From the NCBI GenBank assembly GCA_951406725.2, contig OX597826.1, positions 51,026,001 through 51,090,000 of the forward strand: DNA of 64,000 bases, in the 5' to 3' direction. The notes beneath the pieces are model-generated. The model did not search any database. It was not told the DNA's origin and saw nothing but the letters and a program-made list of their open reading frames with translations. Made by a program: the position numbers and the translations under genes. Origin of the DNA: Octopus vulgaris. Its lineage: Eukaryota. Positions 1 through 64,000 of the stretch are shown piece after piece (position 1 is the stretch's first letter; each line of letters begins with the position of its first letter).

Positions 1-31
<31 letters not shown>

Positions 32-964
32 CATCATCATCATCATCATCATTATTATTATTTGCCGAGGAAAAGTGCTGGCTTCACTTGATAATATTTC
101 CTTTAGAGATTTCATTATTTGAAAGTCTTCATTTAAATTTTTTTTATATTTTGATAAATTAGCTGGTATTTTTTATGAAAACTTTGTTGGTTATTTTTCA
201 GCATGTACAAATCTGTCTCCCTCTGTCCCTCTTTCTCTCTCTCTCTCTTTCTTGCTTTCCTTGATTTCTCTCTTTGATTTTTCTCTCTTTCTCTCTTTGT
301 TATGCATGCATATACATATGCACATGCAGATGCAAACACAAACACAGCCATGCTATTTTGACGATAAACTTGAAGGGACAAGTCTTATAAATATAAGCTG
401 CAGGTTTTGGTGTTTGAAAGGTGTCAGATCACAATTTTAAATTGTTTTTGTGGGGAACGCGGGGAGGAGGTAAAGTTGATATTATATTGCTGAAAGAAAT
501 CAGTTTCATTTTGAAAGTAAATGTGACCTTAGGCATCACGTTACTTTGAGATGACCCTGTCAACTTGGAGGATATGCAACCATAAATCATGTGAAAGAAA
601 CTGAGGCCTACAGATTCTCTCTCTCCCTTTCTCTCTCTCTTTCTCTCTCTCCCTCTTTCATGCACACACAGTTGGATTCACATTCAACGACTCACACATT
701 AACTCTCATATGTATACACACAATCAAACTCATATACTTATATACACTATGTTCTACACAAGAAAACAATTAAAACTGAGTCTAATTACATAAGAAGATA
801 TTGTGGTTTTAAATCAGAGACTCTTAATAAATTTTAATAATGTGTTTCCATAAACAAAAAAATGCTTATCTCTTAAGTTTGTCTCAATGGATTTTGATGC
901 CCTCAATTCTGATGAAGGTTGTTTTGTTGTCATAGCTGATATATGACAGCCTGTTCTATGTTAA

Positions 965-2079
965 CCCCTTCGCTCCTAATAGGACACATATATCCCAAGA
1001 AAAGTTTTTTAATAAGGAGTAAGATGGGAAAAAGAAAGAGGTCATTTGTTCAGAAGCGATTAACTTTTATAACAAATATATGGGTAGAGTAGATTGCTCT
1101 GATCAAATGGTAACACTGTATGAACCGGATTGAAAAAGTAGAAAATGGTGGACTAAAGTGTTCTTCAGGCTTCTAATGACAGCTATATATAACAGCTATG
1201 TTATTCACTCTGAAATTCACCATATGAAACCACCATTTATAATTTTCTTAGTAAATGTAGCTGAATATTTGATCGAAGCAGGAAGGCCAAATTTTCCTCA
1301 TAAGAGGTTCTTTTGTATGGCCTACTAAAACTTCAAAGTTGATTTTGAACACAGGTGGTCATATTCCAGTAAAACAAAAGAGTTGCAGAAAATGTACTAG
1401 GTGTACTTCGAGGAACAAAGAAAGGAGGACCCAATACATTTGCCGGAAATGCAACATTCCTTCATGCATCAATGAATGTTTTACTGTATATCACACATAG
1501 TATGTATTTATAAATCATGGTTGTTCTCATAAATATTATTTGAGGAAAAAAATATATTTGTTAGTATGATATAAGAGAAAAAACTATGTAAAGAAAGAAG
1601 TTTATTTATTATTTCATAAGTATTATTTGGAAGGGGGTCATTGTATATATTATTTTATATGTGTTATTCGAAAAAATAATTGTAATTTATAATAGGTATT
1701 CTGTTGTATCTGGGGAGAGTCATTCTCTTTTGGTGCCTTATAATTTAACACACTCACCGGTAAAATTTCCACGACTCTCCCCAGACACAACAGAATATGC
1801 TTCAACGCATAGAATCTTGCAAACCAAATCCAAAAACGAAATATAATAGGTATATTATATGAGAAATCAATTATAGCTTCATTTTGAATTTGAAATAAAC
1901 TGTAAGATTTATTCCATTTTTATTGACATAATTTTCCGAACTTGCCAATGAAATACTGTTGGGATAGGAGAGTCTCAAGTATTTGTTCATTAGAATACTA
2001 TTGGGACATTTTAGCCCCATGTTCAAAAATCATAGTTGTGATAAAAGTTTAGATTTTAATTATGGTAGGTAATGAAGGG
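965..2079 (+). mobile_element. piggyBac-family DNA transposon, internally deleted
   Basis: TTAA at 961-964 followed by CCCCTTCGCTCCTA; the right end GGTAGGTAATGAAGGG is followed by CTAA (decayed TTAA, 2080-2083); encloses a transposase C-terminal remnant. Confidence 0.75.
1023..1500 (+). pseudogene. piggyBac transposase C-terminal remnant (end of the DDD domain plus Cys-rich tail)
   Basis: Manual translation gives EAINFYNKYMGRVDCSDQM..Y...*KSRKWWTKVFFRLLMTAIYNSY, matching the piggyBac YN..MGGVD..DQ / KWW..FF motifs, then CRKCTRC...RTQYICRKCNIPSCINECFTVYHT*; contains an internal stop and frame disruption. Confidence 0.85.
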
Positions 2080-2291
2080 CTAAAGAAGCAGAAAATGTGA
2101 AAAAATAAAATAAAATCTGATTGTGCAAAAGTTGAAGTGAAAGCATTGAACATAACATACATTTATACCATCTCTCGCAGATGGATATCTTACCAAACTG
2201 TGAAGGATTTCACAGCAATAATAACCTTGTCAACAACTGTTTTAGCAATGTTTCGTTAAATACTTCATTCAGTCTTTCATCTTTTACTTTT

Positions 2292-3035
2292 TTCAGTCAC
2301 TGAACTGGTGCCATGCTGGAGCACTGCCTTGAAGTGTTTTAGCTGAATGGACCCCACCCCACCCCACCCAGTAGTTTAGTTTTTTCCTAAGTCTGATATT
2401 TAATCTATTGATCTCTTTTGCTGAATTGCTAAGCAACAGGGACATAAACAAACCAGCACTGGTTGTCAAGTGGCAGTGGAAGATAAACATGAGCACCGAG
2501 ACACACACACTGTAGATTTTTGAAAAATCAATAAATGTGTTAATATTTTACCGTGTCAACCCACGATCTTCATTATCTTTATTATAGAAATAACTGAAAA
2601 TTATAAACTGGCTCGTTTTTGACAACAATGATGGGCTCAATTTCTGTCTATGAAATCCACTCACAAGGATTTGGTCAGCCAAATCAGGCAGATTTGGTCA
2701 GGCGTCAAGCTGGCAGAAACGTTTGCACGTCGGGCGAAATGCTTAGCGGTATTTCATCTGCCATTATGTTCTGAGTTCAAATTCCGCCGAGGTTGACTTT
2801 GCCTTTCATCCATCCGGGGTCGATAAATTAAGTACCAGTTACACACTGGGGTCGATGTAATCGACTTAATCCCTTTGTCTGTCTTTGTTTGTCCCCTCTA
2901 TGTTTAGCCCTTGTGGGCAATAAAGAAATAAAGGATTTGGTCAGCCTGGGGCTGCAGTAAAGACATTTGCCCAAGGTGACACGTAATGCTCTGGACCACA
3001 TTCTTGCAAAGTAAGCTTCTTAACCATGCAGCCAT
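2292..3035 (-). mobile_element. decayed tRNA-derived SINE (family C), interrupted by a family B SINE
   Basis: Shares CCATGCTGGAGCAC, AATCCACTCACAAGG and TTGCCCAAGGTG blocks with the intact copies at 61681 and 63277. Confidence 0.7.
2701..2931 (+). mobile_element. tRNA-derived SINE (family B: GGCGGCGAGCTGGCAGAA...GAGTTCAAATTCC...GCCTTTCATCC)
   Basis: A/B-box-like head and a conserved central block repeated many times in the window; flanked by duplicated GATTTGGTCA. Confidence 0.85.
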
Positions 3036-5354
3036 CCCAACTTTTATTTTTTCCAGATAAAGTGTACATTGGAATAATTAAATATCACAAGATTTGACTT
3101 AGTAATGATTCTGCTAGTTCGCTGCAAGTTTATTTCAGTATCATTTTCAGTTGAGAATATGTCTCCCATGACAACTACTCTAACTGAAATCAGAGTTGAA
3201 ACATGATCTGGAGCAATTTGAAAGCATCTGATTAGTTCTAAACTTTTGGTTGTTGATCAATTTTTTTTCTTTTCCTTTTTTTTATTTTGGTTAAGTCTAC
3301 CAAGAAAAACAGGTGTGTTTAAGTGCACTTAAGGAATGCTGTACAGTGTTGGTTGGATTTTTTATTTGTTTCATTTCCAGGAAAATTAAAGGCAACAATG
3401 TCATTTAAAATAGTTCTTTTGTGACAAATCTTTTTCTAATCACTCATGAGAAACACAGAGAGAATTTCTTAATTTTATTTGAGATTCTGTTTTTGTGTAC
3501 TTGACTTTTATTGTTTAATAATGAGTCACACTGTTATAGCAATGTATATTATTATCATTATTATTATCATTATTATTTTACATTCTGAGTTCAAATTCTG
3601 TTGAAGTCAGTTTTGCCTTTCATTCTTTTGGGGTTGATAAATTAAGTACCAGTGAAACACTGGGGGTCAATATTATCAACTAGTTCTCTCCTCCCAAATT
3701 TTAGGCCTTTTGCCATTAGTAGAAATGATTATTAATATTATTATTACTATTATTATTATTATCATTATTATTATTTTCATTATTATTATTAGGGCAGTAG
3801 ATTGGCAGGATCGTAAGAACATTGGACAAAACTATTTGTAGCATTTGTTCTGGCATGCCTGGAACTATATCTATGCCTTTATGTTCAATATTGGAATTCA
3901 AATTGAAGTGGCAGAGTGGTTTCTAGTGGAATTGACTTGGGGTTTATAACTTCAGGGGAGAATTTGGCTGTGGGACTTTTGGCAAATTTGGTAAAAAAAG
4001 CAGTTTACATTCCATTTTGAATATGGATCCATGTTGAAAACACTACACCTGGCTCTTGTTTGTTTTTTATTCTTGCAAGGCAATTAAAATATGTATCATT
4101 TACCTCTTGGCTTGGTACGTATTGGATCTACTCTAATTTTATCCTACAGAATTGTGATTCTGTACTTATGTAAGAAATCGTTGCTCTATTTGTAGTTTTT
4201 GTAACTGCTGTTGCTATTTAACTCTGGGTTAGCCATGATGGAGCAGGCTTTTCAACTGTGAACATCCTGTCTTAATTTGTGACATCTAGAATCACATTAC
4301 ATATAATTGTTGTGTCACTGCTACCCATGGTGTTCTTCATCTTTTAAGACCATATAGTATCATTGAAATGTGAAATCTTGCTGCTATTTCTTGCATATAT
4401 ACAAACCAGAAACAGGTTCCAGAATTGCTGTTGGTGTTATTTTCTCTCTTGGATTTGCAAAATGGTTTCTCAGAATCATTACTTTGAATAATTGGTGTTG
4501 GCATAAAACTGACATAAACGAGAGATATTTTATTTGTTGGATTTTGATTTTTATGATTCCATGCTGCCATTGCAGTGTTTTAGTCTGTGTTTGTCTGTTG
4601 CTGAAGGAAGCAAGATGTAAGCCATAAGCTGCATCAGCAAGAGAGGAAATTCCAGAAAGAGTTTGATAGTAATGGTTATGTGTGTGTGTGTGTTTGAATG
4701 TGTCCTTAGCATCTGCGATCACCTCAGATATAACAAGAACAATAAAATCAGCAACAACAACAACAACAACAATAATAGTTATGGTTTCAAATTTTGGCAC
4801 GAGGTCAGCATCTTTGAAGGGAGGAGGATAAGTAATTTACATCAACCTTGGTGCTCAACTGGTACTCTATTTTATTGACCCTGGAAGGTTGAACGGTAAA
4901 GTTGACCTTGGTGGCATTTGAACTCAGAACGTTAACACCTGTAACCAAATACCACAAGCCATTTTTGTCTGCTTGCTCTGACAATTCTGCCAATCCACCA
5001 TCCTCAACAACAAAACAACAACAAAGATTATAATTTCTATATCATTTAAATACGAAGGTCTTCAATTAATAGAAGACATACAGCAACTGTTGCAGATAGA
5101 AGCAGCAGCCACAGCAACAGCTGTTCAGACTAGACAAGCAACCAACAATGGAAGCAAGAAAAATAGCAAAAGCAACAGCAGGTTTTGTTTTAATTAGATA
5201 CATTTTTAGACATTTCGACAGGTTATTAATTAGTTTAGCAGATAAGGTTAATAACACAAGTTGTGGATGATATTATTGTTGATGTCGTTGCCGTAGCATA
5301 CCAATAGTTTGTGGACTGCAGCAGTTAAATTAGAAGATTGACACAGGTCCTTAA

Positions 5355-5576
5355 CCCTTTCGTTACTGTATTTATTTTGAGATTTTCTGTGTTTCTTTCA
5401 ATTATTTTAAAATATAACAAAGAATTTAGTAAAATAACTTAGTTATCATTAAGCTAGTGTTAGGAACATAAATTGTGACTAAGGTTTGATGGAAGATTTT
5501 AATTAAAAACTTATGAAAACAAGACATTTGTACTACAGAGCCACAACCGGTTTCAGCCGGGTTGGTAACGAAAGGG
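5355..5576. mobile_element. piggyBac-type MITE
   Basis: TTAA on both sides (5351-5354, 5577-5580); TIR CCCTTTCGTTAC...GTAACGAAAGGG; related decayed copies near 5690-5907, 7624-7838, 50770-51288 and 62330-62555. Confidence 0.85.
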
Positions 5577-6605
5577 TTAACATATGGCAATTTAATAAGT
5601 TTACATCTTTTTTTTTTTTTATTGTTTGGAAAGTTTACAGGGGTTGGATTATAGGATTTGGTGTTAGAGGATATAATAATAGGTGTGGTTAATCCTTCTG
5701 GTATCAACCTGCCCGAAACTGTCCCTGTTTCTATGATCTGTTTTAAAGTGATCTAAATTTAAAACCTTCCATTAAAATTTCATATCAATTTCTGCTCCAA
5801 ATGAGCTTAATGATGGCAAAGTTATTTTACTAAATTCTTGATTATTTTAAAAATTCAATGAAATAAAAGCAGTGTATTTCAACAGAAATATTGTAACCAA
5901 AGGGTTGAAAAAGAAAATAAAAACCAAATTAGGTAGATATGGTTGGCTTCTTTTAGTTTCTGTCTACCAAATCTACTCATAAGGTTTTGGTTGGCTTATG
6001 GCTGCCATAGAAGACACTCATCTACAGTGCTACATAGTGGGACTGAACCCAAAACCACATGTTTAGGAAGTGAACTGCTTTATCATACAGCAATGCCTGT
6101 ACCTATAGTTATGCCAGCGCTGTACACAAATGTCTAATGTTCCATCCAGGAAGGAATCATAATTGTCCATTATTTATGTTATTATAAGATGGGAGAGTAG
6201 GGGGAAGGATGAAAGAGCAAAAGGTCAGATGCTTATAAAAAGCAGCCACTGAATCACAATATTTTGAGTTGAAAACCTCACCGAATTTCACTTGGCATTT
6301 ACTTTGTCTAGGATTGATAAAATAAATCTCTAGCATGTACCAGAGATAGTTGAAATTGGTTACACATCTCCCCTCCCTCTCAACATATATTACTCACGTG
6401 CCTAGTCACAAGAAAATTGTTATTATTATTAAGGCAGCAAGTTGGCTTAGTTGTTAGCAAGCCAAACAAAATACTTATCAGCATTTCTTCCAGATCTTTA
6501 TGTTCTGAGTTCAAATTCTGCTGATGTTGGTTTTTGCCTTTCATTCCTTTCATGGTCAATGTAATCAACTTGCCTCCTTCCCTTAAAATTACTGCTAAAC
6601 CTTGA

Positions 6606-6639
<34 letters not shown>

Positions 6640-7195
6640 GAGTGAGAGAGTAAGTGCATGCCATCAAAGTGATACTGGGGTAAAATATATGAAGCCCAGT
6701 ATACCCATCATGACTACCCGTCTGATAAGGGTACACTAGGCACATGCATCACAACCATATGTGCACAACATGGTGATCTCATATCAAGATAAACAGCACA
6801 TGACCTTGCAGGTGGGGCTTAGTTAGAATTTTCTTCTGGTTGAGTAACCCATCCCGTCAAAAGGTCCCTGAATAAGGGTTGTTTAAGGATGTTGAGCGAA
6901 ATGCCCATGTTTTCAGAGGTGAATTATTCAAACCCCAAAGAATCCCTCTCAACACATGGCTATGATGCTCCCCCACTATTTCTGCTTATGATCAGAGATG
7001 CACATATCGTCAGCCACTAAGGGACATGCTCAACTGGTTAAGGTCAAGCAATTGACAAGCAAATCTGTGGTATTGAGCAGAATATTTGCTGTAGCCCATC
7101 TTTTATACCAAGACAAAACAATGTACATGATAACACTTACAATTATTTAACATCAGAAGCCATGAGAACCACTGTCTGGTACTGCATCAGGGCAT
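6640..7195. mobile_element. non-coding insertion inside a (TAT)n tract, family unresolved
   Basis: Sharply bounded, higher-GC 556-bp block flanked on both sides by (TAT)n/(TGT)n repeats; no ORF recognised. Confidence 0.55.
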
Positions 7196-7216
7196 TTATT
7201 ATTGTTGTTGTTGTTG

Positions 7217-7287
<71 letters not shown>

Positions 7288-7292
7288 TATTA

Positions 7293-7339
<47 letters not shown>

Positions 7340-9787
7340 TGTCGTCATTTTTGCTGTTGCTTTTTATGGAAGCCATAGCTAAGATTGAAACTGTTTCACT
7401 CCTATAGATATTCATTCTTTATTTATAAATTGAATTTTTCTCAATATGTGCATAGAAAATTCTATTAGTGCCATTATTGCTTTTGTCTTTTATGTTAGTT
7501 TTTTTTTTTCTCCATATTATTTCACATTACTCCTTCCTTTACTTTTAAAATTACAATCATCATACCATGTTACAATCTAGTATTTCACCAACTTGCTCGC
7601 TGTTATATTTTGATAAATGTATTTAATCCTTTTGTTACCATATTTCTGTTAAAATATACTATCTTTGTTTCAATTAATTTTTAAATTGATCTGAAAAATT
7701 TACTAAAATAATTTTGTTATTATGATGTTAGTGTTTAGAATATAAATTAACACGAAACTTTGATGGAAAGGTTTTATGTTAGATTAATTCAAAACTGAAA
7801 ATTTGTATTATAGAATCAATAACAGCATCAAAAGGATTAGATAATATTTTTCTTTGAAAATTATTATTTTATTTAATTTTGATGTTGCGGTCCTTGTTTG
7901 ATGTTACTTCCTTACTGATAATGGTGTTTCTTACATGAATTTGAATATGTGCCAATATATTTGAGTTTCTAGTTTTGTTGTTGCTGTTTACCACCAGAGC
8001 AGTCCCTGGGCCAAATGGAACTATGATCAAAGACATTTCAGCTTTGAAAGCTCTATCTTTTACCCATTTCAGTCATCAGACTGTGGCCATGCTGGGGCAT
8101 CGTCTTGAATTTTTAGTTGAATGAATCAACCTCAGTAATTATTTTTGAAGCCTGGTACTTATTCTATTGGTTTCTTTTGCCAAACTACTAAGTTACGGGA
8201 ACATAAACATACCAACACTGGTTGTCAAGTGGTGATGGAGGAGAGAGTGAGTGTGTGTGTGTCCATCATTTCTTCCATCCATGACCACACTTATAAAATC
8301 AAAAATAGGTGAAGAACCCATGACTTTTGAAAACAGTTTTTCATGCTTAAAATCATCAAAGCATGATTGTTAACTACATTGATTGTTAACTGGTGTTGGT
8401 GTGTTTATGTCCCCATGACTTGGTGGTTCAGCAAAAGATACTGATAAGAGAGTACTAGGCTTAAAAAAATAAGTCCTGGGGTCAATTTATTCGACTAAGC
8501 TTCCTCAAGTTAGGCTCCCAGCATGGCCACAGTCTAATGATTGAAATAAATGATTAAAAGATTATATTAACTGATTAAGTATTCTTTCACGAGAGTTCAA
8601 AACATCTCATGGTGTGAGCCCAAGGCCAAAGAAGAGAGTTATGGATTTATAGACATGTTCTACCCATCTCTATTGTGGCTCAAAACAGGAAAGACCTTTG
8701 GTGGCTATTGGTATTGTGCTGAATATTGGAAGTTATATTCTAAAGTTTTCCACACCTTAATTTATGTCAAAGACCACACAAATACACTGATGTTATTGAC
8801 AGAGACACTCACAATATGAAATTGAGGACTTACCAAAGTTAATGGGGAAAAGGGATTCCTGGCATGGTTTGGCAAAACACTTCTTAATTGCAGCCACTCA
8901 AAACAGAAGAATATTATAATGATGATTCTAGCAGAGTCACTGGAATACACATTGTAGATGAGGAGTGTGATGGATTATATCAACTGATATTAATTTTTAT
9001 CAGCATTAGAAGCCCGAAAGACAATGTCAACTTTAGTGGAACTTGATCTCAGATCACAAATGGATATAACTAAGTACTGTGAACTATTTTGTCCAGTATT
9101 CTGCCAATAACAACAAGCTAGTAATATCATGTTTTGGGTTGGCCAAGTACTTTTGTTTTTGGCCACTTGACTTCAATGGGAGTCTTACATAGTCTGCCAG
9201 CCTTCCTCTTTTAATCAGTACACTCCTCTCACCAACCCCCTATTGTGCTCAGTGACCCTACTACTGAATATCCATTCAATTTTTTGTGGTTTGTTGTTAT
9301 TAGCCTTACTTAAACCCTCATCAAGTATAAAGGCATTCCAGCTGTGAGCATCTGTCTGTTTATGTTTTTTCCAGTATAGCACATTGGAAAATTAGATTAC
9401 CTAATATATTATTCCTTTTTTAAAGATGGTAAGGTGAGATATGAGAGGGATTTCGCTGCAGTCTCTAGTAGATCAAGTAACCACATTGGTACAACAAGCT
9501 ACAGTGAATGGTGATACCGTTGTTTGGTTGTTCTTGTCTTGAACAATAATAATGAATTGTGATACATTTTAAATAAGTAATTGATTGATTATAGATTTAA
9601 ATTTATTGTTCATGGGTAATTTAATTATAGGTATAGATTTCTGTCATTGATTAAATAACAACTAAAATTGTTCAAATTATTTATGTCAGTTTTTTTTTCT
9701 GTTTTGATTAATAATGCTTTGATTGGTGCAATCTTTAATCATCTAACAATTCTCTGTTTCTGCATATGTGTATGCAGATGTATGTTT

Positions 9788-9843
<56 letters not shown>

Positions 9844-11869
9844 AATCATTGTTTCAATTTGATGTCAAATTTTTCCCTACTTACATGCATAGGAAGGTGG
9901 AATCCATTGAAACAGATTTTCTATGGCGAGATGTCCTTCCTATTGCCATTCCTTGCCTGTTTCCAAGCAAGGTAATATTTCCCTGTGGCCAAACATGTTT
10001 CCACAGAACTCAGGGACCAGGTGATAGTGGTGTTAGAACTGATGAGAAATTAAATCTACCACAGTGGGATTTGAACTCAAAATGCAAAGAGTCAGAACAA
10101 ATACTGCAGTGTCTGACACTCTCCGATGATTCTGCTTTTCCACAGAAGGAAGAAAGGCAAAGTTGACCTCAGCAAGAACTGAACTCAGGCTATAAGAAAC
10201 TGGAATAAAATACCTTGAAACATTATGCTCTGTCTCTGCAAATTTGCTATCTACAGATTATTGGTATCCATCTCGCATTATGCATGTTGTAGTCTGATAT
10301 TCTTCATATTCCTCTGGCAACTTGCTGGCAATAATGGTGTTGTTTACTTCAGATGTCGCTGACTCTAATTCTGTAGTCTTAGATATTTTCTTACACTGTA
10401 CTGATTATTTTCAATGTCAGCCATCCTACAAGTCTAACACAGATTGCACTGTGTATTTTTTGCCAAGTACAAGTATGGACACACCTAACATTAAAGTATA
10501 GGAAAATATCTTGGTTGGTATATTTTTGACTCTTACCACACAGAGAGAAAGAATTTGCAAATATTTTGTCTATGTTAGTTTATGAAGTTGTTTTTATAGC
10601 ATAGGAGCATAATAAGATATTCAGTTTTTAAAAATTTAATTTAAAACCGCTTCTTTATAATTGTTTAATTAACATCTTGCCTTTCCTCCATGTTTGAATG
10701 ATTAAATTTAATGAGTATTACTACAAAAATCCTGTAGCGGTTAGTTTCGTACCTTGTTTATAGTTGTACATCTATCATGAAAAGTATTCTAGCTTCCCTA
10801 AAGTTAAGTGAAAGAAATACAACTGGGAACTGTCTGGAAATGTAGCAGCTATATTGGGAGAGAAGAAGAGAGAAATCTATTTTTGGGTATGATTTCAAGG
10901 TAGGTTACAACAGACAGTATGAGTAGCATGTGAATGTAAAATCAAGCACTAGAATCCGAGAAAACTAGCAACTAGTGATGCTCCGTGTCAGCAAATAGTA
11001 ATACAAATTTTCTTCCTCGTGGCATAAAATTTATTCCACTTATTGAATGAACTATTAATTATGATACATTTTATTTATTGATTATAGGTCTAAATTTCTA
11101 TCATTAATTATTAAGAATATTATTTAATATTGTTCAAATTGTTAACCTTCCTTTTGCGTGTGCATGAGTGTGTGTGTGTATTCATTAATAATACTTTGAT
11201 TGGTTTAGTGTCTCATCATCTCACAGCCGTTAAGATAGTTAAAACTATAATACATATGGTTAAAAACTGATATGACTTTGGAAATATTTTTGGTGTTATT
11301 GTTGTTGATGTTGTCTATCCCTGTTAATAAACAGGGTTAGACATCTTTGAAGGATTTTGATAAGAATTTTTTTTCTGTGTCTCTTTCATCACCATTTTGG
11401 AACATGATATAAGATTTAGGGACCTCACATGATTCCATTTGTGAAAATGGCCAAGGGAGATTCAGTAAAGAATGTTGTATCATCAGTAGTGATAAAGTAC
11501 CCCTCAGTATATCAACACAGTATATCAACTGACATAAAACTTGTAAGTCATCATCATCATCATCATTGTTATCTTTTAAACATCCATCTTCCATGCTGGC
11601 ATGGGTCAGATAATTTGAACAATTTGATAAGCTTTGATGAGTTGGAAGACTGTTCTATGCTCCAATGTCTGCTTAGGTATGATTTCTATTGCTGAATGCC
11701 CTTCTTAATGCCAAACCCCCTTACAGAGGGTACTGGGTACTTTTTCTCCATGACATCTATAGATGAGATTAAAAGTTTGTAAAATTATATAATCTCATTA
11801 CAATAATCCCTCTCCGGTATTTAGACAATGCTGGAATTCTCCATCATTGTTTCATACTCTACTTCTCCT

Positions 11870-12099
11870 ATTTCTTTACTACCCACAAGGGGCTAAACAC
11901 AGAGAGGACAAACAAGGACAGACAAACGGATTAAGTCGATTATATCGACCCCAGTGCGTAACTGGTACTTAATTTATCGATCCCGAAAGGATGAAAGGCA
12001 AAGTCGACCTCGGCGGAATTTGAACTCAGAACGTAGCAGCAGACGAAATAAAGCTAAGCATTTCACCCGGCATGCTAACAATTCTGCCAGCTCGCCACC
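11870..12099 (-). mobile_element. SINE family B, well-preserved copy
   Basis: Reverse complement of the 2701-2931 sequence. Confidence 0.85.
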
Positions 12100-12422
12100 C
12101 TCTACTTCTCCATGTTAGCATGGGTTGTTCAATTTTTTATATGAATTTTTCTGTTAGGTTGATGTTTTATGGTCAAGTGCTCTTCCTTTTGCCAACTCTT
12201 TCAACTACATCTGACACATAGTAAGGTGTACCTGTTCTAAAACAATAGAGACATTTAATGTTGGAAGTAAAAGTAAAATTTTTATCATTTTGACATAAAG
12301 TGTTCAGGTTTTATTCTTTGGGAAGAACATGAAGGAAGTTCTTATAATTTCTATGGATAATGTCACTTTCTTTAACCAATTTTGAATGATGAACTTATGC
12401 AAAAATCAAAACTTATTATTAA

Positions 12423-12599
12423 CTGTGCCCGTCTGGCACCTGTGCCCGTCTGGCACCTGTGCCCGTCTGGCACCTGTGCCCGTCTGGCACCTGTGCCCGT
12501 CTGGCACCTGTGCCCGTCTGGCACCTGTGCCCGTCTGGCACCTGTGCCCGTCTGGCACCTGTGCCCGTCTGGCACCTGTGCCCGTCTGGCACCTGTGCC
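12423..12599. repeat. 17-bp perfect tandem repeat, ~10.4 copies (CTGTGCCCGTCTGGCAC)
   Basis: Read directly; runs into a family A element. Confidence 0.95.
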
Positions 12600-12787
12600 G
12601 GTGTCACGTAAAAAGCACCCACTACACTCACGGAGTGGTTGGTGTTAGGAAGGGCATCCAGCTGTAGAAACATTGCCAGATCAGACTGGGCCTGGTGCAG
12701 CCTTCTGGCTTCCCAGACCCCAGTTGAACCGTCCAACCCATGCTAGCATGGAAAGCGGACGCTAAATGATGATGATGATGATGATGC
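12593..12787 (+). mobile_element. SINE-like retroposon family A (GTTAGGAAGGGCATCCAGC...; (GAT)n tail)
   Basis: Near-identical copies at 18197-18364 and 48983-49192; decayed copies near 11550-11740, 14115-14260, 14763-14870, 46740-46940 and 48245-48415. Confidence 0.85.
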
Positions 12788-14911
12788 TGCTTAACAAACA
12801 GAATTTCAGAACATTTTTCTGCCCTCAATTTTTTTTATTTTTATTTCTTTTGTTGTTCATTTTCTGTACTTTTGAAGGATCTATAAACTTCCTGATTGTG
12901 ATTATTAATGGATCAATGCACATTCTGCAATCAATCACTGTATAAGGAAAAGTAAGGACTGGCTGTGATTATTCCGAAATTCAAAAACCTAATTAAAATT
13001 AAAACCCAGATTAAAGTCATGTAATATCAGGGATGATATTATGAGATTTAGTTGCTCAACACCATTTAAGATATAAAATTTGAGGTGTTTTTTTTTAAAT
13101 TCTTCCAAAATCCTGATTAGATTATAAATGAATTAAAATATGTGGGCAGCCTTCTCATTAAAAATAGTCACAAAAGAGTTAAGTGCCATATTTAATGGCA
13201 TAAAAGATGTGTGGGCATATTAGACGCATCAAAATTTCAGTAGTGCATAGTTAGGAAATAAAAGTTTTTTTGTGTATTAATATTAATGGAAGGCTCAATT
13301 TCTCATATAGGACCTGGGGTTACTTTTTGAGACAAATGCATCTTACATGTCATCAAATATGGTATTTTGAAGTGATACAAAAATGATTGATAATTCTTAT
13401 AATTTCAGTGATTATTGCCATAGAAACCAATTTCTGTTGCAGAAACAAAACATTACAAACAGATCAATCAAACCTCTCTTTACTTTGTTGAACTATAAAT
13501 ATCTTTCATCTTCACAGTTTGTAAACCAGTAGCTAAGCTTTTATTTGGTCAAACTATAGTCAGCAGGAATTTGTTAAATACTAATTGTTTTTTTTTCATT
13601 TTTCCATGCTAGCATAGGTTAAAAGTTCTGCAGATTTTGCATCTATTTTTAGCTCTCTGCCTCTTTATTCTCCCAACCCTCCATGAAAGTGCTAAAACAT
13701 TTTCAGACAACTTTAATGTCTCACCAATGTTTTATTATTTAAAAGCTTTTAAAATGTCTCTGGAGATAATTGTATTTGTGTTATAGTAACATTCTCTAGG
13801 AAGTTTTCTATGTACTCATGCCATTTCAATGTTCTGGAATGATTGTGTGATATTTGTGTACAAAGAGTGATATTGCATGGCAATGAGATGTTGGCTTTGA
13901 ATATTGTTTTACTTGTTTTGGTTATTGAACTACGGCCACACTGGAGCACCACCTTGTAGGGTTAGTCAAACAAATCCACCCCAATATTTATTCTAATTCT
14001 ATCAATCTCTTCTGCTGGTCCACTAATTCATAGGTGTGTAAACAAACCAACACTGGTTGTCAAGTGATGAGGAGATAAACACAAAGACACACACAAACAC
14101 ACACACTTAACATCCATTTTCTGGGGCATAGATTGTTGAATGGTTTGATGAGATGTCAGGTCCTAGTTCTGCATCATACTCCAGTGTCTACCTTGACATG
14201 GTATCTGTAACTGGTTGCCCTTCCTAATGCCAACCACTTTACAGAATATACTGGGTGATTTTTTTTTTCATACCACTAACACAACTGAGGTCACCTTGTT
14301 GCTTGTAAGACTATGAACCCTGAGAGAAGCATCTCTATACTAGAAAATGAGGGGCCAAAGTGGGACAGAAAAAGCCAGAGTAGAACAGGTTTCTTGTTGT
14401 AGAGGAGCTGCATGGTTACTCACATTATACAAGAGATGGTAAGAGTGATGAGAATGGAGCTGGAAGGAAATAAAAGTAGTGGTAATGAGTTGTTTGGGTA
14501 GAACCTCCAGGTACAAAATGAGTGGGAGCAGGGGCAAAAAGAGCCAGGTGTGTGGGTGGGGTAGAGGCTGCATTAGTGTATTGGAGAGTGTCAGATGAGG
14601 AATGGGTGGGGAGGTGAATGTAATGAGTGAAAAACAAGTGTTAAGGGATAAGTAAAGGAGGTAGGGAAGAGTAGATGACAACTGTAGAGATTGGATATAG
14701 TTGAGGGGTTGATGTAGTGAGAAAGGAGTGGGTTACCAATGATGCATGGGGGTACATCATCATCATGGGTCAGATGGTTTGACAGGAGCTGGGCAGGCAG
14801 AAGACTGCACCAGACTTCTGTGTCTGTTTTGGCAAGGTTTTAATGGCTGGATGCTCTTCCTAACACCACCTACCCAGCATATATATGGGGTACATCATAT
14901 ATATGTACATA

Positions 14912-15004
<93 letters not shown>

Positions 15005-15009
<5 letters not shown>

Positions 15010-15295
15010 CAAATAAGGTGACAAAGGAATTACTCATAAGATATTATGAACTTCATTAGCTTATAAAATTTAGTTGACTTATAGTTGAGTGCTTGAGTAA
15101 TGCCTTACAGTTTTATTGGACCTTCAAATATTAAGTGCACTTTATTTGGGAAACAAATTACAGCAGAAACAGCTGTAAGCTAATGAAGTTCATAAGATTA
15201 TTGTTTATTCCGTTGTCATCTTATTTTCTTATTACCACTCTGTAATCAACTAATGCTTCGTTCTGAAGCATATGCATATTGAATTCTACACTAAG

Positions 15296-15297
<2 letters not shown>
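15005..15297. mobile_element. partially self-inverted element between (TA)n tracts
   Basis: TTATGAACTTCATTAGCTTA (~15043-15063) is inverted at ~15176-15196, and the flanks are also complementary. Confidence 0.6.
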
Positions 15298-15336
<39 letters not shown>

Positions 15337-15420
15337 TAAGGGTAAAGAATTATTAATTTAATAATTAATAAATTTTACCAAGTAGTAGGAACTTTTACAA
15401 AAATTTTTTTTATATATGAA

Positions 15421-15579
15421 TATAATTAACGGTTAAGCAACAAGTTGCTTCACCACATGCCGAAAATTTAGAAACAGCAGCCAAAGACAGCTCATTCCTT
15501 TATACTACAGATATTACTCCACATATATATGTGGAGTCGGTATGTGGTGAAGCAACTTGTTGCTTAACCCTTAATTATA
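15421..15579. repeat. ~43-bp inverted repeat element bounded by TA runs
   Basis: TATAATTAACGGTTAAGCAACAAGTTGCTTCACCACATGCCGA (15421-15463) versus its complement at 15537-15579. Confidence 0.8.
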
Positions 15580-15586
15580 TATATAT

Positions 15587-16031
15587 AAATAATACATTTC
15601 TAAATATCTCAGAGAGATTTATGCAGTAGTGGTATGATAAAGTAGTTGTATATTGTCAACTTAATGTGGTAGTCCCATGAAGGGAATCATACTACTGCAT
15701 AAATCTCTCTGAGATATTTAGAAATGTATTATTTCTATTTTTGTAATCAGTGGATTTATTTCACTAGAATTCTTATATGTTTGCAAAGGATAGATGGGCA
15801 TCTCCAACTAGAGGGCCATGCTACTCCAGACTGATGATGAGCAAAGACTCAGAAACTAGTCTCTGGATGCAGGCTTAGCTGGGTGGGGGTGCTTATCTCC
15901 CCCTTGCAAACATAAGGACACAGGAAATGTGTCAAGGCCAACAGGAAGCGTTGCTGCTTCCTAGGGCTAAATAGCAGTAGTATGATTGCCTTCATGGGAC
16001 TGTCACATTAAGTTGACAATATACAACTACT
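15587..16031 (+). mobile_element. Penelope-like non-autonomous element with two inverted duplications and a hammerhead motif
   Basis: 15587-15630 is inverted at 15691-15734 and 15641-15698 is inverted at 15973-16031; flanked by (TA)n; hammerhead at 15825-15867. Confidence 0.65.
15825..15867 (+). ncRNA. minimal type I hammerhead ribozyme
   Basis: Stem I TCCAGA/TCTGGA; CTGATGA at 15831-15837; stem II TGAG-caaaga-CTCA; GAAA at 15852-15855; palindromic ACTAGT in place of stem III; GTC cleavage triplet ending at 15861. Confidence 0.85.
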
Positions 16032-16099
16032 ATATATATATATATATTCACTGATAGGCTTCTACCCAGTTTCCATCTACCATATACACTCACAAGGCT

Positions 16100-16350
16100 A
16101 GAAAGAAATGAAGTGAACGTGATCTACTAGCTGTGTGATGAGAATGTGCATGAATAACAGAGTCCTTGTGAGCTGAGGGCGAAAATGGCTCTAAGAGAAA
16201 TCAGGTGTAATGTAAAAGAGGGAATACTATGGTGGTTTGTACTGGAAATGGCCAGTTGTATAAAGATGTGCTGAGTGCTCCAAATAAGTAGAAACTGTCA
16301 AAGAAGGAAACTTAGGAAAATATGGGATAAAGTGTTGTCAGCTGACCCTA
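16100..16350 (+). pseudogene. RTE-clade LINE C-terminal fragment
   Basis: Translates to RNEVNVIY*LCD...ELRAKMALREIRCNVKEGILWWF...CIKMC*VL...RRKLRKIWDKV, resembling the RTE tail (LR.KLG...RLRW.GHV...RGRP.KTW). Confidence 0.55.
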
Positions 16351-16850
16351 GGAAATGACAAAGGACTGTCATCTCTTTATTCATATATTTATAAATAAAG
16401 TAGGAGATTGGCAGACTCATTAAATCGTCAGGCAAAATGCTTTAAGGTATTTCTTTCTGCTCATTATGTTCTGAGTTCAAATCCAGCCAAGATCATCTTT
16501 ACCTCTTGTCATTTCAGGGGCAATAAAATTAAGTACTGGGGTCAAGTGGTAGAGACTTACCCTTTCATCTCAGTTTGTGGCATTGTGTCTAATATTAAAA
16601 ACAGTCATGTCTTTTATTTCTTTATCATTGCCTGCAATACAGAAGTTTATCATTAATCTACATTTTTTTTCAGGCATTTTCTGAATATTTCTGTGACTTG
16701 GTTCAGTATTTTCTTAATTTCTTACCAAAATATACCATAAATAATTTAACAAATGTCCTTTTACAAAACTTGGGTTCATTTTGATGGTATTTGCTCATTA
16801 ACCTATGGTAAGCTTGTTTTAAATAACTGCAGTATATCAGTGACTGTGAA

Positions 16851-16935
<85 letters not shown>

Positions 16936-16936
<1 letters not shown>

Positions 16937-17214
16937 TAGTAGTATCGCCCGGCGTTGCTCGGGTTTGTAAGGGAAATAACTATATAAGCATTTTTAGAGA
17001 GTTACTTTCCTTATATAATAGCAAAAAATGCATTAAAAATGGGAAAAAATGATCGTAGACTCATCGTAGACGCACGCTAACACCCAGAAGGGCTTGATAT
17101 GAATCACGACTATAAGATACCCGCGTTTGGTTAAACTGCACCGCAAAATGTGGGAGTAGTTAGGAATCTAAATCGTAGGAGACAGACACACAACTTCACT
17201 TTTATATATAAAGA
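16936..17214 (-). mobile_element. non-autonomous Helitron
   Basis: On the minus strand it starts TC, ends CTAG and sits between A and T within (TA)n; subterminal hairpin CCCGAGCAACGCCGGG; no TSD. Confidence 0.85.
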
Positions 17215-18196
17215 TATATATATATATATATACATTTTCTGGGTGAGCTCAATCATTCAAAGCTATGACTGTTATGAAAGTCATCGATATGCAAAATGGT
17301 CTGGTGGTATCTGTTGAACATATCTGATGTGTGTGGAGTTGCTAGCACGTTTCGAGTGCACCAGCTGTACACAGTTTTGTATTCTAAACCTCCTTTGAAG
17401 ATTAACCTAGTTTTTAGTTTAGTTATACAAATATGATAATTGCCTTGCTAAAGTCTGGAATGTAATCATTGATTCTTAGAAATTCTGCTATGCTGATGTT
17501 GTTGAAAGACTAGTTGTAGTAGTAGCAGTAGTAGTTAGTTAGTTAGTGCAGATACACATTGCTGCTGTTACAACTATTACTGGAACTGATGACAGTATTT
17601 CTGCTGAATATTATGGTAAGATTTAGATTCCGTACATAGCTGGGAATTAAAATTTGACAAAAAGAGAAAACAAACGAAAAAAAAAAAAAAAAAAATCCCA
17701 CCCCTCAAAACATGAGGTAGCGGACGGTGGACGGACGTATTTAACTGTTAAAATAAATAAACAAATAAGTAAATATAGAAATAATTGCTAAATGTTGTTT
17801 TACAACATGGCAACATAGAAGTACAACTAGTTCTGTAGTAGTAGCACTGCTGTTAGACTTGCAGCAGACACTCTTCATATTGCTCACCCTCCTCATTTTT
17901 CCTTTCAGAAGTGCACGTGGTTACCTAGACACGTGTATCTTTCTTCTTAAATACATCTACTCTGTTGATATACTTGTTCCTCTCCCTCTCTCCTTTTCTC
18001 TCTCGTTTCCATTACCATATCCATCTCTCGCCTGGTTCTTTGCACTCATTCTATCAATAGCGGAACTATTTTGATCCGTTTCCTTTCCGGTTAACTACTC
18101 CCATGCTATTTCCTTTTCCATTTTACTTTAACTCTCTCAAAACACGCTTGTTTTTGTCAGCTGACCTCAGACGTTTTAGCTGGTTATATATATAAC

Positions 18197-18364
18197 CACC
18201 CACTACACTCGCGGAGTGGTTGGCGTTAGGAAGGGCATCCAGCCGTAGAAACACTGCCAAATCTGACTGGGCCCGATGAAGCCTTCCGGCTTCACAGACC
18301 CCAGTTAAACCGTCCAACCCATGCTAGCATGGAAAACGGACGCTAAATGATGATGATGATGATG
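18197..18364 (+). mobile_element. family A retroposon, 5'-truncated
   Basis: Matches 12615-12787; (GAT)n tail. Confidence 0.85.
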
Positions 18365-18875
18365 ATATATATATCCAAAAGGATATGTCATTTGGCAGTT
18401 GGGATTTTGTTTCTAGACTCTCACCCTTATGAAATCAATCAACCGTGACGGAGTGGGGCCGAGTTTTTTTTCCTACAAACTGCAGGGTAACCAATAAGTT
18501 TTTCAGGGTCTTATTTAATTACAGGTACACAATCCTTTATACGGAAATCTAAAATCCAGAAAGCCCCTCCAAAACCGAACTTTTGTGTGGACGGTGGAGC
18601 GCGTCATAACAGGGGTCGTTTGGTGCGCAAGCAGTTGACCACCGTGACCCGTTTCACTCAGGCATGACATGGTAATGCTTGGGCAAGGTCGGCCGCCACT
18701 TACCACCGAGCGTCAGTTGTGGCTCAGCACTCGTAGAGAAAAGACGTCCACTTGCTGTTTGCTGTCTTCGTGTTGTTTCTTTTGACTTTGTATATGATTT
18801 ACCCTGAAAATGGCAAAAGGAACTGCAGATACCCCGATGGATGACAGTGAGAAAAAGAAAAGAAAACATTTATCA

Positions 18876-19267
18876 TCTCTCTCTATATAAAGCTGAAGTT
18901 GTCTGTGTATGGCAGGTTTGGTAACCTTCAACTAGCACTATCTCTTCCGAGACCCTGCGGCGCAAGTTAACCAAAATTGAGAGTATGATAGAAGAAGGCT
19001 TGCTTTTCCTTCCTTAGAAGAAAAAATTCAAATCGGACCATGTTAACACCAAAAATTATTTACATAAAAACGGTGCTTTTTTTCTATGAAAATCCCTATT
19101 TTTTACGATTACTTGACTGCTGTGACGCCATTTTTCGGTGTATTTCAACCAGAAAAATGTTCACTTAAAGAGAATAACAAGCTACATAATGCAAAATTTT
19201 TACTTTTCAAAAGTTCCAATTCTAAAGGGTCGAAACAAACCCGAGCAACGCCGGGCGATACTGCTAG
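18876..19267 (+). mobile_element. non-autonomous Helitron inserted in the Tigger ORF
   Basis: A|TC...CCCGAGCAACGCCGGGCGATACTGCTAG|T; removing it restores the transposase reading CATTTATCA-TTATTAATAATGCAG. Confidence 0.9.
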
Positions 19268-20364
19268 TTATTAATAATGCAGAAAGTGAAGTTAGTACAG
19301 AAACTTGATCGTGGTGTGTCTGTACGACGGTTCGCTGAAGAATATGGTGTTAGAACTAGCAATGTGTATGACTTAAGGAAGCAAAGACGAATTACTGTAG
19401 TTTAATAGTAAGAGCGATGATCACAAAATAATGAAAAATATGTAAACACTTCATAGGGCAAAAAATGAAGATCTTAACTTTGTGATGATAGAATGAATTC
19501 GACAACGAAGAAGGGAACATATGCCACTGAATGGTTTGTTGTTCATGGAACAAGCTAGAATGTATCATAAAAAATTGAACATTGAAGGAGAGTGTCATTA
19601 TTCAGAAGGTTGACTGCAAATATTTAAGAAGCGTCATGGTGTAAAATATTTGAAAATCTTTGTTGAAAAAGTTTCTGTTGATTATGAAGCTGCGGAAAAT
19701 TACATACACGAATTTGCCAAGATCGCATCTGGTGAAAACCTTTCTCCTGAATAAATTTACTATGCTGATGAAATAGCTTCGTACTGGCAGATGAGACAGC
19801 ACTAGCAGGTTTTAAGGATGCTAAGGAAATGTTAACTATTCTTGGATGCGTTAATGCTGTCGGTACACACAAGGTGAAATTGGCAATCACTGGAAAAAGC
19901 CAACGTCTGAGATGTCTGAAAAGCGTAGTTAATTTACCTGTGCATTAAGTACGCAAACAAAAAAAGCATGTGTAACCTGAGAAATATTTTCTGACTGGTT
20001 CAATAATCACTTTGTACCAGCGGTATAAGCTCATTGCTGGCAAGCTGGACTGGAAGAACACTGTAAAATTCTATTGTTCCTGGACAACTGCTGGGCACAT
20101 CTCCCTGTCGAAGTTCTTGTGAAAAGTAATGTTTTCGGTATTTACTTGCCTTCCAATGTAACATCTGTTTTACAGCCTTGTGACCAAGGAATTTTACGCT
20201 CCATGAAGAACAGCTATAAACATAATTTTACGAGCTGTGTGCTTGATGCATTCAACAAAGGAGCAAGAATGCATGACTATCTGAAAGAGTTCACTGTTTA
20301 GGATGCCATTTACTCAGTTGCGAATGCTTGGAATGAAGTTGATAAACCAACAGTAACAAATACC

Positions 20365-21047
20365 GGCGAAGTTTCGCATGTCGTAGATCAGATTTCCGTC
20401 GATTTCCGTAAAAAACTTTTATTTTTTTACATAAGTAATGAGAGCGAAAGAGACTAAGAGGAAGCGATTTTACGACGAGAAGGTTTCACTTTGAAGTCGG
20501 CCTGTGTGTGTTTGATGGGGTGTGGGAGACAGACAGTATGTTGTGTAAGTGAAGTGCTTCTGTTAGTGTGTGCGAAGAGACAGAGAGAGTAATGTGTGAA
20601 AGAGAGAGATAACTGATTTTTTACTCGGTGTATGTGTATATGTATGTATGCATGTATGTGTGTGTGTGTGTATGTATCTATGTGTGTGTGTGTGTGTGTA
20701 AGTATGTGTGTGTGTATGTATGTATGTATGTGTGTGTGTGTATGTATCTATGTATGTGTGTGTGTGTATGTATGTATGTATGGCCGATTCATAGTAATTT
20801 TTTACTCGGTGTATGTGTATATGTATGTCTGTCTCTTCACACACACTAACAGAAGCACTTCACTTACACAACATACTGTCTGTCTCCCACACCCCATCAA
20901 ACACACACAGGCCGACTTCAAAGTGAAACTTTCTCGTCGTAAAATCGCTTCCTCTTAGTCTCTTTCGCTCTCATTACTTATGTAAAAAAATAAAAGTTTT
21001 TTACGGAAATCGACGGAAATCTGTGCTACTACAACCGAAACTATGCC
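20365..21047. mobile_element. foldback-like MITE with ~220-bp inverted arms, GG...CC ends and 8-bp TSD (Merlin-like)
   Basis: CAAATACC duplicated at 20357-20364 and 21048-21055; arms ~20365-20586 and ~20828-21047 around a (TG/TATG)n core; superfamily inferred only from the termini and TSD length. Confidence 0.8.
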
Positions 21048-21459
21048 CAAATACCTGGCACAGAATTTTGTCAATAACGATGTTTGATGAAAATGACCCT
21101 ATATATATATAACTAGTTTGGAGGATTTCGTATCACTAATGAGAAGATGATATCAAAACTCGTAACTTAGGCTAAAAGTTTATCGTGCGGAAGTGTTAGT
21201 GATCTAGAAGAAGCGGACATCGAAGAAATGCTAAGCATTGACAATGATGTACCTGTTGTGCATTCCTAGAGTGATGGGGAAATTGCTGAAATGGTGATAA
21301 CTACGGATAAGAATGAAGACAATAGTGATGATGACTCGGAGAACACAGGTGAAAAAATTCCTGTAGACGATATGGTGAAAATATGTGATCAGTTAATAGC
21401 TGAGCTGGCCTTGAGCAACGTGCATTTATCACTGAGCACAACAGATTATGGGAGTTTAA

Positions 21460-21850
21460 AATGGCCCAGTGGTTAGGGCAGCGGACTCGCGGTCATAGGA
21501 TCGCAGTTTCGATTCCCAGACCGGGCGTTGTGAGTGTTTATTGAGCGAAAACACCTAAAAAAAAAAAGCTCCACGAGGCTCCGGCATCGGATAGTGGTGA
21601 TCCCTGCTGTACTCTTTCACCACAACTTTCTCTCACTCTTACTTCCTGTTTCTGTTGTACCTGTATTTCAAAGGGCCGGCCTTGTCACTCTCTGTGTCAC
21701 GCTGAATATCCCCGAGAACTACGTTAAGGGTACACGTGTCTGTGGAGTGCTCAGCCACTTACACGTTAATTTCACGAGCAGGCTGTTCCGTTGATTCGGA
21801 TCAACCGGAACCCTCGTCGTCGTAACCGACGGAGTGCTTCCCATCCAATT
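21460..21850 (+). mobile_element. tRNA-derived SINE (family D) inserted in the Tigger ORF
   Basis: A-box TGGCCCAGTGG and B-box-like GTTTCGATTCC; CpG-rich; interrupts the transposase tail; ends approximate. Confidence 0.75.
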
Positions 21851-22835
21851 CAATTAAAGATAAATTGCTTAGACAGAAACCTATGCTAATGAGACAGATG
21901 ACACTTGAAGAAGTTTTTTTTTAAATGCCGTCTCTCGTAATACTGCTTCATCACTTGAGGATCCCGTCCCAAGTCCACCATCAGAGGTTTGCCTGCAAGC
22001 TGAAAACAACATTGGTGACACTGACGGACCCTGTTCTACAACCTAACTGCAGCTAGATATTTAGCATAGTTTGAACTAATTTATGGCTCTAGCGTATGAA
22101 TAAACAGTAATATCATTTATAGTCGTTCTCTATTCAAATTAGTGCGAATACCTATGCGTCTCTCTGCAGCAATAGTATGGTAATGTGTATACCTGTACCT
22201 GTGGATCATGTATTTTGGTTTTAAATTATCCCACTATATGTATTTTGCTATTTGTAATCTTAATTATCTCACTGTTTCATTCACCAGTATATTACTCTAC
22301 AAGTAATTATTTCCCACACTGATTGTGAGTACGTATACATGTGCTTTTGTTACTATAGCACAACGTCTGATTTGATGTCTAGTTTATAATCTGGGGCAAC
22401 TGGCTTTTGTTCTGATATCCGGAAAAATTCGAAAGTCAGAACACTACTGTTCCCAAGGCTTCCAGATAAAGGATTGTGTACTTGTACTATCACTGTTTTC
22501 CTAAAACCCTTTATAGTTTTCATTTATTTCTATAACATTTCCCCTGTTTCTATTTTTAATTTATTTTCATACACCTTCATCTATTTCTAACTTAAAACTT
22601 GGCGTGAAGCGAATATTCAAAGGAAATTTCCACTCGATAATCAGCTTACTTTACTCACCTTATGTAATTTCTTTATACCTGTTTGTATGTATACCGTAAA
22701 GGTGTTTTTCAACTAAGAGCTGATAATTATCGAATCTCGTCGGAACTCAACAAATATACATTTTAAAATTTTAGCCAGTAATTATCATTTAAGCCCTTTT
22801 TATTTATTGCGACTTGTCGCTTTATTATTATTTAA

Positions 22836-23757
22836 GGTAGTGAGCTGGCAGAATTGTTAGCACTCTGGATGAAATGCTTAGTCGTTACGTTCTGAGTGCA
22901 AATTCCACCGAGGTCGACTTTGCCTTTTATCCAGTGGCGGACTGGGTCTAAAAATATTGGTTGCCAGGAGACTAAGAGGGCCCACCCGAAACCACAATGC
23001 AATCATTTTTATTTTGTTTTTGTTTTTGTTAAAAGTATCCTTTTCAACTGTCTACAAACAAAGCCAGGCTGAAAAAAATTAATGCATTCTTCCAGGAGTG
23101 AATAAAAAATTCTGAAACTTGAGGGGATGGGCCCCTTAGATACTAACATGGGCTCCCATATATGGATTCAAATGGCGTAGGGGCCTACTTGCCATCGGCA
23201 AGGTGGCAACCTGGGCAGTCCGCCACTGCTTTTATCCTTTCGGGGTCGATAAAATAAGTACCAGTTGAACACTGGGGTCGATGTAATCGACTCAATTCCT
23301 TCCCCAAAATTGCTGCCCTTGTGACAAAATTTGAAACCATTATCATTAATATTATTATTATTTCTGGGTTCAAATTCCGCCAAGGTCGACTTTGCCTTTT
23401 ATCTTCTTCGGGGGTTGATAAAATAAAGACCACTTGAGTACTGGGATCGATGTAATCGATTTACCCTCTCATCCCGAAATTGCTGGCCTCGTGCCAAAAT
23501 TTGAAATCAATATTATTTTGTAACTTTTAACTATAACATTTTGGCGGCGAGCTGGCAGAATCGTTAAGCACGCCAGGCAAAATGCTTAGCGGCATTTCGT
23601 CCGCCTGCACGTTCTGAGTTCAAATTCCGCCGAGGTCGACTTTGCCTTTCATCCTTTCGGGATCGATAAATTAAGTACCAGTCAAATAGTGCGGTCGATG
23701 TGATCGACTTTCCCCCTACCCTAAAATTTCAGGCCTTGTGCCTATAGTAGAAAGGAT
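22836..23757 (+). mobile_element. cluster of family B SINE copies
   Basis: Repeated GAGCTGGCAGAA / GAGGTCGACTTTGCCTTT / GGGGTCGAT blocks; the first copy is split by a MITE. Confidence 0.8.
22932..23228. mobile_element. hAT-type MITE inserted in a SINE
   Basis: TIR CAGTGGCGGACTG...CAGTCCGCCACTG; 8-bp TSD CTTTTATC at 22924-22931 and 23229-23236. Confidence 0.88.
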
Positions 23758-23787
23758 TGTTGTTGTTGTTGTTGTTGTTATTATTAT

Positions 23788-24107
23788 ATGTTTGACTTTT
23801 GCTTTATATTAGTACAAGTTGGCTCCAAGTCTCACCCAGAGACCTCAAGAGACAACAGGTTGGAAGTTCACGTTGTTGTTATGCCTAGTGTGCCCTATAT
23901 TTGGTTGTTTTTTGTGTTGTACTAGTGGATGTTTAAAAAGTAAAAAAAAAAAAAAAATGTTTGTTTTAAACCTTGAGATTACATAGAAAGTATTTTGCGT
24001 AGGATATGAGCAGTTCCCATGAGCACTATCTTTTGAATTTCTGCCATTTTTGGGTTTCCTGGTATTTGAGTTAGGTAGCAATCAGCCCCTTTTGCTATCA
24101 TTCCCAT
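23788..24107 (-). mobile_element. 5'-truncated Dong/R4-clade non-LTR retrotransposon 3' end
   Basis: 24107-23979 encodes MGMIAKGADCYLTQIPGNPKMAEIQKIVLMGTAHILRKILSM*, matching the R4/Dong C-terminal IQK.VLLGTA.ILRK.L motif; flanked on both sides by (TAA)n, the known Dong target. Confidence 0.75.
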
Positions 24108-24111
24108 ATTA

Positions 24112-24160
<49 letters not shown>

Positions 24161-24860
24161 GGCAGTGAGTTGGCTGAATCGTTAGCACACCGGGCAAAAT
24201 GCTTAGAGGCATTATGTCTATCTTTTCTTTCGGAGTCGATTAAGTACCAGTGAAACACTGGGGTCAATGTAATCGACTAGTCCCCTCTCCCCAAATTCCA
24301 GGCCTGTGCCTTTAGTAGAAAGGATTATAATAAGTCGCCCCAATGACAAATAAAAGAAATGATTATTTAAATTATGGTGTTATTTACTAACTATTGAACT
24401 TGACCCTTTTCATCTAATTCCTGGTCCCTAACTGACTTATATCATGTCTTGTACTCCGCCGCCCCAGATGTTGCCCCAGAAACATTATAGGCCACCAGGC
24501 TAATCAATGCACTGGGGCCTGTAATATTTATTGACAGCAAGCCGTAGTATATATAGAGATTAGAACCGGGCCCCTGGGTCATGAGGCCCTCAGGTAATTG
24601 CCCAGTGTGCCCCTGCCCTAAGACGGCACGGCTTCCTTTTCGCCTTTTAAATATTTCATTTTTCATTCTCTCGACCCATTAATACTAATCTCGACCTCGC
24701 ACCTACCTATCTCTCTCTCTCACTCTACCTACCTACACACACACACACACATGCATGCATACATACATACATGTTACTCTGGTTGGTTTCAGTCATGGGT
24801 CTGCGGCCATGCTGGGGGCACCACCTTCAAATTCGACCCAGTGCTTATTTTTAAAGTCTG

Positions 24861-24922
<62 letters not shown>

Positions 24923-25952
24923 CATCGCCTAAGTTACAGACATGAACAAAGCAACAACGGTTTGTCAAACGGTGAGAGATAGGCGCATTTCTACACACAC
25001 ACACGCACACATCCTATTGATCTTTACTCCCTTCTCTACAGCTCTCTCACTTGTTTACTATACTCTCACAGCCACTCCTTTTTCTTTCACCTTCCCTTCG
25101 TTGCGGATACACTCACCTCCCTCTCCCGTATTACTCCTATTACACAATATATGCTTTGTAAGCCACTATTCTCCCCCCAGCACTCTCTTTCTCTCTCTCA
25201 CTCTTTCTTTCTATCTCTCTCTCTCACTATTTATATATACACAGATACACATATATATTCCTCCTCTTATTTTGCTTCCTTTCTTTCTCTCTTTCCACTC
25301 TCTCCCCTTCCTTTTCACTCTTTACTCCCCTGCTGTGTCGTACTCACTCCCACTACTCTGTTATCTAACCTCGGACCACACCTCCCATTGTGCATTGCTT
25401 CTTTATATGCTGCGCTCTTCCACTGGTTTTCTCTCATATTCATTAAAGTTGCCGTTATGTCTACTACTACAAATGGTGGCTAGCAGCCGTTTTCTTTAAT
25501 AAACTAAAAAACCTTAGATACAGAAATCCATAATAAAACCAAAAAAAAAAAAAAAAGGAGTGTCAAGCTTTAAATTCACTGGATATTTTACAATCATATT
25601 ACATTGGTCTTCACTGTTTAATTAACGATCAACCCTCATTAATGCATATGTAGTAGATTTCATATTTTATATTTATATAAATATAAATTCATTTGCTGGC
25701 TTACAGCAGCAAACGTTTGTCAAAATTCCTCGGACTGTTTATTTTCCTTCATCCTTCATCATACAAAGAAATCACAAATTTTGAACATTCAAGGACATAT
25801 TTTTTATTCCAAACGGATCTTTTTCTACCCATACGATATTGGTATATTGATCATTCGTGTGTAGTGTAATAGTGTATATACATATATATATACACACACA
25901 CTCACGCGTACTCACCTACATAAGCACCAAAGCACTCACATTCAGGTAAATG

Positions 25953-26230
<278 letters not shown>

Positions 26231-27497
26231 TCTCTCTCTCTCTCTCTGTACCTATTTATTTGTTTGTCTATTTATCTCTTGTATGTCTATATGCCTATCC
26301 ATTTCTCTTCTTCACTCTCTATATGTCTGTCTCTATCTCCTCCCTCTTCTTTTCTCTCGATCTCTTGCATTATTGATTTCTGGCAATGTCGTTTGTAAAA
26401 AGTCAGATATTGGGAGAAATTTACTAAATAAATCGTTCACTAAGAGTAGACTTTCTATTCTATTCTGTTCTATTTTTGACGACGAGGTGCTGCCATAGGA
26501 GGAAGGTAAGTCCATCTGTAAAGATTAGACAACTACATACACCTGAACCTCTTCGTGTTCACACAGTCTGCTAGAAATAGTAATGAAATAGTCCTTAAAT
26601 AGCATTCTTACCCTTTCAGAAAGACAATTTGGAATGTAGTTCTGATGCATTGTTTGAAAACATATGGGAAAATCGGTCAGGACAGGAACCCCTTTGATCC
26701 TAGTTGTACACTATCGGGTTTGACCTGGAAGCCAGAGAATGGAGCCTCATTTAGGTGGTAAATCTATATGCTAGAAATAGCAGTCAAGTATTTTATAAGC
26801 CACACACTCATCGTTTTAAAAGTAAAGTAAAATGACACATTAAGTAATGTACTTCTGGATACACTGGGGCTTAAAACAATAGAAAAAATAAAATATATGT
26901 TTGATTGTAATGTCTGCTCGATCGGAATCGACTTGGAGACTCATTTCTAGTCATTCATAGGTGGTACATGCCCATAATGTCGACCTATTTATGAATATAA
27001 AAACTAATGGAAAAAACAAAACACTAATGGCAATCGTTTGCACAAAAATAGACCTGATCGTGTATACATACAAAACTATGTAGACAGAAGGTTGTTTTCG
27101 TCATCATCGACAAACGTCATTGCATTTATATTACGATTCTTCTCCCTTGTTTGTGTTGTGGTGGTGGTGATTCATAAGTGATCTTACTACAAACATTTAA
27201 AGTACATAAACCAATTTGAAACAAATAACTAACACACATATATATGCCGTCTTCATTTTCATTTGTCAACATGAATTGTTCACATAAAACAAAATGGATT
27301 TGTGAACCATTTAGAAAGTGTATAATGATTAATTGGAGATTTTCTTGGTTTTAGTTCTTTATTTTGGGGGGCTTTACTCAATGGAAAATCACTTCCGCGG
27401 CACCATTTCTCCTTTTCTGTCGTTTTTTTTTTCGGTTTCTTATTTCAACTTATCTTTCAGTACTTCAGTTTATTTATTGTATACATTTAAATTTTGT

Positions 27498-27563
<66 letters not shown>

Positions 27564-27564
27564 A

Positions 27565-27737
27565 TGATAGATCGCTAGCCGCTACACATTCTTTATTTTC
27601 TCTCCTTGTTTCTTTCTGTGGAAGAGCGTAGGCTCGAAACGTTAAAGACTTTTTCACTTCCCGAACGTTAAACTAATACATCTGTTTTTTGTCTACACCA
27701 CCTGTCTTCGCCTTTTGTTTTTGTATGACTTCTCCCT
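27565..27737 (+). mobile_element. ~175-bp repeat with a hammerhead-shaped motif, adjoining (TA)n
   Basis: Second copy at 32343-32512 and a decayed copy at ~59060-59275; motif TCTTT-CTGTGGA-A-GAGC-gtag-GCTC-GAAA-CGTT-AAAGA at 27611-27648. Confidence 0.7.
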
Positions 27738-27829
27738 ATATATATGCGTGTGTGTGTATATAAATATATATGTGTGTATATATATATATAGACTGCTCTA
27801 TTCTTTAGAGTGCGCTTCTTTTATGATAT

Positions 27830-28130
27830 ATATTTTATATGTATATAAATAGATATGTATATGCATATACATATATATGTATATGCATATACATATATAT
27901 GTATATGCATATACATATATGCATATGCATATACATATATATATGTATATAAATAGATATGTGCATATATATATACATATATATATATATGTGTATATAC
28001 ATATATATGTGTATATACATATATATGTGTATATACATATATATGTATATGCATATACATATATATGCATATGCATATACATATATATGCATATACATAT
28101 ATATGCATATACATATATATGTATATGTGC
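27830..28130. repeat. (TA)-derived compound microsatellite
   Basis: Read directly. Confidence 0.9.
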
Positions 28131-28280
28131 ACGTAATTTAAAGATAAAATCATTAAAACTAATGAATTTTATCAGTGGCCAGCATATAAAAAAAAAAAAC
28201 GCCTTTTAGGTAAAATACATATAGAGAGATATAAAATACATATATATCGGGTATAAGTATAATTGTACCCTATACAATTA

Positions 28281-28315
<35 letters not shown>

Positions 28316-28334
28316 GCACGTATATGTATGTGTG

Positions 28335-28366
<32 letters not shown>

Positions 28367-29689
28367 GGTATATGCATATTAGGTAAACGTTACTATGTTG
28401 TTGAACTGAACTCGGATTTACTGTTGATGTCAATAATAGATAAAATAATAACAATGGCTGCTTTACGTTGCAGCTGTTTCATATTTAAATAAGTTTGTTC
28501 TTGAGAAATGTGAGTTGTGATGTTCATACATTTTGCGATAGCATTAACGATGGCAGCTGAAACAACAACAATAACGTCTTATATGGGACTCTACAATCGA
28601 ACTTCGATGCGGTTACACTAAGGGGCTAGAAAGAGAAGCTATAAATCTCATTCAAACCACACACTATCGTCTATATAAGAAAGGGTAGGACACATTGGAA
28701 TTAATGCACTTAGATATATACATTGTTTGAATAAAGCATTGGTTGGTTGGTCATGGCTCGAACCTCTTTGGTCATGGGTGTCCTCGCTAAGGGCTGATGT
28801 ACGGTGATAATAATGCGCACGTTGGGTGGGCCGGCCCCTGATCGATTAGGCCCATGTTACGTAGGTGATTGATAAAATGATTTCGGCGATCCACTACCCC
28901 CAAAATACTACTATTCGCCAGTCTTGGTTTCGATCTTCGTATAAATCATTCCCATACCTGTTCATGATTGGTACCACCAATTGAGAAAGGTATGAACTTC
29001 ACGACAGCAACTCCATTGTTCAACCTTTTTTTCTTTTTTCTTAATTCTTTCGATTACTATCTTTACGTGGTCAGCTGCCCCCATCGATCTTTCGAGGGTC
29101 GATAAAATAAATAAAAGTACATGTGTGTGTGGGGAAGCGCGTGTCGACTAACCCTCATCTCTCAAAATCAAAACTACCGGCCTTGTATCTAAATCAGAAC
29201 TAATAATAATAATGATAATATGAATTTTATATAAAAATTTATTTATATACAAACAATCGTTTATGGTCGGTTCTCCTTTCATTTTTATTTTGAATTCGTT
29301 TCAGTTGTAATATAAGTTTTACTTTGTTGCCCTTGAGGCAAAATCATTATCACCATCGATATTATTATCATCATGGTGGTGGATGGTGAAAGGTTTGAAT
29401 AGGCAGAGCAACGACTTGCATGCCATTTGTTTATTTGTTTTAATTACGTCTGTCTGTGTTTCTAATTTCAAACCCTGAGGTTGGACCTCACAACTTATTT
29501 TCTCTGAGATTATGTTGTGGGAGTAGATTTAATCTACCCTAGAATTCTGTGACCTTGTGTCTTAAGAACTGAACCGATTAATTCATTGTAGCAGAATCGG
29601 TAGAACGATGAAATAAATGCCGTGACTAGACAGACAGTTTAAATCCCGTCGAGGTCGATTTTGATTTTTATCTGGTTGAGGCTCGGCAA

Positions 29690-29941
29690 AATGTTGAATA
29701 GTTTTCCTTGTATAGAAGGGATTACGAAGGCTATAGGGTAATGTTAAATAGTTTTCCTTGTATAGAAGGGATTACGAAGGCTATAGGGTAATGTTAAATA
29801 GTTTTCCTTGTATAGAAGGGATTACGAAGGCTATAGGGTAATGTTAAATAGTTTTCCTTGTATAGAAGGGATTACGAAGGCTATAGGGTAATGTTAAATA
29901 GTTTTCCTTGTATAGAAGGGATTACGAAGGCTATATAGGGT
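29690..29941. repeat. 50-bp tandem repeat, 5 copies
   Basis: Unit AATGTTAAATAGTTTTCCTTGTATAGAAGGGATTACGAAGGCTATAGGGT. Confidence 0.95.
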
Positions 29942-30121
29942 AGTGTCCTTCCTTCAGACCCAACAAGTAAAAAAAAAGAAGATAATAATGAAATGGACCC
30001 AATTTTAGGGATAAAAAAATTCAGTAAACTTGTCAGATTGAAAATAATGTGTATGGTGGTGGGGGTGAAGTACTGAGGTCGGTAGTCTCCACCTCAATAT
30101 TTCTGATCTTGTTATTATATT

Positions 30122-30735
30122 AGGCGGCAAGTTGGCAGAATCGTTAGCATACCGGCCGAATTATTGCTTTAACGGTATTTCGTCTGCTGCTAGCTACGTT
30201 TTGAGTTCAAATTCTTCCGAGGTCGACTTTGCCTTTCATCCTTTCGGGGTCGATGAAATAAGTACGTACCAGTTACGCACTGGGGAGTCTATATAATCGA
30301 CTTAATCCGTTTGTCTGTCATTGTTTGTCCCCCTCTGTATTTAGCCCCTTGTGGGTAGTAAGTAAAGAAACAGGTATTTCGTCTGCCACTACGTTTTGAG
30401 TTCAAATTCATCCGAGGTCGACTTTGCCTTTCATCCTTTCGGGGTCGATTAAATAAGTACGTACCAGTTACGCACTGGGGGTCGATATAATCGACTTAAT
30501 ACCTATGTCTGTCATTGTTTGTCCCCCTCTGTATTTAGCCCCTTGTGGGTAGTAAGCAAAGAAACCGGCATTTCGTCTGCCGCTACGCTTTTGAGTTCAA
30601 ATTCATCCGAGGTCGACTTTGCTTTTTCATCCTTTCGGGGTTGGTGAAATAAGTACCAGTCAAGTGCTGGATCGATGTAATCGACTAGTCTCCTCCCCGA
30701 GATTTCATGCCTTGTGCCTCTAGTAGAAAGGATTA
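30122..30735 (+). mobile_element. family B SINE with a tandemly triplicated body
   Basis: One head followed by three ~195-200-bp bodies, each starting GGTATTTCGTCTG or a close variant (~30174, ~30373, ~30567). Confidence 0.85.
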
Positions 30736-31474
30736 TTATTGTTATTTTTATCCCACTGGGGGGTCAATTTGTCTTTCATCCTTAAGTACCAGTTGAGTAT
30801 TTGGACCGATGTAATCGATTTGCTTCCTCCTCCAAAATATCAGCACTTGTGCCTATAGGAGAAAGAGTTACTATTTTTATCCATGGTTATTATTACTACT
30901 ATTCATTGTTACGTAAGATAGGTTAACTGATTTTTCTAGCTCTCTCATCGATTTTCTAAACTGGAGCTCATGACCTTGAATAATGTTGATTTGCATTTAA
31001 AAGAGGGGGGGGGGGTAACATGGAGGGAAAGAAATGAATAGAAAGTGAAAAGGTTAAGTTCTTGATTTTTTAGCCCAGCTCAGTTACTGAGCAAGAAGTC
31101 TTAATTGATCAGACACTCCAGCCATGACCATCCCATGTTTTTTTTTTTTTTTTTTTGTATGTAATTCTTTTCACTAGATGAATAGGTTGTGATTTGAGAC
31201 AGATTTGGGTGTTATTTCTCTTATCTCGAGTGATCAGGTAGATGGCCTTTTTGTTAGTTAGGTGTGCTAAGTGAAAATAGGTGGCGGTGACATCGCTTCA
31301 GTTTGTTTTCTCAAGCTTCGTTCTGCTAGATGACATACATATATACATGTCAGGTATGTTTGTGTGTGTATGCATACATGGTATATGTGCATATACGTAC
31401 GTTCATATTTGTACACACAAACCATATTTATGTATGCACGTGTGTATGTCTATATATATATATTATATTAGAGG

Positions 31475-31595
31475 AAAAATCAAAACCAAGGCAGAACGAG
31501 TCTCTCAAGTCATTTAGAATAATTTAATTAGAGTAAGGTTAATTGAATTATTCTAAATGACTCGAGATACTCGTTCTGCCTTGGTTTTGACTCAA
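31475..31595. repeat. ~55-bp inverted repeat element next to TA runs
   Basis: TCAAAACCAAGGCAGAACGAGT..CTC.AGTCATTTAGAATAATT versus its complement at ~31540-31590. Confidence 0.8.
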
Positions 31596-32301
31596 ATATA
31601 ATATATACGTGCTATAACGGAACCCTAACACGGACCCCTAGATCCAGCCTATGATCTTGGAATCTAACGGGCGACCAACTAATAGCACTTACCCAGCGTA
31701 CCTATTCGTTCAAATCACAAGTGAACTAAACCCCTCATATTTTTTATATATATATATATATATGTGTGTTTCGTTGCTATTATGCTGAACTGTGGTATGT
31801 CCAAATTTGGCCAAATGCATTTTTTTTTTCAATTGTCAATGTGTAATACAACAGTTTTGCTATGGAATGGTAAAACTGTTTTTTCGTTTTTCGAAAAAGC
31901 AACGTTTTGGACGATCCCTTAGAATATATCTCTTATGATAAAAGGCAGATTTTCTCTGCCTGTTACCATGTTCGTTTTTAATACAATTCTACAATATAGA
32001 ATTTCTTCAATTGGAATTTACCTATGATTTTTCGAAGTAGATTCGATTGGGTCATGGCATATAAAGTAGATTTGGCTGCTATTTCTAGTAGGCCCCGGGA
32101 GCTCTTGGAGATGCACCAGCCCTCGTTTACACTTTATACTGTTATATTTTTTCAAGATGATGAGTATGTTAGCAGTGTTAGTTATTAGAATGAAGCCCTT
32201 TTTCATGTATGTATGTATGTATGTATGTATGTATGTATGTATGTATGTATGTATGTATGTATGTATGTATGCATGCATGCATGCATGCATGCATGCATGC
32301 A

Positions 32302-32332
<31 letters not shown>

Positions 32333-32342
32333 ATGTGTATCA

Positions 32343-32509
32343 TGATAGGTCGCTAGCCACTACATATTCTTTATTTTCTCTCCTTGTTTCTTTCTGTGGA
32401 AGAGCGTAGGCTCGAAACGTTGAAAACTTTTTCACTTCCCGAGCGTCATACTAATACATGTTTGTTGTTTGCACCAACTGTCTTCGTCTTTTGTTCTTTT
32501 GTAAATTCT

Positions 32510-32512
<3 letters not shown>
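32343..32512 (+). mobile_element. second copy of the ~175-bp hammerhead-motif repeat
   Basis: Closely matches 27565-27737; motif at 32389-32426; ends CTCCC(TA)n. Confidence 0.7.
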
Positions 32513-32578
<66 letters not shown>

Positions 32579-33299
32579 TGATGGCTCCCTCTTTACGCAA
32601 ATATGTTGTTTACATCATATACACCCTTATCGACTATACAAACATTCCAGCATTTATTTTTTTTACACTAAATAATTTATAATTGTTTTTATCAATGTTA
32701 ATAATTAACGTCCATTACAAAATTTTCTACAATTAAGTAGTAATTAAATGGTGGTATGTAATTTACTTGTCTAATTATCACTGTTGTTGTGTTGGTTTCG
32801 TTACTATAATAATAATGATGATGATGATGATTGCTGTTTTGCTCCAGCTCTCATACTCTCTTACCAAACAAATCTAAAATCAAAAACACTCCAAATGTAG
32901 CCATCAATCCTATTTTTTTTAGAGGAGGTCCTTCTTGATGAATATCTCAAGGACTACATTATCCAACGTGGTGCTGTATGATTTTTCAATATTTATGTGG
33001 CTGCTATCTTTAGCAGGCTGAGCGGTTAGATGCGCGCGCACACACACACACACATATACCCTCACCTTCGATCTGTGTTTTCGAAAGATAATAGTAATTC
33101 TTATTAGTTTGTTTTCAAACCCCAGACCGAACACATTGAAGCAGACAAACAACCAAGCAAGCATTGTATGCCGTCCATGTGCAGACGCACTGGACCCTAT
33201 AGTATGTATTTATTGACAGCAAACGACAGCGCATATATGGGCTTCCAGCCCCAAGAGGCCCAGTGTGCTCTATACATGTGTATATATGCAGGAGTGGCT

Positions 33300-33596
33300 A
33301 TAGGCGCAGGAATGGCTGTGTGGTAAGTAGCTTGCTAACCAACCACATGGTTCCTGGTTCATTCCCACTGCGTGGCACCTTGGGCTAGTGTCTTCTACTA
33401 TAGCCTTGGGCCGACCAAAGCCTTGTGAGTGGATTTGGTAGACGGAAACTGGAAGAAGCCCGTCGTATATATGTATATATATGTATGTGTGTATATGTTT
33501 GTGTGTCTGTGTTTGTCCCCCCAAGTCCCGAGGTCGATTTGCTCGACTAAAAGGCGGTGCTCCAGCATGGCCGCAGTCAAATGACTGAAACAAGTA
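33300..33596 (+). mobile_element. tRNA-derived SINE family C (CORE-like CCTTGGGCAAGT block), internally deleted
   Basis: Head AGGCGCAGGA.TGGCTGTGTGGTAAG...GGTTCA.TCCC; reverse complement of the 63277-63663 copy. Confidence 0.85.
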
Positions 33597-35127
33597 AATA
33601 CATTACATTAATATTTATATAAATATATATGTATATGTGTAAGCACATGTATAGTCTCTTACATGTTGGTGCGGTGCCCACTAAATTTAAGGCTTAACGC
33701 ACTTTTTATACTCAGTTACCTCGAAATCTTACTTATATCAAAACTGAAACTAGTTCAGCATTTTTTTTATTACCTCAATTTCTTTTTTTCCGACCGAATC
33801 ATTCTTATTTTTTTTTTCAACGGAATCGTTTGTATTTTTTTTTCCTTTGTATTTGTGTTTAAGTGCATGTATGTATGTATATATATACATAAACACAAGC
33901 GATTCAGCTGAAAAAAAAAATTAAAGAAATAAAAACATTCTACGGAAATTGCCGAAGTTTCACTTTTGTTTTACCATCTCCGGAAAGATTTCCGATCATA
34001 TTGAAAAATGTAATCTTCAATACTCCCATTAAACAAGGACAGTCGTGGCTGGAACGGTTTTATTGCAAATTTGCTCGATCTGGGCTGATATAGATGTTTT
34101 AAATATCAATAAGTATAAATAAGTATTTCATTGTTTTTAAGGTACACCTGATGTCTTCATTCGTTGGTATCGAATGCAAAGAACTGCAGATATATAGCGA
34201 AAGAGCTAGGGAAGAACTCAGCCTGCTAGAAATAGCAACGAAATTTCTCTCTCAAGTCTCACCTTACAGTTCTTAGTGGGAGGGCAAGGGACATGTTGGG
34301 TGGAATAGTTTTGATGGCAATCTTACGTAAGATTGCCGTTTTGATCATATATCTGCAATAACAACAATTTCGCTAATCTTGTTATTCTCTAAAATGTAAA
34401 CTGCTGAAGGCGCCCCAACACGAACATACGTACACCACACACACACACACTCTCTGCTACTATTATTACTGTGTATTACGTAATTTGTGTTGATTGGTTA
34501 TCGTGTTTACGTAGCTCGTGCAAGAGCGCGCGCTCACGCTCATGTTAACCTATAAACAGAAATGTCTAATTCGCTCGACGTAATCTTCATGTTAACAACC
34601 CCCCCCCCCCAATATTGGCATGTTATTATCTAAACACGCACACATGCTGGGACACTGCCATCATGGGTTTTAATCGAACAAACCCATTTATCTAAGTCTA
34701 ATACTTTGTCTGTGGGTTTCTTATCCTGAACCGTGAATTTCCGTAAACAAACCAACACTGGTTGTCAAGCGGTGAGGCGGACAAAGACCTGTGTACACTC
34801 GCGCGCGCGCACTCACACGTGCACGCGCGCATGAGCGCATACAATATGTACGACGCACTTCCATACAGTCTCCGTCTATCCGTCTACCTAATTCATTCAC
34901 AAGTCATTGATCCGAGCGAAAGTAGAAACTTGCCCAAGATGCTGCGCAGTGGTACTTGAACCTGAAATCACTCTGTTGGTGCAGAGTAAGTTTCTTAAAC
35001 ACACAGCCTCGCCTGCACCTATATAAGTATATAATTATAAGAAAAATGTAAAGGAAAACCTTTACTGCGGCGGAACTAATCACCGCTCTATAAGAACAAA
35101 TATGTTATCTATCTATCTGTATGTTTG

Positions 35128-35192
<65 letters not shown>

Positions 35193-35532
35193 AAAAAAAA
35201 GTCAAGGTAGAAAATGCTAAAATAATTTTATAAAAACATTTCAGTACCGGTTTCGGTCATTGAGACTTTTTTTTCAACTGTAAGTATGGAAAACAATTAA
35301 ATTTTGGAAAAATTAAATGATAAGTATTTTAAAAGAAGATTTGCATAGTATTCAAATACAAAGGGAATTTTCCTTGTTTCTGCCTCTTATTTTTAAAAAA
35401 TACTTATCATTTGATTTTTCCAAAATTTAATTGTTTCCCATACTTACAGTTTAAAAAGTCTCAATGACCGAAACCGGTACTGAAATATTTTTTTATAAAA
35501 TTATTTTAACATTTTCTACCTTGACTTGTTTT
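35193..35532. mobile_element. ~145-bp-arm palindromic element in (TA)n with a degenerate hammerhead-shaped motif
   Basis: 35193-~35340 is complementary to ~35385-35532; motif CAG-TTTAAAA-AGTC-tcaat-GACC-GAAA-CCGGTA-CTG at 35447-35482. Confidence 0.65.
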
Positions 35533-35634
35533 ATATATATATATATAACTTGTGTGTTCCTTTTCAACCTTCTACACACACTGATTGTATTTCACTTATT
35601 AATTAGCTCGCTAGATAATTGACTGATCAATTGT

Positions 35635-35925
35635 TTGATCACGTCAGTCATTTGGTTCGTTGGAGGAACGCCATCGATAAGGACAGTCTGTGACGACAGG
35701 TTTCTGTCGGACCGACTGAGCTAAATAAAACTTTATGTACGTCGCCGACGGATCGACCATGCATTCATTGTTTAGAGTGTGGAATTGGCCCATGTGCTAG
35801 GCTGCTCTTCGTTTTAAAACGTTTCAAGAACAGGTATCGCTGGATTTCTAACATCTCGATTATGTGCTGCATACTACGGACGACCGTGATCGAAAAATGG
35901 CGAAACATTGAATGTCAGCGTGAGT
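35635..35925 (+). promoter_or_regulatory. candidate promoter and non-coding first exon (possibly of IP6K)
   Basis: Non-repetitive CpG-rich patch with CACGTCA, Inr-like TCAGTC (35644-35649), YY1-like AAAATGGCG (~35893) and a GTGAGT donor at 35920; motif-level evidence only. Confidence 0.25.
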
Positions 35926-36101
35926 GGGAACTTTCTGTATGTCTGATGCAAGAGGTACTCATTGTTGCCTCACCTGTGAAAAAAAAAGGGGGTGGATAGG
36001 TCATTAGCAGGATTGAAAAGTTATATCCTTGTTGCATCATTAAGAAAACAATCGAGCGATTTCATTGCTCGATTTTGGCTTGCAGCCATCACATTTGTGT
36101 G

Positions 36102-36179
<78 letters not shown>

Positions 36180-36710
36180 TTACACTGTGGAAGAGCCACT
36201 TTGGCCATTCAAAACGCACTAAAACTGTGAAATTCGAAATTCCATCGTACAACAGCTACCTGGTCACTGACACAATTCCTCCACAACTGTTTGAAAGTTA
36301 GTTAAAAGCAAGTTTCTGATATGTCTCGGACCCTTTTTTTCTTTCTTTTCCAACTTAAGGCACATAGGTTTGCTGTATTCATGCTGATTAATCTTCACCT
36401 CTTGGTTGTCGTTACTCACTTCCAGGTACCATTCTTTTCACCGTTTACAACTTAGTATATAGTCAATGTCACCAGCCGTACCTTTTTATTATTTTTAGCA
36501 ATATTTTTCTTCTTTCTCCTCTTGTCATGAATGTGTGCTTATAATTTATGCATATCTCCTACGCTATTCGTAAACCCAAGGTATTTTAGTACATTGCTCA
36601 CTGACGATACACGTCTATGTAAATTTGATTCCTATAATGCATATATTAGATGTGAGCTTAAAACAAGACGAGGGCAGATATGCACTCCCTTTTTTAACCA
36701 CATGATGTGT

Positions 36711-36742
<32 letters not shown>

Positions 36743-37472
36743 GCACGCATTCACGACGAGCTTCTTTCAGTATCCGTCTTCTAAATCCGCTCACAAGGCT
36801 CGAGGCAGTGGGGGTGAACTCGAAACCATGTGATTTGGGGTACAAGCTTCTTACCTCTCGATCATGTGTATTTATGTGTTTGTGTTTGTATTTGTTCCTC
36901 CACTGCCACTTGATAGCCGGCGTTGCTTTGTTTACGCTTTTGTGACAATGCGGTTCGGCAAAAGAACTCAATAGAATTAGCCCAATGCTTTAAAACTAAG
37001 CGCTGGGATCGATTCGTTCGACTAAAACCCGTTAAGGCGGCGTCCCAAGCATGCCCATATAGTCCAATGACTGAAACAAGTAAAAGATACATATACACAC
37101 CCCTTTACTTTTTAGATCCTTTGGCTGCATCGTTCACTTTTAAAAACCAAATAATTTTCATATGTAAACATACATTCAAAACAACCAGTTTTTAGTTACA
37201 AACTTGCACAACTGTTGCCGACCTATTTCTTTCTCTTCTGTTTTTTTTTTATCATCATTTTCGACTTTTTTTTATATTGATATTTTATTTTTGTTATAAT
37301 CGTAAACATATAAGTTGCTACTTCTCCACCACCGGTATTTATGTTGTGTGTGAGAGAGAGAAAGAGAAACGAGTGGGGAGTGTGTGTGTCGTGTTTTGGT
37401 GTCAACTGTCACGCAATGGTTTTGTTTGACACTTTATCTTGTATATGCTGTGTATATACACATACGTATACA

Positions 37473-37520
<48 letters not shown>

Positions 37521-37637
37521 TATATATATATACGTATCTATAAATACGTCTCTCTCCGTGCAAGCTCACACACACAAAGGCATACGTATACATGTCTATG
37601 CATATACGAATCTATATATACGTCTCACTTTCTCTGC

Positions 37638-37684
<47 letters not shown>

Positions 37685-40600
37685 CGTACGTGTGTATGTG
37701 CACGTTTGTCGGTTAAATCATAAATTAGGTGGCGAGCACTTGTTCCATCTCATCTTCACCTATGACATGATGCTTCTCATTGCTGCAAACAGCAACAACA
37801 ACACCACCAACAAGAATTTCAAGTAGTGTAACTAAACACGCATCTTGAAAACAGAAAGAAAAAAAAAAAAAAAAAATGGAGTCGTGTGAAAATCCTTTAC
37901 GAATAAAAACATCCCGCACCTTTATTTACATTGGACAGCTATTTACAGATCGAATGTTAGATCCCATCAACTCGAAGCACGTGATCTTTATATGTTTGTG
38001 TGTCGCTTAGGCCTGTGTGTTTACTTACTTGTCATGGGGAAAAAATATAAATAAATGCACAGCTGTTGAAAAGATGTGCTGCGTTTTAAATTTCGTTTAT
38101 TCTGATTAGAAGGATCTTGTGCTTCTTGCCCCTTCCTTCGCTGCTTTTACTGTAAACAACAATAATAGTGATTTTTTTTTCATTGCAGTGACCTCTTATG
38201 AGTGTATTTATAAACCCTTTTCATATTGCAGTAGTTTTGCTTCTAATTTACAATGCAATGAATAATATTTGAAGCATTTTAAGTGAATTGTAAATTCGTA
38301 TGACTTTATATACATATATATCAGATGAAGTCAACTGCTTTTAGTACAAAGTATTATGTTACTGAGAGATTTTGTCAAACAGCTACGACCTTTCTCTGTT
38401 GAAAACTTTTTTCTTTGTTGAAAAATCTTATTTTGTCTTTTGAATCATCGCCTAGATGAAGGGTGTAGGGATTTAGAAATAAATCCTACCTAAACGTGCA
38501 GTTTGAACCCCGGCGCCTATAATGTAAGGCTAATTATAATGTTTCGGCTGTGGTATTCCCTTGTTGCTGAGGAGGATGTTTTTGTTGGATGGTGTGGATT
38601 GTGAAGAGTTTCATATGGAATAGGACAACACACATACACACACGAACGCGCGCGCGCGTACGCCATAACATGCAAGCTTGACCGAAATGATTGGTAGAAT
38701 TGTGGTCTGAAGCTGAACGATATTGTATCTTTATTACCAATAGGAATCTGAATTGGAATAGCTGTACAAAATCGCAACGAAATTCCAGCAACGATGTCCT
38801 TCGAAGTAATAGGAAAGGAAAAGGGTGCCGAAATGAGGAGTAAAAAAATAAAATTTTAGAATTTTTTTGTTTTCCACAATCGTAATTTCTGTTGTATGAA
38901 ATACAAAAATACTAAAACTGAAGGTGTGTGTGTGTGTGTGTACCTTTTTCAGTTCTCATGAAGTATGTGGGGGTCGAATGACAACTGTTACAAAATTCCC
39001 CATAGAAAAGTTTATTTCACCATTCATCAAATACATATACCCAAACAAGTATTTTATTGAAACGGCAAGGAAGATGAGATTCTTTGTAGATACCTAGCCT
39101 GCTCGATTTTTAGCAACTAAATTTTTCTTCAACAAACTCCCTCCTGTTTTCGAAATAGAAGCTTAAACATAAAAACCATGTCAGGGGCAGTAGGTGTGTT
39201 CCCCAAATAAAGACAGGACGTTCGCTGTTAGAACGTTGGTCAACTGATAAATTCAAACTAAACAGACGTTACTTGAATGCATAATACATCGGTTTGTATA
39301 CGTCGTTTGTATACATTAGTATAGTTCATACATAAAAAAAAATGCGTTTGACAAATAGTTACAAAGTGACTAAATTATGTGTGTACAGTCAATATGTAAA
39401 TTAGCTATGAGAGTCTAATGAAAATTTTGTTTAGAAATCAAAATGACATTAGGTAGAAATATGTAGCCATGACAGGCGACCTTACGTCTGCTTATCAGAA
39501 AGTGAGAAAATATTATAAGCTAAAGATTTTCGTGAAAATTTCGTTAAGCAGTATAAATTCTCTTTCGTACTTCTATCCTGTATAATAATTGTATTTATCT
39601 TCCAGTTTTAAAGTCCCGTTTATATCTTATATTTGAAACTATCACGTACTATAAACAGCCAATGTTTACTATAAATAGCTTCGAAGCAGGACCTGTGGCT
39701 TTCCCTGAAATATTAGCTAGTTTCATGAAATGACTAAAACGGATTTGAAAAGAAGTTGGTCTCCTCTAATCACGACACTATCTGATCCCTACTATTATAT
39801 AGTTCATTTTAATCTACTAGTAATCAGAAGACCCTAGGTATCAAATATCCCTTCTTACTCCCCCCCCCCATTAATCCATGGTGAGAACTATGATGTCTGT
39901 AAGTAAAAGAAACCATTCCTTCTCCACGGACCATACCAGATTTTTTGCGTCTTCACGATTTCTTTCTATACCTCAACTTCAATAACCACCCAACATCATC
40001 TTCGAGGGATGTTAAGCGATGGACTTTATGACTAAGATTTCTCAAAGCACGACCAGATCTTTGCTCTGATGATGAATCAGTCCTGTGATTCTATTATTTT
40101 GATCCAGCTTTTATCTGTCTTGAAGTCAGGATGTAATCAAACAGAAACTTAGATGTAATCAAACAGAAACTTAATTTTGTTTCTGTCAGAAAATATTCAC
40201 ATCCACATATTTCTTTGTTAATATTTACCCCTCTTCTGTTATATCTTTATATTCCTTTAATTTTGTGTAGGAATACGACTTTCCCTAAATTGTGGAACAG
40301 CTAGACAATGCTTTATTTATAATATTATTAATGATTTAGGGCGTTGAACATGGCACTGCGGTATTTCGCCTGTCTTCGTGTTCTGAGTTCAAATTCTGCC
40401 GAGGTCGGCTTTGCCTTTCATCCTTTTGGGGTTGATAAAATAAATACCAGCTGAACACTGGAGTCAATACATTTGACTCCCCCGGTCTTGTATCAAAAAT
40501 TGAAACCAATATTACTGAATGACTAATGAGTTTCTGTTGTATAATTATTTTTACTTAGCTTTTTTTAAGTGCATTTCATAAAACATGTTAAATGTAATTT

Positions 40601-43600
40601 AATTCTTTCTTGATGACGTAATAAAATTTCGCTTTAAATGTATTTTCCTCTTTTTACCGAACTGATTCCATATTTGTTGTGTTGGAAAATACAGCCTTAA
40701 TCATTACAGTTGGTTTTAGTCTTCTAGATTTAAGAGAAATTTTTCCTACTCTTATACCACGAACGCCTATTCTTTCAAAATTTGCTTTCCAATTTCTGCC
40801 TCGTAGTAAAACAAAAACGTGATGTCACCAGGAAATGCCCAATAAACAACAAAGGAAGCTCATCTCTTTCGTATATGATGCAGAGATATTCACTAGTTTC
40901 ATCAACACTCCCACCCAATTACTTATACCAAATACAACAACCCCAGCTATGAGACAAAATTTTAAAAAATCAAAAGAATGTTGAGGAATATCTAAGTTAG
41001 CAATTGCTTTACTAATACAGTTACTCCCAACGAATTCATTTTGATTGAGCAATGCTTGGCATATTCAACAGTTGGTGACTGTCATTTTTGCTGCGTAACG
41101 CAATCACAGCCACTAGTTAAGGTTCTGAGGCTGTTCTATCTTCCGCTCTCGGAAATATAACTGGCACCTGTCGACCACGGAGGTAAGTGTGGCAAAAAGT
41201 CAGCTCGGTAGCACTTGAACGCAGAACGTGAAAAACCATTGACTTTAGGATGTGTACTTCAAGGGTGTTCGAGGATTAACCAGTGTGATGTGTTCATAAG
41301 ATAAACGTACTTGTGATATTGGGCAAATAGGACCGGTTGTGTAAATGTGGTTTAGTTGTACAAAGTGAAAATGTAGTCTCCGGAAATCCTGGAATTACGA
41401 ATACAGGATCTTATTGGGGGAATGACAAGTGATTGGACAAGGTGGGTCAGATAACAGATGTGCGCGCGCGCATGTTTGTGTAAGCCGCGTCAGTCTACAC
41501 TATGAGAAATCAGGTTTTAGGTGTGTGATTATGATAATGAGGTTTAGCTATCAGATAAATAGCATAGCGCAGCGCAGAAGACAAATAGAACCCTATTTTT
41601 TTTTCCAGGTGGTAGTTCAGAATTTTATGAGTTATTTGAAGTTGAAGAATTAATGTGCTATTTTTATATTCATTATTCACAAGAGGTGGAATATAAGATA
41701 AAGTGGAACTATGGCTATAGTTTTGATGCTCTCTGGAATTGAGATAGATAGATAGATAGATAGATAGAGAGACGCGTGGGTGGAATATTTGAGATTTTGG
41801 GTGGGAGAGACTAATACAAACCGGAAGTGTGTTTCTATTATCAAGTTTACTAAGCAGTTTCGAAAAGATGGGACTCAAGTTGGGTTGTGGGAAGGAGACA
41901 AAACGGAAATATATAGCATTTTAGGCGGAACACACACACAGAGTTTGCGGTCGAATAAATTATCACAGTTATAAATCATGATTAATATTTCTTTTTGTAC
42001 TTTTCTCCTGCTTTTACTGTTGCCAAATGAAGTCGTCTGTTGCTTTTTCAACAACAGCAGTATAGTTAACTTTCTTTCTCTCTCTGAGTCAAGTCTGCAA
42101 CCAAGCTTCGACTGGTGATTGTCACTTCCCATGCTTTGCCCAATGTCCTCGAGAGCAATCAATAAGCAGTCCACCATTTCTAATTGTCTTCATATCTTGT
42201 CAACATTATTTACTCTCTCTCAACTAATATTTCCCAACAAACATTTACCAAACGATCGCTACCAATAAATAAATAAATCAATCAACCGATGATTAATTTT
42301 GTCGTCCCCTGGGTTTGTTAATCTTCTAATATCTACGTCATTATTAGAAACATGGGCTTTTAATTTATTTTGCTTTCCTTTTTTCCTTAATTACTTCTTT
42401 GTAATTTATAACACAAACGAATGAATCTAATTTGAAAAATGGCATTAATTGACTTTGTAATTAAAGTTTTCTCACGGAGACAGATATCGTCACTGGTAAG
42501 CGCACGAAGTGTGTTTCACAAGGACTTCATGAACACCATGTGGGCGCGAAGGCATTGCGTCCTGCTTCTGTAGACCTCCGCCCTCCATTAAGTTTCACTA
42601 TTAATTTTTGTTGCCTAAAAGATCGCACAAGACGGAACTCTGCGTGGGAGTGAATTACCTGCTTCGAGCGAATACGTAAACTCTTCTGCACGCATCGCGT
42701 TACTTTTCTCTTACAAAGTCCCGTGTTCGATTCCGGTGCATGACACCTTCATCAAATGCGGGTTTTTTTTTTTTTTTTTTATAGCCTCAGGTCAGCTCAT
42801 ACCTTGTGAGTGAAACTGGGCAGACGGAGACTGTATAAAAGCCAGTCAGGTGAAATGTACCTGCAATTTAAAGAAAAAAAAATATATAACCTTGTCACAC
42901 GCCGTGTCAGTCTGGGAAATGCTATAAGGGTACACATGTCACTGAGATATTCAGTCACTCAGCAGGTTATTCCACGGAATTGTCATTGTCGAACGACACG
43001 TTTCACCAGACTTTACTTTTCACACTTTTGATGTCAGGACCTTGTGGCTGTTATTTATAATAATTATACTTTATATTTACTATCATGAACGTGCACTCTG
43101 AATGATGATGAGTTCTTTAATAATAATAATAATATATTGCATGTTTGTTGAATAATGTGTTGGTTTGAAATGGTATTTGAAACAACGCGTAACAAAAGAC
43201 ATTCTTCTAACCCACAGAATAGACATTCCCGAATACGAAACATTAATCATTACAAAGTATTTTTTAAAAAAAAAGTAATAAAATTGTAAAATATTTATAT
43301 GTGGTTGTAATTTGAAAATAAAAAGACAACAAAAGACGGGAGGCAAAAACAACCTACTCAACTTGTCAATTGTTCCACACACACGCACACACATATAATA
43401 TAGAACTTAGCAGTTTATTAAAAGGGACCGATAGAAGAATTACCAGGCTCAGAGAAAATAAGTATTGGGAGTCGATTCATTCGACTAAAAATTTGCCAAG
43501 GTGGTGCTCCACCATGGCCGTAAGTATGACTGAAATAAGTAGAAAACATATACACACACACGCATACATCCATATACACGCGCGCGCGCACCCGTACACT

Positions 43601-44996
43601 TTAATGAATCACATGTATAAACACGTGACTTCTCTCGCTCTGACCGTAAATGTTATACAGCTTGTCTCTCCACCATTACCCTCATATCTGCTGCTTACAA
43701 AATTCAGCTACATTCTATGCTTCTCGACAACAGTGACGTATTCATAACTATACTTAAAGCACACACATACATACTCGTGTGTGTTTTCTATTTGTTTATT
43801 AAAGTACACTTATTTCCACACCGCCGTCCCTTACGACTGCATTTCAAGCACGTGGTTTAGTCTATTTTGTAACCTATCTAGGTCAGTTTCTCTCTATCTC
43901 CCCCCCCCACCTTATTGTTCACATTAGAGCTATTACGTATAAAACACGGGATTCAGTTATTTATGACTGGGTGTATGTATGTATGTAATGCGTGCGGGCA
44001 TTGGCATGGATATTCTTATTTGATAACAATAAAAGTGTTTACGTTTCCTATGACATATATCTATTATATCTACGATTTTAAGATATAGCATAGTTATACA
44101 CGTGGATTATGAGAAACGTGTCGAAAAACTCGGCGACGGTGGTGGGAAAACAACAGCCAGAGACTCGAGTTACCCCAGGTTTCAGAAATCATGTGTTATC
44201 ACACGTGAACATGCGTGGGACAGGCGGCGCTTTTTTTCTTTTTCTTTTCATTTTTTTTTTTTTATCAGTATCTTGCTATTTATCTACTCGCTACAAGAAA
44301 TAATAAGGACTACTTTGGTTAGTACGAGTTGTAGTTTACACCACGCGCTTCGGATTCTTGTAGTGTTATTTGATGAATGATAGAGAAATCTTCCTGAAAG
44401 ATGTGCTTTTAGACAGCAAACCCCGCTGGAAGCAGATTTTGTCTTGTCTAGTCATTGCAGGTATTCAATGGCGCCAGTAGATTCACTACGATTAACGCTC
44501 TGTCATCTTTATATATGGACGACCACGTTTTCTGAGCGCTAAATTTTACGACAGACAATGCTCTCCATATAAAGACATTGAGTTAGGCTCTGTGATCAAA
44601 CTGCACTGCGGTCAACTTTTCTTGTCACGCATGCACGATAATCTCCAACTTGTCAAGTGATATCTCTCCAAACATTAACTCTTTACGTAAATGTGCTATG
44701 GAACCCAAAATAAATCAATCTGTAACACGAAACCTGATTAAATGTCTTTCTCCACGTGGTGTTAGTAAATTAGTCACGGAATTGGGCCAATCCTGATTGA
44801 AGCCTGCATATATCAATCAATTAATGAATGACAAAAGGACCAGAGTTCATAATCCCCTCTGTTAACTTATAGCTGTACATAGGATGTTGTACAACCACTT
44901 AACTTTGAGTGTACTTCTTATTGCAGAAAGAGCTGTAAGCAAGTGAAGGTGCCTATGTCACTCCTGTTCTTTTGTCATTAAATAATTGATATAATG

Positions 44997-45411
44997 GGAT
45001 CTTTTCGGTTTGAACGGCAGTTTTTTCTAGCTGTGTCATATGAAATTGTCACCCATAATTATGACCCTAGTATCGATCTATTGCATTTCTATCTGTTTTA
45101 GGGTTAGAGTGTGGGGAGAAGAGTATCTTTTTTTCTTCACAAATGTAAAAAAAACCCAATCTGTTTCTTAAACGAGGGACATATTCATACGGCACAGAAT
45201 GTTTTCTATCTCAATAGACGTCAGTGATTGGTTGAAATTGCAGAAATTGAAGAAAAAAAAACAACAAATATCTTACAAACTATAGAATTTTCTCAATAAA
45301 GCCAAGAGAAAAAGATGTTTTATAAACACATTCTACCAGTATACGAAGTTTCAAATTTTTTAGTTACCTAGAAATTATTTTTAAAAACTGCCGTTCAAAC
45401 CGAAAAGATCC
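44997..45411. mobile_element. MITE with GG...CC ends and 8-bp TSD (Merlin-like)
   Basis: 29-bp TIR GGATCTTTTCGGTTTGAACGGCAGTTTTT; ATATAATG duplicated at 44989-44996 and 45412-45419. Confidence 0.88.
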
Positions 45412-45519
45412 ATATAATGCTCTGTACTGACCTAACACTTTACTCTAAAGCATAAGTACATTGAGTTCTAACAATGGGTTATCGCTATCCCTAAGCAAAT
45501 TCATAATATATGTTATGGG

Positions 45520-45945
45520 TAGAGCTGTGTGGTAAGGAGTTAGTTTCCCAACCACATGGCACCTTGGGCAAGTATCTTCTACTGTAGCCTCAGGTCGACC
45601 AGGACTTTGTGAGTGGATTTGGTTGATTGAAACTGAAAGAAGTCTGCTATATATAATAAATATATACATATTTCTGTAAATCACCAGTTCCAGTTAAACC
45701 GTCCAAACTATGTCAGCATGGAAAACGGATTCTAAATGATGATGATGTGTTTGTGTTTGTTTGTTCCCCACCACTACCTGACTACTGGTGTTAGTTTGTT
45801 TATGTTTCTCTACTTTAACAGTTTGAGAAAAGAGACCAAGAGTACCCAACATAAAAGCATAAGTCCTGTGGTCAATTTGTTCGACTAAACCCTTCAAGGC
45901 GGTACTTCCAGCATGGCCGCCGTCCAATGACTGAATCAAGTAAAA
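45520..45945 (+). mobile_element. family C SINE with a family A 3' fragment inside it
   Basis: GCTGTGTGGTAAG...CCTTGGGCAAGT head; CCAGTTAAACCGTCCAA...(GAT)n at ~45690-45747; CCAGCATGGCCGC tail. Confidence 0.7.
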
Positions 45946-47474
45946 GTTATATATATGCAATGTTTTAATGAGAATGTGTCTGGGACCGATTCCAAATATT
46001 TGCAATGTGTCTGTTCGCTCTTAAAAACATTTTGATTGACTTGGACATGAATGTCTCACAATGAAAAGTTATATTCACGTTCATCTCTGCTGGAACATGT
46101 TAACAATGAACAAACACAGCATTGTCTTCATTCTCTCATATTTGTTACTCATAATTAGTAACAGAACTAATTTTCTTTAGATTGGCTCATTTAGTACTTA
46201 ATAGCACTTGCTACAAGCATTCCTTTGATTATATTTATATATATATACACTTAATCTTTTTTTAATGTTAAATATACTGCTCTCTCTCTCTCTCTCTCTC
46301 CCCTCTCTCTTTCCCACGCTCTTCTCCTTTAAACACCACCTCCCTCACATCATCTCCACCACATTTCTCACCTGTTTACAAATATATCATTCTGCCATTC
46401 TCCACTCTTTCTGTACTGTCTCTTATTACCCTCCCAATCCCAAACTGATATATATACCATCGGTCAGACGTTCACTCTTGTTCACTATTTATGACATTGA
46501 CCTGTACCCCTATCTCCAAACTTATGTCACCCATCTTTGTACACTCTTGCAATGTTACCCACCCTGTCCTTTCTGAACTTCTGTCTCTGCTCTCACTATT
46601 CACCTTCTTGTACCTTGAGGGTACGTCCTTACATATCGCTATCACTCTTTTACTTGCTGTCCAGCAATTCTTACCCACTTTATATAATGTTGGGCTAGCC
46701 ATGTATCTCAGAAAGCACTTTTTGTCTTTTGAGGTACATGGTGACCTCACTAGTGCTGGTGTTACAAAAAACAAAAAAAAAAAGAACACTGTCCAATATC
46801 TAAAATGGTTGGCAATAAGTAGGGCATCCAACAGTAGAAATTATGCCAAAGCAGACACTGGAGTTTGACTTCTTAGATCCTATTGAACTGTCCAAACCAT
46901 GCCTGTCTGGAAGATGGTTATTAAATGATGATGACGATGATGGCTCCCATGGGAGCTATAACATTTAAGTATTCCATGTTTTAAATAGTAAAAGTAATGC
47001 TCATGAAATATCAACTATTGTAAAAGTTGGGTCAGAATCTAAGATTAGCAGATATGAGAAACATTGATATTTTGTATAGATGGATGATGTATCAGAGTTG
47101 GTGATTAACGCTTGAAGGATTGGAGTATATAAAGACTTATGAATAGAAAAAGTGGTTGAAGATTTTTTTCCTTTTACATTCTTCTTTAGATATATATAAA
47201 AGTGGTATTTCAATTTAAAACTGCATTTCAATTTAGAAGTTCTTAAAGACTACAGGAAATTTCTGTTTCTAGAGCAGAAACAATCCCTATGGCTAAAGGA
47301 TAAAATTGGAAAGGGCAGTTACAATTTTAAAAATAATCATGAAATATAACATGTTCGTATTTGTGAACAATTTTTTTCGATTTATAATTTAAACATGAAA
47401 GAAAATGAAACAAAATATCTTTGTCTTTTGAGACAGTATCTGTGGGTACAACCAGTAACACAGCCATTGTACAT

Positions 47475-47542
<68 letters not shown>

Positions 47543-48982
47543 TTAGACATGGCCTGAGATATTAATGGCCAACCTATATAAGCTAAGTCATATTAATACA
47601 TGTATAAATATATATATATGTATAGAAATATATATATATTTATATACCTATATATATGTATGTGTGTATACATACTCTATTAACTTCTTTAGCATGACTG
47701 TCTGAAGCATTTTAATATTTTTGCGTGCAAAACAATCAAAACATGCCCTTCTTCTCCCCCTCACACACATGTATGCACACAATGAAACAATTGCAGCTGA
47801 TATGATCTGTGACTCATGTGCTGCTAATCCAGTAGCTTATCCATTCAGCTACTTTTGGGTTGTATAGTCTCTGTTAGTTCTGGTTGAGGTCATCTTTTAG
47901 GCAAATCTAGTCGAGCATATATCCATTGAGAATGTGCACAGAGCCAGTACTTCACACCGCATGCTCTACTTTTTGCTAAAACAGGATTGAGCTGCAAAGA
48001 GTATTTTTGGTGGGATGTCTGACTCTAAGTTAGCACTGATCAAAATGTTTCAGTTGTAATGATCATATCTTTTATTCATGCACTGTGTATCTAGGACTGT
48101 ATTTTACCTGATATGATCCTCTGTCATGTTTTAGCCTCTCAACATTTAACATAAAGCCGCCCCACCTCTACTATACTCTCATTTAGCCTAGGGAGCTTTT
48201 TTAGTCTTGCAGGTTGATATAGTGATCTCCTTAATATGTTAATATGGTGCCACAAGAAAAGTGTCTGATACATGTTGTAAAGTGGTTGGTATTATGAAGA
48301 ACATCCAGTCATAGAAACTATATCACAGCAGACATTGGAGCTTGATATAGCCTTCTGACTTGTGGTTCCTGTTGAACCTTCCAATTCCTGCCAGCATGAA
48401 AGACTAATATTAAATTATGCAGATTGTGATGTGCTAAGAGATATTAGGATGTAATTTGAGGAAAATCAGGCTGTTATTTCTAGCAGGTTGATGCAGTATG
48501 TTGTGTAGAAGCTCCCTCATTATTTCAAAGTCACCATCTGTTTATTAATTCTAAACTTTTTCATCACAGTGTCCTTAACAACCTTCCACCTTGTTAGATC
48601 ATTTGAATGTGGAAGTCTTGTTTTACTACTTTTCCCCTTCTGTCTGTTGAAAAGCTTTTCCTTGTGAATGCTTCCCAGAGCACAAAGAAACAAGGAAATA
48701 ATTTTAAAAGTAATCTCTTCACAATATTCTCACGATTCTGAAAAAGACATTCACTTATTTATCATAAACATGTGAATACATCCATAAGTAATTTCAGTTT
48801 CTTCTGTTTTTCTCTCTTCAACGTTATTTATTTTTTTTATACAAATGATATAAAATATATTTTTAGTTTTTACTGCTGCTATCTTTGTAAAAGCTAATCA
48901 TCTTATTTTACTTGTCTCAAAAATGGTTCGATGAATTCACAGGATTTTCATATATTTCTTATATTTCTTCTGGCTGCCAGCT

Positions 48983-49192
48983 CTGTCTGGCACCAGTGCG
49001 GGTGGCACGTAAAAAGCACCCACTACACTCACGGAGTGGTTGGCGTTAGGAAGGGCATCCAGCCGTAGAAACACTGCCAGATTTGACTGGGCCTGATGAA
49101 GCCTTCTGGCTTCACAGACCCCCAGTAGGACCGTCCAACCCATGCTAGCATGGAAAACGGACGCTAAACGATGATGATGATGATGATGATGA
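48983..49192 (+). mobile_element. family A retroposon
   Basis: Matches 12593-12787; (GAT)n tail. Confidence 0.85.
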
Positions 49193-49844
49193 TATATATA
49201 TATATATTTTGATTCCTGGTGTCTTTTTTTTTTTTCACTTTCCAACAATGTTTATATCGTAGAATCAAGGGTGGTCTCAAGTAGGTTGATATCAAAAGTA
49301 GGTTTACACCAATCCACACAGTTCTCTGATAGAAACGTTCCGTTTTAAACATGATTTAAGTTAAACGCTTCCATCAAAATTTCATCTTACAGCCAATATT
49401 TTTCAAGGGATGGAGTTAGTTGATACCACCCACCTCTACTAGTAATTTATTTTATCAACCTTGATAGGATGAATGCCAAAGTTGATTGCTGTGAAATTTG
49501 AAATCAGGATGTAAAGAGCTGGAAGAAATACGTCATGGTGTTTATATCGCATTCTTACAATTCTACCAGCTTATAATACAAAACTTCAGTTTAATGACAA
49601 TATTATTTTATTAAACTCTTCATATTTCTCAAAATTAATTGAGACAAAGGCAGTATAATTCTACAGATTTATAATAAAAAGGTTCAATTGTATTTCATAT
49701 TTATTCTTTTTCACAATGAAATTTCTCCTCTGTCAAATTTATTTTCTTATTTGTATTATTAATTAGTTTTATAATTAAAGTAATTTCTGTGTTTTTTCTC
49801 TTTTTCAGTTTGTTTGTATCGTGGTTCTTGACTGATTGTTAAGA

Positions 49845-50043
49845 ATGCCTGAGCTGGTTATGGACACAGAGTTGGCGATGTCTGGACTAGTCGAGCTGAA
49901 ACCCTACAATCACCAAGTAGGGGGTCATTGCTCAGTCCTTCACTTCAATGATACAACCCTTTGCAAACCTCTCACCTCTCGCGAGCGTTATTTCTATGAA
50001 ACTCTACCCCCAGAGTTGAAGGAATTTACTCCAACTTACAGAG
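49845..50043 (+). CDS. IP6K: inositol hexakisphosphate kinase, first coding exon
   Basis: [67 protein letters not shown] matches the IP6K N-terminus (LEPF.HQVGGH...T.CKPL..RE..FYE.LP.EM..FTP.Y.G); acceptor TTTTTCAG ends at 49808 (exon starts 49809); donor GTGAGT at 50044, phase 1; alternative in-frame ATGs at 49860 and 49878. Confidence 0.93.
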
Positions 50044-50871
50044 GTGAGTGTTTTCTGATCTGTTGCTACTTCCATCACAAACAGTGTGTGTAGGTGTAGT
50101 AGATGTGCATGATGAAGATTTTGAGTAGGGTGTGAGTCTATCTGCAAATGTACATGTGTGTGTATACTTCAATTAGAGGGTAACATAATATATGTATCTT
50201 TTTAGTTGGTGATTGGCAAGGGCAGAGTACATATAGCTTTATTACTTTTGGTTGAGACTAGATGAGGTTAATGTATACTTAATGTTAAGCTGAAATTCTT
50301 GCAGGTAAGTAGTATAAACAGGGACAGAGAGGAAGTTGTAAAGCGGAGCCAAGTTAATTAGTTACCAAGTTATACGATATCCGATATCCTCGTGTTGGTA
50401 TCGGGAAATTTTTTTTCAAAATATACTTAGATAAAGACAAGCTATCCTTCACTAACAATTTCCCTCCTGTGGCACTTGTTCCAAATGGCTTTTAAGCCAT
50501 TTACAATCACTTCCCACAAAATATGCAGGGTCCTCCCTTTGTCATCTCTATCACTACTACTGCTGCCACTACTCCTCTGAACTTAGTGACACTATATTTT
50601 TTACCTCAACCTGAACCCACCCACTGCTTTCTCCTCCGTATTCTTCTTCTTTATCTTGCTCCTTTTAGTGCCAATATCAAATCAGTTTCCCCAATTCTTT
50701 ACCTGCAGAACTATTCCTCATCAGAATTTTCAAACTGCTCTCATTTATACCAGTTAAAATAATTTTAACTGAACCCTTTTGTTATCAATCCACCTGAAAC
50801 CACCCCTGGCTCTATCATACAAACTAAATTAAAACTTTCCATCAAAATTTTATGTCAATTTATGTTTCAAA

Positions 50872-51136
50872 TGTGGAGGCACGTGGCTTAGTGGTTAGGG
50901 TGTCGGCATCATGATCGTAAGATTGTGGTTTTGATTTCTGGACTGGGCGACACGTTGTGTTCTTGAGCAAAACACTTCATTTCACAATGCTCCAGTCCAC
51001 TCAGGTGGCAAAAATGAGTAACGCTGCGATGGACTGGCGTCCCATCCAGCTGGGGAACACATACACCATTGAAACCAGGAAACTGGTCCCATGAGCCTGG
51101 CTAGGCTTTAAAAGGGCACATTTATTTTTTTTTATA
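50872..51136 (+). mobile_element. tRNA-derived SINE inserted in a piggyBac-type MITE
   Basis: A-box TGGCTTAGTGG; TSD TTATGTTTCAAA at 50860-50871 and 51137-51148; host MITE spans ~50770-51288. Confidence 0.82.
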
Positions 51137-52222
51137 TTATGTTTCAAACACCAGCTATATATTGACAAAATCATTTTACTAAATTCTGTATTATTTTCTA
51201 TATTATTTTATTAAATTCTTCATTATTTAAAAAATTAATTGGAACAAAAGCAATGCATTTCAACAGAAATATGGTAACAAAAGGATTAGAATAATAATTA
51301 TATTAATCTCACTCTGGTAAATCAATGGATACTGTTGTCTTCCCTGTCATTATCTAAAACAAAAAACAACAGAGTGTCTACATTGCCATGTGATCTGTTA
51401 GAAACAGTAGTCCATATTTCTCTCACACCCACTTGGATAATGTAGTTCTATTTGTGAACAAAAATAAGAGAGTCATGGTTAGCATATCTTTGATCATAGA
51501 CCTACTTGCTTAATGGGGCTGATCTGGGCTTAAACAACCACCACCCAAACCAGCCAAACACACCCAAATAAATTCTTTCATAAAAAATCAGAATTGATTC
51601 AGCGGGTCATTGTTGTTGCAGCATAAGGTAGGTTGTGTGAGAAGGAAGGAATGATTGCTCTAATATTTGTATAAGTTTCCATATTTTTTTTATTACCCAG
51701 GACATTTACATTCATGTATGTGCAACAATTATTTGAATGCAACTTCGTAGAAGAAATAGTGAAAGTGAACATTAAAAGTCTTCATTGAGTGAAATATTTT
51801 AGTGGTTTATGTGAAAACTGTTCATGGTTATTAAAAACAGAACAAGTAGAAATCATGAGGACACCTTATCTCAAAACTGCTTAACAGAGTTCTGTGTAGT
51901 TGTTCACTTTGGGAGTTCAGTATCTCAGCTTTTTATAACACTTAGTCGTGCTTCTAGAACTTTTGGCCGAACTATTTGGCAAGAAAATTCGCAAAACTTA
52001 CTTTCAAGTTTATCACTATTTAGTTTCACAGCAGCTGATCTGATTGGTTAAACTTTGTTCACACAGGTGTTAATACCTTTTTTTGGCAAAAGTTGACTTC
52101 TTTTAGCTGGCTTTTGCTTGTATAGCAATATAGTTTCTGTGTGATCCTAAACTGGGGGCCTGAGCAGGATGGTTTGAAATGCAGCAGAAGCCTCTCTACA
52201 TTTCTGTCAGCTTTAATCTGGA

Positions 52223-53462
<1,240 letters not shown>

Positions 53463-55133
53463 ATCTGATATATTATCTATTCAAGGCCAGAGTATTGCAA
53501 TGTATAATTTAAAGGAAAATCTTGAAATAGTTGATAGATGGAATGGAAATATTTTGCTGTCCTAAAGCAGAGGTATGTAGAAACATAAAAACAACAAAAC
53601 AAAACAAAAGCAAAACACTACAAAAATACAAAATACGAATAAAACATAATGCACGTAAAAAAACAATGTCTGGTATGTAGCACCACCAAATCTCAACACC
53701 CAAATGGTTTTTCTTTTTTTTTTTTTTTACACATAACTTTATTTTTGATTAATATATAACTTTATAGTGTTAGCTGTCCTGGAGACAATGTTATTTTCCA
53801 TTCTCATTTCATGCTATATCATATTGATGATGCAATAAGTATAATCCCAGATAACTGGTTTTAGGTTTGAATAGCAGTCATCCCATTTCAGTCCTATCCC
53901 TTTACACTCTTCTCCTTAAGAAAATGACCTTACATTTCCTTCCTCTAAATCTGATGTCTTGCAATCATAAATCTGTGTTTATTATATTCCATTTTCCCCA
54001 GTTCTTTGCATTCTGAGTTCAAATCCCACCAAGTTAATAAAAGAAAAACCAGTTGAGCACTGGGGTTGGTGTAATTGATTAAATGCCCTTTCCCCTTAAA
54101 ATTTTTGGCTTTATGCTAAAATTTGAACCTGATATATTCTATTCTGAGTACCTGTAGCAGAAGGTCCCTCTCAGCAGCATAATAACCCCCTGATCAAAGC
54201 AGTGCACTAGGTCACTTTTATTGATTGATAGCAAGTTACAGCATACACAGAATAACTCTGGGTCCATAAACACATAAGGTCCTTAGGCAATTTTCCAGCG
54301 TACCCATGCTTTTAGTTAGCACAGTATATAGTTAAGAAGCTTGCTACTCAGCCATAAGTGTTCATTATCAGCCCCACTTCATGGCACCATGGCACCTTGA
54401 GCAAGTGTCTTTTACTATAACCATTGAGCTGACCAAATTTTTGTGAGTTGATTTGTTAGGTAGAAACTATTGTGTGTGTATGTTAGTGTTTCCTGGTCTT
54501 GATTTCACATGATAGTTGTAGAAAATTGTCACTATCAGACAAGTCATGTCCCTCGTTTCTAATCTTCTGGGAAAACATGTCTAGTCATAGGGAAACAAAT
54601 GAGGGCTGGTGACATGGGACAGTGAACAATGATGATAACTTTGCAAGAGTTGAGTCGTCCGTTCTATCAAGACTTCTGGTTGAGTCCATTCATGTCATTG
54701 TGAAAGGCCTTGATGTTATAGCATCTTCATTTTTTTTTTCATTTATAGACATAAGATCTTGTAACTACTACTACTACTATTAAAAAAAAAAATCCTTATT
54801 TGCTATTTAACTTCAGTTTTTCTCTTCATTAGTTGCATTTGAATGGACTTTAAAACATGAGAGCATCTGGCTGTAGAAACCAAGCCAAATGTCATGTATG
54901 ACAACCAGTCTGTAGGAGAAGCAACTTCCTTATAAGAAATGATTCAAACCATAATAACCAATCTAATCCATGCCAGTGTGGATGGCAAATGTAAAGGGAT
55001 GGTGACAGTTTACATCATTTAACATCTGGCATTAATAGCTGTTCTTGATTGTCTTTAATGCGAAAGTTACTGATACACAAACTTATACATTATTTACATT
55101 TGACCGATATTTGTCCTCATCTTGTTTGTTGCT

Positions 55134-55176
55134 AACACGTTTCAGCTGATATACCCTCCAGCCTTCATCAGATGTC
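55134..55176 (-). ncRNA. minimal hammerhead ribozyme, left-arm copy (small deletion near the cleavage site)
   Basis: Minus strand reads GACAT-CTGATGA-A-GGCTG-gagggtatat-CAGCT-GAAA-CGTGTT. Confidence 0.6.
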
Positions 55177-55462
55177 TTGGGGAAATTTCGAACCTGGGTT
55201 CTCATTCATAAGGTATTTTTCGATGTTGTTGTTGTTGTTATTATTCAGGTCACTGCCTGGAATTGAACTTGGAATCTTGGGGTTAGTAGTCTGTACTCTT
55301 AACTACTATGCCATATGCCTGTCTGCATAGTGGTTAAGAGCACGGGCTACTAACCCCAAGATTCCGAGTTCGATTCCAGGGAGTGACCTGAATAATAATA
55401 ATAATAATAATAACATTGAAAAATACCTTATGAATGAGAACCCAGGTTTTAAATTTCTCCAA

Positions 55463-55508
55463 GACACCTGATGAAAGCTGGAGGGTATATCAGCCGAAAC
55501 GTTGTGTT
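55463..55508 (+). ncRNA. minimal type I hammerhead ribozyme, right-arm copy
   Basis: Stem I GACAC/GTGTT; CTGATGA at 55468-55474; stem II (A)GCTG/CAGC(C); GAAA at 55496-55499; palindromic AACGTT. Confidence 0.78.
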
Positions 55509-56656
55509 AACAACAAACAAGATGAGGACAAATATCCGTCAAATGTAAATAATGTACATAATTCCTCATCTCTTAAATATAGAACTGTACACAAACTTAA
55601 TACACAAACTATACACAAATTAAGTTTACTGTTAGATTTTGAAATATCTCTGAATTAACTCCTACACCCGCTGGGTGAGGTTTATACCAGTCTATCGGTT
55701 AATTATGGTAAACTTCAGAATTGGAAGGATAGGGTAAGGGTCTGTTTGGCAACAAGTAACTCAAAGAAAATGAGATATTTCTGAAAATAAATCCAATATA
55801 AATACGATTGATGGACAAGAAAGGAAAAAATATCCATATTGTGGGGGCAAGTTTTTATTTAATTAATTTGATTGATAACATTGACTACCATGATATGACC
55901 AGGGGCACAAGACACAAATTAATTATTATTGTGTGACTGGAGTTGGGATTCTTCAATCACCCTCAACTTCTTTCATCATTATAAACTATTCATTGAATTA
56001 TTGTAGTCTATTCATTAACTTATCATAACCTATCTATTTGCCTTATATCTTATTTTATTAGATTATTATAGCCTATTTATTAACCTCTTATAGCCTATTC
56101 ATGAACCTATTGTGACCTATTTATTAGCCCTGTAATAGCCTACTCATTGGTTTATCATAGTCTATTCATTAGTTTATTATATCCTATTTATTAGGTCATA
56201 GAAGCCCCTATTTATTTGCCTATTATAACCTACTTTTTAACCTATGTTGCTTATTCTTGCCTAATTATTGGGCCTTGTTTGTTTGTTTTTTTCATAAATA
56301 TTTTCAGGCATAGATTATAATTAATAAATGTGTAGCCTACTGTTTGCTTAAATAATAGATTATAATTAATAAATGTGTAGCCTACTGTTTGCTTAAATAA
56401 TCAGTTAATTATTGTCCCAATTAGAACAAATTTGATTGACTGAAACCTTGACCTCATTTTTCCATCTGGTTGAAAAGAGTTAGCAGATTGTTTCCTTGCT
56501 TTTAACAGGATTGCTTTAATTAAACACTTCTCTAATTTCTCTTGCAATTTTGAAATGTTCATTCATTCACACTGTGCTAATAATAATAATAATAATAATA
56601 ATATAGAATTCATTTAACATTTTCCTTTTCCCTATGTGAATATTCGCATAATCATA

Positions 56657-57003
56657 CTTTGAAAATATCTCTTTGCAGAGGAAAGCTTGTTTTGAAAAAT
56701 GTTTAGTTTTGAAATAGGTTAATGATTGATGAGTCTTTAGTCACTTTGAAAATATCTCTTTGCAGAGGAAAGCTTGTTTTGAAAAATGTTTAGTTTTAAA
56801 ATAGGTTAATGATTGATGAGTCTTTAGTCACTTTGAAAATATCTCTTTGCAGAGGAAAGATTGTTTTGAAAAATGTTTAGTTTTAAAATAGGTTAATGAT
56901 TGATGAGTCTTTAGTCACTTTGAAAATATCTCTTTGCAGAGGAAAGATTGTTTTGAAAAATGTTTAGTTTTAAAATAGGTTAATGATTGATGAGTCTTTA
57001 GTC
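56657..57003. repeat. 87-bp tandem repeat, 4 copies
   Basis: Units start at 56657, 56744, 56831 and 56918 and are near-identical. Confidence 0.95.
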
Positions 57004-57289
57004 GGAATATTGGTTTGTTGGCATGACTCAGCCTTTTTTAAAACTAAATGTTATCTTCATCATCTTTTTAAGTTCACCTTTTGGCATGCATACTTTGATT
57101 AGTTTCAAGGTGTATTTATTTATTTTTTAGATCTTTCTTTTGTCAATATTAATGGTGTGTTTTTAATTTGTCATCTGATTCTTATTTGACCATCTCTTTC
57201 ATGGATAAACTTGGAAAATACAATAGTTTTAATTCATTCAAATTCTTCTATATGTTTTTCTATTAAGCATCTACCACAATACAGTCTTC

Positions 57290-57620
57290 TTCTGCTACAA
57301 ATACGGAGTGTCCCCTGCTTTTCCTCATTAGTACAGTATAACTCTTCAAATGTAAAAAAAAAAAACCTATAGCATCTTACTTTTGCAGTCAGTGTTACAT
57401 CCCTGGCATATACTGTTAATGATTCATTAGCTCTCTTCCAGTACCTCCTTGGTTTCACCATTCTAAGTACCACTGGATATAATTGCAATGTAATCTCAAT
57501 TCTGTTTTCTTTATTTGACATTTGAGAGAAAAAAGGGTAGTTCTTAGAGCCTGTGAGGTCTTCCTGGAATGGAAGGTGGGGTATTTCAGTAGTGAGGCTG
57601 CTGTTATTGTTGTACAGAAA
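57290..57620 (-). pseudogene. possible heavily decayed non-LTR reverse transcriptase fragment
   Basis: DL...KNYP...S...NRIEITL and KQG(D)T resemble the RT motifs KNYRPISLLS...NRI..TL and GV.QGD. Confidence 0.35.
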
Positions 57621-57900
57621 AATGAAATCACCTGTTAGTTTGGTAACAGATAAAAATCTCTGGAGAGAGAGAGAGAGAGACAGACGTAGTCCAAATGTAG
57701 GAACTAGAAAGCTGCTTGTTTGCAAGATGTTTTAAAGCAGAGTCAACTGGTATTTAATTTTATCAATGCTTTTCAGGGTTGATAGAATAAAATACCAGTT
57801 GAGCACTGGAGTTAATGTGATCAACCAACCCCTACCCCAAAATTGCCGACCTTGTGCCAAAATTGGAAAGAATTATCATTATTATTACTAATCTGAGAAA

Positions 57901-58115
57901 AGCGGTGAGCTGACAGAATCATCAGCATGCCGGGCAAAATGCTTTGTGACATTTTGTCTGTCTTTACATCCTGAGTTCAAATTCTGTCAAGGTCAGATTT
58001 GCCTTTCATCCTTTTGGGGTCGATAAAATAAGTACCAATTGTGCACTGGGGTTGATGTAATTGATAACCCCCTTGCCCTAAACTTGCTGGGGTTTGTGTC
58101 AGAATTTGAAACTGT
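57901..58115 (+). mobile_element. family B SINE
   Basis: GCGGTGAGCTGACAGAATC...GAGTTCAAATTC...GCCTTTCATCC. Confidence 0.8.
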
Positions 58116-60900
58116 TATTATCTATTTGAGAATCATTAACTTATTCTTCTAATTAATCTCTTTTTAATTCTGCAATCTGCTATATCAAGTAGACTGTATC
58201 AGATAACACACTCAGTTGTCCTACTATTTACATATACCAAACGGATGACATCAAATTATAGCTTAAAGTTTCTAAATGAAGACTCTCTCGAGATTATAGG
58301 CCTAGCTATTCTAACTTAAGTTTTTTATCACCAAGTTTTTGTAATTTTTGATGAAGAAATTTGGTTCGGGCTTTAGGAATCTATATGGTGTCTCCAGATT
58401 TTAGTGTTGAAGGTGATCAATTAGTTTGCCTGGTGCGCATCATCTGGCCTTGATAAACACACACACACACCACACAAATTTTTTGTATTGGGTGTATTGA
58501 TGTTTAATTGTATAAATTTTGGGGGTTAAATCTGATTGTATTATATTAAGCCATGGGTCAGATTTCAAATTTTGCTGAGGTCAGCTTTGCTTTTTATCCT
58601 TTCAGGGTCAATAAAGTAAACACCAGTCAAGACATTAGGGAGTCAGCATAGTCAACTGGCCCCTTTTCCCCAAAAAATTTCAGACCTTGAGCTTTTAGTA
58701 GAAAGAATTATTAAGTCATAGTAAATGATAAATTACTGGATAAAATAGTTGCAGTATTTACTGATGTCTCTCTATGTTCTGAGTTCAAATTCCATTGAGG
58801 CTGAATTACATTTACATACAACTTAAGTAAATGTTTTCTAAATAATCTTGCTATAAGGTGATGCACAAGCACTCAGCTCTGGATGCACTGCATCTTATAG
58901 CAGAAACGACTGTTGATTATATAATTCCTCTTCCTTCGTTATTTATTCAATTTCATATTATGCTCTGTTCTCAACTAACGCTTTCTTTTGAAGTATATGT
59001 ATATTGAGTTCTATATACATATACTTCAAAATTGCTATGCCTAAGTGAAATCTTTATATAGCCTCTTTCTTCTGGCCATTTCATTATGTTGGACCATTAA
59101 TCTCTATGCATTTTCTTCTTTCTCCGTATTTTTTCATTCTCTCTCTGTTTTTTCTTGTCAATCCTTTCTGTCAAAGAGAATAGGCTTGAAGCGTCAAGGA
59201 CTTTTCCATTCTTCCTGAGCATTAAACTAATACACCTACTTGTTGTTCCTTCACTTGTCTTTGTCTTTTGTTTTGAGGGGATCAATAGGTGGTATTCATC
59301 AACTTTTAGACATTATATTATGTCAATTTATTTATTTATTTACTAAGATGATAATTACAATATACATACATGTATAACATATTATGCTTTACATATATAA
59401 TATATAAAATATATAAAGATACCAGTAATTATTAAGATATATAACATACAGGAATAGATATAATGAGTGTGTATGTGTATAGTTGGGTGCATATTAGTTT
59501 TGATATGTCTGTGATGATTGTAAACAAAGCCACACTGCTTATATAAACAGTGTTGTTTGTTTGCAGTTTTCTGTGAAAACCTGTCTAGACTGTACATTGT
59601 TCAGTAGACTGGGGGTTTATTATATTGCTTGGAAACAGGTGAGATTTGGTACCAAGAAGAGCATCTGATTGCAGAAAATTCTGCTTCAATGAAATATAAA
59701 CTAACCCATGCAAGCATGGAAAAGTAGATGTTAAAATGATTATGGTAGTAATGATGACGATGAGAAATTCTCTTTACTTTTGTCTTCTGAATTCACAAAT
59801 ATCTATTCTAAACTGACTTCCTGTTTAAAGGTGTTTTACCAAATTACCTACATTCCATATCATTAGTTTCAACATTCCATCTATTTCATCATCTCTTTTC
59901 ACTATATTTGACATCTGGAATGTCTCCAAGTTTCTAAAGAATTACTTAGAATGCCTAGTTGGTAACATTTCTTGGAAAATGCTTAATCAGCCAACCAGCC
60001 ACCTAACCAACCAGTCAGCCAGCCATATACTACCTTGGTAGCCTCCTCCATTACTTTCCCCGCTCCATGAATTAACAGTGTTTGAACTTGCTGTTAAGTA
60101 AACTCACCATATGTTATTGGAAGTAGGTAATTTTGTTTATTTCAGGAAAAGATTGTTTTTCCTCTTAAAATGTAGTCTACAGTAGGTTTCAAAGGTATCT
60201 GGGTAGCCTCAAAGGTATCTGGGCAGCCAATGAAAAGAACGGTAGCAATATATAGTTCTTTGGGGGTGTGTGTTAATTAACCATTCTGGAACCAGACATT
60301 CCTACAACTTGTTATCTTGGAATGAGGTTCACCATTAGTTCACTGGTTTGGGTATTTGCTTAGAGTTTTACAAGATGTTGATTGAGAAGAGCTAAAAATA
60401 AATCTGTTGAAGATCTAAATGTGTCTTTGAATGGGTGTTATCACAGAGAATCTCTTATTTCAGCACAAACACCCCTGCTTTGTAACCTTCACCTCTATTT
60501 CCGTTTTTTTGATATCCTTGCCTTTATATCTTTCTATGACTTTTCTTTCCTCTTTTTATTTTTTGCTTTTTCTTATATAAGTCTGAGAATATAGTGTGAA
60601 GAACTCTCTTTTGGGTTCCAACAACATTGATATTAGAGATAACCTTTCTGTTCCTTATTTTCGATGTAATGAAATGGCTAAAAGAGACATTCACTTTCAT
60701 GACCTGAATGATATATTTTGAGAACAGTTTGTTACTTTCTTCAAAATAGTTTTCTAAAAATACTCTGGGGGTTAACTAAATCTAGAAACATTTTGGTTTT
60801 GTTTCTCATTGAATTTTGTTTTATATTTTTTGATTACATTGATAATTCAAATGTTTTGAAGAATATTTTTACATATTTCTTCCATTGTTATTTCTTACAG

Positions 60901-61117
60901 GTGTTATGCAAGTTCAAATAATTGAAGATAACGATACTCATGTGACCTTAGTAGGTATTCCACCCAAATCCCTGACTCAGAAGCACTCGCCTGTTCATCA
61001 TCGTTCTTCGACTTTACCGTGCTCGCCTGTAGTACCATCTGATCCCGAGACAGAATCCAAACAAAGCCTCATCCGACAGCAACAACAAAAACAGTCAGAA
61101 AGAAATGGTTCTTTCAG
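60901..61117 (+). CDS. IP6K: inositol hexakisphosphate kinase, second coding exon
   Basis: Acceptor TTTCTTACAG ends at 60900; the phase-1 join gives YR-G-VMQVQIIEDNDTHVTLVGIP, matching IP6K G.V.V...D.DG...L.AYP, followed by a low-complexity linker; donor GTAAGT at 61118. Confidence 0.88.
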
Positions 61118-61680
61118 GTAAGTGTCCATTGATTTCATTTTTATAGTGAAACAGTTAAAGATTTATTGATCTATGCTACTGTTATCAAGTTTAAAATTTG
61201 ACCTTTCTCTAGAATTGTTTCCCCTACCACTGCCCTGTTACTACAAGGGAAAAAACTCATGCAGTAACATGATGCACCTACAGTGTGCTAAAGGCTAATT
61301 AGCTCATATATATTTTATTTGAGGGGTGACTCATGACTTTACATGGCTGTAGTGTTTTATAATATCACAGTCATCCATGAAAACATGCTTAACCATAGGG
61401 AAGTATTACCTTGCTTGGAAACAAGTAGGGATTGGTGACAAGAAAGACATCTGGCTGTAATAAATCTGCCTCAACAAATTCCATCAGACCCATGCAAACA
61501 TAAAAAAACAGATGTTAAAACAATTGTTTGAAGCTTAGAAAATTATTTAAAAATTCAAAAAATTTATCCTGGTGCATTTTAATTTTGTGTTTGTCATAGA
61601 TTTACTGGAAAGATGTGGTGAGGGGTAGCTTAATGAGAATATTGCTACTTTTGATAGTGTATCTCTCTTTTTCTCTCTTT

Positions 61681-61886
61681 TACTTGTTTCAGTCACTTGA
61701 CTGCAGCCATGCTGGAGCACCGCCTTTAATCGAGCAACTCGACCCCGGGACTTATTCTTTTGTAAGCCCAGTACTTATTCTATCGGTCTCTTTTGCCGAA
61801 CTGCTAAGTAACGGGGACATAAACATACCAGCATCGGTTGTCAAGAAATGCTAGGGGGGACAAACACAGATACACAAACACACACA

Positions 61887-61938
<52 letters not shown>

Positions 61939-62110
61939 CATATATACGACGGGCTTCTTTGAGTTTCCGTCTACCAAATCCACTCACAAGGCCTTGGTCG
62001 GCCCGAGGCTATAGTAGAAGACGCTTGCCCAAGGTGCTACGCAGTGGGACTGAACCCGGAACCATGTGGTTGGTAAACAAGCTACTTACCACACAGCCAC
62101 TCCTTCGCTT
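61681..62110 (-). mobile_element. family C SINE, full length, with an internal microsatellite
   Basis: tRNA-like head on the minus strand (GGAGTGGCTGTGTGGTAAG...GGTTCAGTCCC); nearly identical to 63277-63663. Confidence 0.9.
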
Positions 62111-63276
62111 GTATCATTAATTAAACAATATATAGTTTATTCACAGCATAGCTTTAATAAGAAGAACTGAAATAAATGTAAATATGAATATCAGAAGATA
62201 TTAGCTTTGAGGGGAATAAGAACACAAGCATATTCAGCTTTACTTTGATGTGTCAACAAAAAATGGCTGTGAAACTTCTGATAATCCATCTCACAGCTCA
62301 TTGTAGTCTAAACATAAAATATACCAGAAATCCTTTTGTTACCATGTTCCTATTGAAATACTGTGCTCTTTGTTTCAAGGAATTATGGAAATGATGAAGT
62401 GTACAGTAAAATAGCTTTGTCATTATAAACTGGAGTTTGGAACATGAATTAAAATAGCATTTTGTGTAAGGTTTTAATTTAGGTCACTTTCAAACAAGAA
62501 GTTTGTATTATAAAACCTGGAGTGGCCTCAGGCAAATTTATTTCATAAAGATTAACCCCTGTAACTCAGAATGAAGTTGTTATAGTAAATGTCAGCTATA
62601 GTGAGAATAACTGTATCTTTTCTTTGTCAGCCAAATTCTTGCAAAATTGTAATAAAGTGGGTTTTATAAATAGCCAGCATATTCAGGGTGTATAGTTGGC
62701 TGAGTTAGTAGGGTACTTGACTACCAGTTAAAGGGCTGATAGTCCATAGCTGGTAGTCTAGCTTGTTTCAGTTTCTACCTGCCAAATACACTCACAAGGC
62801 TTTTGTTAGCCTGGGGCTATAGTAGAAGATGCTTGTCTAAGGTGTTGCACAGTGGAGCTGAACCCTAAACTATATAGTTGAGAAGTGAACAACTTGACCA
62901 TACAGCTATGCTGGTACCTTATCTACACAGTAATATCTGCATTAAAAGCAAAGTCTCTTTTAGCTGCAGCTCAAAGAGAGATGTCCTTAGCCTAGCTGAT
63001 ATTTACTCCAGCTCTCCTCTCTCGAGCACCTATAATCTTCAGTGTTATTCCTCCACCAAACCAATTATTTCTTACAAGCCTCATCCTCAATACACCACAG
63101 CTATTATCCCACACATTCACTGTTTCTTCTCCAGCTCTTCTACTGTTCATACAACAGTTTCTGTTCCTTCCATGAGCTAATCTACTATTAACCACTCCTA
63201 TCCAGGCACGCTTGACATCCCTTGTTTTCTTCTCATCTTCTCTATTGTGTCTCATTCCTGAAATCCTGTACTCTGT

Positions 63277-63663
63277 TACTTGTTTCAGTCATTTGACTGT
63301 GGCCATGCTGGAGCACCGCCTTTAGTCGAGCAAATCGTCCCCAGGACCTATTCTTTGTAAGCCCAGTACTTAGTCTATTGGTCTCTTTTGCCGAACCGCT
63401 AAGTTACGGGGACGTAAACACACCAGCATCGGTTGTCAAGCGATGTTGGGGGGACAAACACAGACATACAAACATATACACACACACACACACATATCCG
63501 ATGGGCTTCTTTCAGTTTCCGTCTACCAAATCCACTCACAAGGCTTTGGTCAGCCCGAGGCTATAGTAGAAGACACTTGCCCAAGGTGCCACGCAGTGGG
63601 ACTGAACCCGGAACCATGTGGTTGTTAAGCAAGCTACTTATCACACAGCCACTCCTACGCCTA
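63277..63663 (-). mobile_element. family C SINE, full length
   Basis: Same structure as 61681-62110; CpGs largely retained, suggesting a young copy. Confidence 0.9.
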
Positions 63664-64000
63664 TAAAGTTATACTAAATATTTTCTGGGGCCTTTCTCCT
63701 ATCCCTGAAATTCTCTGCCTATTTGTATTTTCCTATGGGTGCCACTACCCATACAAGATGAATCTAGTCTTTTAAATACATCCAGTATCTTAAAATAAGC
63801 TTTTTATTCCTCCACCTTGTCGTCATCACCACTATCATCACCACCACCACCACCACCACCTCCACCACCTCTATACTCCTACCACTACTATAAAAAGATA
63901 GAGTACAAAAATAAAACAAAATAAAACATTGCTACCTTAATTTTTTTGGTACTAGGCTAATTCATTGTACTTTATAATATAAACTCACCAAAGTACAAGG

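Follow-up and report, generated by a model that had tools for sequence, protein, structure and literature searches.

Within the 64,000-nucleotide stretch of Octopus vulgaris DNA analysed here (the window), a long hairpin bearing the nucleotides of a hammerhead ribozyme at its tip raises the question of whether its structure is maintained at the RNA level, as a preliminary description had proposed, or is an accident of DNA folding back on itself, and of what kind of element it belongs to. The core nucleotides were found where they had been reported (CTGATGA at 15831-37, GAAA at 15852-55 and GTC at 15859-61), as were the palindrome ACTAGT at 15855-60 and, as helix I, the 6 bp formed by TCCAGA (15825-30) with TCTGGA (15862-67). 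The two arms said to extend stem I outwards, starting at 15776 and ending at 15914, do pair, and G-U pairs do occur between them, although the stem, announced as about 55 bp long, consists of a 55-nt arm forming only 46 pairs, 7 of which are G-U. This 46-pair arm is tipped by a type I hammerhead core (15831-15861), having the CUGANGA, GAAA and UH elements, three helices and an open helix I. The core had also been called canonical, which holds for its unpaired nucleotides but not for helix II, whose first position is U15838-A15851 with the invariant G-C one pair further outward; G10.1-C11.1 does not directly flank the core, from which a variable position separates it on both sides.

Table 1. 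Features of the repeat copy in the window and locations of related elements (window positions, unless another sequence is named).
Feature	Position	Strand	Remarks
Forward repeat piece	15691..16031	+	341 of ~352 nt, spans predicted cut site
Right end of forward piece	16031	+	"short" preferred 3' end, unit position 170
Inverted, 5'-truncated second piece	15574..15698	-	unit positions 113-238, stops close to the "long" preferred 3' end; 5' inversion of PLE type
Inversion joint overlap	15691..15698	.	8-nt microhomology
(TA)n target tract, right end	16031..16047	.	sequence
Short TA tract, left side	15575-15590	.	sequence
5' strand of extended helix I arm	15776..15830	+	46 pairs, 7 G-U, with 15862-15914
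Equivalent of Tx1-like insertion site (unit 296-310)	15805..15819	+	empty in window copy
UAC internal loop preceding helix Ia, predicted tertiary element of loop 1	15822..15824	+	U at least 90% conserved across families
Core CUGAUGA	15831..15837	+	sequence
Helix II	15838..15851	+	U15838.A15851 variable (C.A in most copies), G15839-C15850 invariant, two more pairs
Helix II loop CAAAGA	within 15838..15851	+	final A invariant
GAAA, palindromic helix III ACUAGU and GUC	15852..15861	+	predicted cut 3' of C15861
3' strand of helix I and arm	15862..15914	+	U15868 (U1.7) at least 90% conserved across families
Tx1-like element copies	L139-L168, e.g. L106:1449-3118 = G000:C13:22356948-22358617		
Young PLE family	L104:5377-7494 and L169-L198		RT + GIY-YIG, two 3' ends at (TA)n

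When both strands were folded, the + strand was the more stable, as had been anticipated, with an MFE of -66.8 kcal/mol (z -7.12) matched by none of 200 shuffles, against -51.5 kcal/mol (z -3.85) for the - strand. The MFE structure of the monomer, in which C15831 pairs (p 0.95) with G15859, is not the active fold; the monomer's hammerhead fold lies 7.9 kcal/mol above it, whereas a dimer fold formed through the palindrome lies only about 2.4 kcal/mol above two MFE monomers. An Rfam search returned no hammerhead in the window feature, either at the gathering threshold or at E<=10; the miRNA-like Rfam matches obtained correspond to the inversion hairpin and were rejected as miRNAs.

Copies were sought in the whole genome (2.8 Gb in 227 contigs), where a 171-nt query yielded 1,939 first-look candidates, the best being 91-95% identical, and exact core matches for two subfamilies numbered 86 and 216. 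A relaxed pattern of the variant core, which admits a single additional base at either side of helix II, gave at least 1,347 matches genome-wide compared with 0 for the reversed control, and the canonical core pattern gave 292 (control 9), the two patterns being unequal in tightness so that the ratio of 1,347 to 292 is only rough. The core is kept among the collected copies, its apparent conservation being inflated by their pattern-based selection, and the extended pairing covaries.

In 42 copies from several families, picked by us from 79 representatives, hammerhead helices I-III show more covariation than any of 500 shuffles or any slid control, with 88.5% of cells paired (72.7% when shuffled) and a covariation of 0.569, compared with at most 0.148 for slid alignments. 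Both-sided changes occur in all 6 helix I pairs, in the middle helix II pair and in the second helix III pair of these copies, in which the G-C at the base of helix II (42/42) and A15.1-U16.1 are invariant. The long arm behaves similarly: among 27 arms from several families, compensatory change is found in 17 of 33 consensus pairs, and G-C/A-U swaps also occur inside the family of the window copy (p 3e-6 and 8e-4, values not corrected for descent). The sense strand is the more stable one in 83 of 91 arms. The feature in the window is real and conserved, and the maintenance of structure at the RNA level is supported. As to the wobble pairing first put forward, in family copies 4 of the 7 arm G-U pairs are G-U in the majority, one is so in a minority (17/73) and two rarely (6/66 and 4/82), and the argument from the window copy is weaker than stated, as three of its seven wobbles are not family-typical. 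The rod-like ribozyme RNA that had been envisaged is only partly borne out: the arm is part of a unit of about 350 nt, predicted to fold into one long arm and a branched domain, and the window copy is a dispersed, retroposed repeat.

These results also bear on the idea of a DNA foldback or MITE-like hairpin carrying a hammerhead motif by chance, to which the richness of the locus in inverted repeats lends itself. The flanking inverted repeats are, however, accounted for by the 5' inversion described below, the strand asymmetry of the arms tells against such a hairpin, and the control counts (1,347 core matches against 0), together with the covariation of hammerhead and arm, refute this reading, which we regard as extremely improbable.

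Conservation across families extends to U1.7, to the U of the UAC loop and to the final A of loop 2, which may take part in tertiary contacts as in the Schistosoma structure. The position pair next to the core is, by contrast with the invariant G-C beyond it, unpaired in 29 of the 42 copies, the first position of helix II being C.A in 69 of 111 family pieces; among 156 cores the pair is C.A in 82, U-A in 34, U.U in 25 and something else in 15. Decay of a CpG, by which CTCA would derive from a paired CTCG, was rejected as an explanation, C-G being present in only 2 of the 111 pieces; it is further countered by the A or T kept there in sister families and by the invariance of the outer G-C. The hammerhead HHR_Amex2 of the axolotl retrozyme Rtz_353, which has U.U at the helix II base, cleaves, and does so better as a dimer, according to PMC7229834, and a natural U10.1-U11.1 has been reported in PMC3088659; given this precedent, the octopus core with its offset G-C is a modest variant. 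A sister-family cluster was also seen at G000:C3:3.2-8.5 Mb, in which several copies have G.U at the helix II base and which includes a tandem pair (L138). As for helix III, its insert is a perfect palindrome in 135 of the 156 cores, with 7 different sequences (CTAG in 111), and this switching among palindromes fits a ribozyme acting as a dimer.

Mapping of 95 loci defined a circularly permuted, non-coding repeat unit of about 352 nt, with the piece exceeding one unit in 27 of them. Three natural cut-to-cut monomers, of 350, 341 and 339 nt (GC 0.39-0.41), have circular MFE z values of -6.3, -3.2 and -4.8 respectively (25 shuffles each), and their predicted fold comprises one long hammerhead-tipped arm and a branched domain. 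At 339-352 nt, the unit lies within the 150-450 bp of retrozyme units and has one type I hammerhead, a GC content below 50% and no ORF. Long tandem arrays, the usual form of retrozymes, were not seen among the copies, the biggest spans amounting to about 2.4-2.5 units (843 nt in L138 and 874 nt in L292). The repeat family is also present in contigs of public sequencing runs from six organisms. The contigs of 4 runs presumed to be of RNA cover the unit but were rejected as evidence for circles, the joints at which they appear to go back being equal to the genomic unit junction; those of 4 further runs show the family in four organisms.

Other hammerheads were noticed during these searches. L225-L244 hold several families of type I hammerheads with a canonical core, one of them in tandem pairs of about 300 nt, and no PLE ORF was found within 1.5 kb of them. 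Outside the genome, the variant pattern matched 2 stretches of viral contigs and 28 from metagenomes; helix I is plausible in 3 of these, and the remainder look like chance matches. The metagenome contigs L261, L267 and L270 hold candidate type I hammerheads in which helix II is likewise flanked by an extra base on both sides, and helix III is stable and UUCG-capped in L267 and L270.

The ends of the copies are informative as to how they were inserted. Free 3' ends are concentrated at two points of the unit, ~170 and ~229 (the "short" and "long" preferred ends), and a microsatellite adjoins 60 of 118 preferred 3' ends, compared with 6 of 56 free 5' ends and a background of 6.8%. A 5' inversion, with pieces of opposite orientation meeting 5' to 5', is present in 47 of the 95 loci, with no 3'-3' joint; a short outer end is combined with a long one in 23 cases, whereas both are long in 2 and both short in none. 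The copies display 5' truncation with an inverted copy, a tail at one end only and (TA)n targets, which are the marks of mobilisation by PLEs; the RT and GIY-YIG ORF of an autonomous PLE is absent, the repeat having no ORF at all.

The window locus is an ordinary old copy showing this same anatomy. Its nearest sampled relative is 96.2% identical (~4% diverged), and the median nearest-neighbour identity of 145 copies is 93.9%, by which the sampled families do not look currently active. With 0.97 of a unit and one core only, it is probably a dead-end relic, though its core is intact. A covariance model built from the 42 copies, the window copy included, found no second copy within the window, no ORF of 100 aa or more overlaps the window repeat, and tblastn of the PLE protein against the window gave no match. 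The neighbouring hairpin at 15395-15600 is a different dispersed repeat, for which there are 1,384 candidates and whose anatomy likewise includes inverted pieces and TA tracts, and a covariance model run on 5 of its copies detected no variant hammerhead. The window also contains a 17-nt tandem array of about 10 copies (12423-12592), an 87-nt tandem repeat (56569-57090) and about 14-16 scattered copies of a SINE-like repeat.

Taken together, the feature is a type I hammerhead motif in a dispersed, non-coding repeat of about 352 nt, which is most likely a non-LTR retrozyme retroposed in trans by a PLE. Copies exceeding one unit would give rise to multimeric transcripts, in which two cores may pair through the palindromic helix III and cleave 3' of GUC; ligation of the unit-length RNA would then yield a circle, by analogy with the retrozymes of coral, mussel and axolotl. 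The RT/GIY-YIG protein of a PLE might then prime on the repeat RNA where there are (TA)n tracts and continue copying through the ligated junction, frequent template switching yielding the inverted 5' piece.

The behaviour of copies at the predicted cut site was assessed in 58 pieces anchored independently of the core. The site is crossed unbroken in 43 of them and only one starts within 2 nt of it, so that no pile-up of 5' ends at the cut site was found in these 58 pieces. Pieces running through the site imply that the template was either a circle or an uncut multimer, and the data fit both; likewise, the absence of 5' ends there fits a circle and equally an RNA that never cuts. This second possibility, in which the fold is kept for another purpose such as RT binding or stability, or cuts negligibly, with copies made from uncut multimers, is further favoured by the mismatched helix II base of most copies, by the misfolding of the monomer, by the low activity of PLE-type hammerheads (PMC4209133) and by the 8 of 9 Xenopus constructs that were inactive in Li et al. 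2026. We nevertheless consider it unlikely, as the core, U1.7, G10.1-C11.1 and the final A of loop 2 are fixed and the helices covary across families that are about 25-30% diverged, the palindrome has been re-invented in 7 ways, and the axolotl hammerhead with U.U in the same place is described as cleaving (PMC7229834).

Retroposition in trans, the preferred reading, calls for a donor of the enzyme. The same genome harbours a young PLE with RT and GIY-YIG, having many intact copies that are 99% identical and frames of up to 784 aa, and a second PLE family at 73% identity to it was also observed. The young PLE shows the same signature as the repeat, with two 3' ends 38 nt apart, (TA)n adjoining them at all 30 loci and, within the flanks covered, a terminal piece in inverted orientation at 10 of the 30; no type I hammerhead was found in its tail. 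No sequence common to the repeat was found in the 3' regions of 4 PLE copies belonging to different families, or in 30 copies of one family. The PLE in L104 and three other PLE copies were rejected as the partner, their tails having neither the variant core nor homology to the repeat; with nothing in common with these four tails, the partner is inferred from its footprint. When the hammerhead loci were searched with the PLE protein by tblastn, 9 loci besides L104 gave matches; in the four of these that were looked at closely the PLE lies beside the repeat or is cut by it and shares no sequence with it; such PLE fragments were discarded as a link, since their frequency is about that expected from PLE abundance (an estimate, with 30,761 candidates).

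It might also be argued that the copies are 5'-truncated terminal repeats of an unfound autonomous PLE, given their PLE-like insertion anatomy, the extra nucleotide between A9 and G10.1 that is a hallmark of PLE hammerheads (PMC4209133) and the derivation of retrozymes from pLTRs reported in Li et al. 2026. This appears quite improbable to us: pieces run from the end of the unit back into its own start and have no ORF, and the PLE matches at the four closely checked hammerhead loci, out of 9, have no sequence in common with the repeat.

The retrozyme-like repeat is in turn a target of other elements. In some relatives LINE 3' ends lie at unit positions 295-306, and one such element, 1.67 kb long with a single zinc-knuckle ORF (ORF1-only, Tx1-like), has 397 candidates; 27 of its 30 best copies are tail-intact, and 21 of these 27 have a variant core 19-34 nt downstream. 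Other LINE ends stop at the same site, one of them with zf-RVT (L104), the Tx1 label being based on the zinc-knuckle ORF and one zf-RVT match, not on an RT tree. The Tx1-like insertions near cores lie in several divergent families, with differing apparent target duplications. In L148, the stretch preceding the Tx1-like element resembles what we take to be the 5' end of U1 snRNA, as in snRNA-LINE chimeras. Target-specific Tx1 families are known for other transposons, e.g., Tx1 in Tx1D and Tx1-Mar in Mariner-N4 (Kojima 2015, PMC4494074), and the octopus insertions likewise have a fixed site in another mobile repeat and apparent target duplications of ~13-19 bp; unlike those cases, the target here is a ribozyme repeat, which in the window copy is unoccupied.

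A bolder reading, possible though doubtful, would be that of a superfamily of circular-RNA parasites with a tuned core, having an extra nucleotide on either side of G10.1-C11.1 (mostly C.A), that Rfam missed here and that outnumbers the canonical pattern (1,347 against 292). PLE enzymes would copy it in trans although it has no PLE sequence, recognition then being by structure, and several site-specific LINE families would in turn use it as their fixed landing pad.

The offset G-C core of the octopus repeat also suggests that hammerhead surveys undercount in animal genomes. The mover of animal retrozymes is still an open question, PLEs having been proposed from co-occurrence and pLTR homology; the match between the octopus footprints and those of a young, intact PLE of the same genome offers independent support and a concrete RNA-protein pair.

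In the literature searched on retrozymes, hammerhead variants, Penelope, Tx1 and octopus, no description of the octopus family was found, and Lunse et al. 2017 may cover such cores. Among known systems, the animal non-LTR retrozymes of Cervera & de la Pena 2020 (PMC7229834) come closest, with which the repeat shares a type I hammerhead, a non-coding, low-GC unit of ~350 nt (mussel retrozymes being 350-390 bp), a weak palindromic helix III and a predicted circle that is highly self-paired. It resembles HHR_Amex2 from the same source in being mismatched at the helix II base, but with C.A as the commonest combination in place of U.U, and departs from these retrozymes in that the copies sampled are mostly dispersed, 5'-truncated or inverted single copies and not tandem arrays. 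The likeness is one of described features, ribozyme activity and RNA in the octopus being predictions.

PLE hammerheads are marked, in the part of Cervera & De la Pena 2014 (PMC4209133) that was available, by an extra base after A9, a conserved G10.1-C11.1 and a palindrome, and have low activity; the octopus motif also has the extra nucleotide between A9 and G10.1, the conserved pair and a palindromic 15.2-16.2, differing in a second extra nucleotide between C11.1 and G12. Unlike PLEs themselves, the repeat has neither an ORF nor homology to the 4 PLE 3' regions compared. The insertions of PLEs, which according to Craig et al. 2021 (PMC8557442) comprise partial tandems, an inverted 5' copy, a one-ended tail and (TA)n targets, are mirrored in the inverted 5' piece, one-ended tail and (TA)n targets of the octopus copies. 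Li, Clavereau, Pollet 2026 (bioRxiv 10.64898/2026.07.22.740005) derive retrozymes from pLTRs and argue for a PLE origin; of 9 predicted dimers of Xenopus retrozymes 1 cleaved, and the sample lacked molluscs. The Xenopus link is one of pLTR sequence homology, whereas the octopus one is of insertion anatomy with no homology detected, and both sets of elements co-occur with PLEs and exist as dispersed monomers. The octopus repeat is best placed among the animal non-LTR retrozymes, as a new member whose core departs slightly from the canonical one and whose insertion footprints are of PLE type.
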